This document shows, one piece after another, positions 1-64,000 of a DNA stretch of 64,000 nucleotides. Both the position numbers and the translations under genes were made by a program. Location: positions 12,086 through 76,085 of the forward strand of contig CAVVUR010000016.1 in the NCBI GenBank assembly GCA_963751515.1, in the 5' to 3' direction. The stretch is from an uncultured delta proteobacterium. Its GTDB lineage: Bacteria; Desulfobacterota; WTBG01. Positions within the stretch are counted from its first letter, which is position 1; the number at the start of each line of letters is the position of its first letter. The notes below the pieces were generated by a model. The model saw only the letters and a list, made by a program, of their open reading frames with translations. It did no database searches and was not told the DNA's origin.

Positions 1-955
1 CAAAGCCCGGGACGAAAAGCTCCTCGATCACCCTCTTGCACGAGGCCTTCACATCTTTGGTAATGCCGCACTCTTCAATATAGCGCTTGATCACCTGCAC
101 CGAGTGGCAGGCGGCCATGGCCGCAACCAGGAAGGGAAAGACCATCACCAGCGGATCCAGGCTGTAGCCCAGCAGCACCAGAAATCCTATGCCCCAGATG
201 CCGCTGATTATGGCCATAAACACCGGCAGCACCATGCCCCGGATCGAGCGGAAGTAGAAGAGAAACAGGGCCAGCATGACCACCAGGGTTATGGCCATGA
301 TGGTCATGATGGTGCCCACATAGCTGTCAATGTACCCCAGGTGCAGCGGCTCACCGGCCATGCTCAGGATATGATTATCATCCTCGTATTTCTTCTGTAT
401 CCTGATCAGCTCCTTGAAGACCACCGAGTAGTCAATCTCGTCATCAAAGAAATCGGCGGTGATCAGGGTCTTTTTGTTGTCAAACCAGACCAGCCCGCCG
501 TAGAAAACGCTGGCATAGACCTGCTCCCGCAGTGCTTGCGCCTCCTCCTGCGTCTTGGGCACGTTGGGAAACATCAGGGGAACAAATTCGTAGCCGCCGG
601 ACTTGAGCTGCATGTCCACCACCGTATTCACCGCCAGCGAAGTAATCTTAAACCGGTCCACCCCAGGGATGTAGTACAGCTCATCGGTTATCTCCCTGAT
701 CTTTTTCAGGGTGGCGGGATTGAAGATGTCCCCCTTGCGCACCTGGAAGATCATGGTCACGGTGTTGGCACCGCCGAACTTGGCCCGGATCTGGTTGTAG
801 GTTTTTATATACTTGTGCCCCTGCGGCAGCAGGTCGGAAAATTTGGTATACACCTTCAAATTGATCATATTGAGCGCAAAGAAAAGCGTTATCAACCCCA
901 TAATGATGAGCACCAGTCCCCTTTTCTCAATTATAAAATCAGCAAACTTTTTCAT
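1..955 (-). CDS. RND/MMPL-family transporter permease, N-terminal part (gene continues past the left edge)
   Basis: This gene is absent from the ORF track because it has no stop inside the window. The reverse complement of 955..1 reads MKKFADFIIEKRGLVLIIMGLITLFFALNMINLKVYTKFSDLLPQGHKYIKTYNQIRAKFGG... This shows TM1 followed by a large soluble loop and then a TM bundle, as in MMPL/HpnN-like RND proteins. The 104..973 '+' ORF is its antisense shadow. Confidence 0.7.
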   Translation of the reverse strand, partial: MKKFADFIIEKRGLVLIIMGLITLFFALNMINLKVYTKFSDLLPQGHKYIKTYNQIRAKFGGANTVTMIFQVRKGDIFNPATLKKIREITDELYYIPGVDRFKITSLAVNTVVDMQLKSGGYEFVPLMFPNVPKTQEEAQALREQVYASVFYGGLVWFDNKKTLITADFFDDEIDYSVVFKELIRIQKKYEDDNHILSMAGEPLHLGYIDSYVGTIMTIMAITLVVMLALFLFYFRSIRGMVLPVFMAIISGIWGIGFLVLLGYSLDPLVMVFPFLVAAMAACHSVQVIKRYIEECGITKDVKASCKRVIEELFVPGF

Positions 956-1020
956 GAGCTTCCCCTTGTGTAAAAAATATACCGGGTAACGATACCCAAA
1001 AAGGTTACCGCATTAATTAA

Positions 1021-2145
1021 TTACTCTCCCACCAGTTCCTTGGGCGGTTTAAATTCCGGCCAGTCATATGAGACACCCGAGAGCCATTCAAAGGTCTTGC
1101 CCCCGTCAATGGTTTTAAATACCGCCCCTGACTTCCCAACCACCCAGCCCACAGTTTCATTCACGAAAGCAACCGAGGTAAGCCAGCCCTTGGTGTGAAT
1201 GGCATCATCATTGTTGGTCCAGGTGTTTCCGCCGTCGCTGGACATGATGTAGGCACCGCGGTTACCCACCGCCCAGCACTTGTCTCCTACCATGGCGATG
1301 GAAAAGAGCGAGTTGGTGGAGGCGCTGTCAATTTTTTTCCACTCCTTGCCGCCATCGTCTGTTTTAAGCAGGGTGCCGTCAACACCTAAAATGAAGCCCC
1401 GCTGCCTGTCGGCAAAACGGATATCAAAGAGGGTCAGCTTCGGCAGCTCCCATTCATTCTCAGCCGTCTTCGGCGCCAAAGCCTCACAGGGACGGATTTC
1501 CCAGTTCTTGCCGCCATCCATGGTGTGATAGATGGAACCGAACTCCCCGACCAGCCACCCTTCATTGGCATCATGAAAGAATACCCCGTTGTAAATCACC
1601 TCCGCCGCAAAGACATTCTCATCGGTGCTCTGCTGTATGGTTTGGGGCTCCCAGGTCTTTCCCCCGTCAGCGGTATGGATGAGGGTCATCACATCGCCCG
1701 CCGCCCAGCCGTTGTTGCTGTCAGGAAAGTGGACGGTAAACAGATGCCTTTTGGTGCCGCTTTGCTGACGTTCCCAGGTCTTTCCCCCGTCCGAAGTATG
1801 TATCACGTTGCCCAGAATGCCCACTGCCCAGCCGTTCTGCCGGTCGGGGAAGCTGATATCGCAGATAAGCTCTCCCGACAGGCCGGTATTCTGAACCGTC
1901 CAGAAGTCCTTTTTGCTGTTTTCATACCTGATCTGGCTGCCCTGGCCGGTAGTGCCCAGATAGCTGTAGTCACCGGCTATGAGGATGTTGTCTTCATCAA
2001 ACGCGACCACCTTGGTAAGATTTTCCCCGACAATGGAAGGTATGTGAGGAACCTTAAAGGTTGACTTCTTCTGCTTGCAGCCCAGGGGTGAAGCAATCAA
2101 AGCCGCACTGATTACCATAATACATAGTTTATACGTGTTCACCAT
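1021..2145 (-). CDS. Ycf48/BNR-like beta-propeller lipoprotein
   Basis: The ORF 1021..2199 was trimmed to the ATG at 2145, which has a GGAGGA RBS 6 nt upstream. A lipoprotein signal (...ALIASPLGC) is present. Repeated 'S/T-DGGKTW' BNR/Ycf48 motifs occur (TSDGGKTWE, TADGGKTWE, TMDGGKNWE, TDDGGKEWK, SSDGGNTW, TIDGGKTF). It lies directly upstream of the RND gene. Confidence 0.7.
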   Translation of the reverse strand: MVNTYKLCIMVISAALIASPLGCKQKKSTFKVPHIPSIVGENLTKVVAFDEDNILIAGDYSYLGTTGQGSQIRYENSKKDFWTVQNTGLSGELICDISFPDRQNGWAVGILGNVIHTSDGGKTWERQQSGTKRHLFTVHFPDSNNGWAAGDVMTLIHTADGGKTWEPQTIQQSTDENVFAAEVIYNGVFFHDANEGWLVGEFGSIYHTMDGGKNWEIRPCEALAPKTAENEWELPKLTLFDIRFADRQRGFILGVDGTLLKTDDGGKEWKKIDSASTNSLFSIAMVGDKCWAVGNRGAYIMSSDGGNTWTNNDDAIHTKGWLTSVAFVNETVGWVVGKSGAVFKTIDGGKTFEWLSGVSYDWPEFKPPKELVGE

Positions 2146-2462
2146 GCCCGATCCTCCACATACATAACGCGTGAGTTTGGAATGCTTCCTTGCATGCATT
2201 TATAAATGAAGCAGAATTATCACTACCCATAATTGCTGTCAATGATAATTTGCCTGCGCGAATCATTTTTAACAAAAAAAATGCCACCGCTGCATCAACC
2301 ATCACTTGCAGAAGCCTCCTGCAACTGATGACCATGGACGATGGATTGAAATAAGCATTATTCATGCTATGGCTTCTGTATGAAAGACGCTTCAGATTTC
2401 AGGTATCTTATTGCCTTTCACCCGTGACATGTGAGTATCCTGCATCGTGTATGTGTAACTCG

Positions 2463-4175
2463 CTACTTCCTCTCCACCGGAGGCATTTTGTAATGGGCGC
2501 GCAGCCCGTTGATGCCGTCAATCATCTCCTGCGGCATGGCCTTCATTTCTTCCTCGCTGAACACCTGCCTGCCGGGCGCGCAAATGCTGCCGGGATCAAA
2601 AATCCTTCTCAGCTTTCTGAAGAGCAGGTGCACATTGGGCCCGTGTTCCGGAAAAAAAGTGGTAAGCGGTTCAATGGCCACGCCTATTCCAATGGCAGGG
2701 TATTTCTGCGAGACGAAATCAGCCACCGCGGCAACGGTGAGACCCCGCGCCCGGTTGAGCTTCTCCGGGTCAAGCGGATCAGGATACACATCCGCCTCCG
2801 ACAGCCAGTGCCTGCTTCCCCGTTCGATGGCGTAAAGAAACGGCGTGTCATCGATGCCGCCGCGGTCGGTGATGAAGGTTTCGCCCATGGCATTAATGGT
2901 GCGCCCCCAGATTTCCCTTGTTTTATAGGCGGTGTCCTTGAGCAATCCACCGGGAACGATGGATCCCCCGTAAAAAAAGCGGTTCATCCTGAAGCCGGTC
3001 ACGTGCCTGATGCAGTCCAGGTTCCAGGGCGCAAGTGCGTACAGCACATCCCCCTTGTATTCCGGGGTGAGGAAGGTGGCCTTGTGCTCCGCCATGATCT
3101 CGCGAAACACCTTCTCCTCGTACTCCATCTGCGCCTCAGAGGTAACGCCGTAGAGGATCACATAGAGGTTGAACGGGGGAAAGAATTTGCTGGTAACCCT
3201 ATCCATGGTCATGGCCTGGGTCTGGGAGCAGTAGTATGCGTTGTACACCCCGGTGGCATTGAGCCCCATACCGATGCCCGACTGGGCAACCGCGTGGAGC
3301 GCCCTGACCTCGGAATCGTAATCGGGAAATTCAACCCAGAGGAGCTTTACCCGGTCAGGAGGGGGCGCGGTGTCGTAGCGGGGCTCGTGATAGTCGGGAA
3401 TGGAGGGGCGGCCGGCGGGCGGTTCAGGCAGCTCGACACCCCCCGTCCAGGAATGAAGCTTGACTTTTATTTCGGTGATGATGCCGGTCGTGCCCGCTCC
3501 GCCTCTCACCAGGCTCAGCAGGTCCGGGCCGGGCCCGTATTCCCAGAGACAGTTGGCGCCTGAAACGGTGTCCGACCCGGTTATCAGGATATCGCCTGTA
3601 GGAAGCACCACCTTAATGCTCACGATGTTCCTGGTGAGCGTTCCGTACTTGAGATCGGTCTGCCAGATGCCGGCGAATGCCGACTGGGAGGATAATTTGC
3701 AGAGGGTGGTGGCGAGGGGTGTTCCTCCGTTCCAGAGACCCCGCTTCATCGCTTCCGCCTGCAGCTGTCCGTAGTCCCCATAAGCCTCCAGGGTGGCGGT
3801 GAGATTTTCCTCGTCTATATGCACGCGGTTCATCCTGCTCACGTGAACACAAATAGTGGGAAGCGGTGTGGTCGGCCCGTTGAAGGCGATCATCCCGTTG
3901 GTAAAGGGAATGACCTGAACCCCGAAGCGGTTGGCGATGCGCATGATCGCCTGCACCTCTTCGGTCGATCCCGGCAGGACAATGCATGCGGGGATCATCG
4001 TGGCGTCCCGCTGGTGCTTTCTCAAAACCCCGCCGGTATCCACCGAAAAGCGGCTGTAGGTTTCAATAACCGCCCGGTCTTCCGAAATCCACTCCGGGCC
4101 CACCACATCCTGCAGCGCCTGGAAGACATCCCGTGAAACCTTGTTGGGAATTACCTTTGCTTTGGGCTCTGACAT
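2463..4175 (-). CDS. FAD-binding oxidoreductase, VAO/PCMH (FAD_binding_4) family, long form (570 aa)
   Basis: The N-terminal FAD-binding region reads ...PACIVLPGSTEEVQAIMRIANRFGVQVIPFTNG...VHVSRMNRV. The GlcD-like C-terminal motif FDPGSICAPGRQV is present. It is a paralogue of 5962..7683. Confidence 0.8.
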   Translation of the reverse strand: MSEPKAKVIPNKVSRDVFQALQDVVGPEWISEDRAVIETYSRFSVDTGGVLRKHQRDATMIPACIVLPGSTEEVQAIMRIANRFGVQVIPFTNGMIAFNGPTTPLPTICVHVSRMNRVHIDEENLTATLEAYGDYGQLQAEAMKRGLWNGGTPLATTLCKLSSQSAFAGIWQTDLKYGTLTRNIVSIKVVLPTGDILITGSDTVSGANCLWEYGPGPDLLSLVRGGAGTTGIITEIKVKLHSWTGGVELPEPPAGRPSIPDYHEPRYDTAPPPDRVKLLWVEFPDYDSEVRALHAVAQSGIGMGLNATGVYNAYYCSQTQAMTMDRVTSKFFPPFNLYVILYGVTSEAQMEYEEKVFREIMAEHKATFLTPEYKGDVLYALAPWNLDCIRHVTGFRMNRFFYGGSIVPGGLLKDTAYKTREIWGRTINAMGETFITDRGGIDDTPFLYAIERGSRHWLSEADVYPDPLDPEKLNRARGLTVAAVADFVSQKYPAIGIGVAIEPLTTFFPEHGPNVHLLFRKLRRIFDPGSICAPGRQVFSEEEMKAMPQEMIDGINGLRAHYKMPPVERK

Positions 4176-4205
4176 ATATCATCCTCTCCTGAAAGCCTTC
4201 AGAAT

Positions 4206-5678
4206 TTAAAAGCACAATTTTCCGGGGTTGAGAATGGCATTCGGATCAAGCTCCTGTTTGATCTGCCGAAGCTTGGTGGTATACTCACCCGCCCGCCCAT
4301 AGATCATTTCCGCCCACGGCCCGTAAGGACGGTCAAAATATGCCCCGTGGTTGATGAGTGTCTGCGCGGCCCCGGTCCAGAGGTTCTTGACCCTGCGGGT
4401 CTCCAGATCGTCGTTCAGGTCACAGTGAAGATCAAACTCGCAGTGCACCGCCCTGCCCCGTTCCAGCGGGAGCAGGTACCCGCCGAAAGAAGATACGCTG
4501 TAACCGGCCGCTTCGCACTCGTTCCGCACAATCTCCTCCATCTCCGCCAGCGACTGCAGCGAGCATTTAAAGCTCAGGCTGTGCACCGATCCCCGGTAAT
4601 TGAATTTCTTGAGAATGCCCCAGGGATAAAGGATCTCGTTGAGCATCAACCGGCTCAACCCGCTCACCTGGGGGAGGGTTTCTTTAACTTCGACATTAAG
4701 AGCGTGACAAACCTCTTGTAATGCCTCTGTTTCATAGGCAATCTTTTCCTCGGGATGCCTGGGCCCACCGATAATACAAAGTGCCAGCATCCAGGCCGGG
4801 AGAATGCTCCGGTATCGTTCAAAGCTCTCGGAAGGCCTGGGTGCAGCGGGAAATGCATCCGGCACCGTCCACTCGTGGCTCAAGAGGGAAGCCAGGTTAA
4901 ACCGGTTGAGGAGAAAGCACTCCAGGCCGATTTCCCTCCGCTGTATCCTTTTCAAAGGCTCACGCGCATCAGCCAGCGCGTTGAAGCTTAAGAAATACAT
5001 CTTCCGTTCCCTGATGAAAGGCTCAATCTTGACGTTCATCTTGGTCATGATGCCGAGTGTGCCCTGCGCGCCGGTCCAGAGGCGGAAGATGACGTTTCTC
5101 ACCGGACCCAGCGGTCCTCCCGGAGCGCCCCCCGCGCACCATGTGCCGGTTTTAAACAGCTCGCCATCGGGAAGCACGATCTCGGTGTCCATGATAAGAA
5201 AATTGCCCGATTCAAAGCTGGGCGCCGCCATGACCGGATCCCGTTCCAGGAAACTGGTGAGGACGGAACGGGCGGGTGGCACGCCGAAAGGAATCAGCAC
5301 CCGGAACCCCTTCTCCAGCAAGGCGGCCTGGAGCTGGGCATAGGTAACCCCCGGCTCAACCACCGCGGACCAGTTCTCTTCATCGATCTGAATGATCCTG
5401 TTCATGCGCGAAAGGTTCACCATGATCCCGCCGTGGTCCGGGAGGGCTGCGCCATGAAAATTCAAGCCCGAGCTGTAGGGAATGAGCGGGGTCCGGGTTT
5501 CATTGGCCAGCCTCACCACCCGCTGCACTTCCTCGGCCGTCCCGGGGAACACCACAAAATCAGGCATGCGCTTCGGCGCAAATGACTGATCATGGGAATA
5601 TGCCTCAAGCGTTGCGGCATCGTCTAAAACCCGCTTCTCGCCAAAAATATCCACCAGCTGTTGCCGTGTCAGCGCCAT
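4206..5678 (-). CDS. FAD-binding oxidoreductase, GlcD/VAO family (490 aa)
   Basis: Family landmarks are ...FVVFPGTAEEVQRVVRLANETRTPLIPYSSGLNFHG...VNLSRMNRIIQIDEEN...GAQGTLGIMTK... and the C-terminal LDPNAILNPGKL. Confidence 0.8.
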   Translation of the reverse strand: MALTRQQLVDIFGEKRVLDDAATLEAYSHDQSFAPKRMPDFVVFPGTAEEVQRVVRLANETRTPLIPYSSGLNFHGAALPDHGGIMVNLSRMNRIIQIDEENWSAVVEPGVTYAQLQAALLEKGFRVLIPFGVPPARSVLTSFLERDPVMAAPSFESGNFLIMDTEIVLPDGELFKTGTWCAGGAPGGPLGPVRNVIFRLWTGAQGTLGIMTKMNVKIEPFIRERKMYFLSFNALADAREPLKRIQRREIGLECFLLNRFNLASLLSHEWTVPDAFPAAPRPSESFERYRSILPAWMLALCIIGGPRHPEEKIAYETEALQEVCHALNVEVKETLPQVSGLSRLMLNEILYPWGILKKFNYRGSVHSLSFKCSLQSLAEMEEIVRNECEAAGYSVSSFGGYLLPLERGRAVHCEFDLHCDLNDDLETRRVKNLWTGAAQTLINHGAYFDRPYGPWAEMIYGRAGEYTTKLRQIKQELDPNAILNPGKLCF

Positions 5679-5820
5679 ATACGGTTCTCCTTAATTTATT
5701 CCGATTGGGTATCTATAGTGAATCAGCGTTCATTAGTCAAGCACTAATAGCAGGCAGTGGTGAGCCTCAGGCATGCGCGTCCGGGCATCATTATTCAGTG
5801 CAGCCGGGACATCGGCCGGT

Positions 5821-5938
5821 CTTAAAATCCGAAATCCGAATATCGAAATCCGAAACCACATACTGATGTGTGATGTGAGATCTGGGATATGAGATTAAAA
5901 TTTTTTTTAGCCCATATCACAAATCGCATATCCCATCC
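5821..5938 (+). repeat. Intergenic repeat family 3, copy 1 (heptamer tandem + hairpin with A/T loop)
   Basis: The sequence cttaaaatccgaaatccgaa...tgatgtgtgatgtgagatctgggatatgagattaaaattttttttagcccatatcaca recurs in inverted orientation at 56345..56438. It starts with tandem AATCCGA-like heptamers. It lies between two FAD-oxidase genes. Confidence 0.65.
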
Positions 5939-5961
5939 CGCATGGATTTAGTGCTTCGAAT

Positions 5962-7683
5962 TTATACTGTAATAGTATCCATGTTAAAAAGATTACGCAA
6001 CTGGTTCAGCTTTTGCACCGCCTCTGTGGGATACTTCTTGAGCTCTTGCTCGGTCAGCACCTGCCTGCCGGGGCTGCATATGCCCTGCGGGTCAAAGACC
6101 TTTCTTAATTTTCTCAGCAGGAGATGGACATTGGGGCCCTGCTCGGGGAAAAAGGTGACCAATGGTTCAGCCGGGCCACCGAAGCCGAAGGGCGCGCAGT
6201 GCCGCTCGGCGCCATTTTTAACCGCGCTGTACATGGTTATGGCAACACATTGTTCCAGCGAATGAGGGTCCAGCGGATCCGGGTAGATATCCGTCTCCGA
6301 GAGCGTGTAGCGCCCCGCCGGCTCTATGCCGTACACAAAGGGGGTTGTTTCCGCCCCGCCCCGGTCGGTGACGTGTGTCTCACCGAAGCGCTCGAGCGCT
6401 TCACGCCAGAGCCCGCTGTGGTAGAGGGCCACCTCGGGCGGACCCGCGGGAAGGCTCCCGCCCGCGTACATGCGCCGGTTCATGCGATAGCCGCAGACAT
6501 TCCTGATGCAGTCCAGATTCCAAGGCTGAAGCGCCTCGAGAACCTCCGGCTTGTAGTCGCGGGAGAGAAACCTGCCGCCCTGCTCTTCCGCTATCTCCCT
6601 GAGGACCTTTTCCTCATATTCCAGCTGGCCCTCTGATACGATGCCCGCGCAGATGACATAGAGGTTAAAGGCGGGGAAAAAATTGCCCGTCGCCCGCTCC
6701 TCGGTCATTTTCTGGGTGGGGGAACAGTAATAGGACGAATACACCCCCGAGGCATTGAGCCCGATGCCGATGCCCGCGTGGGCAATGGCCCGGTATGCCC
6801 TGATTTCAGATTCGCAGTCGGGAAACTCTATCCAGTGGATGCGGTGCTGAGGCGGGGCAGGGGCATGATCATAGCGCTCATCGGCATAGCAGGGAATGCA
6901 GGGCCTTCCCGCCAGCGGTTCCGGCATCAGCTCCCCGCCGACCCAGGTGTGCAGCTTGACGGTCACCTCGGTAATGATGCCGGTGGTCCCGGCGCTGGCG
7001 CGCACCACCCCGGTGAGGTCAGGGCCCGGCCCGCTCTCCCATACGCGGCCAACGCCCGCAACCGCGGGGGAACCGGTGCTCATGATTTCACCGGTGGGCA
7101 GCACCAGCTTTATGTCCACGATGTTTCTGTCCAGCAGGCCGTATTTCTTGCTGGTCTGCCAGATGCCCGCAAAGGCCACCTGGGAAGCGAGCTTGCACAG
7201 GGTGGTTGCCAGCGGCGTCCCGCCATTCCAGAGCCCCACCCTGGCGGCCTCGGCCATGAGCTGCCCGTAGTCGGCATAGGGCTCAAGTGTGGCCGTCATG
7301 AGCTGCTCATCGACGGACAGCACCCGGTTCATCCGGCTCAGGTGAATGCAGATCATGGGCGCGGGAAAGGTGGGGGCGCTCATCATTTGGCCGTTGGTGA
7401 AGGGTATGAAAGGAACCCGGTAGCGATGGGCGATCCTCACCACTGACCGCACTTCATCGGTGCTGCCCGGCAGCACCACGCAGGCGGGAATGCTGGAAGC
7501 ATTTTTTGCGTGCTTCTTTAAAAACCCTTCCGCGTCCAGCGAGAGCTTGCTGTAGGTTTCCAGCACCGCCCGGTCCCGGGAAATCCACTCCCTGCCAACG
7601 ACACGCTCCAGTGCCTGGTAGATGTCGTCCGGCAGCTGTGCCGGAATTATTTTTTTCTTTTCAGCGGGAGGATTCATGCTCAT
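5962..7683 (-). CDS. FAD-binding oxidoreductase, VAO/PCMH family, long form (573 aa)
   Basis: It is collinear with the 2463..4175 product over its full length (…PACVVLPGSTDEVRSVVRIAHRYRVPFIPFTNG…; C-terminal FDPQGICSPGRQV). Confidence 0.8.
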   Translation of the reverse strand: MSMNPPAEKKKIIPAQLPDDIYQALERVVGREWISRDRAVLETYSKLSLDAEGFLKKHAKNASSIPACVVLPGSTDEVRSVVRIAHRYRVPFIPFTNGQMMSAPTFPAPMICIHLSRMNRVLSVDEQLMTATLEPYADYGQLMAEAARVGLWNGGTPLATTLCKLASQVAFAGIWQTSKKYGLLDRNIVDIKLVLPTGEIMSTGSPAVAGVGRVWESGPGPDLTGVVRASAGTTGIITEVTVKLHTWVGGELMPEPLAGRPCIPCYADERYDHAPAPPQHRIHWIEFPDCESEIRAYRAIAHAGIGIGLNASGVYSSYYCSPTQKMTEERATGNFFPAFNLYVICAGIVSEGQLEYEEKVLREIAEEQGGRFLSRDYKPEVLEALQPWNLDCIRNVCGYRMNRRMYAGGSLPAGPPEVALYHSGLWREALERFGETHVTDRGGAETTPFVYGIEPAGRYTLSETDIYPDPLDPHSLEQCVAITMYSAVKNGAERHCAPFGFGGPAEPLVTFFPEQGPNVHLLLRKLRKVFDPQGICSPGRQVLTEQELKKYPTEAVQKLNQLRNLFNMDTITV

Positions 7684-7789
7684 TGCGCATCATTGTGGAA
7701 AGGGGCGGGAAAATGAAAGGCGGGGTGTGGCAGGCATTGTGCTGCACCCCGCTGACTGCTCTTCCCGAATTATCGCCGCAGTGGAGCGG

Positions 7790-9136
7790 CTAGCCGCGGG
7801 CCTGCATGGGGAAGCCCGCCCTGATGCACCCGTCAAAAACGGCGGCAAGCGGCACATTCCGCATCCCTACCAGCTTCTGATGAATAACGGGCCGCTGCTT
7901 GGCAACGGCCGGCATTATCTCCGCCAGGGCGCCGCCGACCAGTTTGGGGGTCTCATAAGGATCAAGGATGCTGGGCAGTGATTTTTTAACCAGGCTCAGC
8001 ACGAAGTCAATCTCGTCAGGGGTGAGCCGGAGGGGAAGCACGGCATTGCGCATCATGCTTCGGTAGTCGTATTTATCCAGCACCTCCTCTTTCCACCAGC
8101 GGAGGTAGGATGAAACCCCTTCGCGGGATATTTTTCCATCGGTCAGGGCAAAGCTGACGGCGTTGGCCGCCTTCCAGCCGCTGATAACCGCCCCGGTCAT
8201 CTCCGCCTCCTGGCACCACACCGCGTCGGAGACAAGCAGCACCTGGTCCTTGTAAGGATCGACAATGTGCGACTGCGCGTTGCCCGCGGAGGTCAGGGTG
8301 CGCTTTATCTCTGCCTTTTCGAACCAGGGCGCGAAAAATCCTTGTGTCGAGAATCGTTCAAAGGCGCCGGCGAGGTCCTGGCCGGGGCTGAGCGAGGTGG
8401 TCATGACGAAGTAGGTGTCCTCCGTCGTCCGCGGTGTCATCCACACGCGCTTGGAAGGTGTCTCGTCGAGAAATATCTGGAAGAGGGCAAATTTTTCCGG
8501 CGGCTTTACCCCCACCATTTCATACCCCAGGGTCACCGCAGTGCCGAAATACTTCCGATCCCGGTTGCAGCCCAGGGTGTGGGCTATTCTAGAGGCGCGG
8601 CCGTCGGCGGCGATGACGAAGGTGCCCCTGAAGGACCTTCCTTCGCGGGTGAAAACCGTCACCCTGCCTCCCTGCAACTCGGTCCGGATTACATTATACG
8701 GGTTATAGACATCAACCTTCAGGGCGCAGGCCTCCTCCAGGAGGCAGCGCAGCAGCGCCCCCTTATCGTACGTCGCGCTCACCCTGCCGCTCTCGCCCCT
8801 GCGCTCATTCTCTTCATAGTTGCCGAGCTGGATTTTGTTGCCCCGGTGGGAGTATATAGCCCAGGTGAAAAAGTCCTGGTGGGGGCCGTCATAGTTGACG
8901 GTAAAACCGTATCCCGGGAAGCAAAGCTTCTTGTCCCGGCTGTTTAAGCGTACCCGCTCCTCAAGATATTTCCCGGTCAGGGTCACCACCATCATGCTGC
9001 AGGCACGGTTGATATCAGTAATGTGCTCTTTTCGCTCGATCAGGGCCACGCTCAGCCCGTGTTCAGCTGCTGTTTTGGCTGCCATCAGGCCGGCAGGCCC
9101 TGCGCCGACTACGATCAGATCATATTCTCCGGGCAT
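7790..9136 (-). CDS. FAD-dependent oxidoreductase, geranylgeranyl-reductase/FixC-like superfamily
   Basis: A Rossmann motif YDLIVVGAGPAGLMAAKTAAEHGLSVALIERKE is present. The start was moved to the ATG at 9136, which has a GAGGAG RBS about 6 nt upstream. It is a paralogue of 12910..14208. Confidence 0.75.
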   Translation of the reverse strand: MPGEYDLIVVGAGPAGLMAAKTAAEHGLSVALIERKEHITDINRACSMMVVTLTGKYLEERVRLNSRDKKLCFPGYGFTVNYDGPHQDFFTWAIYSHRGNKIQLGNYEENERRGESGRVSATYDKGALLRCLLEEACALKVDVYNPYNVIRTELQGGRVTVFTREGRSFRGTFVIAADGRASRIAHTLGCNRDRKYFGTAVTLGYEMVGVKPPEKFALFQIFLDETPSKRVWMTPRTTEDTYFVMTTSLSPGQDLAGAFERFSTQGFFAPWFEKAEIKRTLTSAGNAQSHIVDPYKDQVLLVSDAVWCQEAEMTGAVISGWKAANAVSFALTDGKISREGVSSYLRWWKEEVLDKYDYRSMMRNAVLPLRLTPDEIDFVLSLVKKSLPSILDPYETPKLVGGALAEIMPAVAKQRPVIHQKLVGMRNVPLAAVFDGCIRAGFPMQARG

Positions 9137-9212
9137 CTTCACTCCTCTCATCATTCGTCATTACAATCAGTCTGCGCCGCTGCTCACACGCTCATGAGCG
9201 GCCACCGGCCCG

Positions 9213-9425
9213 TTACTCGTCAAGAATAGTGATCGCCTTTTCCGGGCAGGCGTCCTGGCAGGAAAGACAGCAGTGGCAGATCACGCCCGCCTCTTCGATT
9301 GCCTTGGCTTTTTTCTTTCCGTCCGGTGTTTCAATCAAAACCCACAGTTCCAGGCCGCACTGCTCAAGGCACTGCCCGCAGCCGCGGCACTTTTCCAGAT
9401 CGACCAGATGTTTCACCATATGCAT
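9213..9425 (-). CDS. 4Fe-4S dicluster ferredoxin (70 aa)
   Basis: Two cluster motifs are present: CRGCGQCLEQC and CHCCLSCQDACP. Confidence 0.75.
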   Translation of the reverse strand: MHMVKHLVDLEKCRGCGQCLEQCGLELWVLIETPDGKKKAKAIEEAGVICHCCLSCQDACPEKAITILDE

Positions 9426-9434
9426 GACACCTCA

Positions 9435-9842
9435 TCACAAAGTAGACTTAACCTCATCAACCATTTTTTTAAAGCGGGGATCTGATTCATACAGCCGGAC
9501 CATGGCATCGAAAAAGGGAAAGGTGGCCATGAGGTGGACGGGAACGTTGGGATCGGTCATATCGCCCTTCAGCAGCTCACCCTTGTCCTTGATTTCCATG
9601 AGATCGAAGGTGTTGTCGATGGCGCTGCAGAGATCAGCCGTTTTCAGCTTCAGCACCACGTGGCAGTCGTCCCGTATCCCCTGCTCCAGATAGAGCTTGC
9701 CGTCTTTTACCACCTGGGTGAACTCGTGCGCGTCAAGCTTCATGCCCACCTTGTGGTCACTGAAATCAGCCATCATCCCCTGCGCCGTTTCATCCGCATT
9801 GGTAAAATCGGCGCCTGCCGCAAGCATTTCCATAACCGACAT
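9435..9842 (-). CDS. Small soluble protein, SCP2 sterol/lipid-carrier-like (tentative)
   Basis: A GGGAGG RBS lies 8 nt upstream of the ATG at 9842. The C-terminal half (…LKTADLCSAIDNTFDLMEIKDKGELLKGDMTD…FPFF) resembles the SCP2 'G-K-L-x-I-x-G-D' region by eye only. Confidence 0.55.
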   Translation of the reverse strand: MSVMEMLAAGADFTNADETAQGMMADFSDHKVGMKLDAHEFTQVVKDGKLYLEQGIRDDCHVVLKLKTADLCSAIDNTFDLMEIKDKGELLKGDMTDPNVPVHLMATFPFFDAMVRLYESDPRFKKMVDEVKSTL

Positions 9843-9855
9843 GTCTCATCCCTCC

Positions 9856-10584
9856 CTAAAAATAGACAGCATTAAGCAGCTTGATCATGCCATCACCCAG
9901 TTCTTCCCGTACCGGACCCGGCAGCATTTCCGTAAAAAAATGGGCGCGCAGGGTGGTGCGCAGCGCCGAACGTTTTGCCGCCAGCTCCTTTTTCTTCGCC
10001 TCATCGGTAACCGGCACCGCCTCGGCAAGAAACGCGAGGTAGCTCTTGAGATATTCAGTGTGCGGGGCCAGGGCCGCCAGGCGCATCCCCTCCTTCTCGA
10101 TGGGAACCCGGGCCGCGGTGTAAATGATGGAGGCGAGAGAGCGGATGACATCGCTTTCCTCGGGACAAATGCCGGGCAGGGCGGCAAACCGGTCCCAGAG
10201 GGGCTGCACCGACTCAATATACTTCTTGCGGTATTCCTCATCCACCAGGCTGTCCACCGTGGGGATGATATCAACCAGAAGCATGACCTCCTCCGGCCCC
10301 TCTTCGAGACGCGAGAGAAACAGGGGCAGGTCATAGGCTTCCCCGGGCATGATGCTGCAGAAGGCAAAGTGCCTGCTGCCGGCATGGACAAAGGAGCCGA
10401 TGCCTATTTTTTCCAGCTTGTCAGCGCGGTATGCGCTGAACCCTCCCCGCGCTTGGCCTCTGGCAAACTCCAGTGCGGGCGCAAGATTCTGCCCATTCCA
10501 CTCCTGAAGCGCGGTGGGCTGCAGCGAATCAATCAGTCCCTTCATTTTTTCCAGATAGGGTGTCCATTTCACGCCTGCATCCAT
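9856..10584 (-). CDS. Ferredoxin-dependent bilin reductase (Fe_bilin_red)-like protein, divergent copy B
   Basis: An AGGAGG RBS lies 7 nt upstream of the ATG at 10584 (the track ORF starts at 10608). The core reads …FAFCSIMPGEAYDLPLFLSRLEEGPEEVMLLVDIIPTVDSL… This parallels the PcyA segment …YGLPLFGCDIVAG…AIADLSPT… by eye. Confidence 0.55.
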   Translation of the reverse strand: MDAGVKWTPYLEKMKGLIDSLQPTALQEWNGQNLAPALEFARGQARGGFSAYRADKLEKIGIGSFVHAGSRHFAFCSIMPGEAYDLPLFLSRLEEGPEEVMLLVDIIPTVDSLVDEEYRKKYIESVQPLWDRFAALPGICPEESDVIRSLASIIYTAARVPIEKEGMRLAALAPHTEYLKSYLAFLAEAVPVTDEAKKKELAAKRSALRTTLRAHFFTEMLPGPVREELGDGMIKLLNAVYF

Positions 10585-10597
10585 TTCTCTACCTCCT

Positions 10598-11365
10598 TTA
10601 AAAGACAAGGCTCACGAAGAGGTGGCTTTTTTCCGCGCCAAAAATCTTTTTCATCACCTCTCCGCCCGGATCAAGATCGCGGTAATATTTCTGGGTCTTG
10701 CTTTTTCTGCGCAGCATCTCCTGCCGGTACCCCTCATCCCGAATGGGCTCCGCCTGCTTCAGCAGGTCAAGCCACACCCTGGCATAGGCAACCACCGCCT
10801 CCATCAGTTTCACCCGGTCCACCTTCTCCTCCACCCGCCCGTCAAGGCTGAAGGGAGAGAGCGACTCGCGCGCCCAGGGCCAGGGCCCGTACCGTCTCTG
10901 CACCAGACACCGTCCCTCACTGGTAAATCCCGGTATGGTGCGGTACTTCCGCCACAGCGGCGCTATCTCCCGGTAGTATTTTTGCAGGTACTCCTCGTGC
11001 CGGGCGATGTCCACCGTGGGCATTAAATCCATGGTCACGCCCACCCGCGGCGCCGTTTCGTCAAACTCGCAGGCATAGATGGGCAGGTCATAATCGTTGC
11101 TCGCGGTCATGTTCAGGGCGCAGTACTTGGCCCGTCCCATGTAATGCAGCTCACCGATGGTAATCTTCTCGATTCTGTCGCTTCCCTTGATGAGGTATGG
11201 CTTGTAGAAGCCGGTGGCCATGGGTGTTTTAAACTCCCAGGCCGGCCTGGTGTCCATGCCCTGGTAGGTTTCAAGCGGCACCAGCTCCAGTCCTTCAAAC
11301 AGCCTATAATCCTCCACGATCACCTTCTCGAACGCCGTCATCTCATTCCATGCTACCTTTGCCAT
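10598..11365 (-). CDS. Ferredoxin-dependent bilin reductase (Fe_bilin_red)-like protein, copy A
   Basis: A GAGGAG RBS lies 7 nt upstream of the ATG at 11365. Two regions match FDBR landmarks by eye: …KYCALNMTASNDYDLPIYACEFDETAPRVGVTMDLMPTVD… and the C-terminal …YYRDLDPGGEVMKKIFGAEKSHLFVSLVF. The corresponding PcyA/PebA landmarks are '…LP.FGCDIV…DLSP…' and '…NDP…FG…F'. Confidence 0.6.
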   Translation of the reverse strand: MAKVAWNEMTAFEKVIVEDYRLFEGLELVPLETYQGMDTRPAWEFKTPMATGFYKPYLIKGSDRIEKITIGELHYMGRAKYCALNMTASNDYDLPIYACEFDETAPRVGVTMDLMPTVDIARHEEYLQKYYREIAPLWRKYRTIPGFTSEGRCLVQRRYGPWPWARESLSPFSLDGRVEEKVDRVKLMEAVVAYARVWLDLLKQAEPIRDEGYRQEMLRRKSKTQKYYRDLDPGGEVMKKIFGAEKSHLFVSLVF

Positions 11366-11496
11366 AACCACACTCCTCTTGTACGGTGGGTATTCCTGTC
11401 CGGCTTCGCCTTCATTTCCTTACGCTGCGGTTAAGCAACCGGCCGCGGCTGGCCCCTCAAATGCACCGGCATGCAAAACAATAGTTCCATAAAAAT

Positions 11497-11525
11497 TTGA
11501 CTGTACATTCGGATTCTGCTACCAT
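11497..11525 (+). promoter_or_regulatory. Candidate sigma70 promoter for the outer-membrane protein gene
   Basis: The elements are TTGACT (11497-11502), a 17-nt spacer and TACCAT (11520-11525). Confidence 0.3.
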
Positions 11526-11574
11526 ACCCACATCCGCTTACTTTATTCATAAGGGCTACGCTATGGTTCGAAAT

Positions 11575-11603
11575 TAACTATCATCCGCCTGAGCCTCTGT
11601 CAA
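11575..11603 (-). promoter_or_regulatory. Candidate sigma70 promoter for the FDBR-like/flavoprotein operon
   Basis: On the minus strand the elements are TTGACA (11603-11598), a 17-nt spacer and TAGTTA (11580-11575). The -10 element is weak. Confidence 0.25.
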
Positions 11604-11763
11604 CCGATAAATACAACTTTCCGTAAATCGACTTCTTCTTTCTGTTTGAGTGTATCAACAGACCATAGATATAACAATGTACTCTCCAGACCGTCCGATA
11701 AAAACATCCGGTACTCATTCAAGCGCGCGCTGTCGGACGTTGCGCAGGCTGTGCCGGTGGGGT

Positions 11764-12840
11764 ATGTTCATTGTATTCATGATTATCATCCGGCCTGTTA
11801 CCGCCTCTGCCGATAATGGACCTGTGCCGCCCGGTCAAGTATCAATAATCGGAGATGCGGCATTGCAGGACAGCGGAGTGACGAGACCGGAGGTGCGGCT
11901 TTTAGACTACGATGAAAAAGAAACCTCCCCTTCGATGCGGATGCTGCTGAGCGGCAAGAACCGGGCGAACGCAGAAACAGGTGATACGCGGCATGCTGCT
12001 CCTGACGATGCGGAATCAGGCAACGGGCAGGCCAACGCCCGGCACAAATGGCAAACGGTTCTGCCGGTGCTGGGAGAGGAGGCTGAAGCAAAGGGGCATA
12101 CCCTTCCCCTGGCCTTCGGGGTAATGCCGAGTTTCTATTCCGGAAGGCGGCACATCAGCGTGAGCGACGCGCAGGTTTCCATCAAGGGCCGGGCCATTGC
12201 CGTGGACGGGCTGACCGACATCAAGGTGAAGAGCAGGGAACTGAACTGGGCGCTGCGCCTTGACGCCTGGCTGTTCCCCTTTATGAACGTCTATGGGCTG
12301 TTCGGGTACACGCGCGAGGATGCCGATGCTTCAGTAGGTCTTACCCCCTACGATCGCCTGCGCAAGCGGTTTGGCAAACACCCCCGGGATCTTGACATAC
12401 ACATTGACCTGACCGGCGTCACCTACGGCGTGGGATATACCCTCGTCGGGGGATATAAAAAATTCTTTGCCTCATACGATTGGAATTACACCATCAGCGC
12501 GCTTCGGGGCAACATACCTTTGGGAAACAGCCTGAGTCCCGATGTGAAGGCGATGCTGAACTCCGTCCGCCTCGGATGGAGAGCGCAGGCGGCTGACTGT
12601 AAGATCAACCTCTGGATCGGCGAGACCTATTGGGACACCACCAACACCATAAAGGGCGACCCCCGGGTTCCGGTTTTGGGAACGGTCAAGTTCAGGGTGC
12701 GGGAGAAGACCTCGAAGCCGTGGAGCACTCACATCGGAACCAACGTCGAACTGTCGCCGTCCATTCAACTGGTGCTGGACATGGGATCAAACTTTTCCGG
12801 TCTTTTCGCCATCGCCCCCACCATCATGTACCGTTTCTAG
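11764..12840 (+). CDS. Putative outer-membrane beta-barrel protein
   Basis: A signal-like N-terminus (MFIVFMIIIRPVTASA) is present. An alternative start at 11677 would add a basic n-region. The mature part has alternating-polarity strands, and the C-terminal …TIMYRF ends in an aromatic residue, as OMPs typically do. Confidence 0.55.
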   Translation: MFIVFMIIIRPVTASADNGPVPPGQVSIIGDAALQDSGVTRPEVRLLDYDEKETSPSMRMLLSGKNRANAETGDTRHAAPDDAESGNGQANARHKWQTVLPVLGEEAEAKGHTLPLAFGVMPSFYSGRRHISVSDAQVSIKGRAIAVDGLTDIKVKSRELNWALRLDAWLFPFMNVYGLFGYTREDADASVGLTPYDRLRKRFGKHPRDLDIHIDLTGVTYGVGYTLVGGYKKFFASYDWNYTISALRGNIPLGNSLSPDVKAMLNSVRLGWRAQAADCKINLWIGETYWDTTNTIKGDPRVPVLGTVKFRVREKTSKPWSTHIGTNVELSPSIQLVLDMGSNFSGLFAIAPTIMYRF

Positions 12841-12858
12841 CAGCTGGTAAGAAACAAA

Positions 12859-12883
12859 AGGCCGGGGATGCATGTCCCGGCCT
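12859..12883. terminator. Hairpin between convergent genes (possible bidirectional terminator)
   Basis: The sequence aggccgggg-atgcatg-tcccggcct forms a 9-bp stem. It is flanked by A/T-rich runs on both sides. Confidence 0.45.
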
Positions 12884-12909
12884 GGTATTATTCAGCAAAC
12901 GCGCGCGTC

Positions 12910-14208
12910 TTAGCCGTCCTTGAGGCTGCTTTCAAGGGTACTGCTGCGGACGCTCCTGATTTTTGCGTAGGTGGCAGGGCGTTCCCGCTCAATCTTCTTC
13001 GGATCGCGCAGGATTGCGTCCCATATCATCCGGGATGACTTGTACTGGCTGAAGCTCCCGTCCAGGAGCACATCCTCACACAGGCCGAAAAGGTAGTCAA
13101 GCTCGTCATCGGTGTAGGTAGGCACAAAGGCATATCCCTGCTGCACCTGCATCATACCCTTGTCATTGAACTCAAATGATTTAAGCCACCAGTCGGCGTA
13201 TTCCGCGAACCCCGTTTCACCCTTGAGTTCCCTGGCAACCGCCTCCGCGGCCTTATAACCGCAGCTCAAAGCCCCCTGCCCCTGCACTTCAACAAACGCG
13301 GCAGAATCTCCTATAATTATAGTATTGCCTTTGCAGGGCTGGGCAATAGGGGTAAATGCCTTGACCGAACAGCAGTAGCGCTCTTCAATCTTGGCGTTGG
13401 CGAACCGGTCGGCTATGGGGCTGTCTTTGGTAAACCGGCCAAAGGCCTCCAGCGGCAGGTCCCGGGGACTGCCGAGACTAATCACATCCGCCCAGTCCTC
13501 AAAATGGCCGGCAGGCCCGGTGCCGATGATGGGAGCAAGATTTGAGCCGTAGCACCTGCCATACCAGAGAACCCACTCGGCAGGGTTATAGTGCTTCACA
13601 CCCGACATGTAGCTGGCCATGCAGAGGGCAAAACCCATGTAGCCGCGATTGGCATTGAAACCCATTGCCTGCCCCAGTCGGGTATTGCAACCGTCGGCGA
13701 TGATGAGCTTTTTCGCCTTCACTTTCTCCTTCTTTCCCCTGCTTACGCACTTGACCTCAACCCCCTGGGCGCTGTCGATCGCGTCATAGCCGCTGGTTTC
13801 ATTTCTGAAGGTGACCCCCAGCGCCAGACATTCCTCGAGCAGGCTCCCCAGCAGGAAACCCTTGTCGTACTTGTAGGCATACGGCCGGCGGTCAGGCCAG
13901 GCGAAGTGGATGGCCCTGCGCTTGGGAGAATAGTACCATTTGTCTATGCAGGGGAACAAAGCCCCCTTATAGTCCACCACCCACCCGTTCACCGTGGAGG
14001 TTATGGTGCCTTTTTTAGGATCCACTAAAACCGTATCTCCATTATAGTCTTCATCGAGTATCAAATGCTCGCTGCAGTAACGGGTAATTTTGGAGATGTC
14101 TTTGCGCTTCTCAATGAGAATCGTCTTGAGCCCCTTCTTGGCCGCCCACTTGGCAGCATGCACACCTCCGGGACCGGCGCCCACAATGGCAAGATCGTAA
14201 ACCGTCAT
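12910..14208 (-). CDS. FAD-dependent oxidoreductase, geranylgeranyl-reductase/FixC-like superfamily (paralogue 2)
   Basis: The N-terminus reads MTVYDLAIVGAGPGGVHAAKWAAKKGLKTILIEKRKD… The overall architecture resembles 7790..9136. It is the last gene of the NuoEFG-like operon. Confidence 0.75.
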   Translation of the reverse strand: MTVYDLAIVGAGPGGVHAAKWAAKKGLKTILIEKRKDISKITRYCSEHLILDEDYNGDTVLVDPKKGTITSTVNGWVVDYKGALFPCIDKWYYSPKRRAIHFAWPDRRPYAYKYDKGFLLGSLLEECLALGVTFRNETSGYDAIDSAQGVEVKCVSRGKKEKVKAKKLIIADGCNTRLGQAMGFNANRGYMGFALCMASYMSGVKHYNPAEWVLWYGRCYGSNLAPIIGTGPAGHFEDWADVISLGSPRDLPLEAFGRFTKDSPIADRFANAKIEERYCCSVKAFTPIAQPCKGNTIIIGDSAAFVEVQGQGALSCGYKAAEAVARELKGETGFAEYADWWLKSFEFNDKGMMQVQQGYAFVPTYTDDELDYLFGLCEDVLLDGSFSQYKSSRMIWDAILRDPKKIERERPATYAKIRSVRSSTLESSLKDG

Positions 14209-14257
14209 TACTTCCTCCTTGGATGCTTACATATTCATTCAGAATTGCGGCAACTCT

Positions 14258-15196
14258 CTAGCTGATGGCCTGCATGGGACAGATGAGCTCGCAGCTGTGG
14301 CAGGCAGTGCAGTTCTGCGGATAGAGCTGCGCCTTTTTATCATAACCGCCCTTATCCTCGAGCTCCAGCGCGCCGCAGGGGCAGTTCTCCATGCAGCCGC
14401 CGCAGCCCAGGCACTTGTCCTGGTCAACCACCGGATACTGCCGGCACGAGGGGCAGATGTCAAAAAATTCATTGGGCAGATTCTTTTCCCGCTTCACCTT
14501 TTCCAGATGCGGCTCCGGCGCGTAGGGATTGCCGCACTTTTTGCAGCACTTCAGTTTGTGCTCCACCTTCCAGTTCAGGATCTCCCGCTGCGGACCGGTT
14601 TGATCGCACCCGTCCGGCGTGCAGAGCGCGGTGGAAAACAGGTCGTTTTTCTTGATGATGCCGGTGGGACAGATGAAGGCGCATGAGCCGCAGGCAATGC
14701 AGTCATCCGCGGTCTTGCTGAAGGGCGAGTCCACCAGCTTGCCCAGGCCGCGTCCCGCAAACTGAATGGCGCCCGCCTTGACCACGTCGTTGCAGGCGCG
14801 GACGCACAGCCCGCAGAGTATGCAGTACTCATTATCCTTTCCCATCTGCTGGGCGATTTCGGTCACCCCGTACTCCGCGGCCAGCTCCTGGACCATCTGC
14901 ACGTTGGGGCAGCGCGCCAGATGGAGCTCGAGAATCATCTTGCGCGCTTCTTTGATGCGGGGGGTGTGGGTGTGCACCTCCAGCCCGTCGCTCACCGGGT
15001 AGGTGCAGGATGTGTCCACCGTCACCCTCCCGTTTTTCCCGATCTCCACCACGCAGAGGCGGCAGGCGCCATAGGGCTTGAGCGCGTCATTCGAACACAG
15101 CGTGGGTATCTCAATCTCATTGGCCCGCGCCGCCTGAAGGATGGTCATGCCCTCCTCTGCCTTTATTTTCCTTCCGTTTATCTTTAAGCTCACCAT
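14258..15196 (-). CDS. 2Fe-2S + multi-4Fe-4S iron-sulfur protein (NuoG/HydA N-terminal-like, no catalytic domain)
   Basis: The start is the ATG at 15196 (MVSLKINGRKIKAEEGMTILQAA…). A plant-type 2Fe-2S N-domain is present (…CSNDALKPYGACRLCVVE). Several CxxCxxCxxxCP motifs follow (CILCGLCVRAC, CIACGSCAFICP, CLGCGGCMENCP, CTACHSCELICP). Confidence 0.75.
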   Translation of the reverse strand: MVSLKINGRKIKAEEGMTILQAARANEIEIPTLCSNDALKPYGACRLCVVEIGKNGRVTVDTSCTYPVSDGLEVHTHTPRIKEARKMILELHLARCPNVQMVQELAAEYGVTEIAQQMGKDNEYCILCGLCVRACNDVVKAGAIQFAGRGLGKLVDSPFSKTADDCIACGSCAFICPTGIIKKNDLFSTALCTPDGCDQTGPQREILNWKVEHKLKCCKKCGNPYAPEPHLEKVKREKNLPNEFFDICPSCRQYPVVDQDKCLGCGGCMENCPCGALELEDKGGYDKKAQLYPQNCTACHSCELICPMQAIS

Positions 15197-15236
15197 AAAT
15201 ATCATCCTCTCTCGTATCGCTACGCCGTTTATGCCC

Positions 15237-16967
15237 TTACGCTTTCTTTCTGAGCAGTTTGCCTTCAATCACCTGCGGGAAATGGGTGAGCACCGAGATA
15301 AAGGGCACCGCTGCGGTTTTGCCCAGGGCGCAGGCGCCGGTATCCGACAGTGCCGATGCCAGGCGCTTGACCAGGGCTATGTGCTCGCTTGTTCCCTGCC
15401 CTTCCATCACGTCAGTTATGATCTGCTGGAGCCGCTTGGTGCCCTCCCTGCAGATGCTGCACTTTCCGCAGGACTCGTCGGCAAAAAAGTCGGTGAAAAA
15501 CTTTGCCATCTCCAGCAGGTCCGTGTCCTCATCCATGACCACCAGCCCGCCGGAACCGAGCAGGCTTCCTTCCTTGGCCAGGCGATCGTAGTCGAGCTTG
15601 ATCTTCAGCAGTTTGGCCGGCAGAATGCCGCCTGAGGGGCCTCCCGCCTGGAAACCTTTTATCTTCTTGCCGTTGGCGGCGCCGCCGCCGAAGGTTTCAA
15701 TGATCTCCCCGATCTCCATGCCCAGCGGTACCTCCACCCAGCAACTCCGGGCCACATGGCCGGACAGGGCCACAATTTTCGTGCCGGTGCTGCCGGGCGT
15801 ACCGATACCCGCATACCACTTCCCGCCCTTGGCGATAATGGCGGGAATGGTTGCCAGGGTCTCGAGATTGTTGACCACAGTGGGTTTGTTGAAAAGCCCG
15901 CTTTCGGCGGGATACGGGGGCCGCGGCCTCGGCTCGCCGAACGAGCCTTCCAGCGCATTGAGCAGCGCCGTTTCCTCGCCGCACACGTACGCCCCTCCTC
16001 CCCGCTTCACCCGCAGGGAGAAAGAAAATCCCGAACCCGCTATATTGCTCCCGATCAGGCCCAGGGCTTCCGCCCCCTCGATGGCCCGGATGAGCCGCTC
16101 GTGGGCCACCTGGTACCGGTCATTCAAATAAATGTAGCCTTCCGATGCGCCCACCGCGTAGCCGGCGAGGGCCATCCCCTCTATGACCGCGTGGGGATCC
16201 GATTCCAGAAAGCTCCGGTGCATGCCGATTTCGGGATCGCCCTCGCTGCCGTTGGCGACAATGTACTTGGCATTCCCGGCCGCCTGACGGCAGGCCTGCA
16301 GCTTAATACCCGCCGGGAATCCGGCGCCGCCCCGGCCGCGGAGCTTGGACACGGTTACTTCCCTGATGACTTCATCCGGACTCATGGAGGTCACCGCTTT
16401 CAGCAGCGCCTGGTAGCCGCCCAGCGCGCAATATTCCTCAACCTGCTCCGGGCTGACCGTGCCGGCGTTTTTGCTGATGAGCTTCATCTGCTTTTTGAAA
16501 AAATCGAACTTCCCGCATTCTTTGAGCGCGGCCGCGTCCTTGGGGACTTTCGCCCCGGCATACTTGATCGATACACCGCCTTCCGCGGTTAACCTGTCCA
16601 TCCTCATCAGGGCCAGATCCTTGACCACGCCCCCCTTTGCCACCGAGGCCACCAGGTCAGGAACCCGTTCCACGCTCACCCGGCCATAGGTGATGCGCGG
16701 CTTTCCCGGGCAGATCACTTCAACAATGGGTTCGGCATAGCAAAGACCGTTGCAGCCCACCACCACCACATCAGCCTTGGCTTTCTGCTTCTTAATCTCA
16801 TACTTCAGGGCTTCAAAAATCTTCCCCGCGCCCTTGGCCAATCCGCAGGTTGCCATGCCGACGGTAATCCGGGCACGTGCCGGCGTCAGCATGCTGAGCC
16901 CCTTCTTCTGTATCGCGTTCAGGTCAAGCGGTTTATCCTGTTTCATAGACTCCCCTTTATCATTCAC
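15237..16967 (-). CDS. NuoF/HydB-like NADH-binding FMN/FeS flavoprotein with N-terminal thioredoxin-like 2Fe-2S domain
   Basis: The motifs are GRGGAGFPAGIKLQ (NADH/FMN), ESCGKCSICREG (the N3-type 4Fe-4S) and N-terminal …CGLAKGAG…VGCNGLCYAEP. Confidence 0.85.
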   Translation of the reverse strand: MNDKGESMKQDKPLDLNAIQKKGLSMLTPARARITVGMATCGLAKGAGKIFEALKYEIKKQKAKADVVVVGCNGLCYAEPIVEVICPGKPRITYGRVSVERVPDLVASVAKGGVVKDLALMRMDRLTAEGGVSIKYAGAKVPKDAAALKECGKFDFFKKQMKLISKNAGTVSPEQVEEYCALGGYQALLKAVTSMSPDEVIREVTVSKLRGRGGAGFPAGIKLQACRQAAGNAKYIVANGSEGDPEIGMHRSFLESDPHAVIEGMALAGYAVGASEGYIYLNDRYQVAHERLIRAIEGAEALGLIGSNIAGSGFSFSLRVKRGGGAYVCGEETALLNALEGSFGEPRPRPPYPAESGLFNKPTVVNNLETLATIPAIIAKGGKWYAGIGTPGSTGTKIVALSGHVARSCWVEVPLGMEIGEIIETFGGGAANGKKIKGFQAGGPSGGILPAKLLKIKLDYDRLAKEGSLLGSGGLVVMDEDTDLLEMAKFFTDFFADESCGKCSICREGTKRLQQIITDVMEGQGTSEHIALVKRLASALSDTGACALGKTAAVPFISVLTHFPQVIEGKLLRKKA

Positions 16968-17709
16968 CTAACATTTCTGAAATCTTGGTATGGGCATCAT
17001 CACCGCTGTACATTTCACCGTTCACCAGCACCGCGGGCGAAAGGTCGCAGCAGCCCAGGCATCGCACCTTTTCCAGGTTAATGTCCGCGTCCGGCGAGGC
17101 CGCTTTCTCCTCAAGCTGTTTCAGCATTGAACCGCTGCCCTTGAGGTGGCACCCCGTGCCGTCACAGACGCTCACCGTGTATTTTCTGGGCGAATCGGTT
17201 GGAAACGCCGTGAATGAGGTTACCAGCCGGTAGAGGGTGCTCATAAAAACGTTTTTCTTCTGGCTCACCACCCGCAGCGCCTCTTCCGGCACATGGCCGA
17301 ACTTGGCCTTCAGGGCGTGAAGTATGGCGGGGACTGATTCCTGGCCGCCGGGATATGACGCCACGATGCCTTCAACCACGCTTATGTCAACACCTCCCAT
17401 GGTGGCAAAACCCTTGAGGATGTTGGACTTGAACGGCTCGGGCACTATTTCATTGACGATCTCCACAACCTGGGCTTCCTGGTAGGCCCCGCCCTTCGCC
17501 TTCTGCCCGAGTATATCCATCAGTTTCACCCGGAACACATCCTGCAGCGATTCCGGCACCTCCTTGATCATGAGCTCAAACATGGCCTTGCTGCTGCCCG
17601 CCCATGCGCCCGGGGCCGCAGCCTGGGGAGCCTGAGCAGTTGCAGGAGACGAAGCTTTCGCCGGTGAGCTCTTCTTTGCGCCTGCTTTCATACGCTTACT
17701 CTTAGACAT
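16960..17709 (-). CDS. NuoE/HydC-like 2Fe-2S protein with ~110-aa N-terminal extension
   Basis: The C-terminal part carries …VCDGTGCHLKG…VRCLGCCDLSPAV… The N-terminal part is an Ala/Pro/Lys-rich tail followed by an unassigned ~70-aa region. Confidence 0.75.
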   Translation of the reverse strand: MSKSKRMKAGAKKSSPAKASSPATAQAPQAAAPGAWAGSSKAMFELMIKEVPESLQDVFRVKLMDILGQKAKGGAYQEAQVVEIVNEIVPEPFKSNILKGFATMGGVDISVVEGIVASYPGGQESVPAILHALKAKFGHVPEEALRVVSQKKNVFMSTLYRLVTSFTAFPTDSPRKYTVSVCDGTGCHLKGSGSMLKQLEEKAASPDADINLEKVRCLGCCDLSPAVLVNGEMYSGDDAHTKISEMLGE

Positions 17710-17752
17710 TACCTGCTCCTTTCAACGATATCCCGAAGCCGGGACACTCATC

Positions 17753-18484
17753 TTATGCAACCGCGTCAAGATACTGCTGTATCAGGCCTTCCAGTTGTTT
17801 ATACGCCCGGTCAACCGATGCCTGTGCCTCGGCCATTTCCCCCTCGCTCAGCTTTTCAAACCGCCCCTGCGCCTTGAGATAGTCGGCAAGCGGCCTGGGC
17901 TTCCCCGTCTTCACCGTAAGGCCGTACGCGCCCGCGCCCGCTTCATACAGAGGAAAGGCCCGGCCTTCCACCGCCAGCCGCCCCAGTTTTACCGTGAAAT
18001 CCGCATCAAACTTCCAGCCCGGGGGGCAGGGACAGAGCACGTGCACATAGGCGTCGGCAGTGCTTTTGAAGGCCCGCTTCATCTTGTCGTACAGGTCAAA
18101 GGGATAGCTGGGACAGGCCGTGGCCACATAGTTGAAACCCTGTGACGCAGCGAGCTGGGGCATGGGTTTCTCAAGCAGGTCGGCGAGAGATCCGCCCGCT
18201 TCGTTATCGCAGCAGATCACCAGCTTCCCCCGGGCCTTGGGAATGGTCAAAAAGGTGACATCGGTCGCGCCCGTTCCGAAGTGCCCGGAACCGGCAGTGC
18301 CGGCCCTCCCATGCTCCGCTGACGCCCAGGCCCCCTTTTCAATGCTCATGCCCAGGGCCTTGTATGTCTGGCGGATGGCCAGCGCCAGCCCGCATCCCGG
18401 GCATGCCTGGTTCAGCTCAGGGACGAAGTATTCCTTACAAGGCAGGAAATTAGAAACATAGAGACTGTACTTATCCATTGTCAT
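17753..18484 (-). CDS. Pyruvate/2-oxoacid:ferredoxin oxidoreductase beta-subunit-like protein (degenerate)
   Basis: The start ATG at 18484 overlaps the upstream stop (ATGA). The PorB-like N-terminal motif …CPGCGLALAIRQ… is present. I cannot find a clear GDG…N TPP/Mg motif (the region reads GKLVICCDNEAGG). Confidence 0.6.
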   Translation of the reverse strand: MTMDKYSLYVSNFLPCKEYFVPELNQACPGCGLALAIRQTYKALGMSIEKGAWASAEHGRAGTAGSGHFGTGATDVTFLTIPKARGKLVICCDNEAGGSLADLLEKPMPQLAASQGFNYVATACPSYPFDLYDKMKRAFKSTADAYVHVLCPCPPGWKFDADFTVKLGRLAVEGRAFPLYEAGAGAYGLTVKTGKPRPLADYLKAQGRFEKLSEGEMAEAQASVDRAYKQLEGLIQQYLDAVA

Positions 18485-18768
18485 TCCTCCTTGAACATGC
18501 TGATGGCCCCGAACCAGCATTCCCGGTGGCATATGCCGCAGCCCTTGCACTTGGCGGTATCAGCTTCGAAATAACCCTCCTCATTGCGGAACACCGCACC
18601 GTCGGGACAGTACACAAAGCAGAGCCCGCAGCGGATGCATTTGTCCTTGTCCCACTCCGGCGTCCACTCCCGCGCGTCTCCCGGCCGAAATGGCGTGCCA
18701 CTGCCCTGATCAAGCAACGAGCAGCTGATCATCTTTTTCTGAAATCCCGCAGTCGATTCCAAAATCAC
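18481..18768 (-). CDS. PFOR delta-subunit-like 2x[4Fe-4S] ferredoxin
   Basis: The sequence …DKDKCIRCGLCFVYCPDGA…DTAKCKGCGICHRECWFGAI… has the typical PorD layout. Confidence 0.7.
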   Translation of the reverse strand: MILESTAGFQKKMISCSLLDQGSGTPFRPGDAREWTPEWDKDKCIRCGLCFVYCPDGAVFRNEEGYFEADTAKCKGCGICHRECWFGAISMFKEE

Positions 18769-18835
18769 ATCTCCTTTGCAAAAAGTTTACCTGCACTAAC
18801 CATGAACCATGTTCATATTCGCCGTGACCGCAATC

Positions 18836-19006
18836 CTACACTTCTGCCGGCGCCTTCACCGGGCAGACTTTCACGCATGTCCGGCACTCCAGGCAGAGCT
18901 GCACGTCCACAAATGCGCGGTCCTTGACAAAACAGATGGCCGTCCGGGGGCAGAGATCCACGCACCCGCCGCACCCAACACACTTTTCCCTGTCAATTCG
19001 AATCAC
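18836..19006 (-). CDS. Small 2x[4Fe-4S] ferredoxin (56 aa, GTG start), not in the ORF track
   Basis: My own translation is (M)IRIDREKCVGCGGCVDLCPRTAICFVKDRAFVDVQLCLECRTCVKVCPVKAPAEV*. An AAGGAG RBS lies 8 nt upstream of the GTG at 19006. It is the first gene after a good promoter. Confidence 0.6.
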   Translation of the reverse strand: MIRIDREKCVGCGGCVDLCPRTAICFVKDRAFVDVQLCLECRTCVKVCPVKAPAEV

Positions 19007-19110
19007 CCTGCGTCTCCTTTAAGCGCCGTGCCTGCTTTCACCCGGTTTTGGCACAGCAATCCGGTTATGCGCCCGCTCCCGGGCACGGAAAAATAAGACC
19101 GAGACCGTAT

Positions 19111-19139
19111 CTATAATATTTTTATTCCGCGGCTGTCAA
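19111..19139 (-). promoter_or_regulatory. Candidate sigma70 promoter of the ferredoxin/PFOR-like/NuoEFG-like operon
   Basis: On the minus strand there is a perfect TTGACA (19139-19134). It is followed by a 15-17 nt spacer and overlapping TATTAT/TTATAG (19118-19111). Confidence 0.4.
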
Positions 19140-19199
19140 GTTTTTTTCACTTTTTTGCTGCAGCCTCATGCGGCGGCTGATCCCGGCCACCGGTGAGAC

Positions 19200-19231
19200 A
19201 AAAAAGGCCGTTTGGCATAAGCAAAACAGCC
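19200..19231 (-). terminator. Rho-independent terminator downstream of the tRNA
   Basis: The minus-strand RNA GGCUGUUUUGC-UUAU-GCCAAACGGCC forms 10 of 11 pairs. A UUUUUU run follows. Confidence 0.55.
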
Positions 19232-19263
19232 CCCCTTGCTTCATTCACCTCAGCGGGAAAAAG

Positions 19264-19340
19264 TGGTGGCGGTGCAGGGAGTCGAACCCCGGACACTGCG
19301 GATATGAGCCGCATGCTCTAACCACCTGAGCTACACCGCC
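19264..19340 (-). tRNA. tRNA with CAU anticodon (elongator Met type; lysidine-modified Ile2 not excluded)
   Basis: The reverse complement is GGCGGTGTAGCTCAGGTGGTTAGAGCATGCGGCTCATATCCGCAGTGTCCGGGGTTCGACTCCCTGCACCGCCACCA. It folds as a cloverleaf with a 7-bp acceptor stem, anticodon loop CTCATAT and an encoded CCA. The 1:72 position is paired and the anticodon stem lacks the GGG/CCC triplet, so it is not an initiator. Confidence 0.9.
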
Positions 19341-19393
19341 CTATTCCACGGACTTCCATGAAACCTCAAGCTTCTCCACCCCCGCAGCCGTGC

Positions 19394-20272
19394 TCAATCT
19401 CCGGCAGAGGGCTCATCCGCCTTCGGCTGCGGTTCGGCTGCGTCCTCAAGCTCATCAACTGACTTATCATATGCCGGGTTTTCAGGGGGGGCCTTAATTG
19501 CTCCTTTTCTCTTAAACAGAAGATTCTTTAACCCGCCCTCTCCTTCCTTCTCTTCATCGGCAGCTTCTTCTTCACCGGTAGCTGTGGTAGCTTCATCCTC
19601 CTGCACCGGCTCCCCGGTTTGAACACCGCCGGATGCGTCCGAAGGCGCCTCAGGCTTTACCGGCTCATCACTTTCTGTCATAGGTTCAGGACCTGCCCTG
19701 CCGCCTGCCGCACCTCCCGCACTCTCCGAACGCGCCTTCACTGCCGGTTCGGCGGGCGAAGGAAGATCCTCTTCAGGGGTCAGCACCCCATCCTCAACCG
19801 CCCCCCGCACCTCCTGGGCGATGAGCTGCAGACGGGGTATCACCTCGTCCTGCCCCAGGGTTTGTGAAAATACCGGCACGGGGGCACCCGCACCCGAAAC
19901 GGCAAGCATGTTGACAGCGATGATCAGGTCGTTCCCCATTGTCGCTGCGCTGCCAAAAAGCACGTAATCAGCCCCGAGCGACTTTCCCACCCCCCTCACC
20001 TTTTCCAGCGACGGGGTTTCCCGGCCGGCACCTGCATACATTGCTTTTACCGCGGCCTGCTCAATAACCGCCAGGCCGGAGCCGGAAGCGACACGCGAGG
20101 CTATCATGTCCCTCAGACCTTCGGCAATATAATCTATATTCTCCTGCCCGCCGGTGGTCAGGGGAAGAATGGCTATCTTTTGCTTCGGCTGCGGCCCGGC
20201 ATGCAGGGGCATTGCCCTTCCGCAGAGCGCAGCGCTTAAGCACAGGACAAGGACACGAGAAGAGGCTTTCAT
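19394..20272 (-). CDS. Secreted protein with LpoB/TolB-N/CsgG-like N-domain and long acidic, Pro/Glu-rich tail
   Basis: An AAGGAG RBS lies 10 nt upstream of the ATG at 20272. The signal peptide is MKASSRVLVLCLSAALCGRAMPLHA. The pattern KIAILPL…IDYIAEGLRDMI…GADYVLFGS… is typical of this small periplasmic fold. Confidence 0.55.
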   Translation of the reverse strand: MKASSRVLVLCLSAALCGRAMPLHAGPQPKQKIAILPLTTGGQENIDYIAEGLRDMIASRVASGSGLAVIEQAAVKAMYAGAGRETPSLEKVRGVGKSLGADYVLFGSAATMGNDLIIAVNMLAVSGAGAPVPVFSQTLGQDEVIPRLQLIAQEVRGAVEDGVLTPEEDLPSPAEPAVKARSESAGGAAGGRAGPEPMTESDEPVKPEAPSDASGGVQTGEPVQEDEATTATGEEEAADEEKEGEGGLKNLLFKRKGAIKAPPENPAYDKSVDELEDAAEPQPKADEPSAGD

Positions 20273-20429
20273 AAACAAAACGCTCCTTACGCTCAGGAGC
20301 ACACTACGGGTGCTTGTTTAGTTGTTTACATTGCGGGAATAATTTTTTATTATTATATCGCCTTGCAATTGTCAATAAAAAACAGCCCGCGCGCGGATGC
20401 GCACGCCTCGCGCCGGCCATCCAACCAGC

Positions 20430-21540
20430 ATGGCCCTTGTCTGCATAGAAAAAATACAGCAGACCCTGTCTGCCGCCGTGGAGCTGCTGCTGAGTCATGC
20501 AGGTCTTCCTGATAGCCTCAGCGGCGAATCCATTCTGCTCAAGCCCAACCTGTTTGAGCCCCTCGCACATCACCGGGCAGACCACCAGCCCTTTCCTGGT
20601 GGAAGCGGTGATGCAGTGTTGCCGCCGGCGGGGGGCCCGCGCGGTAACGGTTGGAGAAGGGCCGAGCTACTTTACCGCTGACCATGCCCTCAGGGAATGT
20701 TTTACGAAAACCGGCATCTCGGAGGTCTGTGAGCGCTGCAATGCCCCGTGGGTCCTTTTTGATGAACACCCCTACCGTACGTTCAAGGATGTTTCCCCCG
20801 ACCTGCCTGCCGAATTCAAAATATCAGAGCACGCCTTTGTGCATGACCGGATCATCAACCTTCCGGTCCCCAAAACGCATTATTTGACCACCGTGTCCGT
20901 CGCCATGAAGAACCTCAAAGGATTTGTGAAGCGTGAGCACAAGCCGCTTTTTCATCGCGTCGGCGTTGACGGCGCGGTAGTCGCGCTCAACACCATCATC
21001 AGGCCGTTCATGAACGTGGTGGACTTTACCACCCAGCCTGGGCAGACGGCATCCTTTGTCCTGGCAGGAAAAGACATCGTGGCCGTGGACAGCGTCAGCA
21101 CCGCGCTCATGGGGTTAAGCCCCGGGGAGATACGGACCATCCGTCTGGGTTTTCAGGCCGGATTGGGAGAGATGCGTTTTGAGGGGATTGATATCAGGGG
21201 GGAGGATATCAAGGGCCTGCGCATGCAGTACGAACTCCCCGCGCAGTGGCTTGTGAAGACATTCCCCGATCTCACCATCAGGGGAGAGGATACGGCCTGC
21301 AGCGGATGCATCATTCCCCTGTTTTCATCCCTCCGCCAGCTGGCTCAGGAGAGCCGGGTGTTCAAACATCCCCTTACCGTTGCGCTCGGCACCACCCCGG
21401 TCACCGCAGGCGGCGCGTTAATCACCGTCGGAGCATGCGCGTCAAACAGCGCGGAGACTGAACACCGGGTTGGCGGATGTCCCCCGGACCGGGAGGACAT
21501 GGTGAAGGCCTTACGGGAATTGACCCGGCACAGGGGCTGA
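20430..21540 (+). pseudogene. DUF362-domain protein, reading frame broken by a 1-nt indel near 20560-20575
   Basis: The N-terminal piece (frame of ORF 20397..20681) reads MALVCIEK…ESILLKPNLFEPLAH. The rest (ORF 20497..21540) continues …ITGQTTSPFLVEAVMQCCRRRGARAVTVGEGPS… Together they reproduce the canonical DUF362 'KPNl…TT.P.vv.av…vgeg' N-terminus. Confidence 0.6.
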
Positions 21541-21563
21541 GGGGAACGAGGCAATTAAAATTA

Positions 21564-23102
21564 TTACTTCCGCGAAAATCCTAATTTCTCAATCAGCGAT
21601 CCCTGCATGAAACTTTCCCGCAGGCCTGCAATGATCTTCGTTAGCTCAGGCGAGGCTTCCCGCGCAAATAATGCAAGCAGCTGATCAGCGTGCGCACGCG
21701 TACCGCTATCGAGGCCGGCCCGTTCTCCCCTGAGCCGGGACTGTATCACCGGGATCGCTTCTTTTGCCAGGCTGTACGCTGCTACCCTCACCCGCGGGTT
21801 GCAGAAGCAGATCACCAGCGCTTCAATGGCGTGGGGTGAATAATAGAGATCGATCAACTGTCTCCCCTCAGGAGTCGCGGCGAGCACCTCGTCCCGAACC
21901 CTCCGCAAGGCACCCATTTCAGCCCCGGTCAACGGCAGCGCAAGGGAAGTGAAGCAGGGAAATGGCGGCGCGGCCGCCGCGGTGGTAAAGCTCCAGATGT
22001 CACTGTAGACGGGTGGACCTTCGACGCATTCGTCGACCGCCCTGACCTTCCAGTAATAGGTTGTGTCGGGGTTGAGCTGGCCGCCTCCCCGGTTTGGATC
22101 ACAGTAAGGAACGCTCAGATTGTCACAGACGAGCGCGCTGAAGCTCTCGTTTTCAACCAGCGACCGGTCCGAGGAAAAATAGACGATTTGATGAATGATG
22201 CCGTCCACCTGCTCCTGCGACTCCCCTTCCCACCACTTGAGGGTTGTAAAAAGGGACTGGTCGAAAGCACCGTCTTCCGGAGCGGGGGAATTCGGGTACG
22301 GAGGCTGCATGTCCCGCTGCAGCACCACCGTCACCGCCGATTCAGCCGGCGGCTCGGCGTTGGAAGAGGTAACCTTTATGGAGGCGCTGTAAAGCCCGGT
22401 GCATCCCTCCTGCTTGGAGCGGTCTATTCTCACTTTTATGGCCTCGCTGGTCCCGCTGGATAGCGTACCGCTCAGGCTGCTGCTGCCGTTGATGGTAAAC
22501 CAGTCCGCGCTTGACGGAACAGCGGCCTTCCAAGCCATTTCTCCCTGGCCGTTGTTCTTAACCAGGAATGTTTCCTCATCCACCAATGAACCGAAATCCA
22601 GCTCATTGGGCTCCACCCTGAGAATGTTGTATTCGGCAATGGTCATGGTGGTGTTGACCTCGAGCTGATCCAGCACCAGCAGTGGATCACAGCTTTGCGT
22701 CAGCTCATCATACGCGTACTGTTGCACGATGAATTTTCCGGCATGAATGCCGACCGGATCCCTTCCCTCGTTCTTCAGCTGCGGGACAATGCACAGTCCG
22801 CAGGCGCCCAGCGATACCTGCGCATACCTCTGATCTCCTGCCGTGAGATCAATCATCCCCGCCGCGTTGCCTTCAACGCTGAGCCAGTCATCATCCGCCA
22901 CCACTCCCCAGCAGAGCACCCCGTCACCGCAATTGGAAATGGTAATTTTTTGAACTTTTATTTTAGGAGAATAGGGTTCCACCTCTCCGAAGTCGACCGT
23001 CTCTGGTATGATCTGGAGCTGCGGCTGAGCATAAGTGGATGAAACAAAAAGCATTGCAAATATTACTGCAGGGAACACTCCGCGCACATGGCTTTTCAGC
23101 AC
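21564..23102 (-). CDS. Secreted multidomain protein (two BACON/Ig-like modules, FN3-like module, unassigned C-terminal domain)
   Basis: The signal peptide is …AMLFVSSTYA. Two modules follow the pattern '…DFG…ITISN.G.G.L.W…DDWLSV…' The FN3-like part reads …LNPDTTYYWKVRAVD…WSFTT. The domain calls are by eye. Confidence 0.5.
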   Translation of the reverse strand: MLKSHVRGVFPAVIFAMLFVSSTYAQPQLQIIPETVDFGEVEPYSPKIKVQKITISNCGDGVLCWGVVADDDWLSVEGNAAGMIDLTAGDQRYAQVSLGACGLCIVPQLKNEGRDPVGIHAGKFIVQQYAYDELTQSCDPLLVLDQLEVNTTMTIAEYNILRVEPNELDFGSLVDEETFLVKNNGQGEMAWKAAVPSSADWFTINGSSSLSGTLSSGTSEAIKVRIDRSKQEGCTGLYSASIKVTSSNAEPPAESAVTVVLQRDMQPPYPNSPAPEDGAFDQSLFTTLKWWEGESQEQVDGIIHQIVYFSSDRSLVENESFSALVCDNLSVPYCDPNRGGGQLNPDTTYYWKVRAVDECVEGPPVYSDIWSFTTAAAAPPFPCFTSLALPLTGAEMGALRRVRDEVLAATPEGRQLIDLYYSPHAIEALVICFCNPRVRVAAYSLAKEAIPVIQSRLRGERAGLDSGTRAHADQLLALFAREASPELTKIIAGLRESFMQGSLIEKLGFSRK

Positions 23103-23429
23103 CGTTTATCACCTCGCACTTAGTAGTTACGTAATTCTGTCACTGGCATACAATCAGCGCCACACCCTCTGTCTTCGGAAAAAGGCCGGAAAAACTTTAA
23201 CCGGCATTGAGCTCATTGAGTTATATGCTGCCTGGCATACATACAGTGCACGCACCATGAATGTATCCGGCGGAAACAGGCAGGACATACCGAGTGACAG
23301 GCAAATTGTGGCATGCCGGTAATAAAAAGCTTTAATTCCTGCCGCACCTATGCTAGAAAACAGCCACTTGATCCTCGATTACTTAAGGATATGCTGCTGT
23401 CAGACCTGTGATACCCAAAGGAGGGGAAC

Positions 23430-24350
23430 ATGAAAATTTTGATTACCGGCGGGGCGGGTTTTATCGCCTCCCACGTTGCCGATCTGCTGATAGACAACGG
23501 TCATGCCATAGTCATCGTCGACGACCTTTCCAACGGCAGGAGGGAAAATATAAATCCCCATGCCGCCTTCTACCATGCAAGCATTCTGGACCAGACGCTT
23601 GCCGACATCTTCAGAAAAGAAAAACCGGAAGTGGTGATCCACCACGCGGCCCAGATCTCGGTCAGGAACTCCGTGCAGGACCCCCTGAACGACATGGAAA
23701 TAAATATCAGGGGATCTCTGCTGCTGCTCGAGCAGTGTAAGAACTGCCGGGTGCAAAAATTTATTTTTTCATCCACCGGCGGGGCGCTGTACGGGGAACA
23801 GGACTATTTCCCCGCGGATGAAAATCACCCCACCCGTCCGCTCAGCCCCTACGCCATCGCCAAGCTGAGCGTGGAGAAATACCTTTTCTTTTATCATACC
23901 ACCCACCGTCTTCCCTATACCGTTCTCAGGTATGCCAATGTGTATGGCCCCCGGCAGGATCCCTTCGGCGAAGCCGGGGTTATAGCCATCTTCAGCCAGA
24001 AAATGCTTAAGGGCGATCAGCCGGTCATTAACGGTGACGGTAACCAGACCAGGGATTTTGTTTACGTGGGTGATGTTGCCCGCGCCAATCTGCTGGCGCT
24101 CAATCACCAGGTAACCGGTGAAATAAATATCGGCACCGGCATAGAAACATCCATCAATACCATTTTCCATGAAATCAGATCATTACTGGCACCCGCTACG
24201 CCGGCAGTGCACGGGCCGGCCATGCCCGGCGAACAGCTGCGCAGCGTTCTCTCCTGCAAGAAGGCCCATGCTGTTTTAGGGTGGGAACCAACGGTGCCGC
24301 TCACCGAAGGGCTCAGGCACACGGTTGACTTTTTCAGGAACCAGCAATAA
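23430..24350 (+). CDS. NAD-dependent epimerase/dehydratase (UDP-glucose 4-epimerase-like SDR)
   Basis: An AAAGGAGG RBS is present. The N-terminus is MKILITGGAGFIASHV, and the YxxxK motif is present (SPYAIAKLS). Confidence 0.85.
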   Translation: MKILITGGAGFIASHVADLLIDNGHAIVIVDDLSNGRRENINPHAAFYHASILDQTLADIFRKEKPEVVIHHAAQISVRNSVQDPLNDMEINIRGSLLLLEQCKNCRVQKFIFSSTGGALYGEQDYFPADENHPTRPLSPYAIAKLSVEKYLFFYHTTHRLPYTVLRYANVYGPRQDPFGEAGVIAIFSQKMLKGDQPVINGDGNQTRDFVYVGDVARANLLALNHQVTGEINIGTGIETSINTIFHEIRSLLAPATPAVHGPAMPGEQLRSVLSCKKAHAVLGWEPTVPLTEGLRHTVDFFRNQQ

Positions 24351-24444
24351 GCCCCTATCAGAATTCTCCCTTCACTATTCTCCTGCACGTCTTTGATGCA
24401 AAAATAGATTTGGGGTGCCCACTCAGCCTGAACCACTCCGGCAG

Positions 24445-24530
24445 GGAGAGGGATCGATTGGTTTCCTTCTTTTCCTAAAGGGAAGAGAGAATCAATTTGT
24501 ATTCCCTCGCTCCCCGGGGAGAGAGGGATT
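24445..24530. repeat. GGGAGAGGG-type palindromic (REP-like) element cluster
   Basis: gggagagggatcgattg (24445-24461) pairs imperfectly with caatttgtattccctcgctccc (24493-24514). This is followed by the near-perfect palindrome tccctcgctcccc|ggggagagaggga (24502-24530). A related hairpin lies at 28134..28158. Confidence 0.4.
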
Positions 24531-24989
24531 TGAGAAAGGAGACGCGTGTGGCATGGGGACATTCGTGCAAACCATGGGTGGTGGACTGAAATGGGGATAA
24601 CCGGAAGGATATCCTGCTGGGCAATGGCAGCCTTATGCTTTCCCTCAACGAGGGAAGTGACCGTCATCCCCTCTTCGGCCCTGCGCCCTCTGATGGCAGG
24701 AGGAAAGGAAATCCAGGTTGATGGCACATCTGCGCCCTGTGTTGTCGACTGGAATGCTGACGGGCAGTTGGATGTGCTGGTGGGTACCGGCAACGGGCAG
24801 ATAAACGTCTATTACGCAGCTACCGGAGAGGAAGAACCGGCGATCACCCACAGTGAAACCATTGAGCTCAACGGACAGTCGATGATGCTGGAAGGTGCTG
24901 TATTCCCCTTCCCCGTGGACTGGAATGAGGACGGAAGCACTGAACTGCTCATCGGAACCGGAGAGGGGGAAATGTATCTCGCCCTCTAG
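24482..24989 (+). pseudogene. FG-GAP/VCBS-repeat protein remnant (5'-truncated, in-frame TGA, frameshift)
   Basis: Frame 2 reads …GHSCKPWVVD*NGDNRKDILLGNGSLMLSLNEGSDRHPLFGPAP. The TGA (24587-24589) sits where the two downstream repeats have Trp (VVDWNADGQLDVLVGTGNG, VDWNEDGSTELLIGTGEG). Those repeats are in a different frame (ORF 24546..24989). Confidence 0.5.
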
Positions 24990-25054
24990 TACACAGAAAT
25001 CAGGGAACCACCGTACACATAATCAAATCACTTCTCCCGCAACCTTATTATCAT

Positions 25055-25094
25055 AAAAAATAGCCCCCAAGCCTGTTGTTGGCCAAGGGGCTAT
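25055..25094 (-). terminator. Rho-independent terminator of the TSP3/dockerin gene
   Basis: The stem atagcccc…ggggctat has an inner gcc/ggc stem. On the minus strand it is followed by a U6 run (the complement of A 25055-25060). Confidence 0.55.
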
Positions 25095-25108
25095 TCCCAT
25101 GGTTACGT

Positions 25109-27625
25109 TCATGGACATAGTGGACAGTCAGTCCGGTTAAATTCGTCCTTCATCATCACCAGGTCAGCAAGGTCGACACTGTTATCGTAGTTGCAATCAG
25201 CATTACAGGGGTTCGTTGCACAATCCGTTCTTAAGAAGTCCCGCTTCATTATGACGAGATCAGTAAGATTAACCTTGGTATCACTGTTACAGTCTGCATA
25301 ACATTCACAAGCATCACCACAGTTGTTGCCAGCCGGGGGATAGGAGTCTAATTGTTCTGGGTTGGGTATGTTAGGGCAGTTGTCACAGACAACATCAACA
25401 CCGTCACCATCCGGGTCTATAGTATCCAGGTCACAAATGTCTCCTGTTCCGTTATTATCACAGTCAATTTGAAGTGGATTATAGTCATTAGGACAGTTAT
25501 CACAGCAATCCCCTAAACCATCGTCATCTACATCATATTGATCCGGATTGGGTGTGGCGGGGCAATTATCACAAACATCACCCACGTCATCTTCATCGGC
25601 ATCAGTTTGGTCTGGGTTAGCAATATTTAAGCAGTTGTCCACCTGATTATAGACACCGTCGCAGTCATTATCGCAATTGACCCCTTCCTCGCAATTGGTG
25701 AACACGTCGCAGGTGTTGCCGACTCCATCGCAATCTCCATCTTCCTGATCCGGATTATGGTGAACGGGACAGTTATCGCAGGCATTGCCGTGGGAATCGC
25801 TGTCACTATCCTCCTGCCCGGGATTGGGGGCTGCAGGACAATTATCCACAATATCCGGTAGCCCATCGCCATCACTATCAGCTCCGCAATAAGCATCCCA
25901 GCCCCCATCTGCAGATGAATAATCAGAATAGTGAGGCACCGCACAGGAATAACCATAGGACCATGAGCCATCTTGACACACATCTTCAGAAACCCCACCA
26001 AAAATACAAATGGAGTCATAGTCTTTATAACATGAATTGATATAGTCTTCGGGTTCACCCCCCATCATTAAAACAAATGCCTGGTGCGCTGCTTGTTGCG
26101 TTCTTGACAGTTCTTCCGTTGGTGACCATCCTGCTTTATGAGGCGGAGGGCATGACGAACAGGTAGGTGGGTAGGTAAATTCAGTACATTCTGTACATGA
26201 GGCGCTGTCAGTCCACCATTTAATAATGCCGTTGTAGCAGGCATCACCTATACCGTCCGCATCACTATCTTCCTGGTTCGGGTTAACAACGGCAGGGCAG
26301 TTGTCATTGACATCCAGGATTCCATCATTGTCGTCATCATCATCACAGGCATCCCCGATCCCATCCCCATCCGTATCTCTCTGGTCAGGGTTAGTTGCAG
26401 CGGGACAATTGTCACACAAGTCTCCCAGCCCATCCTGATCCCCATTTTCCTGATACGGGTTAAAAAGGTAAGGACAGTTATCTATCTCACCGCACACCCC
26501 ATCTCCATCACTATCATTTTCGGGATCAATGAGACATTGGTCACACGCATCACCTATGCCATCGCCATCTAAATCCTCCTGATTGGGGTTATAGGTATTT
26601 GGACAGTTATCGCAGCCATCGGCTATAATATCTTCGTCCACATCCGATTGGTCCGGATTAAACACATAAGGGCAATTGTCATCCTGATCAAGAATACCGT
26701 CATTATCCCAATCCCCATCATAATGAAGGATGATGCCATCTTCACCCACGGCAAAAACATCCGTCCCTGAACTGCCCCCGATCCCATAGAGACCATTAAC
26801 GGTTCCACTGCTCATGCTAGACCAGATGTTCCCATCATAGTGAATGATGGTGCCACCTTCTCCCACCGCATAGACATCCGTCCCTGAACTGCCCCAGACA
26901 TCACTGAGAAATCTAGTTGTAGCGTCATCCATCTCCAACCAGATGTTCCCATCATAATGGAGGATGGTGTCACCCACGGCAAAGGCATCTGTTACCGAAC
27001 TGCCCCAGATACTGGGAACATACTTTGCGGTATCGTCTACCGACCAAGTACTCCCATCATAGTGTCGCATAGTTCCATATGCACCGACGGCATGGACATT
27101 TGTTCCCGAGCTGCCCCAGATATCATAAAGAACACGCGTCGTTTCACTATTCATAGCCGACCAGGTATTACCATCATAGTGAAGGATAGTGCCTTCGTCT
27201 CCCACAGCAAAGACATCCGTTCCCGAACTTCCCCAGACAGCATGGAGTCTCCCAGCTGTGCCGATGGTCATCTCAGACCATGTGTTTCCATCATAATGAA
27301 GGATGATGCCACCAAAATAACCACCCACCGCATAAACATCGGTTGGCGAGCTCCCCCAGACATCCAAAAGATACGCTGTGGTACCGATACCGATGGTCAT
27401 CTCAGACCATGTGTTTCCATCATAATGAAGGATGATGCCATTACCACCCAATTCGAACCCCACTGCGAACACATCAGTCCCAGAGCTGCCCCAGATTGCA
27501 TAAAGGTCATTTCCTTGCGGCAGCTGATTCTGCCTTTCCCAGCCCGCATATGAAGGTCTGGTCATTGCAAGCAGTAAAAATGAAATGAATATCAATGCCA
27601 TGATTGCACTGTAAAATCCTTTCAT
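25109..27625 (-). CDS. Large secreted protein: beta-propeller repeats + ~11 thrombospondin type-3 (DNCP…NPDQ.D.D.DG.GD.CD) calcium-binding repeats + C-terminal dockerin-like pair
   Basis: The signal peptide is [27 protein letters not shown]. Six to seven ~45-aa repeats follow the pattern '[13 protein letters not shown]…[12 protein letters not shown]'. I counted 11 DNC(P/L) motifs in the translation. The tail [20 protein letters not shown]…[20 protein letters not shown] is a dockerin type-I duplicated EF-hand. Confidence 0.8.
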
Positions 27626-28133
27626 TTCATCCTCCTTCTCAAATAAAAATACCCGCCCTCTCAGACATGCTCCCTCTGAGATAAGGCGGGGTTGTTTTCC
27701 TATAATGCGATCTTCTCACAAAATCCCCCTATCGGATATCTATCATGTTATAATCTAACCATAAAAGGCCCTTTTATTCAACAACAAAAAAAGCAGCCCC
27801 AAGCCATTAATGATCAACGGGTGATTTCGCATTACATCCAGGTTCTGTGCTACAATACTTCACCTCATAAGGTTGCTCATAATTGTTATTCCGATTGCAA
27901 TTTTGTATACAATTCGCTCTTATCCTCCATCAGGCACCCTTAATACAAATCTGCAATGTAGTAAAAGCACCTGCAACGTATCTGGTACAGGGATTGCATT
28001 TCATTATAACAGGATAAAAAAAGTATTGGGGTCATTCCGTTCAACATGTATTTCCTGTTGTTGTCACCCGGAACGGAGTGACAGGTCTCCTGGATTGATG
28101 CGATAATAAGATCGCGGATACCCCATCATCCTA

Positions 28134-28158
28134 CCCCTCTCCCGCGGCGGGGAGAGGG
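28134..28158. repeat. GGGAGAGGG-type palindromic hairpin
   Basis: The sequence ccctctccc-gcggcg-gggagaggg forms a 9-bp perfect stem. It has the same arm sequence as the element at 24445..24530. Confidence 0.4.
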
Positions 28159-28277
28159 AAATGCATCAGCACATATGGATTTGGTGTGTAATGCAATTGG
28201 GGGGAGAAAACTGCACGGCTAAGGGATATTCTGAAGATTGCTGTTAAGGTGTGTGTATCGTAAGGAGGGGCATTACC

Positions 28278-28556
28278 ATGGAACTAACTACCGATATCGT
28301 ACTCGAAATCCCGCTCTGGCACATGGCAGTGCTGCTGATCATTATGCTGGCCTGCCTGGGGTTTAAAAAGTATGCTGCGGGATTGATAGCGGCAATCCTT
28401 TTTGTCATGTACTGGGGATACGTGTACAACTATGACAAATTCGTCCAGCAGTCATTTCAGTTCAATTACGCGGCATTGTTCTTTTTCCTCATAGGAGCAT
28501 GCAATGCCCTCATCGTAATCGCTCTATCCATTTGCGCGTTTTCCATGGATGACTGA
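28278..28556 (+). CDS. Small integral membrane protein (92 aa, 3 predicted TM helices)
   Basis: An AGGAGG RBS lies 7 nt upstream of the ATG at 28278. The hydrophobic segments are …WHMAVLLIIMLACLGF…, …GLIAAILFVMYWGYV… and …AALFFFLIGACNALIVIALSICAF…. Confidence 0.5.
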   Translation: MELTTDIVLEIPLWHMAVLLIIMLACLGFKKYAAGLIAAILFVMYWGYVYNYDKFVQQSFQFNYAALFFFLIGACNALIVIALSICAFSMDD

Positions 28557-28583
28557 TTGGCGGGTGTCCGCCGCTGCCGGTCA

Positions 28584-30086
28584 TCACAGCCGCAAATTGA
28601 ATTCACTGATCAACCGGGAGAGATAGGTCCGCTGAATCCCCATGATATCGGCAGCCTTCTTCCGGTTGCCGTGGGTGTAGGCCAGGGTCTTGGTCAAAAA
28701 TTCCTTCTTGAAAATATCCTGCGCCTCTTTCAGGGTCATGCCCACCTCGACACCGCTCTGCAATCCTGAATCCGTTTTCCCGATGGGCAGATCGGCAACC
28801 GCGATCTTTTCCCCGTCACCCATCACCACCGCCCGCTCGATGGCATTCTCCAGCTCGCGCACATTCCCCGGCCAGTCGTAGCTTAAAATTGCCTTGATGG
28901 CCTCCGATGAGAACTCCCGTTTCCGCAGGCCCCGGTCACTGGTATATTTGTGCAGAAAGTATTTGGCCAGCACGCCTATATCTTCCCTGCGCTCCCGGAG
29001 CGGCGGTATCTTTAACTGGATCACGTTGAGCCGGTAAAAAAGGTCCTCGCGGAACTTGCCTTCCCTGGTCAACTTATTGAGCTGCTTGTTGGTCGCGGAT
29101 ATAACCCTGACATCAACGGTTATGGGCACTGAGCTGCCGATGCGGTTGAAGGTGCCTTCCTGGAGGACCCGCAGCAGCTTCACCTGCATGGTCTGGCTCA
29201 TCTCTCCGATTTCATCGAGGAATATGGTGCCGCCGTCGGCGGTCTCAAACAGCCCGATCTTCCTGTAGAGCGCGCCGGTGAAGGAACCCTTTTCATGGCC
29301 GAAGAGCTCGGCCTCCAGAAGCGTTTCGGGAAGGGCCCCGCAGTTGACAATCACGAAGGGCTGGTCCCGGCGCTGCCCGGACCGGTGGATCAGGCGCGCC
29401 AGCAGCTCCTTGCCGGTCCCGCTCTCTCCTTCAATCAAGACCGTGGTCTTGGAGTTGGCCACTTTGAGGGCGTCGGCGATCACCTTCTGTATCTCCTTGC
29501 TCTCGCCTACAATCTGGTATTTCATCTCCAGCTGATTTTTCAATCCTGTATTTTCATCAATGACCTTGCGGTATTCCTTTGCCTTGACGATGGCCAGCGC
29601 CGCCAGGTTGGCAAAGGCCTCCAGCATTTCCATGTCCTCTCGCCGGATGGGATTGCCGTCCTCGCGGTCGATAATTTCCACCACGCCGATCACTTCCTCG
29701 CCGATCTTCATGGGCACGCAGGCAATGGATTTGGTGTCAAAGCCGATCGATTCGCTTATCTTCTTATCCCACAGGTCATCCGTGCTGACATCCTCCACCA
29801 GCAGCGGCTTGCCCGTTTTTGCCACGTATCCCGCGATGCCTTCACCCAGGCCGACTTCAAATTTCTTCACGTCATCGCTCTTTTCTCCGGTGGCGACCTG
29901 GAAGTAGAGCGTATCGGTTTTTTTATCAAGCAGCAGCAGCGAGCTGGCCCGGGCTTTCATCACCTCGGTGGCGGACTCAATGATCATTCCCAGCAGGTGG
30001 TCCAGATCAAAAACCGAGGTCACCAGTGAGGAAATATTGGAAATAAATTGCAGCCTGGGATCGTTAAACTTGCTCTTCCCTTTCAT
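28584..30086 (-). CDS. Sigma-54-dependent transcriptional activator (GAF sensor - AAA+ - Fis-type HTH)
   Basis: The motifs are Walker A GESGTGKE, the GAFTGA-type loop (EKGSFTGA) and C-terminal …[21 protein letters not shown]. The ATG at 30086 has an AAGGGGA RBS. Confidence 0.85.
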
Positions 30087-30344
30087 CAGTTCCCCTTGGC
30101 ACGCTTCCACAGCATGAGGTCAGGACTTACACTGCAGCCGTTTGAGTAAATCAGTAACCGGGTAAGGCGGCGTATGCATGGTCGGAAAATGGTATTATAT
30201 TGTGCACTCACTGTTATCGACAGCATGCGCTTAATACTTTAATGCTTTAGGGGTGTGCACTTTATTACAACCGGGACGGGAATTTACAAAGGGATGTGAC
30301 GAAGAACGATCCCTTTATATGCAGTAATGTATGTAAAGGGTAGC

Positions 30345-30369
30345 CGCAGGCTTCAGCCTGCGTTTTTTT
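30345..30369 (+). terminator. Textbook intrinsic terminator in an ORF-free intergenic region
   Basis: The sequence cgcaggc-ttca-gcctgcg forms a 7-bp GC-rich stem with a 4-nt loop. T7 (30363-30369) follows immediately. Confidence 0.5.
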
Positions 30370-30749
30370 GTGATCTTCTGACATGGATTGCTGATAAAAG
30401 ATTGCTGCACATTGTTTGCGCAGGCTGAAGCCTGAAGCTACAATCAATAATTGAACTACACACCTGCCTTCATTCCATTGATGATCCCCCAGCCGCCAAG
30501 ATTACTTCTTATTGGATCCTGCGATCACCGAGCAGGATGGCTATTGGATACTTATCGGCAAATGTTTAGTGTCACTGCCTGATACATGTGCATATCAAAA
30601 TAAGCCGCTCGTTTTACTAAAGTTATTTATGGAGTCTCCGATACATTTAGGTAGCGTGAGAGCCGGTACCGGCACATGAGAGTGTACCGGCATCCGGCCG
30701 TGAACCATAAAAGAGGTCGTTTGCACAGACCATCTGTAAGCAACTGCCC

Positions 30750-31847
30750 ATGCTCTTAACCAAGCTTTTAACCGAGATTAAGCAAAAAAACGCATCGGAC
30801 CTGCACATCCGCTCCATGTTGCCTCCTGTGATGCGTATTGACGGCAACCTCTATCGGGGAGACCATCCTGCTTTATCAACCGAAGAGATCGAGGCAATGG
30901 CCCAGAGCATTATGAATGACAACCTAAAAAAGAAATTCACGCAAAAATTATCTGTTGACACTTCATATTCGGTCCCGGGGGTAGGCAGGTTCCGGGTGAA
31001 TATATTCCGTCAGCGCGGAACCACCTCTCTGGTTTTCAGAAATATACCCTTTGTCATTCCGACCATCGAGTCCCTCAATCTTCCCCAGGTAATAAAATCC
31101 TTCTGTGATAAACCTCAGGGGTTGGTGATTGTTACCGGGCCGACCGGTTGCGGCAAATCCTCAAGCCTGGCGGCCATGATCCAGCTGATCAATCAAACCA
31201 ACAGCCGCCACATCGTCACCATCGAGGACCCAATCGAATACCTCTTCAAAAATGAGAACTCCATTATCAGCCAGCGGGAAATCGGCATCGATACACCGAA
31301 CTTTGCCCACGCACTCAAAGATGCTCTCAGGCAGGATCCTGATGTAATCCTGATCGGCGAAATGAGGGACATTGAAACCACCTCCATTGCCATGAACGCA
31401 GCGGAAACCGGCCACCTCATCTTCAGCACCATGCATGCCAACAACACCTATGAGGCAGTATCACGCATCATCGACATCTTTCCCAACGATCAGCAAAACC
31501 AGATAAAGCTGCAGCTCGCCAATGTGCTTATCGGCGCCATCTCGCAGCGGCTGATCAGCCGGGCGGATATGGCAGGAAGAATCCCGGCAGTGGAAATTCT
31601 CATCGCCACTGCCGCCATCAAGAAAATGATTGCCCAAAGCCAATACAAAGAAATACTGGAGCAGATTGAAAAATCGGTGGTTCATTACGGCATGCAATCG
31701 CTTGAGCAGTCCCTGCTGGCGCTGCTTGCCAACAAGATGATCAACCTTGACGAGGCGCTAAACACCACCTTGCGGCAGAGCGAGCTGGAACTGATGCGTG
31801 AGCAGTTGGGCATCGGCGAACTCGGTGGTTTTCGGTCCAGCAATTAA
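30750..31847 (+). CDS. pilT: Type IV pilus retraction ATPase PilT
   Basis: The sequence carries …ASDLHIRSMLPPVMRIDG…, Walker A GPTGCGKSS, and the Asp box/His box region …DPDVILIGEMRD…GHLIFSTMH…. Confidence 0.9.
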   Translation: MLLTKLLTEIKQKNASDLHIRSMLPPVMRIDGNLYRGDHPALSTEEIEAMAQSIMNDNLKKKFTQKLSVDTSYSVPGVGRFRVNIFRQRGTTSLVFRNIPFVIPTIESLNLPQVIKSFCDKPQGLVIVTGPTGCGKSSSLAAMIQLINQTNSRHIVTIEDPIEYLFKNENSIISQREIGIDTPNFAHALKDALRQDPDVILIGEMRDIETTSIAMNAAETGHLIFSTMHANNTYEAVSRIIDIFPNDQQNQIKLQLANVLIGAISQRLISRADMAGRIPAVEILIATAAIKKMIAQSQYKEILEQIEKSVVHYGMQSLEQSLLALLANKMINLDEALNTTLRQSELELMREQLGIGELGGFRSSN

Positions 31848-31884
31848 CACCGTCTGTGGAATTACTTTTGTTCGGAGAATAATT

Positions 31885-32226
31885 ATGCCCCAGGAATCCT
31901 ATGCCGACTTCTCGATTATTCAGAAATATCTCGATCAGAAACGATATTACGACGAAGCAATGAAGGAACATCAGGCCAAGGTTGCCAAGCTGGAAAGCAG
32001 CATCGGTGAGCTCAAAGATGAACTGCAGGCCAAGGACCAGGCGCTGAAGCAGCTCCTTGAGCAGGCGGAGGCCTATGAGGCCACCATTAAGGAACGGGAA
32101 AAATCGATGCAGGAATTAACCCTTACCATTCACCGGCTCAAGAAGCAGGTGGAGGGGGGAATGCCCGGCAATGGAGGCCAGAACGGCGAAGAGCAGAAGG
32201 TCAAATTCGGCTTCATGAAAAAATAA
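31885..32226 (+). CDS. Coiled-coil protein (113 aa), function unknown
   Basis: A GGAGAA RBS lies 7 nt upstream of the ATG at 31885. A heptad-rich, Glu/Lys/Gln-rich region is present (…KVAKLESSIGELKDELQAKDQALKQLLEQAEAYEATIKEREKSMQELT…). Confidence 0.5.
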   Translation: MPQESYADFSIIQKYLDQKRYYDEAMKEHQAKVAKLESSIGELKDELQAKDQALKQLLEQAEAYEATIKEREKSMQELTLTIHRLKKQVEGGMPGNGGQNGEEQKVKFGFMKK

Positions 32227-32247
32227 GGGGCGGCCTGCGGCTGCCCC
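32218..32247 (-). terminator. Hairpin + U-run downstream of the J-protein gene
   Basis: The sequence ggggcggcc-tgc-ggctgcccc forms a 9-bp stem including one G·U pair. On the minus strand UUAUUUUUU follows. Confidence 0.4.
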
Positions 32248-32288
32248 GGTCTGCATATCCCATCATCTTCCATCACAGCGAAGTCTTC

Positions 32289-33264
32289 TCAGATGCCTTC
32301 CTTCACCAGCTCCTCAAGCAGGCCGCGCTGATGCCTGTCGAGCCTGGTGGGGACCTTCACCACAATCCGCACGTAGAGATCGCCCTTTCCCTTGCCCTGA
32401 AAGTGGGGAAGACCATATCCCCGCAACCTGATCCTGCTGTGGCTTTGCGTGCCCGCCGGGACTTTCACCGTCCGCGTCGCCCCTTCCAGGGTGGGCACCT
32501 CTATGGTAGACCCCAGCGCCGCCTGGGTGAACTGAATCTCCTTGTCACAATAGAGATCGCTCCCCTCCCGCTTGAAGAGGGGATGATCGAGCACGGTTAT
32601 CCTGATATACAAATCGCCGTGCTGGCCCCCCTCCGATCCGCGCTGTCCCTTTCCCGCGATTCTCGAGCTTTTTCCCGGTGCTGATGCCGGGGGGAATCTT
32701 GATGTTCACCCTGTTTAGGGTTTCGTCTTCGTCCCGGAAGGCAATCTGCTTGGAGGTACCGGCGGCGGCCTCCTCCAGGGTTATGGACAGGTCGTAGATC
32801 GCGTCCGCTCCCTTCTGGGGTGGACTGTAGTAGCGGCCCCCCGCGGCTCCCGAAAAGGGGCCCCCGCCCGCGTCACGGCCATATGCATTGAAGAAATCCT
32901 GGAAGTTGACCGTTTTCGACGTTCTCCTGCCGCCGCCGAAGAGGGTGCTGAAAATGTCCTCCGTCCCCAAGCCGGAATCCTTGAACAGGTCACCGATATC
33001 AAAGCCTCTGAAAATGTCCTCCTGGCTGTAGCGGCGGTGAAATCCCGAGTATCCCACGGCATCATATTCCTGCTTCTTTTTCTTGTCGCTGAGCACCGCG
33101 TAGGCCTCGCTCACCTCCTTGAACCGCTCCTCCGACTCCTTGTTGCCCTGATTCCTGTCCGGATGATACTTGAGGGCCAGCTTGCGATAGGCCTTCTTTA
33201 TCTCTTCCTCCGAGGCGGTTTTTTTTACCCCCAGGATGTCGTAGTAATCTCTTTTTGCAGCCAT
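32289..33264 (-). pseudogene. DnaJ/CbpA-class J-domain co-chaperone, frame broken by a 1-nt indel near 32655-32680
   Basis: The J domain reads [13 protein letters not shown]…YHPDRN… and is followed by a G/F-rich region (ORF 32545..33264). After …[12 protein letters not shown] the +1 frame continues [38 protein letters not shown]… (ORF 32289..32612). This is the expected CbpA C-terminal domain sequence. Confidence 0.75.
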
Positions 33265-33274
33265 AGCCTTCCGT

Positions 33275-35023
33275 TCAGTGTGAGTAGGATTGTTTAATGA
33301 GGCGATCCAAATATCCCTCCGGGTCCCGCAATGCCTCGCGGCTGAGGGTAAACCGGTGAATGCCGTTCTTCTCCTGTATCAGTGTAAGCCCGTGCTGATA
33401 ATTCTTAAGCAGCGCGCTCAGAAGCTCCTCTACGGCGGTCCCCTCCTCCAAAGACCGCTTTACCAAACTGTCTACCGCCCGGTCTTCAAACAGGATTTTA
33501 ATTCCGCACTCCTCAAAAAAGAGCTCCTCGTACTGCCTGACCTCCTCAATCAGTGAATGGATCTTTTCGAGCACGGCGTTCACCTCGGAGCCCTTCATCA
33601 CCACCCGGTCGATCAGGAGCGAAAGCCGTGCGCCCTTCAACAGTTCCCGCTGCTCCCGGGGAAAGCTGTTCTTCTGCCTGACAATGTGCTCCCGCAATTC
33701 CTTCTTTTCCTTCAGAATCGCCCTCCGGTACCGCTTCCTGTCATCGCTGCTCTCACCCTGCTCTAACAGCGCCTGCAGCGATCCGGCGGGATCGTCCACC
33801 AGCGCCCTGGTCACCAGCAGCCGTTTGATGGAGGTCGAGGGAAGTTTCTTCTCAAATTTCATCAGCACGCTCTCCACCGCGCTGACCAGGCCCCGGGCAC
33901 CGGTATTGTGTCCGCAGGCACGCTCCGCAAGGGCGTAGAGCGCATCCTCCTCGAAGCGCAGATCGATGCCGTAGGCCCGGAAATCCCGTTTTTTGGCATT
34001 AATCACCGTGCTGTTGCGGTGCCTGAGTATGTGAAACAGGTCTTCCACATCCAGCCTGTCAAAGACGGTGGTCACCGGCAGCCTGCCCACGAATTCCGAT
34101 TCAAACCCGTAATTGATCAGGTCCTCCGGGGTTACCATTTTCAGATAGTCTGCGTCATTATCGCTCTTCTTAAGCTCCGCGCCGAATCCGATCCCCTGTC
34201 TGGCCACCCGCTTTCTGATGGTCTCGCTCAGGCCGTTGAAGGCCCCGCTCACGATAAACAGGATGTCTTTGGTGTTGATGACCCGCTTCTCCTTCTTGCC
34301 CGTTTTGCGATACTGCTCCATGGCCTCCATCTGCGACACCAGGTCGTGGGGCACCTTAAGGTCAACCTCGGTTTCCTCCATGGGCTTCAGCAGGCACCGC
34401 TGCACCCCGGTGCGTGAGACGTCGATACCGATGACCGTGCCGCCCGAGGCTATTTTATCTATTTCATCAATGTAAATGATCCCGCACTGGGCGAGCTCAA
34501 TGTCGCCGTCCGCTTCGCGCACCAGGTCTCTCACCAGGTCCTCGACATCGCCTCCCACGTACCCGGTTTCGCTGAACTTGGTGGCATCCCCCTTCACGAA
34601 GGGTACGCCGATCTTTTTGGCAATGAGCTTGATGAGGTAGGTTTTCCCCACACCCGTGGGACCGATCATGATGATATTGTTCTTGATCATTCCCACCCGG
34701 TCGGGGTTGTCCCGGCCCCGGCATGCCTCCCGGTACTGTATTCTCTTAAAGTGGGTGCAAATTTTGGTGGCCAGCACCTCCTTGGCATCACCCTGCCTGA
34801 CCACGAACTGGTCAAGGTAGGCCTCCAGCTCTTCCGGCTTTAAATCAAAGGCTATTTTCCTTGACTGTGAGGGCGCTCCCCCCTCTCCATCAAGCACCCC
34901 CTCTTCCTTCTGGGGCATGGCCACCGGTGTGGCCAATTTGATCCGGTCGCCGTACTTCTTGGTGAGGTATTCATTCAGCTCTTTTTCCAGTTCTTTCGGA
35001 TCGGGAAGTGTTCCAACCGCCAT
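33275..35023 (-). CDS. ClpX/HslU-like AAA+ ATPase lacking the ClpX zinc-binding N-domain, with extended C-terminal region
   Basis: The motifs are Walker [10 protein letters not shown], Walker [11 protein letters not shown], and ClpX-like …[16 protein letters not shown]… The ATG at 35023 has an AAAGGA RBS. There are no N-terminal Cys pairs. Confidence 0.8.
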
Positions 35024-35100
35024 GATTATCCTTTCTTGCGAAGATTTCAGCACCGGGCGCTTCCTATTTTATTAGCAGGCTGTTGCAAGTCACCCGTTTG

Positions 35101-35329
35101 CTTGCGTAGCTCAAGGGGTGGGGCTTTTGATGCCACAACAATGTGTCTTTACTCTTACGGCACGACCCGGAGCCTAACGACTCAAATCGCAGACAGGCAG
35201 CTTTGCAGAGGCTTCGATAGAGGCTGTTACTATGCGGGTCTGCAAACAAAGTTAGAAAGTCGCTGCCGTTCTACAGGCTCCGAATAATTTTGTTGTGGCT
35301 AAAAAGCCCCACCCCTTGAGCCACGCAAG
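35101..35329 (+). mobile_element. MITE-like element, family 1, copy A (~229 bp, ~40-bp terminal inverted repeats)
   Basis: The left end is cttgcgtagctcaaggggtggggcttttgatgccacaacaa. The right end is ttgttgtggctaaaaagccccaccccttgagccacgcaag, its near-perfect reverse complement. The whole element recurs inverted at 43288..43510. It has no coding capacity. Confidence 0.75.
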
Positions 35330-35703
35330 ATTTATCAGCCTGCACCACTACTTTTTCAACAACCTTCTATATAATAACATACTTAACAGCAGTCTGCAAA
35401 TAAATACCCGGCAAAAAATATTTGCTGTGTCGGCAGGAGCGCATTCATGCGCGATACATTCGCGGTTCAATCCGCTCCTGCCCGATCACACCGTGCTTGA
35501 TGCAGACCCGCAGCGGTGAACCCGCATGCATGCGGGGCCCTTTCGCAATACCCCGGGATTAGGTATTGACAATGGGCCTCCTTTCATGCTTAATAGGATG
35601 CTGCTATGCGGACGCGGTGTGCGAGCATGGCGGGAAGCTGAAGGAAGCGTCAGGGGACTCACTCATTGACAACCGGATACCTGGAAGGGAGAATGGTTCT
35701 GTA

Positions 35704-35823
35704 ATGGCCCGATCAAAATTCAAGCACAAAAGAAAAAGGCATAAATGCGATCTGAAACTGAAGCAGAGAAAGGTTCGCGAGCGCGCCGCGGCGGCAAATC
35801 CGTCCGGGGAAGCAACGGCCTGA
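35704..35823 (+). CDS. Possible very basic small protein (39 aa)
   Basis: The sequence is MARSKFKHKRKRHKCDLKLKQRKVRERAAAANPSGEATA. A GGGAGAA motif lies about 12 nt upstream. There is no other support. Confidence 0.25.
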   Translation: MARSKFKHKRKRHKCDLKLKQRKVRERAAAANPSGEATA

Positions 35824-35824
35824 G

Positions 35825-36528
35825 TCAGGGCGCGAGGGAGGCAATCCTGTCGGCGGCAATGGTCAACAGCACCGATCCTTTTTTGTCACCGGTCACCTTC
35901 TTGTAGTAATCAAGTGCTTTCGTCTTATCATTCAGGGCTTCATAACATCGCGCGATGGCAACGTACAGCAGGTCCGGCAGCGAATTGGACTGTTCCTGCA
36001 GTGACCGCCCGTAGCATTCGACGGCCGTGGCGTAGTCCTGCTTTTCTTCATGGCAGTATCCCAATCCCTCGTACGCATAACAGCGCAGATAATTTCCGGG
36101 GCGGGAGCGGCTGATGAAGCGGGTATAGAAGTCAATTGCCTTATCGTATTCCTTCAGGCGGTAGGAGCTCTCACCCAGATAGAACAGGGCATTCACCCCC
36201 GAGTCGGTACCCGGATACTTTTCCTCAAGGGCGCTGAACTGCGCGAGCGCATCGCGGTACTTCCGGTCTGAAGGCCGGTCGTTTCCGCCGGACCCGCCGC
36301 CTGATAGAGCGCAACCGCCTGATGAAACGATGCCCGGGCTTCCTGTTCTCTTCCCGCCCGGTAGTAATACCAGACGACGGCGATCAGCACCAGCAGCAGC
36401 ACCGCGCCTGCGGCGGGCGCCAGCAACCGGTAGCGCGCCTTAACATAAGCCATGACCCGGCTTGAGGTGGAGATGAATTCATCTGGTTCATTGACGTCTT
36501 TGCGCTGCACTTTTATTTTTCTGGGCAT
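35825..36528 (-). pseudogene. Membrane-anchored TPR protein (YfgM/YbgF-like), frame broken by an indel near 36280-36330
   Basis: The N-terminal piece (36193..36528) has a TM anchor, …LLAPAAGAVLLLVLIAVVWYYY… A shifted frame then reads …SGGNDRPSDRKYRDALAQFSALEEKYPGTDSGVNALFYLGESSYRL… This runs straight into ORF 35825..36196 (TPR repeats). Confidence 0.55.
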
Positions 36529-36727
36529 GGACTCCTCGCTTGCACATGCGTTTACATATCCTTCAGATCATGCTTTCCCGCTTCACCGCAGCTTCCGCGC
36601 CGCCGGGCAGGAGCCGGCATCTGATCTCCCCGGGCCGCAACCGCCCCGGGGCAGCAAGCCTGCCGGCAACTGCTAACTGTACACAGTGCGTTTCCCTTTG
36701 TCAATCTTTTGTTGGAAGGCACCGCTG

Positions 36728-37597
36728 ATGACGCAGCTTGGACCGTTTATTGATGCGCACGTGCACGGCTTTCTCAGGCCGGCAGACGGCGCCCTCTTCA
36801 AGCGCACCATCACCGCCCTCACCGCCCGCGGCCTTGAGAAAATCGTCATCACCGCGCTCCCCCTCCACAACTTCAGCTACGAGCTCAAGATCAGCCTGGC
36901 GCCCGACCACATCCGCCCCATCATCAGCGCCGGCAACAGCGATGAAACCGAGCTGCTCAATGCCTGGACGCGGGAATACGGCTTTGAGGAAACAATCGCG
37001 CCTTTCCTGGATGTGCGGTTTGTGACCGAACACCCCGGGCCGGTGCTGGACGCTCCCGGGGTCTCGGGGTGGGCGGGCATCAAGGGCGCGTATATCCCCG
37101 AAGCGGACAGGGTGCTCGCCATCCAGGGCATCCCCCAGGCACTGGGCATATCACAGGAGCGTTACCGACGCGTCCAGGGGGACATCTTCAGCTGCGCCCA
37201 GGAGCGCAACCTGCCCCTCCTCTACCACGTCAACCTTGCGGAGCATTTCGACTGGCTGCACGAGATGCTCACCGCCTACCCCCGTCTCAGGATCTGCATT
37301 CCCCACCTGGGATACAGCCTGCGCAGGATTACGGAGCTGCTTGAACGCTTCCGGAACACCTATACCGACCCTTCGTACCTCATCGCGGTGCTCAGGAAAA
37401 ACAACCCCCGCTACTGCTCCTTTATTCAAGCCTTTCACACCCGCATCCTGTCAGGATCGGATGCCGTCCTGGTCTCAAACCCCACAGAAGAAATCCTCTC
37501 CTACGCGCGCTATTTCAGCGAGCTTGCCGTGGGAGAGGAAATGAAGCGGCGGATTTTGCGGGAGAATGCCCGCTCCTTCCTGTCACCGCCCGGGTGA
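36728..37597 (+). CDS. Amidohydrolase-superfamily (TIM-barrel metal-dependent hydrolase) protein
   Basis: The N-terminus MTQLGPFIDAHVHGF… carries the HxH metal motif. Further His/Asp residues lie downstream. Confidence 0.65.
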   Translation: MTQLGPFIDAHVHGFLRPADGALFKRTITALTARGLEKIVITALPLHNFSYELKISLAPDHIRPIISAGNSDETELLNAWTREYGFEETIAPFLDVRFVTEHPGPVLDAPGVSGWAGIKGAYIPEADRVLAIQGIPQALGISQERYRRVQGDIFSCAQERNLPLLYHVNLAEHFDWLHEMLTAYPRLRICIPHLGYSLRRITELLERFRNTYTDPSYLIAVLRKNNPRYCSFIQAFHTRILSGSDAVLVSNPTEEILSYARYFSELAVGEEMKRRILRENARSFLSPPG

Positions 37598-37600
37598 GGG

Positions 37601-38182
37601 TCAGACCTCAAGGAACGCTTTCATCCGCTCGAAGGTGTGCCGCCCGATGCCCGGAACCGCAAGCAGCGACTGGAGCCGCGGGAAGGGACCGTACCGGTCC
37701 CGGTAGCTCACAATGGCGCGGGCGGTTTTTTCTCCGATGCCCGGCACCAGCGCCAGCTCCTCAGCGCCGGCCAGATTGATCGAAAAAGGTACACAATAGA
37801 GGAAACGCTTGTGGGGATCCATCAGCGTTACCGCGGTTGACCCGGGACCGGTTCCGATGGAAAGCAGCGAGCCGTTCACCGGCGCCGCACGCAGCACATC
37901 TTCCGGCACGAAGGCCCCGCTCTCCAGTCCGCCCGCTTCCCGTATCGCCGCGGCAAAGCCCGTTTGATCCAAAAAGCTGTACACTCCCGGCCGGGCCACC
38001 CCTCCGGCCAGCTCGATGACAAAGGGCGGGCGCTTGTGCCCCGCCTTCGTCGCGGGAGGAACTGAGGCGCCGCCGCCGACCGGCAGACCGAAGCGGCACA
38101 AAAACAGGACCAGCACCGCAACCGCCATGCCGAACATGACCCGGCACTGCTCCCGGCTGAAACGGATCTTATCTGCGTTCAT
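37601..38182 (-). CDS. comEA: ComEA-family helix-hairpin-helix DNA-binding protein
   Basis: The C-terminus is …[59 protein letters not shown]. An N-terminal TM anchor is present. The start is uncertain (38182 or 38137). Confidence 0.75.
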
Positions 38183-39742
38183 CCTTATAGAGCTTGTAGT
38201 TGACGCTGTCGGCCAGCGCCTGCCAGCTTGCCTCAATGATGTTTTCAGACACGCCGACGGTTCCCCAGGTGTGGGTGCCGTCTCCCGATTCCACCAGCAC
38301 CCGCACGCGGGAGCCCGTGCCCTGACCCGAGGAGAGCACCCGCACCTTGTAATCGATGAGCGACGTCTCCTTGAGCTGGGGATAAAATTTTTCCAGCGCC
38401 TTGCGCAGGGCGTTGTCGAGCGCGTTCACCGGCCCGTTTCCCAGCGCGGCGGTGTGCTCGGTTCTGCCGCCGACCCTGACCATGATGGTCGCCTCGCAGA
38501 GCGGCTCTCATCGCCGTGCCGGCGCTCATTGATGATCCGGAAGCCCACCAGCTCGAAATACTTCCGCCGGGTGCCCAGCGCCTCCATCATCAGCAGCTCA
38601 AATGATGCCTCGGCGCCTTCAAACTGATAGCCCTGGTTTTCGAGGTGCTTCAGGCGCTCCATGATCTCCTGCACCACCGGGTCCTTGCTTGAAATGTTGA
38701 TCTTGAACTCCCGGGCCTTCTGCAAAATGCTGCTTTTGCCGGAGAGGTCGGAGATTAAAACCCGCTGCACGTTGCCCACCAGGCCGGGGACGATGTGCTC
38801 ATAGGTCCGGGGCTTTCTGGCGATGGCGCTGACGTGGACGCCGCCCTTGTGGGCAAAGGCGCTTCTTCCCACATAGGGCTGGTGGCTGAGCGGCTGCAGG
38901 TTGGCCAGTTCATAGACAAAGCGTGACACCTCCTGCAGCCCGGCAAGCTGCCTGCCGGTGATGCAGGGCAGCTTGAGCTTCAGCACCAGGTTGGGTATGA
39001 TGGAGCATAAATTGGCGTTGCCGCAGCGCTCGCCCATGCCGTTGATGGTTCCCTGGACCTGGCTGATGCCCAGCTGCACGGCGATGATGCTGTTGGCCAC
39101 CGCCACTTCCGAGTCATTGTGGGTATGGATGCCGAGCGGGGTACCCTTGAGATGACCCTGCACCTCGCCAATGATGTCCCGCAGGCTGTCCGGCAGCGTG
39201 CCCCCGTTGGTATCGCAGAGGACAACGCAGTCCGCCCCGGCCGCGGCCGCGGCCTGGGCTGTCTTGAGGGCGTATGCGCGATTCGCGGCAAAACCGTCGA
39301 AGAAGTGCTCCGCGTCAAAAAATACCCGCGCGCACTGCTGTTTCAGGTAGGAAACGGTATCGGTAATGAGGCGCAGGTTTTCCGCGAGGCTGATGTGCAG
39401 GGCGTCCCTGACATGGACGTCCCAGCTTTTCCCGAAAACGGTGACCGCGCCGGTGCGGGACCTGACCAGCGCCTTCAGGTTGCGGTCCTCCTCCGTCGGG
39501 GTGCCGGCCTTCGCGGTGCTGCCGAAGGCGACGATGGTAGCGTGCTTGAGGGAAAGGTCGTGCACCTCCTTGAAAAACTGCGCGTCCTTGGGATTGGACC
39601 CCGGCCATCCTCCTTCGATGTAATGGATGCCCAGCTCATCAATTTTTCTGGCGATGCGCAGCTTGTCTTCAACGGTAAAGGCAATATCCTCGGCCTGAGA
39701 GCCGTCGCGCAAGGTTGTGTCGTACAGCTTCACGTCCCGCAT
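38169..39742 (-). pseudogene. cimA: (R)-citramalate synthase (LeuA/CimA family), frame broken by a 1-nt indel near 38495-38515
   Basis: The N-terminus reads [22 protein letters not shown]…[13 protein letters not shown]… (ORF 38426..39742). After …INERRHGDE a shifted frame reads [38 protein letters not shown]… (ORF 38169..38483). This is the regulatory LeuA-dimer-type C-terminal domain. Confidence 0.8.
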
Positions 39743-39772
39743 GTGATTTCTCCGATCGGATGAGGTGACGCA

Positions 39773-41008
39773 CTATCCTGCCGCAGTTTCCTGCTTCCCG
39801 CCCAGGCCGAAGGCATCATGGAGCACCCGCACCGCCAGCTCCGTGTACTTGGCGTCCACCACGCAGGAAATCTTGATCTCCGAAGTGCTGATCATCATGA
39901 TATTGATCCCCTCCCCTGCCAGCACCTCGAACATTTTTGCGGCAACACCCGCGTGGCTGCGCATGCCCACGCCCACGATGGAAACCTTGGCGATATCCTT
40001 GTTGCACTGCACGTCGGCGGCGCCTATATCCCTGGCGACCTTCCTGACCACCTCCAGGGCCCGGTTCACCTCGGTTTCGGGAACGGTAAAGGTGAGATCG
40101 GTACACCCGTCCTCGCTCACGTTCTGGATGATCATGTCCACGTTGATGGAGGCCTGGGAGATGGGCGTAAAAATCCTTGAGGCGGTCCCGGGCCGGTCGG
40201 GCACCTTCACGATGGTAATTTTGGCCTCATTCCTGTCATAGGTGACACCCGACACAAGAACTTTTTCCATGATTGCATCCTCCTTGGTGACTATGGTTCC
40301 GTCATTTTCAGTAAAGGTAGACCGGACGTGTATGGGAATGGAATATTTCTTGGCAAACTCCACCGAGCGGGTGTGCAGCACCTTCGCGCCCAGGCTGGCC
40401 ATCTCCAGCATTTCATCATAGGATATGCGCTCCAGCTTGCGGGCGTGCGGACATATGGATGGATCGGTGGTGTACACCCCCTCCACGTCGGTATAGATCT
40501 CGCACATATCGGCCTTGAGCACGCCGGCCAGAGCCACCGCCGTGGTATCGGACCCCCCCCTGCCCAGGGTGGTAATGTTGCCTCCCTCATCAATCCCCTG
40601 AAACCCCGCGACCACCACGATGCTTCCCTTTTTCAGCGCCCCGGTAATCGCCCCGGTGTCAATGCTCTCGATGCGCGCCTTGGTAAAATCGCTGTCGGTG
40701 ATAATCCTCACCTGAAAGCCCAGCAGGGAAACGGCGTGATAGCCGAGGGACTGTATGGCCATGGCCAGCAGGGCAACGGAAATCTGCTCGCCGGTGGAAA
40801 CCATCACGTCATATTCCCGCCCGTCCGGTTTATCCGCCATCTCCTTTGCCAGCCTGATCAGGCGGTCCGTTTCTCCCGCCATGGCGGAAACCACCACCAC
40901 CAGGTCATGGCCCGCCTTTCTCGTCCCCACGGCCCTGCTGGCCACGTGCCGTATCCGCTCGATGGAACCAACCGATGTACCCCCGAACTTTTGCACAATC
41001 AGCGCCAC
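39773..41008 (-). CDS. lysC: Aspartate kinase
   Basis: The N-terminus is [19 protein letters not shown]…[13 protein letters not shown]… Tandem ACT domains lie at the C-terminus. Confidence 0.9.
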
Positions 41009-41100
41009 TGTGATATCCTCCTTATCTTTCTATTGCTTCATCGGGGCCGGGGCCGTACGCCGGCCTCCGCCCATCATTCTTCCGCAGGCCCGGCACGGTC

Positions 41101-41595
41101 TTAATGACCTTCCATGCCCGGCAGCATCTTTTGGAGTGCCCGCACCAGCCGAGCAGAACGATCGCCCGTTGCCGATACCGCCGCCCTCCGCGTGGTTTCA
41201 TTCAGGTATGCCAGCCGGACCATCAGTCGGTCACGGGGGAGCAGCGCCTCATGTTTATCGGCCCACTCGATCAGGGCAACGCCCGCTCCGCCCAGGTACT
41301 CCTCCAATCCGAGGCCCGAGCACTCGGAGGGTCCCTCAATGCGGTAAAAGTCAAGATGGTAGAGCGGCACCCTTCCCCGGTACTCGTTGATCAGGGTGAA
41401 GGTGGGGCTGGCAATATAGCTCTCCTCCGGTATGCCTGCACCCCGCGCGATACCCTGCGCCAGGGTGGTCTTGCCCGCGCCCAGCTCGCCGATCAATGCC
41501 ACGACGTCACCGGCCTCAAGCAGCGTCCCCAGCTTCCTGCCCCAGGCTGCCGTCTCATCGGGGCTGTGCGATACAATGCTGATCTGACATCCCAT
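41101..41595 (-). CDS. tsaE: tRNA t6A37 biosynthesis ATPase TsaE (YjeE)
   Basis: The sequence …LIGELGAGKTTLAQGIARG…SPTFTLINEY…LYHLDFYR… matches the family. Confidence 0.85.
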   Translation of the reverse strand: MGCQISIVSHSPDETAAWGRKLGTLLEAGDVVALIGELGAGKTTLAQGIARGAGIPEESYIASPTFTLINEYRGRVPLYHLDFYRIEGPSECSGLGLEEYLGGAGVALIEWADKHEALLPRDRLMVRLAYLNETTRRAAVSATGDRSARLVRALQKMLPGMEGH

Positions 41596-41603
41596 ATCAC
41601 GCC

Positions 41604-43208
41604 CTACATTTTCACATCCATCGAAGCATACCCGGCACCGAGGGATGCGGGAAGCCTGCGCTCCAGCAAGGACTTAAGCACGCGGGGCAGCACCCGGATC
41701 AGATCGCCGGCCGGGAACCCCTGGGGGCCCTCTTCGCATGCCAGCAGATCCCCGGCCATACCGTGGCAGAATACCGCCGCGTGCACGCTGAGGGCAGCAT
41801 CATACCCCTGAGCGATGAATCCCGCGATCATTCCGGTGAGCACGTCTCCCATTCCTCCTGAGGCCATGCCGGCATTGCCGGTAAGATTGATGGCAACGGA
41901 TCCGTCAGGTTCGGCAACCAGTGTGCGCGCCCCCTTGAGCACCAGGCAGCACCCGTAATGCTTGGCGAAATCCCGTGCCGCACCGGCCCGGTCACGCTGC
42001 ACCTCACGCGTGCCCGATCCCGCCAAACGCGCCATCTCGCCGGGATGGGGAGTCAGCACCACCGGTACCTTCGCCCGTCTGAGCGTCTCCAGGCTGCCGC
42101 TCAGCGCGTTGAGCCCGTCGGCATCGATGACCAGGGGGACGGTGCTTCGTTCAATAAGTCCTTGGACCAGCTGTGCGGCCCCGGCCCGGGTGGAAATGCC
42201 GGGTCCCAGCGCCAGCACCTTCTTGCCTGCCACCAGTTTCATCACTGCTTCAAGACTGCCGGCTCCGAAATAACCGGCCTCTTCCCCGGGAATGGGCTCC
42301 GTCATCACCTCGGTCAGCTTCACCTCCATGATGCTGTTCAGGCTCTCCGGAACAGCCAGGGTAACCAGGCCCGCGCCCGCGCCGGCAGCGCCCCCGCAGC
42401 AGAGTGCGGCCGCCCCTGTTTTACCGGGTGAGCCGGCAACCACCAGCACGTGCCCGCAATCGCCCTTATGGGCGGCAGGGCCTCGCGGCCTGAGCATCCG
42501 GCAGGCATCGTCAAAGGTCAGCACCCGGTCCCTGATGCCTTCCGCTTCAATGAGCGCGGCAGGAATGCCGATGTCGATCACCCTCACCCTGCCGGCATAG
42601 TCCGCCCCGGGATGGACGCACAGGCCTGCCTTGGGAAGACCGAAGGTGACGGTACAAGCGGCCTTCACACAGGTGCCCAGCACCTCGCCGGTATCGGCGT
42701 GCAGGCCTGAGGGCAGGTCAACCGACACGACGGGTATTCCCGCCCGGTTGATATGATTAATGACTTCCGCGGTCAGTCCGCTTACCTCACTGGAAAGCCC
42801 TGTTCCAAAAATGGCATCCACCACCAGCCCGCAGGCTGAGAGTTCCGGCAGCGCCGCCCTCCAGGCATCCTGTCCGGTGATTGCCCGGATGTCCGCCTTC
42901 ATCCGCAGGAGAATGTCCAGGTTCGCCCTGGCATCACCCTTCAGCGCTTCGGGTGAAGCGAGAAGCAACACCCGCACCTCGAGGCCGCGGTTGATGAGAT
43001 ACCGGGCGATGACAAAGCCGTCGCCGCCGTTGTTCCCCCTTCCCGCAACAACGGCCACCCTGTTCCCGGTAATGCGGGGATATTCCCGGAATATCTCACC
43101 CGCAACGCCCCGGCCGGCATTTTCCATAAGCACCATGCCGGGGATGCCGATCTCTTCAATGGTTTTGCGGTCCAGCCTTCTCATGCGCTCCGCCGTGACA
43201 ACCTTCAT
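41604..43208 (-). CDS. nnr: Bifunctional NAD(P)H-hydrate epimerase / ADP-dependent dehydratase (YjeF)
   Basis: The N-terminal YjeF_N part reads …GRGNNGGDGFV… The C-terminal carbohydrate-kinase part reads …GHVLVVAGS…GMASGGMGDVLTG…. Confidence 0.85.
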   Translation of the reverse strand: MKVVTAERMRRLDRKTIEEIGIPGMVLMENAGRGVAGEIFREYPRITGNRVAVVAGRGNNGGDGFVIARYLINRGLEVRVLLLASPEALKGDARANLDILLRMKADIRAITGQDAWRAALPELSACGLVVDAIFGTGLSSEVSGLTAEVINHINRAGIPVVSVDLPSGLHADTGEVLGTCVKAACTVTFGLPKAGLCVHPGADYAGRVRVIDIGIPAALIEAEGIRDRVLTFDDACRMLRPRGPAAHKGDCGHVLVVAGSPGKTGAAALCCGGAAGAGAGLVTLAVPESLNSIMEVKLTEVMTEPIPGEEAGYFGAGSLEAVMKLVAGKKVLALGPGISTRAGAAQLVQGLIERSTVPLVIDADGLNALSGSLETLRRAKVPVVLTPHPGEMARLAGSGTREVQRDRAGAARDFAKHYGCCLVLKGARTLVAEPDGSVAINLTGNAGMASGGMGDVLTGMIAGFIAQGYDAALSVHAAVFCHGMAGDLLACEEGPQGFPAGDLIRVLPRVLKSLLERRLPASLGAGYASMDVKM

Positions 43209-43252
43209 CCTTCCTCCGCAGAAAGGTGATCCGGGTTAGAAAAAGCCTCAGC

Positions 43253-43510
43253 CTAGTGCAGTGCGTCATTGATTTCTTTATTTATATGTGGCTCAAGGGG
43301 GAGGGGCTTTTTAGCCACAACAAAATTATTCCGGAACCGGTAGAACGGCAGCGTCTCTCTAACTTTGTCCGACAGACCCGCATGGCAAAAGCCTGTATCG
43401 AAGCCTCTGCAAAGCTGCCTGTCTGCGATTTGCGTCGTAAGGCACCGGGTCGTGCCGTAAGCCTAAAGACACATTGTTGTGGCGTCAAAAGCCCCTCCCC
43501 TTTGAGCCAC
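43253..43510 (-). mobile_element. MITE-like element, family 1, copy B (core 43288..43510) plus 35-nt leader shared with copy C
   Basis: The core is the reverse complement of copy A with a handful of mismatches. The leader ctagtgcagtgcgtcattgatttctttatttata is repeated at 59388. Confidence 0.75.
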
Positions 43511-43589
43511 TGAACCTCTTCTACAGCATGCTATTCGCAACGCACAGGAGCCTTTCATACCTAAAGAAGTGTTTGACGCACTACAGTAG

Positions 43590-44330
43590 CTACCGCTCGG
43601 CCTTGCCCGGAGCCGTTTGTATAACCTCAACCATATCCTTCACTGCCTGCCGCATCCCTACCATGAGCGCCCGTGCAACGATACTGTGCCCGATGCTGAA
43701 TTCTTCGATCTCGGCAATGCCCAGCAGTTTTTTAATATTGAAGTAATTCAATCCGTGGCCGGCATTGACACCCAGCCCCAGCCGGGAGGCAAGTGCCGCG
43801 GCCCGCCGAATTCTCTGCAGTTCCTGCTGCTGCCGGAGGGGAGTTTTTGCCTCAGCGAAGCTGCCGGTATGTACCTCGATGTAATCCGCTCCCGCCTCCT
43901 TCTTCGCCGCTTTTACCTGGCGCGGGTCCGGATCCACAAACAGGCTCACCGCGATCCCGGCCTGCTGCAATGCCTTTACCGCCGACCGCACCGAGGTACG
44001 GTGGGTGACAACATCAAGGCCGCCTTCCGTGGTCAGCTCCTGGCGCTTCTCCGGTACCAGGGTGGCCATCTCCGGCTTGATCTGCCGGGCCTTGCTCACC
44101 ATCCCCGGTACCGCCGCCATCTCCAGGTTCAGCCTGGTCCGGACCGTTTCGCGCAGCAGCTCCAGGTCCCTGTCCTGAATGTGCCTTCTGTCCTCGCGCA
44201 GGTGCACGATGATGCCGTCACAGCCCCCCAGCTCTGCCAGCGCGGCGGCCACCACCGGGTCGGGCTCGTCACCTCTCCTGGCCTGCCTTACGGTTGCGAT
44301 ATGGTCAACATTCACCATTAGTCCAGCCAT
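43590..44330 (-). CDS. pdxJ: Pyridoxine 5'-phosphate synthase
   Basis: The sequence reads …VNVDHIATVRQARRGDEPDPV…HLREDRRHIQDRD…HAGHGLNY…. Confidence 0.9.
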   Translation of the reverse strand: MAGLMVNVDHIATVRQARRGDEPDPVVAAALAELGGCDGIIVHLREDRRHIQDRDLELLRETVRTRLNLEMAAVPGMVSKARQIKPEMATLVPEKRQELTTEGGLDVVTHRTSVRSAVKALQQAGIAVSLFVDPDPRQVKAAKKEAGADYIEVHTGSFAEAKTPLRQQQELQRIRRAAALASRLGLGVNAGHGLNYFNIKKLLGIAEIEEFSIGHSIVARALMVGMRQAVKDMVEVIQTAPGKAER

Positions 44331-44419
44331 CGAACCTCACGCTCCTCCCTGAGTCTTTCGCAAGTAAATCTGTGATTACTTCCCTCAGGTGTAAAATTTA
44401 AAATACTTTTTTCTGAATT

Positions 44420-45370
44420 TTACGTGTCTTTGGCCGGTTCCTTGCTCAACACCACCTCACAGCTCTCCGGTATGGACTCCAGCAGTGAGACCCCCTCCGG
44501 CAGATTAACCGCCGACTGCCGGCTGTAGGTTCCCGGCTTGCCATCCTTCATGTCGATGGTGGCAATAATCCCGCTGGCGGCAACTGTCTCCTCCAGCTGG
44601 TAGGGATACTGTATGCGCACCTGGATGGTATCGGGCACGATGCGCGCCTTGTAACGGCTGCCGACCACGACCACCGGTATGCCCGACAGCGTCTTCTCTC
44701 GAATCCGTGAATTAATCGTGACCACCACCTGCACCTTCTTCCTGCCGACCGACCGCGGGGGATCCAAATTGGTAAGGGCCAGGGGGATCTCCCGCGTGAC
44801 CGATCGTGTCTCCCCGGAGATGTCCACCGGCCGGGTAAGCACTTTCTGCAACGATGCGGCCTCGCTTTCAGCGACAGTGACGTCAACCACGGGCGGGTCA
44901 ACAGAGACCCCCTGCACCACATATCCCGAAGCGGGCTCTCCCGCCAGATCAACGGTCACCGGGACCCGCCTCGAAGTCAGCGCCTCCATGGTCAGCTCCA
45001 CTTCGGCGGGGCTGATGCTGGTAATCCTGGTGCCGTTGGGCAGCCTGACGGACTCGCTCAGATCACTGAAAACCATTTTGCCCGGCTTGGCTCCTTCAAG
45101 GTCCACCACCGCTTTGAGGCTGCTAAAAGACATGGTTGCCAGCAGACTCCGCGAGCCGCTGACCCGCAAATTCACGCTGCGGGGCGACTGCCGGGTAACC
45201 ACCATGTCGGGCGGCTTATTGATAAACTCCACGGGAACATCGGCGAAGGAGAACTCCGCCTTCTTCTCCCCCATCACGAAAAACCAGAGGGTGAGCGCCA
45301 GCAGGAGCGAAAAAAACTTTATCGCCCGGTTCCTGGTCAGTGCATCCCGTACAAGCGCGCCCAGTTGCAT
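44420..45370 (-). CDS. YbbR-domain protein (CdaR-like regulator of diadenylate cyclase)
   Basis: An N-terminal TM segment is followed by repeated YbbR-like beta-rich modules. It lies immediately downstream of cdaA, the conserved gene order. Confidence 0.75.
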   Translation of the reverse strand: MQLGALVRDALTRNRAIKFFSLLLALTLWFFVMGEKKAEFSFADVPVEFINKPPDMVVTRQSPRSVNLRVSGSRSLLATMSFSSLKAVVDLEGAKPGKMVFSDLSESVRLPNGTRITSISPAEVELTMEALTSRRVPVTVDLAGEPASGYVVQGVSVDPPVVDVTVAESEAASLQKVLTRPVDISGETRSVTREIPLALTNLDPPRSVGRKKVQVVVTINSRIREKTLSGIPVVVVGSRYKARIVPDTIQVRIQYPYQLEETVAASGIIATIDMKDGKPGTYSRQSAVNLPEGVSLLESIPESCEVVLSKEPAKDT

Positions 45371-45378
45371 GATTTTAC

Positions 45379-46158
45379 CTACGCCCGTTTCAGCATCACT
45401 TTCCCGGCGGGAAGCAGTTTCAGCAGGGTGTCCCGGAGCACCTGCTCGCTCAGGTTAAGCCTAATGGTACCGTCAAAGGACAGGGCAATGGTGTTCCGCT
45501 CCTCCGAAATGATAATCACCACCGCGTCGGTCTCCTTGCAGAGGCTCAAGCCGCAGCGGTGCCGCGTCCCGAAGGTGCCGCTTATTTCTATGGTCGCATC
45601 CAGGGGCAGCAGGCATCCTGCCGCGGCGATCCGTCCCTCCTGGATGATCACCGCCCCGTCATGGAGGGGCGACTCGGGCAAAAATATGCTGACCATGGTT
45701 TCCTGCTGAACGACGGCATCAATGCGCACGCCTTTTTCAATGTAATCATTAAGTCCGGTTTTCCGCTCAAACACGATCAGCGCGCCCACCTTCCGCTCCA
45801 CCAGCTCCGCGCTGGCCCGCACCACTTCCTCAACCATCTCCACTTCCTGCAGCCTGCCGCCGCTGCCGCCGATGAAGGGGTTTCTGCCGACGCGGCTCAG
45901 CGCCCGCCTGATATCCTCCTGGAAGATCACCACCACCACCAGAATGATGGAGGCGAGAAAATTATTGAGGATCCAGTGGAGGGTAAACAGCCCCATGCGA
46001 TAGGATATGCCGTAGAGCCCGATCACCACCACCAGCCCGATGAGCATCTGGACCGCGCGGGTGCCCTTGATGAGCAGGATGATGCGGTAGATGACATAGG
46101 CAACAATGAGGATATCAATGACATCCCAGAGGCGAAGGTTTTGAATTATTTCCAGCAC
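45379..46158 (-). CDS. cdaA: Diadenylate cyclase CdaA (three N-terminal TM helices + DisA_N/DAC domain)
   Basis: The motifs are …GALIVFERK…, …DGAVII…, …GTRHRCGLSL… and …VVIIISEERN…. Confidence 0.85.
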   Translation of the reverse strand: MLEIIQNLRLWDVIDILIVAYVIYRIILLIKGTRAVQMLIGLVVVIGLYGISYRMGLFTLHWILNNFLASIILVVVVIFQEDIRRALSRVGRNPFIGGSGGRLQEVEMVEEVVRASAELVERKVGALIVFERKTGLNDYIEKGVRIDAVVQQETMVSIFLPESPLHDGAVIIQEGRIAAAGCLLPLDATIEISGTFGTRHRCGLSLCKETDAVVIIISEERNTIALSFDGTIRLNLSEQVLRDTLLKLLPAGKVMLKRA

Positions 46159-46217
46159 AGCCCATCTCCCGGGAAACAGATGCGGACCGCCCGCAGGCGC
46201 CGCGCAGGCGGATTGCT

Positions 46218-47108
46218 TCAGCCGGCCGACATGATGGCGTCGGCCATGGCGGCCACCCGCTTCATCACCTTAACATCATGCACCCTCACCATGCCGGCGC
46301 CGTTGGCGATGGCGATGGCAACCGCGGCGGCGGTTCCCTCTTCCCTCTCGCCCGGGCCAAGGCCGAGCACCTCACCGATGAAGGCCTTCCGCGAGGGACC
46401 GACCAGCAGGGGTTTTTCGAGCGATGTAAAGCAGCCGAGGTGTTTCAGCAGGGAGAGATTCCCCTCGGGCACCGATTTGCCGAAACCGATGCCGGGGTCG
46501 ATCATAATCCTCCGCTCACCGATCCCTGCGGCCAGGGCGGCGTTGATGCGCTCCCGGAAGAAGGCATGAATCTCAGCAATCACATCATGGTACAGGACCT
46601 GCCGCTGCATGGTCCGCGGCGTCCCCCTCATGTGCATCAGCACCACCGCAGCGCCGCACCGGGCGACCAGCGGCGCCATGTCCGGATCCGAGCGAAGCGC
46701 GCTGATATCGTTGATCATGACGGCACCTGCGTTGATGGCATCAGCCGCAAGTGCCGCCTTGGCGGTGTCGACCGAAAGGGGTATCCGGATCCGGGCGGCA
46801 AGCCGCTCAATCACCGGCAGCACCCTCCGTCGCTCCTCCTCAAGGGAAACAGGCCGGGCGCCCGGCCGGGCGGACTCCCCGCCGATATCGATGACGTCAG
46901 CACCCTCATCCGCCATGCGCAGGGCGTGGTCCACGGCGCGCCCCTGGTCAAAAAATCTGCCGCCGTCGGAAAACGAATCGGGCGTCACATTGAGGATGCC
47001 CATGATATGGGTTCGCCTGCTGAAGTCGAGGCGGTAGCTCCCGCACTCCAGCTGCAGCCGGGAACAATCATCGGGATGTTTGTGGGTAGAAAGGATCGGG
47101 GAACCCAT
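46218..47108 (-). CDS. folP: Dihydropteroate synthase
   Basis: The motifs are …IMGILNVTPDSFSDGG…, …GADVIDIGGESARPGA… and …DPGIGFGK…. Confidence 0.9.
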   Translation of the reverse strand: MGSPILSTHKHPDDCSRLQLECGSYRLDFSRRTHIMGILNVTPDSFSDGGRFFDQGRAVDHALRMADEGADVIDIGGESARPGARPVSLEEERRRVLPVIERLAARIRIPLSVDTAKAALAADAINAGAVMINDISALRSDPDMAPLVARCGAAVVLMHMRGTPRTMQRQVLYHDVIAEIHAFFRERINAALAAGIGERRIMIDPGIGFGKSVPEGNLSLLKHLGCFTSLEKPLLVGPSRKAFIGEVLGLGPGEREEGTAAAVAIAIANGAGMVRVHDVKVMKRVAAMADAIMSAG

Positions 47109-47235
47109 TGCCTGTCGCTCGCGAGCCGGTAAAAACCGGCGACTTCAAACCGTCTCCGGGAGAAAACGCCACTGCACCCCGTCTCCGGGGGAATATGACA
47201 GGTACAGTAGCATGTTTTTAAAAAGGGGCGGCTTT

Positions 47236-47366
47236 CCTCAGGCTGTTCAAAAACATCCGGATGCAAGGCACGTCAAATCCTGAGGTATGAGGCGCACTAT
47301 CCGATACGCCGCAATGGCGAAGGATGAACGTGTAACCCAGGGGATGGGTGTTTTTTAACAGCCTGC
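47236..47366 (+). repeat. Intergenic repeat family 2, copy D (~130 bp, own terminal inverted repeat CAGGCTGTTCAAAAAC / GTTTTTTAACAGCCTG)
   Basis: It aligns over its full length, with scattered mismatches, to 59503..59631. It lies between ftsH and folP. Confidence 0.65.
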
Positions 47367-47418
47367 GGGAGGAAGCGTGCGGTTATGGTTCAAGCCCGCG
47401 CGAGCCGATGAAGAAAGA

Positions 47419-49248
47419 CTAGCTGCCCATTTCCCGCACCGTTGTAAACGCGCCGTTATCGAGGGGGTTATAATCCTTCATTATTTTTTCTATCTCGCTG
47501 TTATCCAGCACTTCCTTCTCCAGAAGCACCCTGGCCAGACGGTGGAGCAGGCCCGTGTTCTCAACCAGCAGCTGCTTGGCCCGCTCATAATTCTCCATAA
47601 TAATCCGTCGCACCTCTTCATCGATCCGCTCGGCCGTATCCTCGCTGTAGTCGCGGTGCTGGGCAATCTCCCGGCCTAGAAAGATCTGCTCCTCCTTTTT
47701 GCCGAAGGTAAGCGGCCCCAGCTTGTCGCTCATGCCCCAGTCGCAGACCATCTTTCGTGCCAGGTCGGTTGCGCGCTCCAGGTCATTGCCCGCGCCGGTG
47801 CTCACGTCCTTATTGATAATTTCTTCAGCCGCCCTGCCCCCCAGCAGCACCGCAATCTCCGCCAGCAGGAATTTTCTCTGCTTGGTGTACTTCTCGTCGG
47901 GCAGATAGTGCGTCTGGCCAAGCGACCAGCCGCGGGGAATGATGGTCACCTTGTGTATGGGATCGGTTTCGGGTATGAGCTTGGCCACCAGCACGTGCCC
48001 TATTTCATGGTATGCCGTATTTTCCTTGTCCTGGGCGCTGATGATCATGCTCTTGCGCTCAACACCCATCACCACCTTGTCCTTGGCAACCTCAAAGTCC
48101 GAGCGGTCAATCTTCTTCTTCTCTTTGCGGGCCGCCATTAAGGCGGCTTCATTCACCAGGTTGGACAAGTCGGCACCGCAGAAGCCCGGCGTGCTTTTGG
48201 CGATGGTCTCCAAATCCACATCGTCCGCAAGCGGCTTGTTCTTGGAATGCACCTTTAAAATTCCCTTGCGGCCCTTGATGTCGGGAATGGGAACCACCAC
48301 CCGGCGGTCAAACCTGCCCGGGCGCAGCAGGGCGGGATCGAGCACATCCGGCCGGTTGGTGGCGGCAATCAGGATGACCCCTTCATTGGATTCAAACCCG
48401 TCCATCTCCACCAGGAGCTGATTCAGCGTCTGCTCGCGCTCATCATGCCCGCCGCCGAGGCCCGCGCCGCGGTGCCTTCCCACGGCGTCGATCTCGTCAA
48501 TAAATATGATGCAGGGGGCGTTTTTTTTGCCCTGCAAGAAAAGATCCCTCACCCGCGATGCACCCACTCCCACAAACATCTCCACGAAGTCGGACCCGCT
48601 GATGCTGAAGAAGGGCACCCCCGCCTCCCCGGCAATGGCCCGGGCAAGGAGGGTCTTGCCGGTCCCCGGCGCACCCATAAGGATGACCCCCTTCGGAATC
48701 CGGCCCCCCAGCAGGGTGAACTTTTTGGGATCCTTGAGGAACTCGATAATCTCCTCCAGCTCTTCCTTGGCTTCATCGATGCCGGCGACATCCTCGAAGG
48801 TCACCTTCTGCTGCTGTTCGGTCAGCAGCTTGGCCCTGCTTTTGCCGAAGGACATCGCCTTTCCGCCGCCCGTCTGCATCTGCCGCATGAGAAAGATCCA
48901 GATGGCGATGATAATGATCATGGGAAACCAGCTGATGAGGATGGTGGTCCAAGGGGACTGCTTTTCCGCTTCACCGGTGATCATGACCCCCTTTTCCCGC
49001 AGGTCTTCAACCAGCCTGGCATAGCCGGGGTTGTAAGTCTGAAAGCGCCGGCTGTTCAGGAGCGTGCCCTCAACGTCGTTGCCCTGGATGAGAACCTCGC
49101 TCACCTCGCCTTTCGCCACCAGATCCAGGAATTCGGAAAAGTTAATATCATCCCGCTTTACTCTGGGCTGGCTGAACAGATTGATCAGCAGAACAAAAAC
49201 CAGCACCACGCCGAGCCACAGGGCAATATTTTTATTGAAACGGTTCAA
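47419..49248 (-). CDS. ftsH: ATP-dependent zinc metalloprotease FtsH
   Basis: The motifs are Walker A GAPGTGKT, Walker [10 protein letters not shown], an SRH region and the zinc motif HEIGH. Confidence 0.95.
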
Positions 49249-49411
49249 TGCGCACCTCGCGGGATAGGAAGAAACTGTTGTGCTTTTTCATGCCCATCGA
49301 TTGCAATACGGGCATGTGCCGGTACCTGCCCCCTCAAAATTTCAACCATATTTCGTGCAATTCTAACATAAACATTCCCGATCATCAAATGTTTTATCCG
49401 AAAACCCGTAA

Positions 49412-50803
49412 CTATTCCATTTCAATTTTCAGCACCCTTCTCGTTTTACCGGTAACCCTCAGGCGGTGATTGATCCTCATGCCCGCCACCCAGGCCACTT
49501 CATCACCAAACAGGACCAGGGGAACGCGCCTTCGTTCCGTCCGGGGTATTTTCTCATCGGTAAAGAGGTCCTGTATCTTCTTCTTCCCCCCCATGCCCAG
49601 CGGCTGAAAGGAATCCCCGGGTTTGGCGCTGCGAACGGTAAGCGGCATGCGCACCCTGTCAGCGTCAAGACAGGCGACTGCGGCGTTGCTTTCCAGTGCC
49701 ATTACGCTGCGTCTCCGCAGCACCGTAAAGGTCATCCGCATCCCTGTCTCCTGGATCACCACCTGTTCCGGCACTGCGTCATACTGATAGCTGAAGGCAG
49801 AGGTACTGCATGCGGGCCCGGTGGTAAGCGTCAGGAAGCGGTACGACTTTTCGGCGTGAATCCCGTCCGGCAGCTTCAGTGTTTTGTGCGATTCAGCGCC
49901 CGCCATGATCCCCATGAGATCATACAGGTGCGCGGCACCTATGCGCATCAGGTTTCCCTTGAGGCCCACCAGGATTGCTCTCAAGCACCGCAGTTGAATG
50001 ACCGGGGGCACGGCGGCAAAGCGGGCACAGTCTATGACTGCGCTGCTTTCGTTTTGCGATGCCAGAACTGCTTTAAGTTTTTTTTGAGCTATTTCATCCA
50101 AGTATTCGTTTTCCATGCTAATAATCGATGCTGTGGTAACCAGGGTTTTTACCAGCTGCGGATTGAAATCCTTTTTTAACAGGGGGAAAATCTCCCGGCG
50201 CAAACGGTTTCTCACATACTCACCTTTCAGGTTGGAGCTGTCCGTCACAAAGTCGATTCCCCTGATCCTGAGATAGGCTTCAATCTCCTCACGGGTGGTT
50301 TCGATCAGGGGCCGAATGATGATGCCATCCCGTACCGGGGGCATGCCACCCAGTCCCTTGAGCCCCGCCCCTCGCAGCAGCCAGAGCATGACCGTTTCCG
50401 CCTGGTCGTCGGCATTATGGCCCAGGGCAATTTTTCCCGCCCGGCATTGTAAGCGCACGTCTTGCAGGAAGCGGTAGCGGACTTCCCGGGCCCCTTCCTG
50501 CAGAGAGCGCGAGTGTTCCCTGCAGTAGGCCGGAACATCCTCTTCCTTCACCACGCAGGGCAGTCCGAGACCGCGGGCAAAGCGCTCCACGAACCGCGCA
50601 TCCCGTGCGGCCTCGGATCCCCTCACCCCATGATTGAGATGGGCTACCGTCAGGGTCAGGTTATAGATGCCGCGGAGCCGGTGCAACACATGGCAGAGCA
50701 TAATTGAGTCCGGCCCGCCCGACACACCCACCACGACCCTGTCTCCCGGCTCAAGCATCCGGTATTTTTTTATGGTTTTTTTTATCTTTCCCGGTGTAAG
50801 CAT
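49412..50803 (-). CDS. tilS: tRNA(Ile)-lysidine synthase
   Basis: The start is the ATG at 50803 (MLTPGKIKK…). The PP-loop is VGVSGGPDS. It lies upstream of ftsH, the common gene order. Confidence 0.85.
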   Translation of the reverse strand: MLTPGKIKKTIKKYRMLEPGDRVVVGVSGGPDSIMLCHVLHRLRGIYNLTLTVAHLNHGVRGSEAARDARFVERFARGLGLPCVVKEEDVPAYCREHSRSLQEGAREVRYRFLQDVRLQCRAGKIALGHNADDQAETVMLWLLRGAGLKGLGGMPPVRDGIIIRPLIETTREEIEAYLRIRGIDFVTDSSNLKGEYVRNRLRREIFPLLKKDFNPQLVKTLVTTASIISMENEYLDEIAQKKLKAVLASQNESSAVIDCARFAAVPPVIQLRCLRAILVGLKGNLMRIGAAHLYDLMGIMAGAESHKTLKLPDGIHAEKSYRFLTLTTGPACSTSAFSYQYDAVPEQVVIQETGMRMTFTVLRRRSVMALESNAAVACLDADRVRMPLTVRSAKPGDSFQPLGMGGKKKIQDLFTDEKIPRTERRRVPLVLFGDEVAWVAGMRINHRLRVTGKTRRVLKIEME

Positions 50804-51050
50804 GACACACGATTCAGAGGTTGAAAGGCATATGCGCCGGCACGTCGTCTTTTCCCTGCCACAAACCCTGCGGGAATATCCTAACACAAAAATGACATTT
50901 GCAAAACACAAACCCCGCGTCCAGGTGGTGCTAAACGGGGAAGAGGGACTGCTCGTTCTTTTTTGACTTTTAATTAACTGCCAATGTGGTATATACTTTT
51001 ATACCAGCGCACCGATGATTGATTACCACCAATGCCCGGGGTTCACTACC

Positions 51051-51275
51051 ATGAAACCAAAACTGATCCTTGCAACAGTGGCGGTCCTCATCTTTGTGAT
51101 CATCCTGATCCAGAACACCCAGGTTGTGGTGGTGAAACTTTTGTTTTGGGAACTGAGCATGTCCCAAATCATCCTCATCGGGTTAACCCTGCTTCTGGGA
51201 ATCGGCTTCGGCTTAATCCTTGCCACATTTTACAGTTACCGCGCTGGAAAGCACAAGGGCAAAGGGACGTTTTAG
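51051..51275 (+). CDS. LapA/DUF1049-like small inner-membrane protein
   Basis: The sequence is MKPKLILATVAVLIFVIILIQNTQVVVVKLLFWELSMSQIILIGLTLLLGIGFGLILATF… It has two TM helices with the characteristic '…QN.q.v.v.f…' linker. Confidence 0.55.
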   Translation: MKPKLILATVAVLIFVIILIQNTQVVVVKLLFWELSMSQIILIGLTLLLGIGFGLILATFYSYRAGKHKGKGTF

Positions 51276-51321
51276 TCACCGCATCTTATTCATACCACAA
51301 AGCGAAAGGAGTACCAGCCTC

Positions 51322-53000
51322 ATGGCAAACAGAAAAACCGTTGCTGCACAGCAGGAAACCGATACCCCCTGTTCAGTGAGTCCCGCCGGTGAGCGGTTTC
51401 CCATTCCCCGGCAGCAGGATTACGCTGCTGAGTTCGAGCGCATAAAAAAACTGGCGGAGCGGGCACGGGCTGAAGGAAGGGAAATCGTGGTGGTAATGGG
51501 CGTGGGCTTTGTCGGCGCGGTGATGGCGGCCATTATTGCCGACACCACGGATGAAAAGGGCGCAGCAGGAAATTCGTCATCGGGTGCCAGAGGCCGAGCA
51601 CCCGCAGTTACTGGAAAATCCCCCTCCTCAACCGGGGCGAGGCACCGGTCACCGCCGAGGACCCGGAGGTGCCGGCCATTATCAAGCGCTGCGTGGCGGA
51701 CAAAAAAACCCTGATTGCCACCTACAACAGCCAGTGTCTCTCCCTTGCCGACTGCGTGGTGGTGGACGTGCAGTGCGACTACACCAAGCATGACCTGGGT
51801 GACATGCGAACGGGAGAGGCTGAAATGGCGGCCCTCGAGGATACCATGCGCACCATCGGCAGGACCATACCGCCGGCCTGCCTGGTGCTGATTGAGACAA
51901 CGGTCGCGCCGGGGACAACCGAATTTGTCGCCTGGCCCATTCTCAAGAAGTCGTTCACCCAGCGCGGCATAGAGTCGGAGCCGCTGCTCGCCCACAGCTT
52001 TGAGCGGGTGATGCCGGGCAGGGAGTACGTGTCGAGCATACGCGATTTCTGGCGCGTCTGCGCCGGCTGCACCCCCGACGCGCGGGAGCGGGTGGAAAAG
52101 TTTCTTCGCGAGGTGCTCAACACCAGGGACTACCCGCTCACCATCATGGACCGGCCCATTGAATCGGAAACCACCAAGATCGTGGAAAACACCTACCGCG
52201 CCACCATCCTTGCCTTTCTCAACGAATGGAGCCTTTTTGCCGAACGCAACGGGGTGGACCTGATCAAGGTCATCAGCGCCATAAAAATGCGCCCCACCCA
52301 CAGCAACATCATCTTTCCCGGGCCCGGCATCGGCGGCTATTGCCTGCCCAAGGACGGCGGCCTCGGCTACTGGGCCTACCGCCACATTCTGGGATTTGAA
52401 GACGGGGAGAGCGTCTTCAGGATCACCCCCGCGGTGATTGACATCAACGACACCCGGGCGCTGCACGCGGCCGAGCTTACCCGCGACGCGCTGCGCAACA
52501 TGGACCGGTATATCGCCGGTGCGGAAGTGCTCCTCTGCGGCGCCAGCTACCGGCAGGACGTAGGTGACACCCGTTACAGCGGAAGCGAGCTGGTGGTCCG
52601 CAAGCTTACCGAAATGGGCGCCGATATGCGGGTGCACGATCCCTACGTGGACCACTGGTATGAGCTTGAAAGCCAGGACAGCTATCCCTCAGCGACACAT
52701 TCCTGGAAGCGCTTTTTCAGAAGCCAGGATGCCCTGGCGCACACCCGGGTCCTCAAGGACCTCCCGGAGGCGCTCCAGGGCGTGGAGGCGGTCATCTTTG
52801 CTGTTCCTCACGCCGCCTACCTCAAGCTCAGCCCGGATGAGGTGGTGCGGTGGGCGGGGCGTCCGCTGGCGGTGATCGACTGCTTCGGAATCCTCCCTGA
52901 TCATGCCATCCGGCGCTACTTCGAGCTGGGATGCGAAGTAAAGGCCCTGGGCCGCGGGCATGTCCAGCGCATCAAAAAAGAAGTGCAGAAGCGGAAATAA
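51322..53000 (+). pseudogene. Nucleotide-sugar dehydrogenase (UDP-glucose/GDP-mannose dehydrogenase family), frame broken by a 1-nt indel in gatgaaaaggg (~51551-51561)
   Basis: An AAAGGAG RBS precedes the ATG at 51322. The N-terminal Rossmann part reads …IVVVMGVGFVGAVMAAIIADTTDEKG (ORF 51220..51714). The shifted frame continues …RSRKFVIGCQRPSTRSYWKIPLLNRGEAPVTAEDPEVPAIIKRCV… (ORF 51669..53000). That piece contains the catalytic GGYCLPKD. Confidence 0.75.
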
Positions 53001-53038
53001 TTGTTTCATGCAGCAGCATTACATCATCGGGAGCACCA

Positions 53039-54688
53039 ATGCAGCATCACCCGCTCGCAGGCAAGCAGGTTCCCCGGACACTGCTCACCGATATCCCCCT
53101 CTTGGTGAGTACGTACTACACCCGCCATCCGGATCCGCAGGTCAAAAGCCAGCAGGTGACCTTCGGCACCTCCGGGCACCGCGGCTCCTCGTTTAAGGGC
53201 AGTTTCAACGAAGATCACATCCTTGCCATTACCGAGGCCATCTGCCGTTATCGCGACACTCACGGCATCACCGGCCCTCTTTTCCTGGGCAAGGACACGC
53301 ATGCCCTCTCCGAGCCGGCCCATTCCACCGCCCTGGAAGTGCTTGCCGCCCACGGCATCGAGGTGATGGTGCACATGGATTCGGGCTACACCCCTACCCC
53401 GGTTATTTCGCATGCCATTCTCAGCTACAACCGGGGCAAAAGCTCGCACCCGGCTGACGGCATTGTCATCACTCCTTCTCACAATGGACCGGAAGACGGA
53501 GGTTTCAAATACAATCCTCCGCACGGAGGTCCTGCCGATACCGCCACCACCGGCTGGGTTGAAAAAAAAGCCAATGAACTGCTGGCAGACAATAACCAGG
53601 AGGTGCGCAGGATATCGTACGCGAAGGCCGTGAGCGCTGATACAACTCACGCATATGACTACATTACTCCCTATGTGGATGATCTCAGGCATTGTATCGA
53701 CCTCGATGCCGTGCAGTCCGCAGGTCTGAAGATAGCTGCGGATGCCCTGGGAGGGTCAGGCATTGCATTCTGGGAGCCCATTGTCGAGCGCTACAAATTA
53801 AACATTGATGTGTTTAACCGGGCAGTTGATCCCACCTTTAGCTTTATGACCGTGGACAAAGACGGAAAAATCAGGATGGATTGTTCTTCCCCCTTTGCCA
53901 TGGCCGGCCTCATCAAGCTCAAAGACAGCTATGATATTGCCTTTGGCAACGACCCCGATTATGACCGGCATGGCATCGTTACCCGGAGCAGGGGGCTGCT
54001 GAACCCCAACCACTACCTCTCGGCGGCGATCTGGTATCTCTTCCAGAACCGGCCGGGCTGGCGGGAAGAAGCCGCGATCGGGAAAACCCTGGTGAGCAGC
54101 TCCATGATCGACAGGGTTGCCGGCACATTAAAGCGAAAATTGAGCGAGGTACCCGTGGGATTCAAGTGGTTTGTCGACGGCCTGCTTGACGGATCGTACG
54201 CGTTCGGAGGGGAAGAAAGTTCCGGCGCGGCCTTTGTCCGCAGGGATGGCACCGTCTGGACCACCGATAAGGACGGCTTCATCATGGACCTGCTGGCTGC
54301 TGAAATTACCGCCAGGACCGGGCGTGATCCCGGTGAACATTATGCAGTGCTTACCGAGCGCTTCGGAAACCCGGTTTATGAAAGGATCGATGCGCCGGCC
54401 ACCCCCGAGCTTAAGGCGGCGCTGCAGCATCTTTCACCCCGGCACATCACCGCTTCTGAAATGGCCGGGGAAAAGATCACTGCCGTCCTGACCGCAGCCC
54501 CCGGCAACGGCGCTTCCATCGGCGGGATTAAGGTGATGACCGAAAACGGCTGGTTCGCGGCACGGCCGTCGGGTACAGAAGATGTGTACAAGATGTACGC
54601 GGAAAGCTTCAAGGGCGAAGACCATTTGCGGCGCATCCAGGAGGAAGCGCAGGCACTCATCAACACCGCTTTCCGCAGCGCGGGATAA
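53039..54688 (+). CDS. pgm: Phosphoglucomutase, alpha-D-glucose-phosphate specific
   Basis: The sequence carries …FGTSGHRGSS…, the active-site TPSHNGPEDGGFKYN, …GDPDYDRHG… and …GGEESSGA…. Confidence 0.9.
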   Translation: MQHHPLAGKQVPRTLLTDIPLLVSTYYTRHPDPQVKSQQVTFGTSGHRGSSFKGSFNEDHILAITEAICRYRDTHGITGPLFLGKDTHALSEPAHSTALEVLAAHGIEVMVHMDSGYTPTPVISHAILSYNRGKSSHPADGIVITPSHNGPEDGGFKYNPPHGGPADTATTGWVEKKANELLADNNQEVRRISYAKAVSADTTHAYDYITPYVDDLRHCIDLDAVQSAGLKIAADALGGSGIAFWEPIVERYKLNIDVFNRAVDPTFSFMTVDKDGKIRMDCSSPFAMAGLIKLKDSYDIAFGNDPDYDRHGIVTRSRGLLNPNHYLSAAIWYLFQNRPGWREEAAIGKTLVSSSMIDRVAGTLKRKLSEVPVGFKWFVDGLLDGSYAFGGEESSGAAFVRRDGTVWTTDKDGFIMDLLAAEITARTGRDPGEHYAVLTERFGNPVYERIDAPATPELKAALQHLSPRHITASEMAGEKITAVLTAAPGNGASIGGIKVMTENGWFAARPSGTEDVYKMYAESFKGEDHLRRIQEEAQALINTAFRSAG

Positions 54689-54733
54689 GATGCACTCACG
54701 CCACTAATCTTTTACCACAACGGATCAGTCCCT

Positions 54734-54946
54734 ATGCAAACAAAAAACCGCCCGCCGGACACACCGGTAGACATCCTCACTGCTGCACTGAAAAAAGAAA
54801 GGGAAGCCTACGCTTTTTACAATCAGCTCATCAACAGCTCCACGATAACCGTGGTCCAGGAACTGCTGGAGCAGCTGCGCGATGAAGAACACAAGCACAT
54901 ACTCATGATAGAGGGAAAAATCTCAAGGCTCAGGGGTGTCAGCTGA
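54734..54946 (+). CDS. Small ferritin/rubrerythrin-like helical protein (70 aa)
   Basis: The pattern …EREAYAFYNQL…QLRDEEHKHILMIEG… follows the ExxH diiron half-site. Confidence 0.4.
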   Translation: MQTKNRPPDTPVDILTAALKKEREAYAFYNQLINSSTITVVQELLEQLRDEEHKHILMIEGKISRLRGVS

Positions 54947-55016
54947 AACTGTTCGGGAGGAATGTACCGGTTACCGGGAATCTGTTTGTGAGGGAACACA
55001 CAGAAGGAGTCGAGGA

Positions 55017-55349
55017 ATGATTAAAAAAACTATTTCCGCCATAGAAGAAAGGGTCAAACAGCTCGATTCGATGAAGCAGGACAACCGGGCAGAGTTGCTC
55101 ATGCTGCTTGCAACCCTGAAAACCGAGATCGAAGAGCTGGCCAAAACATGTCGCGAAGAGGCGGAAAGCATTCTGGGATTCACCACCGTCTCGACCCATG
55201 AAACCATGCGGCAGGACAAAAACCCCCAACTGGTAAAGGTGTCACTGGAAGGCCTGGCCTCGTCGGTAAAGGGATTTGAGACGTCCCATCCCACCCTGGT
55301 CGGGACGGTTAACCGCATATGCGTGATGCTCTCCAATATCGGCATATAG
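55017..55349 (+). CDS. DUF4404-like protein
   Basis: A GAAGGAG RBS lies 7 nt upstream of the ATG at 55017. The C-terminus …FETSHPTLVGTVNRICVMLSNIGI matches my recollection of the DUF4404 signature. Confidence 0.5.
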   Translation: MIKKTISAIEERVKQLDSMKQDNRAELLMLLATLKTEIEELAKTCREEAESILGFTTVSTHETMRQDKNPQLVKVSLEGLASSVKGFETSHPTLVGTVNRICVMLSNIGI

Positions 55350-55372
55350 CCTGTCCGTGCCATGGCGCGGCC

Positions 55373-56311
55373 ATGCCGGCACAGTTGAAAGCCGTTTTCC
55401 TGCTTGTTCTTCTTTGCAGTTGCACAAACGCTGACATCCCGGGACAGCAGAAGATGCAGCCTTCCCCTCGCTACGCACAATCCGTGTTGCCTACACCGGT
55501 GCTGAACATCCCTGAAGTCTCCTCCGTCTTCGGCGCGCAGGCCGTCAAGCCGCGCGACCATTATGATACGGGCCTTTTGCGCGAACTGGAGTTTATTGCC
55601 CTGCCGCATACGGTATTTACCATCGAGGCGGTGATCCGCAGGGAAGAGGAGACCGTATACCGGGTCACTACGGCCGATTACCCCTATCCCTCAGCGGGCG
55701 GATATTATATAGACAGCAGGTTCGTCCGGGCAAGCGTTGAAAAACCTCCCGAGCGCGCGAAGCGCCTCCCGGACAAAAAAGCCATCATTGCTTTTCTGAT
55801 CTCGTCGGAGGGAAGCGCGTATCTCTGGGGCGGTAATGTGAGAGAAGGGATATCACAGATGCTTTCGTTCTACCCTCCGCCCGCCGCCCTCACTCAGGAG
55901 GAACGCGACCGGTGGATGCTTCAGGGATTGGACTGCTCCGGCCTCCTCTACCAGGCAACCGGCGGCTGCACACCGAGGAACACGGGTTCACTTGTAAACT
56001 TCGGAGATGCAGTGCCCATCGCAGATTTAACTCTCTCTCAGATCATTCAGGCGGTCGAGCCGTTTGATATCATTGTCTGGCCGGGACATGTCATCATTGT
56101 TCTCGACCGGGACCGGGTCATCGAAAGCCGTCTTGATTATGATAATACCCGGGCCGGCAATCAGGGCGGCGTTAGAATCCGGACTATCGGGGGGGTGCTA
56201 ACCGAAATTCTCAATGAACGGATACCGGTCAACAGTTACACTGTCAAGGAGATACCCGAACAGAAGCAGTTTGTTATTCGCAGGTGGTATCCGCACGGCA
56301 GCCAGCAATGA
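55373..56311 (+). CDS. NlpC/P60 (C40) family cell-wall peptidase lipoprotein
   Basis: The lipobox is …LLVLLCSC. The catalytic region reads …YLWGGN…GLDCSGLLYQA…VWPGHVIIVLD…. Confidence 0.65.
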   Translation: MPAQLKAVFLLVLLCSCTNADIPGQQKMQPSPRYAQSVLPTPVLNIPEVSSVFGAQAVKPRDHYDTGLLRELEFIALPHTVFTIEAVIRREEETVYRVTTADYPYPSAGGYYIDSRFVRASVEKPPERAKRLPDKKAIIAFLISSEGSAYLWGGNVREGISQMLSFYPPPAALTQEERDRWMLQGLDCSGLLYQATGGCTPRNTGSLVNFGDAVPIADLTLSQIIQAVEPFDIIVWPGHVIIVLDRDRVIESRLDYDNTRAGNQGGVRIRTIGGVLTEILNERIPVNSYTVKEIPEQKQFVIRRWYPHGSQQ

Positions 56312-56344
56312 TGGCTGCTCATACCTCCGAAGCACGAAATCCCT

Positions 56345-56438
56345 GAGACATGCAATGTGGGATAAAAAATTTTTAATCTCATATTGCGGATCGCACATCA
56401 CACATCATTACGTAGTGCTTCGGATTTCGGATTTAAGC
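56345..56438 (-). repeat. Intergenic repeat family 3, copy 2 (inverted relative to 5821..5938)
   Basis: The reverse complement reads cttaaatccgaaatccgaa…tgatgtgtgatgtgcgatccgcaatatgagattaaaaattttttatcccacattgca. Confidence 0.6.
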
Positions 56439-56465
56439 CTATAAGCCGGCCTCAGGAGAAAAACT

Positions 56466-57695
56466 ATGAAGCTGCCTTATATTTTACTACTCCCCCTATT
56501 GCTCTTTGTTGCCACGGCGGCATCCTTTCCCGGCACATCAGTTGATCCGGCAAGCCCGGCCGATGACGCGGCAGTGAGCGCTGGAAATACGCGGTTTGCA
56601 CTTGACCTGTACCGCCAGCTGAGGGCAGCCAAGGGAAACCTTTTTTTCTCTCCCTACAGCATTTCAACCGCACTTGCCATGACCTATGTGGGCGCCCGCG
56701 GCACCACCCAGCAGCAGATGGCGGAAACATTGCATTTCATGCCGGATGGGCAGACGCTGCACCCCGCATTTTCATCCCTTCAGTCGCAGCTGAAGCAGGA
56801 ACAGGAAAAAGGTGAGATTGAGCTGAGCGTCGCCAACGCCCTGTGGATAGAGAAGAATTTTTCATTGCTGCAGACCTTTACCAGCCTGACCGGCCGCTAT
56901 TACGAGGCGACATTGCACAGGGTTGCTTTTACCAATGAGACTGAAAAGGCGCGCCGTGCCATCAACTCATGGGTGGAAGAAAAAACCAAAAACAAAATAC
57001 AGGAATTAATTAAACCCGGCGTGCTGGATTCACTCACCCGCCTGGTTCTTACCAATGCCATATATTTTAAAGGGAAATGGGCGCGACAGTTTACAAAGGA
57101 CCGGACGCAAGAAGAGCAGTTCTGGATGGCACCAGGAAAGGCGGTCATGGTGCCCATGATGAACCAGCAGGATGAATTCGGGTACTTGGAGGATGAAATG
57201 CTTCAGGCCCTTGAACTGCCCTACGCCGGCGACAATCTTTCCATGATCGTGCTCCTGCCCCGGAAGGCCGACGGACTGCCTGAGCTCGAAGCTGCTTTGA
57301 CAGCCGAGGTTCTCGCTTCCCGGCTGGATGCCATCAGGAAACGTGAAGTCCGGGTATGCCTGCCGAAATTCACCATGACCTCTCAGTTCGAACTCGCCAA
57401 AACACTGGGCGCCATGGGTATGCCGGATGCGTTCAGCGAGGCGGCGGACTTTTCCGGCATGACCGGCGGCAAGGATCTCTTTATCAGCGCCGTGGTGCAC
57501 AAGGCCTTCGTGGATGTCAACGAGGAGGGAACCGAGGCGGCCGCGGCAACGGGCGTGGCCATGCGCCTCACCGCAGCACCGGCGCCCCCGCCGCTCTTCC
57601 GGGCGGATCACCCCTTCATCTTCCTGGTCCGGCACAATCCGACAGGAAGCATCCTTTTTCTGGGAAGGTTAAGCCGACCGGCTGAAGCGTTGTAA
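56466..57695 (+). CDS. Serpin-family serine protease inhibitor with signal peptide
   Basis: The sequence carries …NTRFALDLYRQL…NLFFSPYSISTALAMTYVGARGTT…, the hinge and reactive-centre loop …EEGTEAAAATGVAMRLTAAP…, and …FRADHPFIFLVRH…. Confidence 0.85.
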   Translation: MKLPYILLLPLLLFVATAASFPGTSVDPASPADDAAVSAGNTRFALDLYRQLRAAKGNLFFSPYSISTALAMTYVGARGTTQQQMAETLHFMPDGQTLHPAFSSLQSQLKQEQEKGEIELSVANALWIEKNFSLLQTFTSLTGRYYEATLHRVAFTNETEKARRAINSWVEEKTKNKIQELIKPGVLDSLTRLVLTNAIYFKGKWARQFTKDRTQEEQFWMAPGKAVMVPMMNQQDEFGYLEDEMLQALELPYAGDNLSMIVLLPRKADGLPELEAALTAEVLASRLDAIRKREVRVCLPKFTMTSQFELAKTLGAMGMPDAFSEAADFSGMTGGKDLFISAVVHKAFVDVNEEGTEAAAATGVAMRLTAAPAPPPLFRADHPFIFLVRHNPTGSILFLGRLSRPAEAL

Positions 57696-57793
57696 TGTTT
57701 CCGCCCAATGGTTGAACCTGGGGCAGGTCTGAGGAATCCCTGCCCACCCAAGCGGCTTCACAGATTATCCAAAAAAGTCAAGAGGAGCGCTCA

Positions 57794-58093
57794 ATGTCCG
57801 CCTATCTCATACTCGACATCGACGTCCACAATCAGGAGCTGTATGCCCGGTATGTCGCGCGGGCCACGTCAATTATTGAAAAGGCAGGGGGAAGGTATCT
57901 GGTGCGGGGCGGCAGGGTAACCCGTCTCTCGGGAGAGTGGCTTCCGAAACGGCTGGTGGTTATAGAATTCAAGTCGGTGGAGCAGGCACAGCAGTGCTTT
58001 TCCTCGCCGGAGTATCTGAAGATTGCCCCACTCCGGGAGCAGGCAGCCGTTTCACGCGCCATTATCGTGGAAGGTTACGCCCCGCCTCAATGA
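57794..58093 (+). CDS. DUF1330-domain protein
   Basis: MSAYLILDIDVHNQELYARY…GGRYLVRGG…VVIEFKSVEQAQQCFSSPEY… matches the family pattern. Confidence 0.8.
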   Translation: MSAYLILDIDVHNQELYARYVARATSIIEKAGGRYLVRGGRVTRLSGEWLPKRLVVIEFKSVEQAQQCFSSPEYLKIAPLREQAAVSRAIIVEGYAPPQ

Positions 58094-58102
58094 CACCGGC
58101 GG

Positions 58103-58432
58103 TTATTGAAACGTCTGCAGGATATAGCGGGCGATTGCCTCCGCATCCTTATCCGGTATAACCTTTTCGCTGAAGGAGGTCATGCCGGTGGGCGCCTTGC
58201 GGATAATACTCACGATCGCTTCCGGGGTCTCTATCTTATTTTTTTTCAGATCCTGCGCGTACAGCGTCTTTGCCGGATTGATCACATTCTTCCCGCCGGG
58301 ATGGCACGCCTGGCAGTACCGCTTGAAAAGGGTCTCACCTCCGGAAGCTGCTTCCGTGTTTTGCCCGCAGGCAACTGCGGCACAACACAGAATCAGAAAA
58401 GCACACATCCCACTGAATCCCGCTTTTTTCAT
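58103..58432 (-). CDS. Class I monohaem c-type cytochrome (c553/c6-like), secreted
   Basis: A GGAGG RBS lies 8 nt upstream of the ATG at 58432. A signal peptide, the haem motif CQACH and a distal Met region (…APTGMTSF…) are present. Confidence 0.75.
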   Translation of the reverse strand: MKKAGFSGMCAFLILCCAAVACGQNTEAASGGETLFKRYCQACHPGGKNVINPAKTLYAQDLKKNKIETPEAIVSIIRKAPTGMTSFSEKVIPDKDAEAIARYILQTFQ

Positions 58433-58612
58433 CAATCGCACCTCCGCGTGCACTTTTACCTTTTCACCAGGAATTTTTATAAAACCTCCTCATTTCCCCT
58501 TAACCCAAAGGGCATGCAGTTACCGCTTCGGGCCAGCTTCATCGCAAGGGCACGGGAGGAGGAAAATGCAGTTTCGCCTCTTCCAACTCCTCACCACATT
58601 CCGGACAGGGTT

Positions 58613-59209
58613 TTAATTCTTATAGGCACCAATCCAGTCTATCTCCAGGCGGAAAGGACCATTTTGCTTATCCGCAATCAAAAATCCGAAGGTTTTTATT
58701 TGTGCCTTGTCAACCGGAGGGGCACTGGTTGTCTGTCCCATGAATTTGGCAACGAATGACGAAAAGGGGGCATCAATGGTGAGCCATTCGCCGTTTTTAG
58801 TGCTGAATGCAAACCGGTAGGAAAAGCCATTGAAGGCACCGTCATTTTTCAGGGTAATCTTATAGTTTTTCCCGTCACCTTTAACCCGGAATCTGATGCC
58901 GTCAAACCCGCTCACATCGAATTGTGCCGGTTTCATGTTTGCCGAGGCAAAGCCGCCATTGTTTTCCAATGAGACCGCACCGGAGAAAACGGCGGTTCCC
59001 GGCTTCTGCACAATAAAGCTGCTGTTTGAAACCCCTCCCATGACCACATCGTTGATGACGGACCAGTTGGCCGCGTCACCCGATTGTTCAAAATCAAGCA
59101 GTATGCGCTGTTTTGCTTCCTCCGCCATAACCGTAGCCCCCGTAAAAAGTATGCTTAAGGAAAATATCAGGAACAATCTGCAATAACTTCTGATCACGCC
59201 ATCTTTCAT
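58613..59209 (-). CDS. CIA30-domain (complex I intermediate-associated protein 30-like) secreted protein
   Basis: The sequence reads …WSVINDVVMGGVSNSSF…FSGAVSLENNGGFASAN…. Confidence 0.75.
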   Translation of the reverse strand: MKDGVIRSYCRLFLIFSLSILFTGATVMAEEAKQRILLDFEQSGDAANWSVINDVVMGGVSNSSFIVQKPGTAVFSGAVSLENNGGFASANMKPAQFDVSGFDGIRFRVKGDGKNYKITLKNDGAFNGFSYRFAFSTKNGEWLTIDAPFSSFVAKFMGQTTSAPPVDKAQIKTFGFLIADKQNGPFRLEIDWIGAYKN

Positions 59210-59387
59210 GCGGCTGACCTCCTTTCAATCATGCGCCCTCATGCGGCTCAACAGGCTTTGTGCACTCTTTTCCTCATAGGGCATTCACTATCTGTGTAAC
59301 ACATAGCGTCATGATTGTAAACAGTTGCTCTGCAAATCCAACCCGAAAGTTCCGATAATGCCCTTAAACAGCGGCTGTCTCCGCCGT

Positions 59388-59498
59388 CTAGTGCAGTGCG
59401 TCATTGATTCCTTTATTTATATGTGGCTCACGGGAGGGGGCTTGTAACGCCACAACAAAATCATGCTGAACCGGTAGAACGGCAGCGTCTCTCTAACT
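59388..59498 (-). repeat. Family-1 MITE half-copy C (leader + one terminal repeat + ~50 nt of core)
   Basis: It is near-identical to 43253..43364 (ctagtgcagtgcgtcattgatt.ctttatttatatgtggctca.ggg…ccacaacaaaat.at.c.gaaccggtagaacggcagcgtctctctaact). Confidence 0.7.
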
Positions 59499-59502
59499 GG
59501 TT

Positions 59503-59631
59503 TTCAGGCTGTTCAAAAACCACCAGATGCAAGGCACGCGAAATCCTGAGGAATGAGGCTTACATACATGTACGCTGCAGTGACGAAGGATGAGCGTGTA
59601 ACGCAGGGGATGGGTGTTTTTCAACAGCCCG
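59503..59631 (+). repeat. Intergenic repeat family 2, copy C2, abutting the family-1 half-copy
   Basis: caggctgttcaaaaac…gatgcaaggcacg…aaatcctgagg.atgaggc…gaaggatga.cgtgtaac.caggggatgggtgtttttcaacagcc aligns to 47236..47366. It ends at the stop codon of the ABC permease gene. Confidence 0.65.
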
Positions 59632-61329
59632 CTAAACTTCCAGGCTTGAGAGTTGCTGAAGCCCCAGGCGCATGGGGAGAATGGCCACAAGCGCATTCAG
59701 CAACGCGGCGGCCGTAAGCAGGCCGGCGATCTCGGTCCGTTCCCAGCCGGTCAGGGGCAAACCCCTGAATTGAGCCATGAAGAAGAGGTAGACCGGCCGC
59801 GCCTCCAGCACCACCATCAGCCCTATAAACAGCACCGCCACGATCATGTAAAACATGCCGCCGAAACCCGTGGCCACCTGCGATACGTTTTCCGCGTTGA
59901 AGCGGGGGAACCGGGCGCCGCACCCCATGCCCAGGCTGGTAATGCCAAAGGTCATTCCCGCAATGCTCAACACCGAGAGCCACTGCATGAAAGGGGCCGC
60001 GTTCATCAGCAGATTGGTGGTGATGATGAGCAGTTCGGCCGGAATGAGCAGAAAGAAGAAATTGACCCAGAACTTGCTCCAGAGCACCGTGCGCAACTCC
60101 AGAGGCGACGACTTGAGGATCCAGAAGGATTTTCCCTCGATGCTTACGCCGGGAAAGGTAAACCGCCCGGCGATAGCGGCAATCACAAATGCCGCCAGTC
60201 CCAGATTAAGGAAGGCAATGACATTCTGCAGATAGAATGTGGGAAGCGGCGAGCGCTCCATGGGAAGGACGCTGAAATTATACACGTAGATAACGATCAG
60301 CGCCCCGATCAGGAAGAGCTGCGTCCACTGGTTGGTGTCCCGCAGAAAAAGCTTCAGATCCTTGAGAATGATGACGCGGACCGCCGGGGAAAGCGGATTC
60401 AGCAACCATTCAAGAGCGCGGTTGAACAGTGTTGACCGGGAAAAGCGGGCGGTTCTGGCCTCCTGGGCCTTTGACCAGGCGTCAACGTAGTGGCGCTTGA
60501 AGACCCATTCGCCCATGACCGCGAAGGCCAAACCGGTGCTCCAGAGCAGCATGACCGGGAATGGCGACCAGCGCGCGGTATCAAAAAGAAAAGGGGCCAG
60601 GCCGTCGGCCGCCCACTGGCTGGGGAAAAAGGGAGAGGTGGGTGTTCGTAAATTGCTGACATAATCCATCATCAGGTAAAAGCTCTCCGGGTCCACCAGC
60701 CGCTCGGGCTGAAGGAAGCGGATGAAGAGAAACACCCCCACCACAATCAGGATGAAGGCAAACACGATGATCTCCTTCAGGCGGCGCGCGGGAACGAGGG
60801 AGACCAGAAGCAGGATGAGCACGGTTGCTGCCGCGGCAGGGATGAGCACAAAGGGGATGATCACCCCCGCCAGGGCAAGATAATAAGCGAACGAGGCATG
60901 GTATACCAGGCCGTAGGCGAGGAAGACGGGCGAGCTGAAGAAAAGCACCGTCCAGGAGCTGCTGATCACGGTTTCAAGAAACCGGCCGGCATAGAGGCCG
61001 GTGGCGGAAACGGGCATCGCGTTGAGCAGCTGCAGGTCGTCCGACAAAAAATAGGTGGAAAGCGCGGTGATGGTATTACTGAAGAGCAGCAGTGAGAAGC
61101 AGGTGAGAAAGACCATGGAGAGCAGCTTGGCGGCGAGAAGGGTCCCGATGACCTCGATGCCGGCAAAGTAGCCCAGCACCCGGTAAAATATGTAAAAGGT
61201 CCCGGCCCAGAAGAGCATCGCGGCGGCAGAAAAAATAATCACGCGAACCAGCTTCCTGCTCCCCGCATCCCTTGAGCTGTTCCGGTAAGAAAGTACTTTT
61301 GCCGCAAGCAGCAGTAGGGTTTCACCCAT
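59632..61329 (-). CDS. Polytopic membrane protein, putative ABC-exporter permease (565 aa, ~12+ TM)
   Basis: It is hydrophobic throughout and sits directly downstream of the ABC ATPase gene. No further family assignment is possible by eye. Confidence 0.6.
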   Translation of the reverse strand: MGETLLLLAAKVLSYRNSSRDAGSRKLVRVIIFSAAAMLFWAGTFYIFYRVLGYFAGIEVIGTLLAAKLLSMVFLTCFSLLLFSNTITALSTYFLSDDLQLLNAMPVSATGLYAGRFLETVISSSWTVLFFSSPVFLAYGLVYHASFAYYLALAGVIIPFVLIPAAAATVLILLLVSLVPARRLKEIIVFAFILIVVGVFLFIRFLQPERLVDPESFYLMMDYVSNLRTPTSPFFPSQWAADGLAPFLFDTARWSPFPVMLLWSTGLAFAVMGEWVFKRHYVDAWSKAQEARTARFSRSTLFNRALEWLLNPLSPAVRVIILKDLKLFLRDTNQWTQLFLIGALIVIYVYNFSVLPMERSPLPTFYLQNVIAFLNLGLAAFVIAAIAGRFTFPGVSIEGKSFWILKSSPLELRTVLWSKFWVNFFFLLIPAELLIITTNLLMNAAPFMQWLSVLSIAGMTFGITSLGMGCGARFPRFNAENVSQVATGFGGMFYMIVAVLFIGLMVVLEARPVYLFFMAQFRGLPLTGWERTEIAGLLTAAALLNALVAILPMRLGLQQLSSLEV

Positions 61330-61348
61330 GCCCGTGATCTCCTTAGAC

Positions 61349-61433
61349 GGTTGTTAAAAAAACCCATCTGATTTGCGTCTCAAAGGGGGAGGGGCTTTTG
61401 AACAGCCTGAAGAAAACACTTTTTCAACAACCG
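61349..61433. repeat. Composite repeat remnant E (family-2-like end + solo family-1 terminal repeat + cagcctg…ctttttcaacaacc motif)
   Basis: ggttgttaaaaaaaccc … ttgcgtctcaaagggggaggggctttt gaacagcctgaagaaaacactttttcaacaacc. The last part also flanks copy A (35336-35365). It fills the whole ATPase-permease spacer. Confidence 0.5.
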
Positions 61434-61434
61434 G

Positions 61435-62193
61435 TCAGAACTGCATCGAATCCGCCAGACGGCGCTCTTCCTCTCCCCCGGTAAGCTTGAAAAAGAGGGT
61501 TTCCAGCTTAACCCCCTCGCTGCCCGCCTTTTGCCTGAGCTCACCGATCGTGCCCGACGCCACAATCCGGCCTCCGTGAATGATGGCAATGCGGTCGCAG
61601 ACCTCCTCCGCCACTTCCAGGGTATGGGTGGACATGAAAACCGCCCCCCCACGCGAGGCAAAGCTTCGGAACACCTCTTTTACCAGCCGGGCACCGGCCG
61701 GATCCAGCCCCACCATGGGCTCATCCACAATGATTATTTTGGGCTGGTGCAGGAACGCGGATATCATCACCAGCCGCTGCTTCATGCCATGAGAAAAACT
61801 TTCAATCAGCTCGTCCTTCCACTCCTCGATGCCGAACAGCCGTAAAAGCGCCGTCATACGCTCATCGGTTTCATTGGCTGCGCAGCCGTAAAGCCCGGCA
61901 AGAAAACGGAGGAATTCACGCGCGGTCAGCTTTTCATAGAGAAACGGCCGGTCGGGAATGAACCCCACCGCCTTTTTCGCCTCCAGCGGGTGCTCCTCCA
62001 GGTCCCACCCGTCAATGATCACCTGCCCGCTGCTGGGCTTGATCAGGCCCGCCAGCATCTTGATGGTGGTGGTCTTCCCCGCCCCGTTCGGGCCCAGGAA
62101 ACCGAAAATCTCCCCCCGCTTCACCTCCAGGGAAACGCCGTCGACGGCAATGAGATTGCCGAACCGCTTTGAAAGCTCGCGCAGCTGCATCAT
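61435..62193 (-). CDS. ABC transporter ATP-binding protein
   Basis: The motifs are Walker A GPNGAGKTT, signature FSHGMKQR, Walker B IIIVDEP and an H-loop MSTH. Confidence 0.9.
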   Translation of the reverse strand: MMQLRELSKRFGNLIAVDGVSLEVKRGEIFGFLGPNGAGKTTTIKMLAGLIKPSSGQVIIDGWDLEEHPLEAKKAVGFIPDRPFLYEKLTAREFLRFLAGLYGCAANETDERMTALLRLFGIEEWKDELIESFSHGMKQRLVMISAFLHQPKIIIVDEPMVGLDPAGARLVKEVFRSFASRGGAVFMSTHTLEVAEEVCDRIAIIHGGRIVASGTIGELRQKAGSEGVKLETLFFKLTGGEEERRLADSMQF

Positions 62194-63671
62194 CGGTATT
62201 CCACCACCTCCACCTTCAGCGCTCCGATCAGCCGGATGATTGCAAGCTGCCGGTCCAGCCCCCCTTCAATCAAACGGATATGGGTTGCGTCCGCCGGAAG
62301 CTGGTCCAGGGTCGGGTCCGCGCTCACCCAGCGCCCCGCGTAAAACTCCGCCCAGGCATGGTAATAGAAGCTGCCCTGATTATACACGATTCCCGCGCAG
62401 AGCTTGCAGGGTATGCCTGCGGCACGACAAAGGGCAACGAAAAGCGTGGCATGTTCATTACAGTCGCCCACCTTCAATCGCAACACATCCAGCGCGCTGG
62501 GAATGCTCAGGGCCGGCTTCTTTTCAATCGTGCGATATACCCAGCCGTGAATGAGCGCAGCCGCTTGGAGGGCATCGCGCTCATCACCGATAATTTCAAC
62601 GGCCTGCGTGCGAAGTGCGGGGTCGGCACTCTGAATAAAAGGGGTGGGGCTGAGATATTCCTGCATCTCCTTTTCGCCAACCGGGATGATGCAGGGCGGT
62701 ACGTCCGAAAGATCCTCCCGGGTAATTTCCAGCGTATCGGCACGCAGTGCCTGCCGTTGTGAGGAAAGGTCAAATCCCTGCAGGTCGCAGTTCATCAGGC
62801 GCACCTTGAGGTATGCCGGATAGTCGGCGGTGATGGGCCTTTCCACCGGAATGGCGCTGGCCGTCAGAAAATCCTTCTTTGTGCCGCGCCAGTTCGCGGT
62901 AAGGGCGTCAACCTTGCTTTCCCGGATCAGCATCAGGCCCATCGGGCTCTCTTCGCGCATGGTATTGCCTTCCTCATCTATCCAGGAGCGCAGCGTGATG
63001 CCCTTAAATGTGCTCCCGAGACGGTAGCATGCAATGGTCCTGCCGCGCATCTCCAGGTCCTCCTTCCCCTCAACCACGATCTCCACCGGGGCGCTGGCCA
63101 TGGTGACGGGATCAAAAATGCTGTAGCGCAGCCTCTTCCCCACCTCCAGTCCCTCGGAAAGCATAAGCGGCTTGAGCGTGCCGGCAAGGCAGGGCGCCTC
63201 CTCCAGCTCGATGGCAGTGCGCTTCGTGCCTGCACCCGACGACATCTCCATCTGCAGCCGGTTGCCGGCAACAGTCCCCGCCGCCTTAAAGCTGAAAAGG
63301 TTTGAAATCATCCGGAAGTCAAATGACCGGAGGGTAAAGGCATTGTCCACCAGGGAGGTTAGCTCCGTGTCTATCCTTTGGGCGGTCCCCATGACCGTGA
63401 GATCCATGACCGCCTGCTCATCCATCTGATAGCCATCGCGCGACTTTTTTATCTTTGAAACGGAATAGCCGACCTTTTCCCCGCCCCAGTAAATCCCCAT
63501 CCACTCCTCCCGCGGCCGCAGCTGGCTAGTGGTGCCACCCGCCCGGGCATGGCTGCCCCCTCCTCCGTCAAAGCAGGTTCTTTGCACCAGTATGCCTACC
63601 ATGCCCAGCCACAGCAGCATGATGGCGGCCCTGATGACGATGCCGGCTGTCTTCCCCAGGTTGTTCCTCAT
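62190..63671 (-). CDS. Transglutaminase-like cysteine protease-fold protein with N-terminal TM anchor
   Basis: The C-terminal core reads …GDCNEHATLFVALCRAAGIP…YHAWAEFY…DPT (a Cys-His-Asp triad arrangement). The stop overlaps the start of the ABC ATPase gene. Confidence 0.75.
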   Translation of the reverse strand: MRNNLGKTAGIVIRAAIMLLWLGMVGILVQRTCFDGGGGSHARAGGTTSQLRPREEWMGIYWGGEKVGYSVSKIKKSRDGYQMDEQAVMDLTVMGTAQRIDTELTSLVDNAFTLRSFDFRMISNLFSFKAAGTVAGNRLQMEMSSGAGTKRTAIELEEAPCLAGTLKPLMLSEGLEVGKRLRYSIFDPVTMASAPVEIVVEGKEDLEMRGRTIACYRLGSTFKGITLRSWIDEEGNTMREESPMGLMLIRESKVDALTANWRGTKKDFLTASAIPVERPITADYPAYLKVRLMNCDLQGFDLSSQRQALRADTLEITREDLSDVPPCIIPVGEKEMQEYLSPTPFIQSADPALRTQAVEIIGDERDALQAAALIHGWVYRTIEKKPALSIPSALDVLRLKVGDCNEHATLFVALCRAAGIPCKLCAGIVYNQGSFYYHAWAEFYAGRWVSADPTLDQLPADATHIRLIEGGLDRQLAIIRLIGALKVEVVEYR

Positions 63672-63683
63672 ATGAATTAAGCC

Positions 63684-64000
63684 TTACAGGTCCCCGAAGG
63701 GCACAGGAACAAACGTCAGCACAAAAATCACCAGCATGCCCAGGCCCAGAATTCTGCGCCTGCCGTCCAGCGGCGCATCATGATCAAGCGGCGCGGGATG
63801 CCGTATGCCCAGCAGGGCAAAAAGGATGAGAGCCCACATCAGCCACATGTGCGACGCCCAGATGCCCAATCCCAGCAGGCAGATCAAGACTGCCGTTGAA
63901 ATGTGTTTTGTTCTCCTGCCGAAGACCGCGTAGGCGATGTGCCCGCCGTCGAGCTGCCCCACCGGAATAAGATTCATGGATGTGACCAGCAGTCCGATCC
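63684..64000 (-). CDS. M50 (site-2 protease) family metallopeptidase, C-terminal part (gene continues past the right edge)
   Basis: …NLIPVGQLDGGHIAYAVFG… is the conserved M50 motif, and TM helices follow. The frame stays open upstream to 64000. Confidence 0.75.
   Translation of the reverse strand, partial: IGLLVTSMNLIPVGQLDGGHIAYAVFGRRTKHISTAVLICLLGLGIWASHMWLMWALILFALLGIRHPAPLDHDAPLDGRRRILGLGMLVIFVLTFVPVPFGDL

Follow-up and report, generated by a model that had tools for sequence, protein, structure and literature searches.

The window analyzed here is a stretch of 64,000 nucleotides from a MAG of an uncultured, sulfate-reducer-like member of the Thermodesulfobacteriota (MAG completeness 74%). 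Its reverse strand carries an intact 838-aa open reading frame whose product is predicted to be exported and is built from clearly separable domains. The features of the locus, with the basis of each assignment, are as follows.

25109–27625, reverse strand: whole coding sequence, 838 aa plus stop codon (P0001); open reading frame call
27631–27637, reverse strand: Shine-Dalgarno sequence AAGGAGG, 5 nt upstream of the ATG; direct sequence reading
27545–27625, reverse strand: predicted Sec-type signal peptide, aa 1–27 (MKGFYS, a further 15 residues, then TRPSYA|GW); direct sequence reading
26711–27544, reverse strand: seven-bladed β-propeller, aa 28–305; seven WGSS/HYDG blades, AF2 model and PDB fold match
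26234–26710, reverse strand: thrombospondin (TSP) type-3 block 1, six units, aa 306–464; Pfam, motif count and alignment to COMP (3fby, E = 1.2e-52)
25856–26233, reverse strand: Cys-rich spacer, aa 465–590, nine Cys; no Pfam or PDB relative, single copy in the genome
25301–25855, reverse strand: TSP type-3 block 2, six units, aa 591–775; Pfam and motif count
25112–25300, reverse strand: type-I-like dockerin, aa 776–838, ending CPLCP; Pfam, gap-free alignment to the CelS dockerin (1daq/2mte) and cassette alignment
25052–25101, reverse strand: intrinsic-terminator hairpin and U-tract, 3′ of the stop codon; ΔG = −27.4 kcal/mol, z = −4.24
24990–28263, no strand: segment present here (the gene with its 3′ and 5′ flanks) and missing at the syntenic site of congeners; three-genome synteny comparison

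The signal peptide reads without a lipobox Cys. Hairpins resembling the terminator were found at four other sites, some of them downstream of other dockerin genes. A sigma-54 promoter was considered, there being an activator nearby, and was rejected: the strand of the gene gave no match, and the sole perfect match is oppositely oriented. A sigma-70 scan for this gene performed no better than on shuffled sequence. A 147-aa FG-GAP fragment adjoins the gene.

The N-terminal domain contains seven copies of the blade motif WGSSxxDVFAVG...ILHYDGxxW and is free of cysteine. Its AF2 model (pLDDT 92.7, pTM 0.91) comprises 28 strands arranged as a seven-bladed propeller, which confirms the propeller proposed in the initial annotation and settles its count of six to seven blades on seven. 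The closest fold in the PDB is that of Ycf48 (E = 3e-13, TM = 0.77), chains of which make up the 12 best matches. The Ycf48/HCF136 propeller (PDB 2xbg, 5ojr) likewise has seven blades, but its identity to the domain studied here is only 18–19%, and its sequence family model, PSII_BNR (PF14870), was unmatched, as was every other Pfam family at cut-off. The sole propeller-type Pfam match, to Rax2, was below threshold (E = 0.047; 13.5 bits against a cut-off of 28.8). The domain is thus Ycf48-like in structure, but it forms the head of a predicted exported protein and is not a photosystem assembly factor. Relatives at 45–60% identity occur in thousands of large multidomain or surface proteins.

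The head is followed by a stalk. Pfam TSP_3 (PF02412) matches nine stretches with 151.3 bits against a cut-off of 25, and motif counting gave exactly 11 DNC(P/L) motifs and one DQCL, that is, 12 units in two blocks of six (aa 316–463 and 594–770). All 12 fit the pattern D(N/Q)C(P/L)x3NPxQxDxDxDGxGDxC and are putatively calcium-binding. Both parts of the initial reading, about 11 repeats of the metazoan type and two blocks parted by a Cys-rich spacer, therefore stand. The nearest solved structures by sequence are human COMP (3fby, as listed above) and thrombospondin-2 (E = 2.6e-45), and the likeness to metazoan thrombospondin/COMP (PDB 3fby, 1yo8, 1ux6) extends to identical Cys and Asp spacing in DNCPxxxNPDQxDxDxDGxGDxCD units. 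The metazoan proteins run from EGF repeats through type-3 repeats to a C-terminal L-lectin-like domain. In the present protein, an unrelated Cys-rich domain of 126 aa splits the array, and for this domain neither Pfam, nor PDB sequences, nor the rest of the genome supplied a relative. Membership of the whole protein in the thrombospondin/COMP family was rejected: the PDB matches are confined to the type-3 repeats, so a thrombospondin lectin-like C-terminal domain has no support, and the C-terminus is a dockerin.

That dockerin had been recognized in the initial annotation as a duplicated EF-hand tail, and it was recovered by Pfam Dockerin_1 (PF00404) with 32.5 bits against a cut-off of 22.9 over aa 776–829 (38.7 bits in the genome scan). 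It consists of two 22-residue calcium-loop/helix segments with D or N at loop positions 1, 3, 5, 9, and 12; the two 12-residue loops read D1 N3 D5 N/D9 D12, so that the calcium-ligand positions are intact in both. A profile of the dockerin family aligned without gaps to the clostridial cellulosomal type I dockerin of C. thermocellum CelS (E = 3.5e-9), with which it shares placement at the C-terminus, segment length, spacing, and ligand positions. It differs from CelS in its cysteines, which occur as DCN at position 2 of the loop, as RTDC following each of the helices, as NPC in the linker, and as CPxCP at the terminus, and in always being preceded by a TSP3 unit. This unit, the 28-residue last one of block 2, and the Cys-bracketed dockerin ending CPxCP together form a conserved cassette spanning roughly aa 745–838, with eight Cys from the CEC motif onward, six of them within aa 776–838.

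The cassette is not confined to this protein. Pfam dockerin matches were found in 48 open reading frames of the MAG, nearly all no more than 10 residues from the C-terminus, and the full two-segment cassette is present in 38, at 46–79% identity to the tail described here. The carriers are about 40 otherwise unrelated secreted proteins, each with the cassette at its C-terminus. Pfam was used to scan the cargo of 24 dockerin- or cohesin-bearing proteins (20 with the cassette and four with the cohesin-like modules described below). The domains found were peptidase M14, α/β-hydrolases, rhodanese, LRR, FG-GAP, metallophosphoesterase, an MtrC-like multihaem cytochrome, and Lcl_C. None of the 24 has a CAZyme domain. 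A cellulosome, in which dockerins sit mainly on carbohydrate-active enzymes, was rejected on this count, and host and cargo alike set the scanned proteins apart from the CelS system.

The initial annotation stated that no cohesin-like gene is visible in the window and that the docking partner was unknown. The first statement holds for Pfam Cohesin (PF00963) and for the divergent family described here, which has no copy anywhere on the contig of the window; genomic linkage is absent for this gene, because no cohesin-like gene lies nearby. The second does not extend to the genome. Although nothing in the whole genome reaches the Pfam cut-off of 24.1, weak matches, all outside the window, include candidate modules scoring 13.4–18.1 bits. 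These belong to a divergent module of about 165 aa with 14 matches in at least 10 open reading frames, some of them in multi-cohesin or cohesin-plus-dockerin 'adaptor' proteins. Loci with candidate modules include G000:C2:101798–104860, C10:147592–148467, and C13:212444–213604. An AF2 model of the module (pLDDT 84.9) was compared with the PDB using Foldseek, and the first 29 matches were all cohesins, among them 5lxv, 5nrm, 6kgf, 2jh2, and 1g1k (E down to 4.8e-7, TM up to 0.78); the predicted structure is the nine-stranded jelly roll of cohesins. A sequence profile of the modules found no solved cohesin in the PDB. Since the Pfam scores are also below cut-off, the assignment rests on the predicted fold.

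Module and cassette also co-occur. Among 31 related genomes compared, only this one has both a dockerin expansion and cohesin-like modules: dockerin matches number 45 here and 0–3 in the others, and cohesin-like modules 14 and 0–1. A further 400 genomes from the phylum lacked the module, which makes this genome the sole one of the 431 sampled to combine module and cassette. A search of 1.84 billion representative proteins returned 98 matches to the module, four of which are from this genome. Of these 98 family representatives worldwide, 23 also bear the same dockerin cassette on the chain that contains the module, and the two are physically linked in unrelated metagenomes. One such protein, P0123, is an M4 peptidase that combines a cohesin-like module with a cassette sharing 78% identity with the one studied here. 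When 185,579 species genomes were scanned by pattern for the module and for the cassette, a method limited to what its patterns capture, no match was confirmed, and two cassette-bearing metagenome contigs (L093 and L094) have no cohesin-like module within 15–17 kb. With 14 cohesin-fold modules in the genome and the cassette on 23 of 98 family representatives, the docking partner is probably known: judged from sequence and models, the divergent cohesin-like modules.

We consider it reasonably probable that the protein is a Sec-exported modular protein whose cassette docks, in a calcium-dependent manner, into the divergent cohesin-like modules of a non-cellulosomal display system. The propeller would be a ligand-binding head. 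The 12 TSP3 units around the small Cys-rich domain would form a stalk stiffened by disulfides and calcium, and the C-terminal cassette would plug into cohesin-like modules whose genes lie elsewhere in the genome. A scaffold at the cell surface or in the matrix would then present the head together with proteases, hydrolases, LRR and FG-GAP binders, and the multihaem cytochrome. Two secretins are encoded in the genome, and a route of export through the outer membrane is therefore possible.

The cassette might instead bind no cohesin at all. It could serve as a calcium- and disulfide-dependent module for folding, stability, or self-association, or could bind a nonprotein surface component (polysaccharide or S-layer), leaving the protein a free or loosely attached extracellular binder. 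Among bacteria that do not degrade cellulose, dockerins often occur without cohesins (Peer et al., 2009, as cited in PMC2930009). Consistent with such a role, the genome is without a cohesin of Pfam grade, and congeners, which have no cohesin-like modules, encode numerous proteins whose dockerin-like tail is of another type (CDGDVDGSDAxxFKxxFGRS). We nevertheless regard this as unlikely. A rare cohesin-fold family and a rare cassette coincide in the one genome of 431, and in the shared polypeptides noted above, and the tail has kept the canonical two-segment geometry and the calcium ligands of a cohesin-binding type I dockerin.

Docking into the cohesin-like modules is to be weighed, too, against another role suggested by the stalk. 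In the manner of thrombospondin or of the Myxococcus xanthus cell-cohesion protein MtsC, the TSP3 array and propeller could mediate calcium-dependent cell-cell or cell-matrix adhesion, the dockerin being incidental. The initial annotation had proposed a calcium-dependent adhesin or surface-anchored protein, and the protein may act as an 'adhesin'. The closeness of the repeats to those of COMP and thrombospondin-2 and the many surface proteins with related propellers agree with this, and MtsC (NCBIfam NF047638), itself secreted, TSP3-rich, and implicated in cell-cell cohesion, is the top NCBIfam match. However, its score of 266.4 bits falls short of the 350-bit equivalog cut-off. What the MtsC model covers is the TSP3 region, leaving the propeller and dockerin unexplained, and the protein ends in a dockerin with no MYXO-CTERM sorting signal. 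Structural matches to thrombospondin and COMP are limited to the repeats, as described above, and a TSP3 unit is also part of the cassette on enzymes and cytochromes, which argues for a role as linker or stalk. Adhesion as the primary function, with no part for the dockerin, is an improbable reading.

The initial annotation noted that the gene is more A/T-rich than its neighbors, and this was borne out by calculation. GC content is 0.480 against a genome open reading frame mean of 0.541, and GC3 is 0.446 (fifth percentile of the genome) against 0.59–0.79 in the adjacent genes. Amino acid bias (D 15.8%, N 7.5%) was rejected as the cause, because the values expected from amino acid content are 0.543 for GC and 0.623 for GC3, and those observed are lower (z of about −1.8, 6.6th percentile). 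The deviation is real but moderate. GC3 is low evenly along the whole gene, and the A/T shift is a property of the class of about 48 dockerin genes; it is therefore not the signature of one transfer.

Horizontal acquisition, as proposed earlier, is upheld in that the gene is lineage-specific at its site, and not as a wholesale import. In all three congeneric genomes compared, the gene is missing at the syntenic site and the flanking genes lie 73–442 bp apart: 73 bp replace window positions 24990–28291 in G002, 297 bp replace 24354–28263 in G001, and 442 bp replace 24347–28261 in G003. REP-like palindromes bracket the patch, and neither flanking direct repeats nor a transposase was found at its borders. 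The middle third of the protein (aa 370–716, which includes the Cys-rich spacer) has a counterpart in a congener, in a resident gene whose head and tail differ; identity is 76% for the protein and 82% for the nucleotides. For this reason the gene looks, on sequence comparison, like a recombinant mosaic. Its insertion, between conserved genes of housekeeping function, is found in this species alone. A single recent foreign import, which the uniformly low GC3 might suggest, is weakened by the match in the congener. That the gene is a recently captured, nonfunctional or decaying passenger in an A/T-shifted variable patch, or an assembly chimera of the MAG, is very improbable: the neighboring FG-GAP fragment, the palindromes, and the low GC3 would fit, but the 838-codon frame is intact and has a strong Shine-Dalgarno sequence, a predicted signal peptide, and a terminator, all calcium-ligand and Cys positions are kept relative to the paralogues in the cassette alignment, and binning chimerism is unlikely because both flanks are syntenic with congeners (84–92% nucleotide identity) on the same contig.

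Cohesin- and dockerin-type modules serving beyond cellulose degradation, with adaptors bearing both types, are also known from non-cellulosomal proteins (Peer et al., 2009, FEMS Microbiol Lett 291:1, as cited in PMC2930009) and from amylosome-type systems such as that of Ruminococcus bromii (PMC4611034). The system proposed here differs in its large size, with about 40 dockerin modules and 14 cohesin-like ones, in being confined to one species within its genus, in cohesins too divergent for Pfam, and in its cargo, among which are peptidases, esterases, binding propellers, and a multihaem cytochrome. Omnitrophota encode 'dockerin-type' giant proteins of more than 30,000 aa, membrane-anchored and with many internal repeats, for which a role in attachment has been proposed (bioRxiv 10.1101/2023.11.21.568195). 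These too are bacterial extracellular proteins combining dockerin/EF-hand repeats with TSP type-3 repeats, but the protein described here is only 838 aa long, with a propeller as its head and one dockerin cassette at its end.

A broader interpretation is more tentative, and we give it slightly less than an even chance. The protein would be one cargo of a cohesin-dockerin system for 'exoproteome display' in a diderm anaerobe, previously uncharacterized and rare worldwide, composed of a disulfide-bracketed type-I-like dockerin with a terminal TSP3 unit and a divergent cohesin family. A single species would have gained the package, and module shuffling would then have placed the cassette on some 40 proteins with no other relationship, among them peptidases, esterases, binding propellers, and a multihaem cytochrome. 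Redox and hydrolytic functions would in that case be organized on one extracellular scaffold. A point against docking of this kind is that the host is probably diderm, the classical systems of cohesins and dockerins being those of Gram-positive bacteria.

For annotation, the lesson is that a verdict of 'no cohesin' based on a Pfam cut-off can mislead. Should the proposed system function as described, it would offer a clear natural case of a C-terminal cassette spreading by domain shuffling within one genome, and a dockerin variant that is compact and stapled by disulfides would become available for protein engineering, along with a new cohesin family. To our knowledge, cohesin-dockerin assembly is understood almost solely from Gram-positive fiber degraders. 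The same plug-and-socket logic would then serve an uncultured Thermodesulfobacteriota bacterium in displaying binding heads, proteases, esterases, and an MtrC-like cytochrome.

The gene occupies one frame, with a Shine-Dalgarno sequence (AAGGAGG) 5 nt before its ATG, and its product was divided as follows.

Window 25109–27625, minus strand: uninterrupted ORF of 838 codons.
Residues 316–463 and 594–770: two blocks of type-3 units, six units each.
Residues 465–590: spacer between these blocks, with 9 Cys.

The N-terminus (MKGFYS, a 15-residue hydrophobic core, then TRPSYA/GW) looks like a Sec signal, and no lipobox was seen on reading this segment. Pfam matched TSP_3 (151.3 bits, cut-off 25, nine stretches) and Dockerin_1 (32.5 bits, cut-off 22.9, residues 776–829), and the protein truly belongs to both families; the scan gave no match in the first 300 residues. 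Motif counting found seven WGSSxxDVFAVG...ILHYDGxxW blades and exactly 11 DNC(P/L) motifs which, with one DQCL, make 12 type-3 units. None of the 48 cysteines lies in the propeller. The layout proposed by the initial annotation (propeller, TSP3 array, dockerin) was accurate, including its count of 11 DNC(P/L) motifs in two blocks around a Cys-rich spacer. A stable hairpin with a U-tract follows the stop codon (ΔG −27.4 kcal/mol, z −4.24 versus shuffles). This hairpin (window 25055–25095) has 84–90% identical copies at four other sites.

G000 (this genome), C8:30890–31045: hairpin copies, just downstream of another dockerin gene.
G000:C11:55234–55274: hairpin copy.
G000:C11:56830–56867: hairpin copy.

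The copies on contig C8 suggest that dockerin genes share 3′ cassette ends.

Residues 28–312 were modelled from 19 aligned homologous segments. The resulting model (pLDDT 92.7, pTM 0.91, 28 strands) predicts a seven-bladed, four-stranded propeller, in line with the earlier description. Ycf48 chains take the first 12 places among its PDB matches (E 3e-13, TM ~0.77, 18–19% identity), with WD40 propellers next. By sequence the propeller belongs to no Pfam family and is not a member of the Ycf48 family. Thousands of large proteins with several domains carry the module at 45–60% identity, accompanied by Ig, PKD, FN3, peptidase, FGE-sulfatase, SLH and even cohesin domains. Sources of the named records are Deltaproteobacteria/Desulfobacterales, Planctomycetota, Acidobacteria, Gemmatimonadetes, Dehalococcoidales and Thioploca MAGs, as well as Desulfonema limicola. 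The propeller is a generic exported head module.

TSP3 repeats are known in bacterial secreted proteins. Those of the target align with human COMP (3fby, E 1.2e-52) and thrombospondin-2 (E 2.6e-45), which agrees with their having been called metazoan-type. These solved-structure matches are confined to the type-3 region, and on that ground the protein was rejected as a thrombospondin; MtsC was rejected at 266 bits against a cut-off of 350. The dockerin, correctly recognized as a duplicated EF-hand, aligns gap-free with the Clostridium thermocellum CelS type-I dockerin (1daq/2mte), with both 22-residue segments present and D/N at loop positions 1, 3, 5, 9 and 12. For the spacer, neither Pfam nor the PDB gave a relative, and the genome contains no paralogue of it.

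The MAG comprises 18 contigs (2.96 Mb, 74% complete, 53.1% GC). Among its 2176 long ORFs, the target lies at the 12th percentile for GC (0.480) and the 5th for GC3 (0.446). Neighbouring genes have GC3 values of 0.59–0.79, as expected from the reported A/T-richness, and the deviation is real yet moderate (z ~−1.8) and uniform along the gene. An Asp/Asn-rich composition was rejected as the cause: coded with the genome's average codon usage, this protein would reach a GC of 0.543 and a GC3 of 0.623, versus the observed 0.446. The AT shift is a property of the dockerin-gene class, since the mean GC3 residual is −0.142 in 48 dockerin-bearing ORFs versus −0.003 in the rest (Mann-Whitney p = 7e-17).

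The target's flanks are syntenic with three congeneric genomes (G001–G003) at 84–92% nucleotide identity (81–85% in the epimerase gene upstream). Only 297 bp in G001 and 442 bp in G003 separate this epimerase gene from the small-membrane-protein/sigma-54-activator genes; in G002, 73 bp lie between an FG-GAP fragment and the right flank. Because the flanking genes sit close together in the congeners, window 24990–28263, containing the target gene, its terminator and ~640 bp upstream, is extra in this species. Neither a transposase nor a target duplication was found at the borders. REP-like palindromes of the form CCCTCTCCC...GGGAGAGGG bracket this AT-shifted patch (window 24503–24528 and 28133–28160); the right-hand one has ~15 similar copies in the genome and occurs in the congeners too.

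Residues 370–716 (the end of the first TSP3 block, the spacer and most of the second block) are 76% identical in amino acids, and 82% in nucleotides, to a protein that G001 encodes at another locus.

L053 (locus, G001:C1:189343–193383), ORF 1192–3585, minus strand: 797-aa relative.

This relative differs from the target in its propeller-type N-terminal repeat (~40 aa, YNSLALDAEGKVHISYY...LKYATNKSGTW) and in its Cys-containing dockerin-like tail (CDGDVDGSDAxxFKxxFGRS, twice). Because the middle of the target matches a protein with a different head and tail, the target is a mosaic whose head, stalk and plug have separate histories. The nearest propeller paralogue in the genome (C5:121–2349, 742 aa) is 55% identical. 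Pfam finds a single Dockerin_1 match in G001, yet many G001 proteins match the tail region of the target at ~45–55% identity. Module shuffling in a pool of secreted-protein genes fits the separate histories of head, stalk and plug better than one wholesale import.

An FG-GAP_3 fragment adjoins the target (147 aa, 28.7 bits, window 24546–24989, plus strand) and is probably what remains of a larger gene; a 75%-identical piece occurs in G002 and is absent from G001 and G003. The sole perfect sigma-54-type −24/−12 motif in the window, TGGTACAGGGATTGCA (27983–27998, plus strand), lies within the insertion. It is directed at the gene for a 91-aa membrane protein (28281–28556, plus strand), which has a strong Shine-Dalgarno sequence and runs convergently to the gene for a GAF-AAA+-HTH sigma-54 activator (28584–30110, minus strand). 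Since the insertion border (~28263) falls just upstream of that Shine-Dalgarno sequence, the insertion may have replaced the promoter of the 91-aa gene. A 512-aa protein encoded two genes from the target (21564–23102, minus strand) begins with a hydrophobic, signal-like stretch and contains a BACON_2 domain (50 bits) and Ig-like domains; as it is conserved in G001 and G003, it is not part of the insertion.

Pfam found 53 dockerin matches in ~48 ORFs of the genome, nearly all within 10 residues of the C-terminus. A stereotyped cassette of one TSP3 unit plus a Cys-bracketed dockerin ends 38 ORFs. Its consensus is ...DNCPxxxNPxQxDxxPPxGNGCGDACEC(Y/H)ADCNxDxKV(D/N)LxDLVIMKxEFxRTDCxxNPCxADCNYDNKV(D/N)LSDLVMMKxEFxR(T/S)DCPxCP-stop. 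The 38 tails are 46–79% identical to the target's, and the remainder of each protein is unrelated. In 20 scanned cassette-bearing proteins, the cargo comprised peptidase M14, two alpha/beta-hydrolases (one chlorophyllase-like), rhodanese, LRR, FG-GAP, metallophosphoesterase, BNR, an MtrC/MtrF-like multihaem cytochrome and several target-like propellers; Lcl_C came from one of four cohesin-like proteins. No carbohydrate-active enzyme was found among these 24 proteins. From its domains, one cassette-bearing protein would be a dockerin-tagged extracellular cytochrome.

L091 (locus), G000:C15:54626–57238: 870-aa protein with CarboxypepD_reg, MtrC/MtrF-like and cytochrome c7-type multihaem domains, cassette at its end.

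Pfam Cohesin gave nothing above cut-off in the whole genome. The two best matches below it (18.1 and 15.7 bits) fall within a common ~165-aa N-terminal module with the motif PLSYE(I/F)D...DGYSCPPxDKLFG...GGPFDxSLSGF. Searches with phmmer and a profile found 14 copies in at least 10 ORFs, at loci other than the target's and in several cases near dockerin genes. None lies on the window's contig, so the statement that no cohesin was visible stands for the window and not for the genome. A profile of the module had no sequence match among solved structures. Its AF2 model (pLDDT 84.9) points to a cohesin fold for these candidate partners, the first 29 Foldseek PDB matches being cohesins (5lxv, 5nrm, 6kgf, 2jh2, 1g1k and others; E down to 4.8e-7, TM up to 0.78). 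Some of the proteins have two modules joined by a Cys/Pro/Thr heptad linker, and some combine module and cassette, the architecture of adaptor scaffoldins. Two (G000:C2:101798–104860 and C13:212444–213604) have in common an unannotated ~110-aa C-terminal domain (…LPPSWYQSRW…VTVTTGSE…INLLPFPLDQE), which may anchor the putative scaffoldins; a long TCPE-type Cys/Pro/Thr heptad linker is present in the C2 protein as well.

Both expansions are limited to this genome among 31 related ones: 45 dockerin matches versus 1, 3 and 0 in the congeners, and 14 cohesin-like matches versus 0, 1 (weak) and 0. In a sample of 400 further genomes from across the phylum, none had the cohesin-like module. When 1.84 billion representative proteins were scanned in full with HMMER, only 98 matched the module, four of them from this genome, and 23 of the 98 also carry the cassette. 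One such database protein, P0123, has an M4 peptidase, the module, a TSP3 unit and a dockerin in that order, the cassette formed by the last two being 78% identical to the target's. A word-limited cassette search of 5.8 billion proteins gave 14 of comparable length, including, besides this genome's own, peptidases (M4, S8, C1) and a multicopper oxidase. Because two very rare modules travel together within genomes and within polypeptides, module and cassette would most simply be one system. The whole package looks to have been gained, or uniquely retained, by this species.

With moderate confidence, we favor a model in which the target's cassette docks with the cohesin-like modules. The protein would be exported by Sec and then transferred across the outer membrane (the genome encodes two secretins), its TSP3 stalk would be stiffened by Ca and disulfides, its tail would dock Ca-dependently, and the top face of the propeller would bind ligand. 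The main alternative, in which the dockerin is an orphan that has some other partner or serves structure alone, is consistent with the sub-cut-off Cohesin scores and is unlikely beside the co-occurrence of module and cassette. Less likely still is a TSP/MtsC-like adhesin with an incidental dockerin; the COMP-like repeats suit it, and the tail is one of 38 alike. A decaying passenger gene or assembly artefact is very improbable, the Ca-ligand positions of the TSP3 units and dockerin being intact and the Cys positions conserved.

Dockerins are known outside cellulosomes (Peer et al., 2009, as cited in PMC2930009), and TSP3 was seen earlier together with a dockerin, as in the target, in Omnitrophota giant proteins (bioRxiv 10.1101/2023.11.21.568195). 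What is unusual is the Cys-bracketed "TSP3 unit plus dockerin" cassette, its apparent pairing with a divergent cohesin family that is itself rare and, in this Thermodesulfobacteriota MAG, an expansion onto non-CAZyme cargo that is specific to the species. The target alone is ordinary within its system; the object of interest is the system as a whole.

Follow-up and report, generated by a model that had tools for sequence, protein, structure and literature searches.

The 64-kb window analysed here, by which we mean the whole stretch C16:12086-76085 of the host assembly G000, comes from an uncultured Thermodesulfobacteriota MAG of 2.96 Mb (18 contigs, 53% G+C, 74% complete). Four of its short spacers between housekeeping genes hold all or part of F1, a 223-nt non-coding repeat of ~53% G+C in which 37-nt inverted ends enclose a 150-nt asymmetric core; the consensus of the terminal arm (~37 nt) is GTGGCTCAAGGGGGAGGGGCTTTTGACGCCACAACAA. 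The spacer between the AAA+ ATPase and TPR genes contains copy A (35101-35329, plus strand), whose 223-nt core unit at 35106-35324 is extended by five extra paired nucleotides on each side, and the spacer between nnr and pdxJ contains copy B (43288-43510, minus strand), the reference copy for the family. The two lie in opposite orientation and are 90% identical across 223 nt, and the arms of each are 96% complementary. An initial annotation, made from the letters of the DNA alone, had given these coordinates exactly, with terminal inverted repeats (TIRs) of ~35-40 bp that we place at ~37 nt, and had named the same gene neighbourhoods. It had also reported a half-copy at 59388-59498, in the spacer between the CIA30 and ABC_tran_2 genes, and a solo end at 61375-61400, in the spacer between the ABC_tran_2 and ABC ATPase genes. 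Both are real, and both include parts of other repeats: the first is a truncated composite (59392-59498, minus strand) in which the short arm of a shell that we call S1 (59392-59423) is followed by the right-hand 75 nt of F1 (59424-59498), with CTAG at 59388-59391, and the second is a single F1 left arm (61375-61401) within a degenerate shell of a second type, S2 (61347-61434, plus strand). Elsewhere in the window, tandem direct repeats of 69-117 nt, belonging to several families, occupy one stretch (25430-27500), which is most likely a long gene of repeated domains.

When copy B was used as a blastn query against the whole G000 assembly, 88 full copies (at least 200 nt) were found on 16 of the 18 contigs, at a median identity to copy B of 92%, together with many half-copies and solo arms, a number well in excess of what chance would give. 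The outcome that the initial annotation had named as a refutation, local copies and no others, is therefore not what the search showed. This is what the initial annotation had anticipated in proposing a multi-copy mobile family, for which it had called for just such a genome-wide search. The opposite reading, a local segmental duplication of sequences that form no mobile family, had nothing beyond the first observation of two copies to recommend it and is refuted by the findings that the 88 copies have unrelated flanking genes, that tens of copies exist in each of three sister species of the same genus (G001, 98% complete, G002 and G003) with further copies in other families of the class, and that presence or absence differs at orthologous sites. 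A covariance model built from an alignment of diverse F1 members detected the family in nine of 42 genomes of the class, namely the four species of the genus with their tens of copies each, the sister genus G009, and four members of family f4 (G013, G029, G031 and G035); the same model found none in ~360 genomes that represent the phylum outside this class.

F1 lies within larger inverted-repeat elements

The sequences that flank F1 are repeats themselves, and they fall into recurrent shell classes, each with TIRs of its own (11-19 nt), that together with F1 make up composites of 291-336 nt. Shell S1 (flank class L1/R1) occurs in 27 copies, among them the one around copy B, and has the arrangement CTAG-TGTAGTGCGTCCAAC...GAAGAGGTTCA / F1 / ATATAAATAAAGGAATCAATGACGCACTACA-CTAG with the TIR TGTAGTGCGTC; no S1 shell without F1 was found in G000. 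Shell S2/R2, in 25 copies, reads CTAG-CAGGYTGTTGAAAAACACCCATCTGATTT / F1 / TGAACAGCCTGAGGAAAACTACTTTTTCAACAACCTG-CTAG, and S2/R3 (11 copies, including the one around copy A; flank class L2/R3) combines the left arm of S2/R2 with a different right arm. In the window, composite A, an S2-type shell around F1, spans 35076-35366 (plus strand) from its left arm CAGGCTGTTGCAAGTCACCCGTTTGCTTGC to its right arm ...ATTTATCAGCCTGCACCACTACTTTTTCAACAACCTT, and is flanked by TTAG (35072-35075) and CTAT (35367-35370), whereas composite B, an S1 shell around F1 with the TIR TGTAGTGCGTC..., spans 43257-43585 (minus strand) between CTAG (43253-43256) and GTAG (43586-43589) and follows immediately on the stop of pdxJ (43590-43592, CTA in plus-strand letters). 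Because each full copy described above sits inside a larger repeat with its own TIRs and CTAG-type flanks, the ends named in the initial annotation are internal ones. Its view of F1 as a miniature inverted-repeat element (MITE) was right in that the repeat is non-coding, non-autonomous and mobile; the part that has to be given up is that the element is bounded by the TIRs of the ~225-bp unit, as the inserted units are composites of 291 nt and 329 nt.

A stand-alone relative of shell S2, the 125-127-nt element F2, is present in ~40 copies in G000 and shares with S2 the TIR CAGGYTGTTGAAAAAC; one of its ends carries a tandem second copy of the TIR after a 10-nt spacer. The window has two F2 elements, both on the plus strand, one at 47239-47365 and the other, with the TIR of shell S2 (CAGGCTGTTCAAAAAC), at 59505-59631, where its end adjoins the TAG stop (CTA at 59632-59634) of the ABC_tran_2 gene. 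F2 is also nested in nine full F1 copies at a fixed site near F1 position 150, forming F1+F2 composites that have been amplified. It is at this recurrent nesting site, with F2 59505-59631 nested there, that the half-copy in the window breaks off, and the half-copy may well be a decay product created by the nesting of this second element. The solo arm would be a decay product of another sort. Its shell, with TTAG at 61343-61346 on one side and the TGA stop of the ABC ATPase gene (TCA at 61435-61437) on the other, is one of ~15 S2 shells of 63-118 nt across G000 that retain only one F1 arm, and such a deletion derivative probably arose by internal deletion between short direct repeats. Rearrangement of a different kind is seen outside the window, where two S2 composites (C2:29165 and C16:134229) have the asymmetric F1 core inverted relative to the shell, as recombination between the long inverted arms of F1 would yield.

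The composites are ~90% identical pairwise, with a maximum of 97%, and the identity of F1 between shell classes (0.89-0.91) is close to that within classes (0.91-0.92). A maximum-likelihood tree of F1 in G000 needs 12 shell-label switches where two would suffice, and its well-supported branches force at least three to four switches for each of the larger classes, S1 and S2/R2. Hybrid shells, such as those at C3:369804 and C15:66392 outside the window, are evidence for recombination between shell types: in these the S2 TIR CTAGCAGGCTGTTGAA passes without a gap into the S1 long arm at its inner end, GAAGAGGTTCA, and the right arm is that of S1. Intermixed lineages and hybrid shells together indicate either that the modules recombine or that F1 has been captured repeatedly, and the intermixing makes a single capture followed by amplification too simple a picture.

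The F1 core is ~70% conserved between two bacterial families, yet it is found in five unrelated shells, those of the other lineages reading CAGGACTTTCCCCAAAATT... (G035 and G013), GGTCTTCTCCCAMTCAAGTGGGTA... (G031) and CTAGCCAAACATATTTGAAATTTTACAG... (G009). The outer stem of F1 varies between subfamilies yet remains complementary, and the inner arms GCCACAACAA/TTGTTGTGGC and blocks within the core are invariant, so that the interior is more conserved than the ends, the reverse of ordinary MITE families. An alternative has to be weighed here: F1 might be an independently mobile hairpin of the REPIN type, moved as single-stranded DNA by a Y1/HUH or similar enzyme without target duplication, and repeatedly entering palindromic MITE shells that would then be its targets and not its carriers. 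A variable but complementary outer stem, invariant inner-arm motifs, occurrence in five unrelated shells and also outside any shell, and lineages that intermix between shells all speak for it, although the hybrid shells show that recombination between composites can account for the intermixing as well.

Composites have YTAR flanks

In TIR orientation, the tetranucleotides outside S2-type ends are CTAG (75), TTAG (32) and CTAA (22), that is, YTAR, and some S2-type elements have paired flanks of TTAG/TTAG or CTAA/CTAA. Elements of the IS5 type make a 4-bp duplication of YTAR and those of the IS630 type duplicate TA. At the palindromic CTAG, a 4-bp YTAR duplication is indistinguishable from a TA duplication inside CTAG; a 4-bp duplication at a non-palindromic site, on the other hand, predicts the near balance of CTAA and TTAG. 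Many shell ends fall on a stop codon (TAG, TAA or TGA) of the adjacent gene, in the window those of pdxJ and of the ABC_tran_2 and ABC ATPase genes.

We compared orthologous sites for the two window copies and for nine F1 copies without a shell. At the site of copy B, the flanks match G001 up to query position 755 and again from position 1090, in blocks that are 92-94% identical and lie 1 nt apart in G001, so that the junction ...CCTCAGC-CTCG-CTGCC... in G001 corresponds to ...CCTCAGC-CTAG-[329 nt]-GTAG-CTACC... in G000; composite B is also absent in G003. The whole of the 291-nt composite A is missing from the orthologous spacers of G001 and G003, where the spacer is too diverged for a base-precise junction. 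That composites are missing whole at the sister sites means that the inserted units are the composites and not F1 alone. Both window composites were probably inserted after the split from the sister species, and their absence at the sister sites bears out the mobility that the initial annotation had proposed.

Two further observations concern these sites. In G000 the TAG stop of pdxJ is right at the insertion (43586-43592), whereas in G001 (C1 ~492853) the frame runs three codons longer (Q-R-G) to a TGA, and from this difference in the end of pdxJ it follows that the region of the insertion site and the stop codon differ between the species. To the right of copy A, at ~35410-35525, lies a further short repeat that the orthologous spacers of G001 and G003 do not have, although it has dozens of 50-90-nt matches elsewhere in those two genomes; it is probably another small mobile repeat family.

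There are about a dozen bare copies of F1, divergent (68-84% identity), with unique flanks and no duplication, and a target-site duplication of F1 proper, which the initial annotation had suggested looking for, was found in no context. At C13:172084, G001 retains at the same position a 30-nt solo hairpin, GCGGCTCAAAAGCCCCTCCCCTTGAGCCAC, such as would be left if F1 had lost, by deletion, the stretch between its GTGGC direct repeats (positions 1-5 and 192-196). At C13:142980 only right-arm stubs are left in G001 and G003, and at C17:120854 the relatives are without F1 and without some flanking bases. When the joined flanks of the nine bare copies were compared with the three sister genomes and the best sites were read, neither a clean gain of F1 alone nor a clean empty site was seen, only stubs or rearranged flanks. 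The stubs at the relatives' sites imply that the bare copies predate the species splits and decay in place to solo hairpins. For a REPIN-like F1 these results point in two directions: the absence of a target-site duplication in every context and the resemblance of solo hairpin remnants to REP singlets are as expected of it, but what counts against it is that no clean pair of an F1-only insertion and its empty site was found; those bare copies that we inspected are old, and stubs of them persist in the relatives.

Search for the mobilising enzyme

Three transposase families (DDE_3, Y1_Tnp and DDE_Tnp_1) were searched for throughout the genomes. None has a match in the window, in agreement with the initial annotation, which had found no transposase there and had reasoned that mobilisation must occur in trans. 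Its suggestion to look for an insertion sequence (IS) with matching TIRs did not lead to one: no IS with such ends was found in G000, nor a matching transposase at any of the elements. Pairs of F1, S1 or S2 TIRs at a distance of 450-4000 bp, and pairs of inner-arm motifs, were also examined in G000 as possible limits of an autonomous parent, and none encloses a transposase, the only long pairs enclosing ordinary genes. Nor is there, in this 74% complete assembly, a full-length IS with S1, S2 or F1 termini.

DDE_3, the transposase domain of the IS630 type, is absent from G000, G001 and G003 and is represented in G002 by one pseudogene without a matching TIR. An IS630/Tc1-mariner origin of the shells was rejected on these grounds, three of four genomes being without DDE_3, and because the balance of CTAA and TTAG fits a 4-bp duplication better.

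Y1 genes are more abundant: four intact RAYT-like genes and one pseudogene in G000, and several in each of the four genomes of the genus. That RAYT-like Y1 proteins occur in four of four genus genomes is a further point for a REPIN-like F1. However, none of the four intact Y1 genes of G000 is flanked by F1 arms, and no F1 arm was found beside any Y1 gene of that genome, so a cognate RAYT was discarded as a candidate; two of the four are flanked by unrelated 30-nt inverted repeats of their own and the other two are without flanking repeats. At two loci outside the window (C3:98167-99390 and C15:59803-60816), the RAYT-like Y1 homologs are ~300-400 aa long with a C-terminal helix-turn-helix-like tail, and each has its own inverted 30-nt repeats (TTTGTCCAATGTCAAGGGCTGACCCCAATG and TAATTCCACTTAGTCAACAACGTCCCCAAAT), of which there are 5-8 copies genome-wide; these loci have the look of classic REP/RAYT pairs and show no relation to F1.

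The DDE_Tnp_1 transposases of G000 belong to three IS families, ISa, ISb and ISc, and the ends of none match the repeats. ISa, with the TIR CAGTAGTGTCCCAACG and a 9-bp target-site duplication, is not cognate, and neither is ISb, which targets hairpins and makes ~28-nt duplications. In ISc the transposase is a truncated member of the IS5 family (NF033578, E = 2e-95) and the ends, TAGTCGATCC..., are not cognate either; 46 relatives in other genomes are without shell-type TIRs; the full-length relatives in other Desulfobacterota have the ends TAGTCGGTCCTGAAAAAGC, which are S2-TIR-like in form (...TGAAAAA...) but again not cognate. In G001, although it is 98% complete, and in G002 there is no DDE_Tnp_1 match at all, though dozens of F1-family copies are present. 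An IS5-type enzyme acting in trans is the candidate to which the YTAR target best points, and it may have been lost or may reside on unassembled or extrachromosomal DNA.

Two IS elements of G000 outside the window, encountered in the course of this search, deserve mention for their own sake. One, 1.3 kb long, exists in three identical copies (C10:197989, C13:30838 and C18:61502) with the TIR CAGTAGTGTCCCAACGTT and 9-bp target duplications; its end has GTAGTG..TCC.AAC in common with the TIR of shell S1, whereas the length of the duplication differs. The other, an 1813-bp element with a 495-aa DDE_Tnp_1 frame, is present six times (at C2:56982, C15:128715, C16:294292, C17:76832 and two further sites). 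We read the ends of four copies, and all four are inserted in palindromic terminator-like hairpins, a different one each time, of which ~26-30 nt are duplicated; such behaviour is IS1182-like.

F1 as a coding, RNA or regulatory sequence

A peptide gene was ruled out by closed frames and missing codon periodicity: no anchored frame (minimum 18-23 codons) is open across copies, and the substitutions have no codon 3-periodicity. F1 folds into a very stable structure on both strands (z = -8.6 and -7.7; -114 kcal/mol for the RNA fold of copy B, with z = -8.6), and this stability is due to the 37-nt arms. No Rfam match to F1 was obtained at gathering or at permissive thresholds, even at E <= 10. In RNAalifold on 29 diverse F1 members and in an all-pairs covariation scan of 51 members from six genomes, compensatory change was limited to the terminal stem, and the internal helices were invariant columns. 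A targeted test for a pseudoknot did detect one internal switch, in that every copy with GACCCG has CGGGTC and every copy with GACCCC has GGGGTC; the GACCCG/CGGGTC pair is interleaved with an invariant GGCAG/CTGCC pair, and the two together would make a pseudoknot. The switch is a single clade-linked evolutionary event. With no Rfam family, covariation in the terminal stem only and just this one internal switch, the idea of F1 as a structured RNA was set aside.

Between co-directional genes F1 shows no orientation bias (24 copies in the same and 35 in the opposite direction), and its distribution over co-directional, convergent and divergent spacers (59/13/10) is like the genomic background (1664/367/370). 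The two window copies contain no terminator-like site, and promoter-like sites are not in excess of background. The suggestion in the initial annotation that these elements might be structured RNAs or transcription attenuators is thus not borne out by the Rfam search, the covariation, the search for terminator-like signals or the orientation of the copies.

These data also bear on the reading that the F1 core has a selectively maintained function, whether as a structured RNA, as a signal for attenuation or mRNA processing, or as a platform to which host factors bind, and that its copy number reflects domestication and not selfish spread. We regard this as quite improbable. A core with ~70% identity across two bacterial families in spite of unrelated shells and termini, the very stable fold on both strands, and the compensatory switch of GACCCG:CGGGTC versus GACCCC:GGGGTC, interleaved with GGCAG:CTGCC, would be in keeping with it. 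But the lack of any Rfam match, the restriction of covariation to the terminal stem, the fact that the sole internal switch is one event, the lack of orientation bias relative to host genes or of any context bias, the absence of terminator-like and of enriched promoter-like signals, and the free truncation of copies and their loss between species all argue the other way.

Discussion

The evidence presented here leads us to view F1, with a probability of roughly 0.7, as a non-coding hairpin-armed module that in this genus multiplies mainly as a passenger in composite miniature inverted-repeat elements with YTAR-targeting shells. Under such a scheme, shells S1 and S2/F2 would carry the ends recognised by a transposase supplied in trans, most likely one of the IS5 family, and the composites would insert at YTAR tetranucleotides, mostly CTAG; it is this targeting that would bring composites into short spacers, often directly on or after a stop codon. 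As the conserved inner module of mobile elements that have no transposase, F1 is selfish DNA of a known kind, nested MITEs, although of unusually modular build. The identity of the transposase, the first entry of F1 into shells and the reason for the conservation of its core are matters that we infer.

E. coli IS5 is the type for the YTAR/CTAG target rule and the 4-bp duplication. By analogy, the shells would seem to behave like IS5-derived MITEs: S1 and S2/F2 are short, non-coding, bounded by TIRs and flanked by CTAG, TTAG or CTAA, G000 contains the remnant of an IS5-family transposase, and the S2 TIR has the ...GTTGAAAAA... form of IS5-family ends, which we take to resemble the end of IS903. 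They differ in that one shell end has a tandem TIR pair and in that the shells enclose an independent inverted-repeat element, F1. The nearest IS5 relatives also differ, as their ends are TAGTCGGTCCTGAAAAAGC and their duplications are of 6-7 bp, beginning and ending in TA (TATATA, TAAATA, TAGATTA).

REPINs, which consist of two ~25-nt REPs and a short spacer and measure ~100 nt, owe their mobility to Y1 transposases of the RAYT type (Bertels & Rainey 2011; PMC3116915, PMC3337134). F1 shares with them the hairpin-forming inverted arms, the lack of a target duplication, remnants like REP singlets, a position between genes and persistence through long vertical descent (PMC3116915, PMC3337134). 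It is unlike them in its length of 223 nt, twice the size of a REPIN, with a conserved 150-nt asymmetric core (PMC3116915), and unlike REPIN-RAYT systems, which are defined by a cognate RAYT gene with the repeat at its flanks, in that no RAYT gene is flanked by F1 arms while two carry other REP-like repeats. Weighing this with the insertion history above, we consider independent movement of F1 as a REPIN-like hairpin rather unlikely.

Among bacterial MITEs, Chunjie of Geobacter uraniireducens Rf4 (Chen et al. 2008, as reviewed in PMC3184786 and PMC10969869) offers another parallel. It shares with F1 a delta-proteobacterial-type host, a size of ~180-235 bp, tens of full and many partial copies, location within operons and very stable folds (-98 to -130 kcal/mol). 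Chunjie is rich in A+T, its TIRs are 21 bp long and its direct repeats 9 bp (PMC3184786, PMC10969869), whereas F1 is ~53% G+C, has arms of 37 nt, makes no duplication itself and lies nested within shells that target CTAG. The Correia elements of Neisseria, which duplicate TA and have proven functions with IHF, as promoters and with RNase III (PMC2649163), and the mosaic BIMEs of enterobacteria (PMC3184786) are, like F1, abundant intergenic inverted repeats with a conserved core and a modular or mosaic build that could form long double-stranded RNA if co-transcribed (PMC2649163, PMC3184786). The analogy with these is functional only, as their sequences are unrelated to F1 and their hosts belong to another phylum.

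The conservation of the F1 core across families is strong, and passive hitch-hiking does not explain it. It is tempting to speculate that selection maintains the 165-nt interior (GCCACAACAA...TTGTTGTGGC) as a functional module, such as a pseudoknotted RNA, a single-stranded-DNA structure or a binding platform for host or transposition factors, that has been captured repeatedly by unrelated MITE shells in two families, in which case the cargo outlives its vehicles; we hold this to be doubtful.

For the genomes of this lineage, the repeats have practical consequences. With ~90 full F1 copies and fragments, and ~40 F2 elements, that fill operon spacers and adjoin stop codons, annotation must reckon with repeats that are easily taken for regulatory RNAs, small ORFs or artefacts of assembly, and that probably cause contig breaks in short-read assemblies of the genus. 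For the biology of MITEs, the usual pattern is reversed, with an interior conserved across families, at least five exchanges of the mobilisation ends, and recombination of modules between shells. If the F1 core is functional, MITEs would here clearly be propagating a non-coding cargo, and if it is not, these genomes would provide a good natural system in which to study the persistence of nested non-autonomous elements where no transposase is resident.
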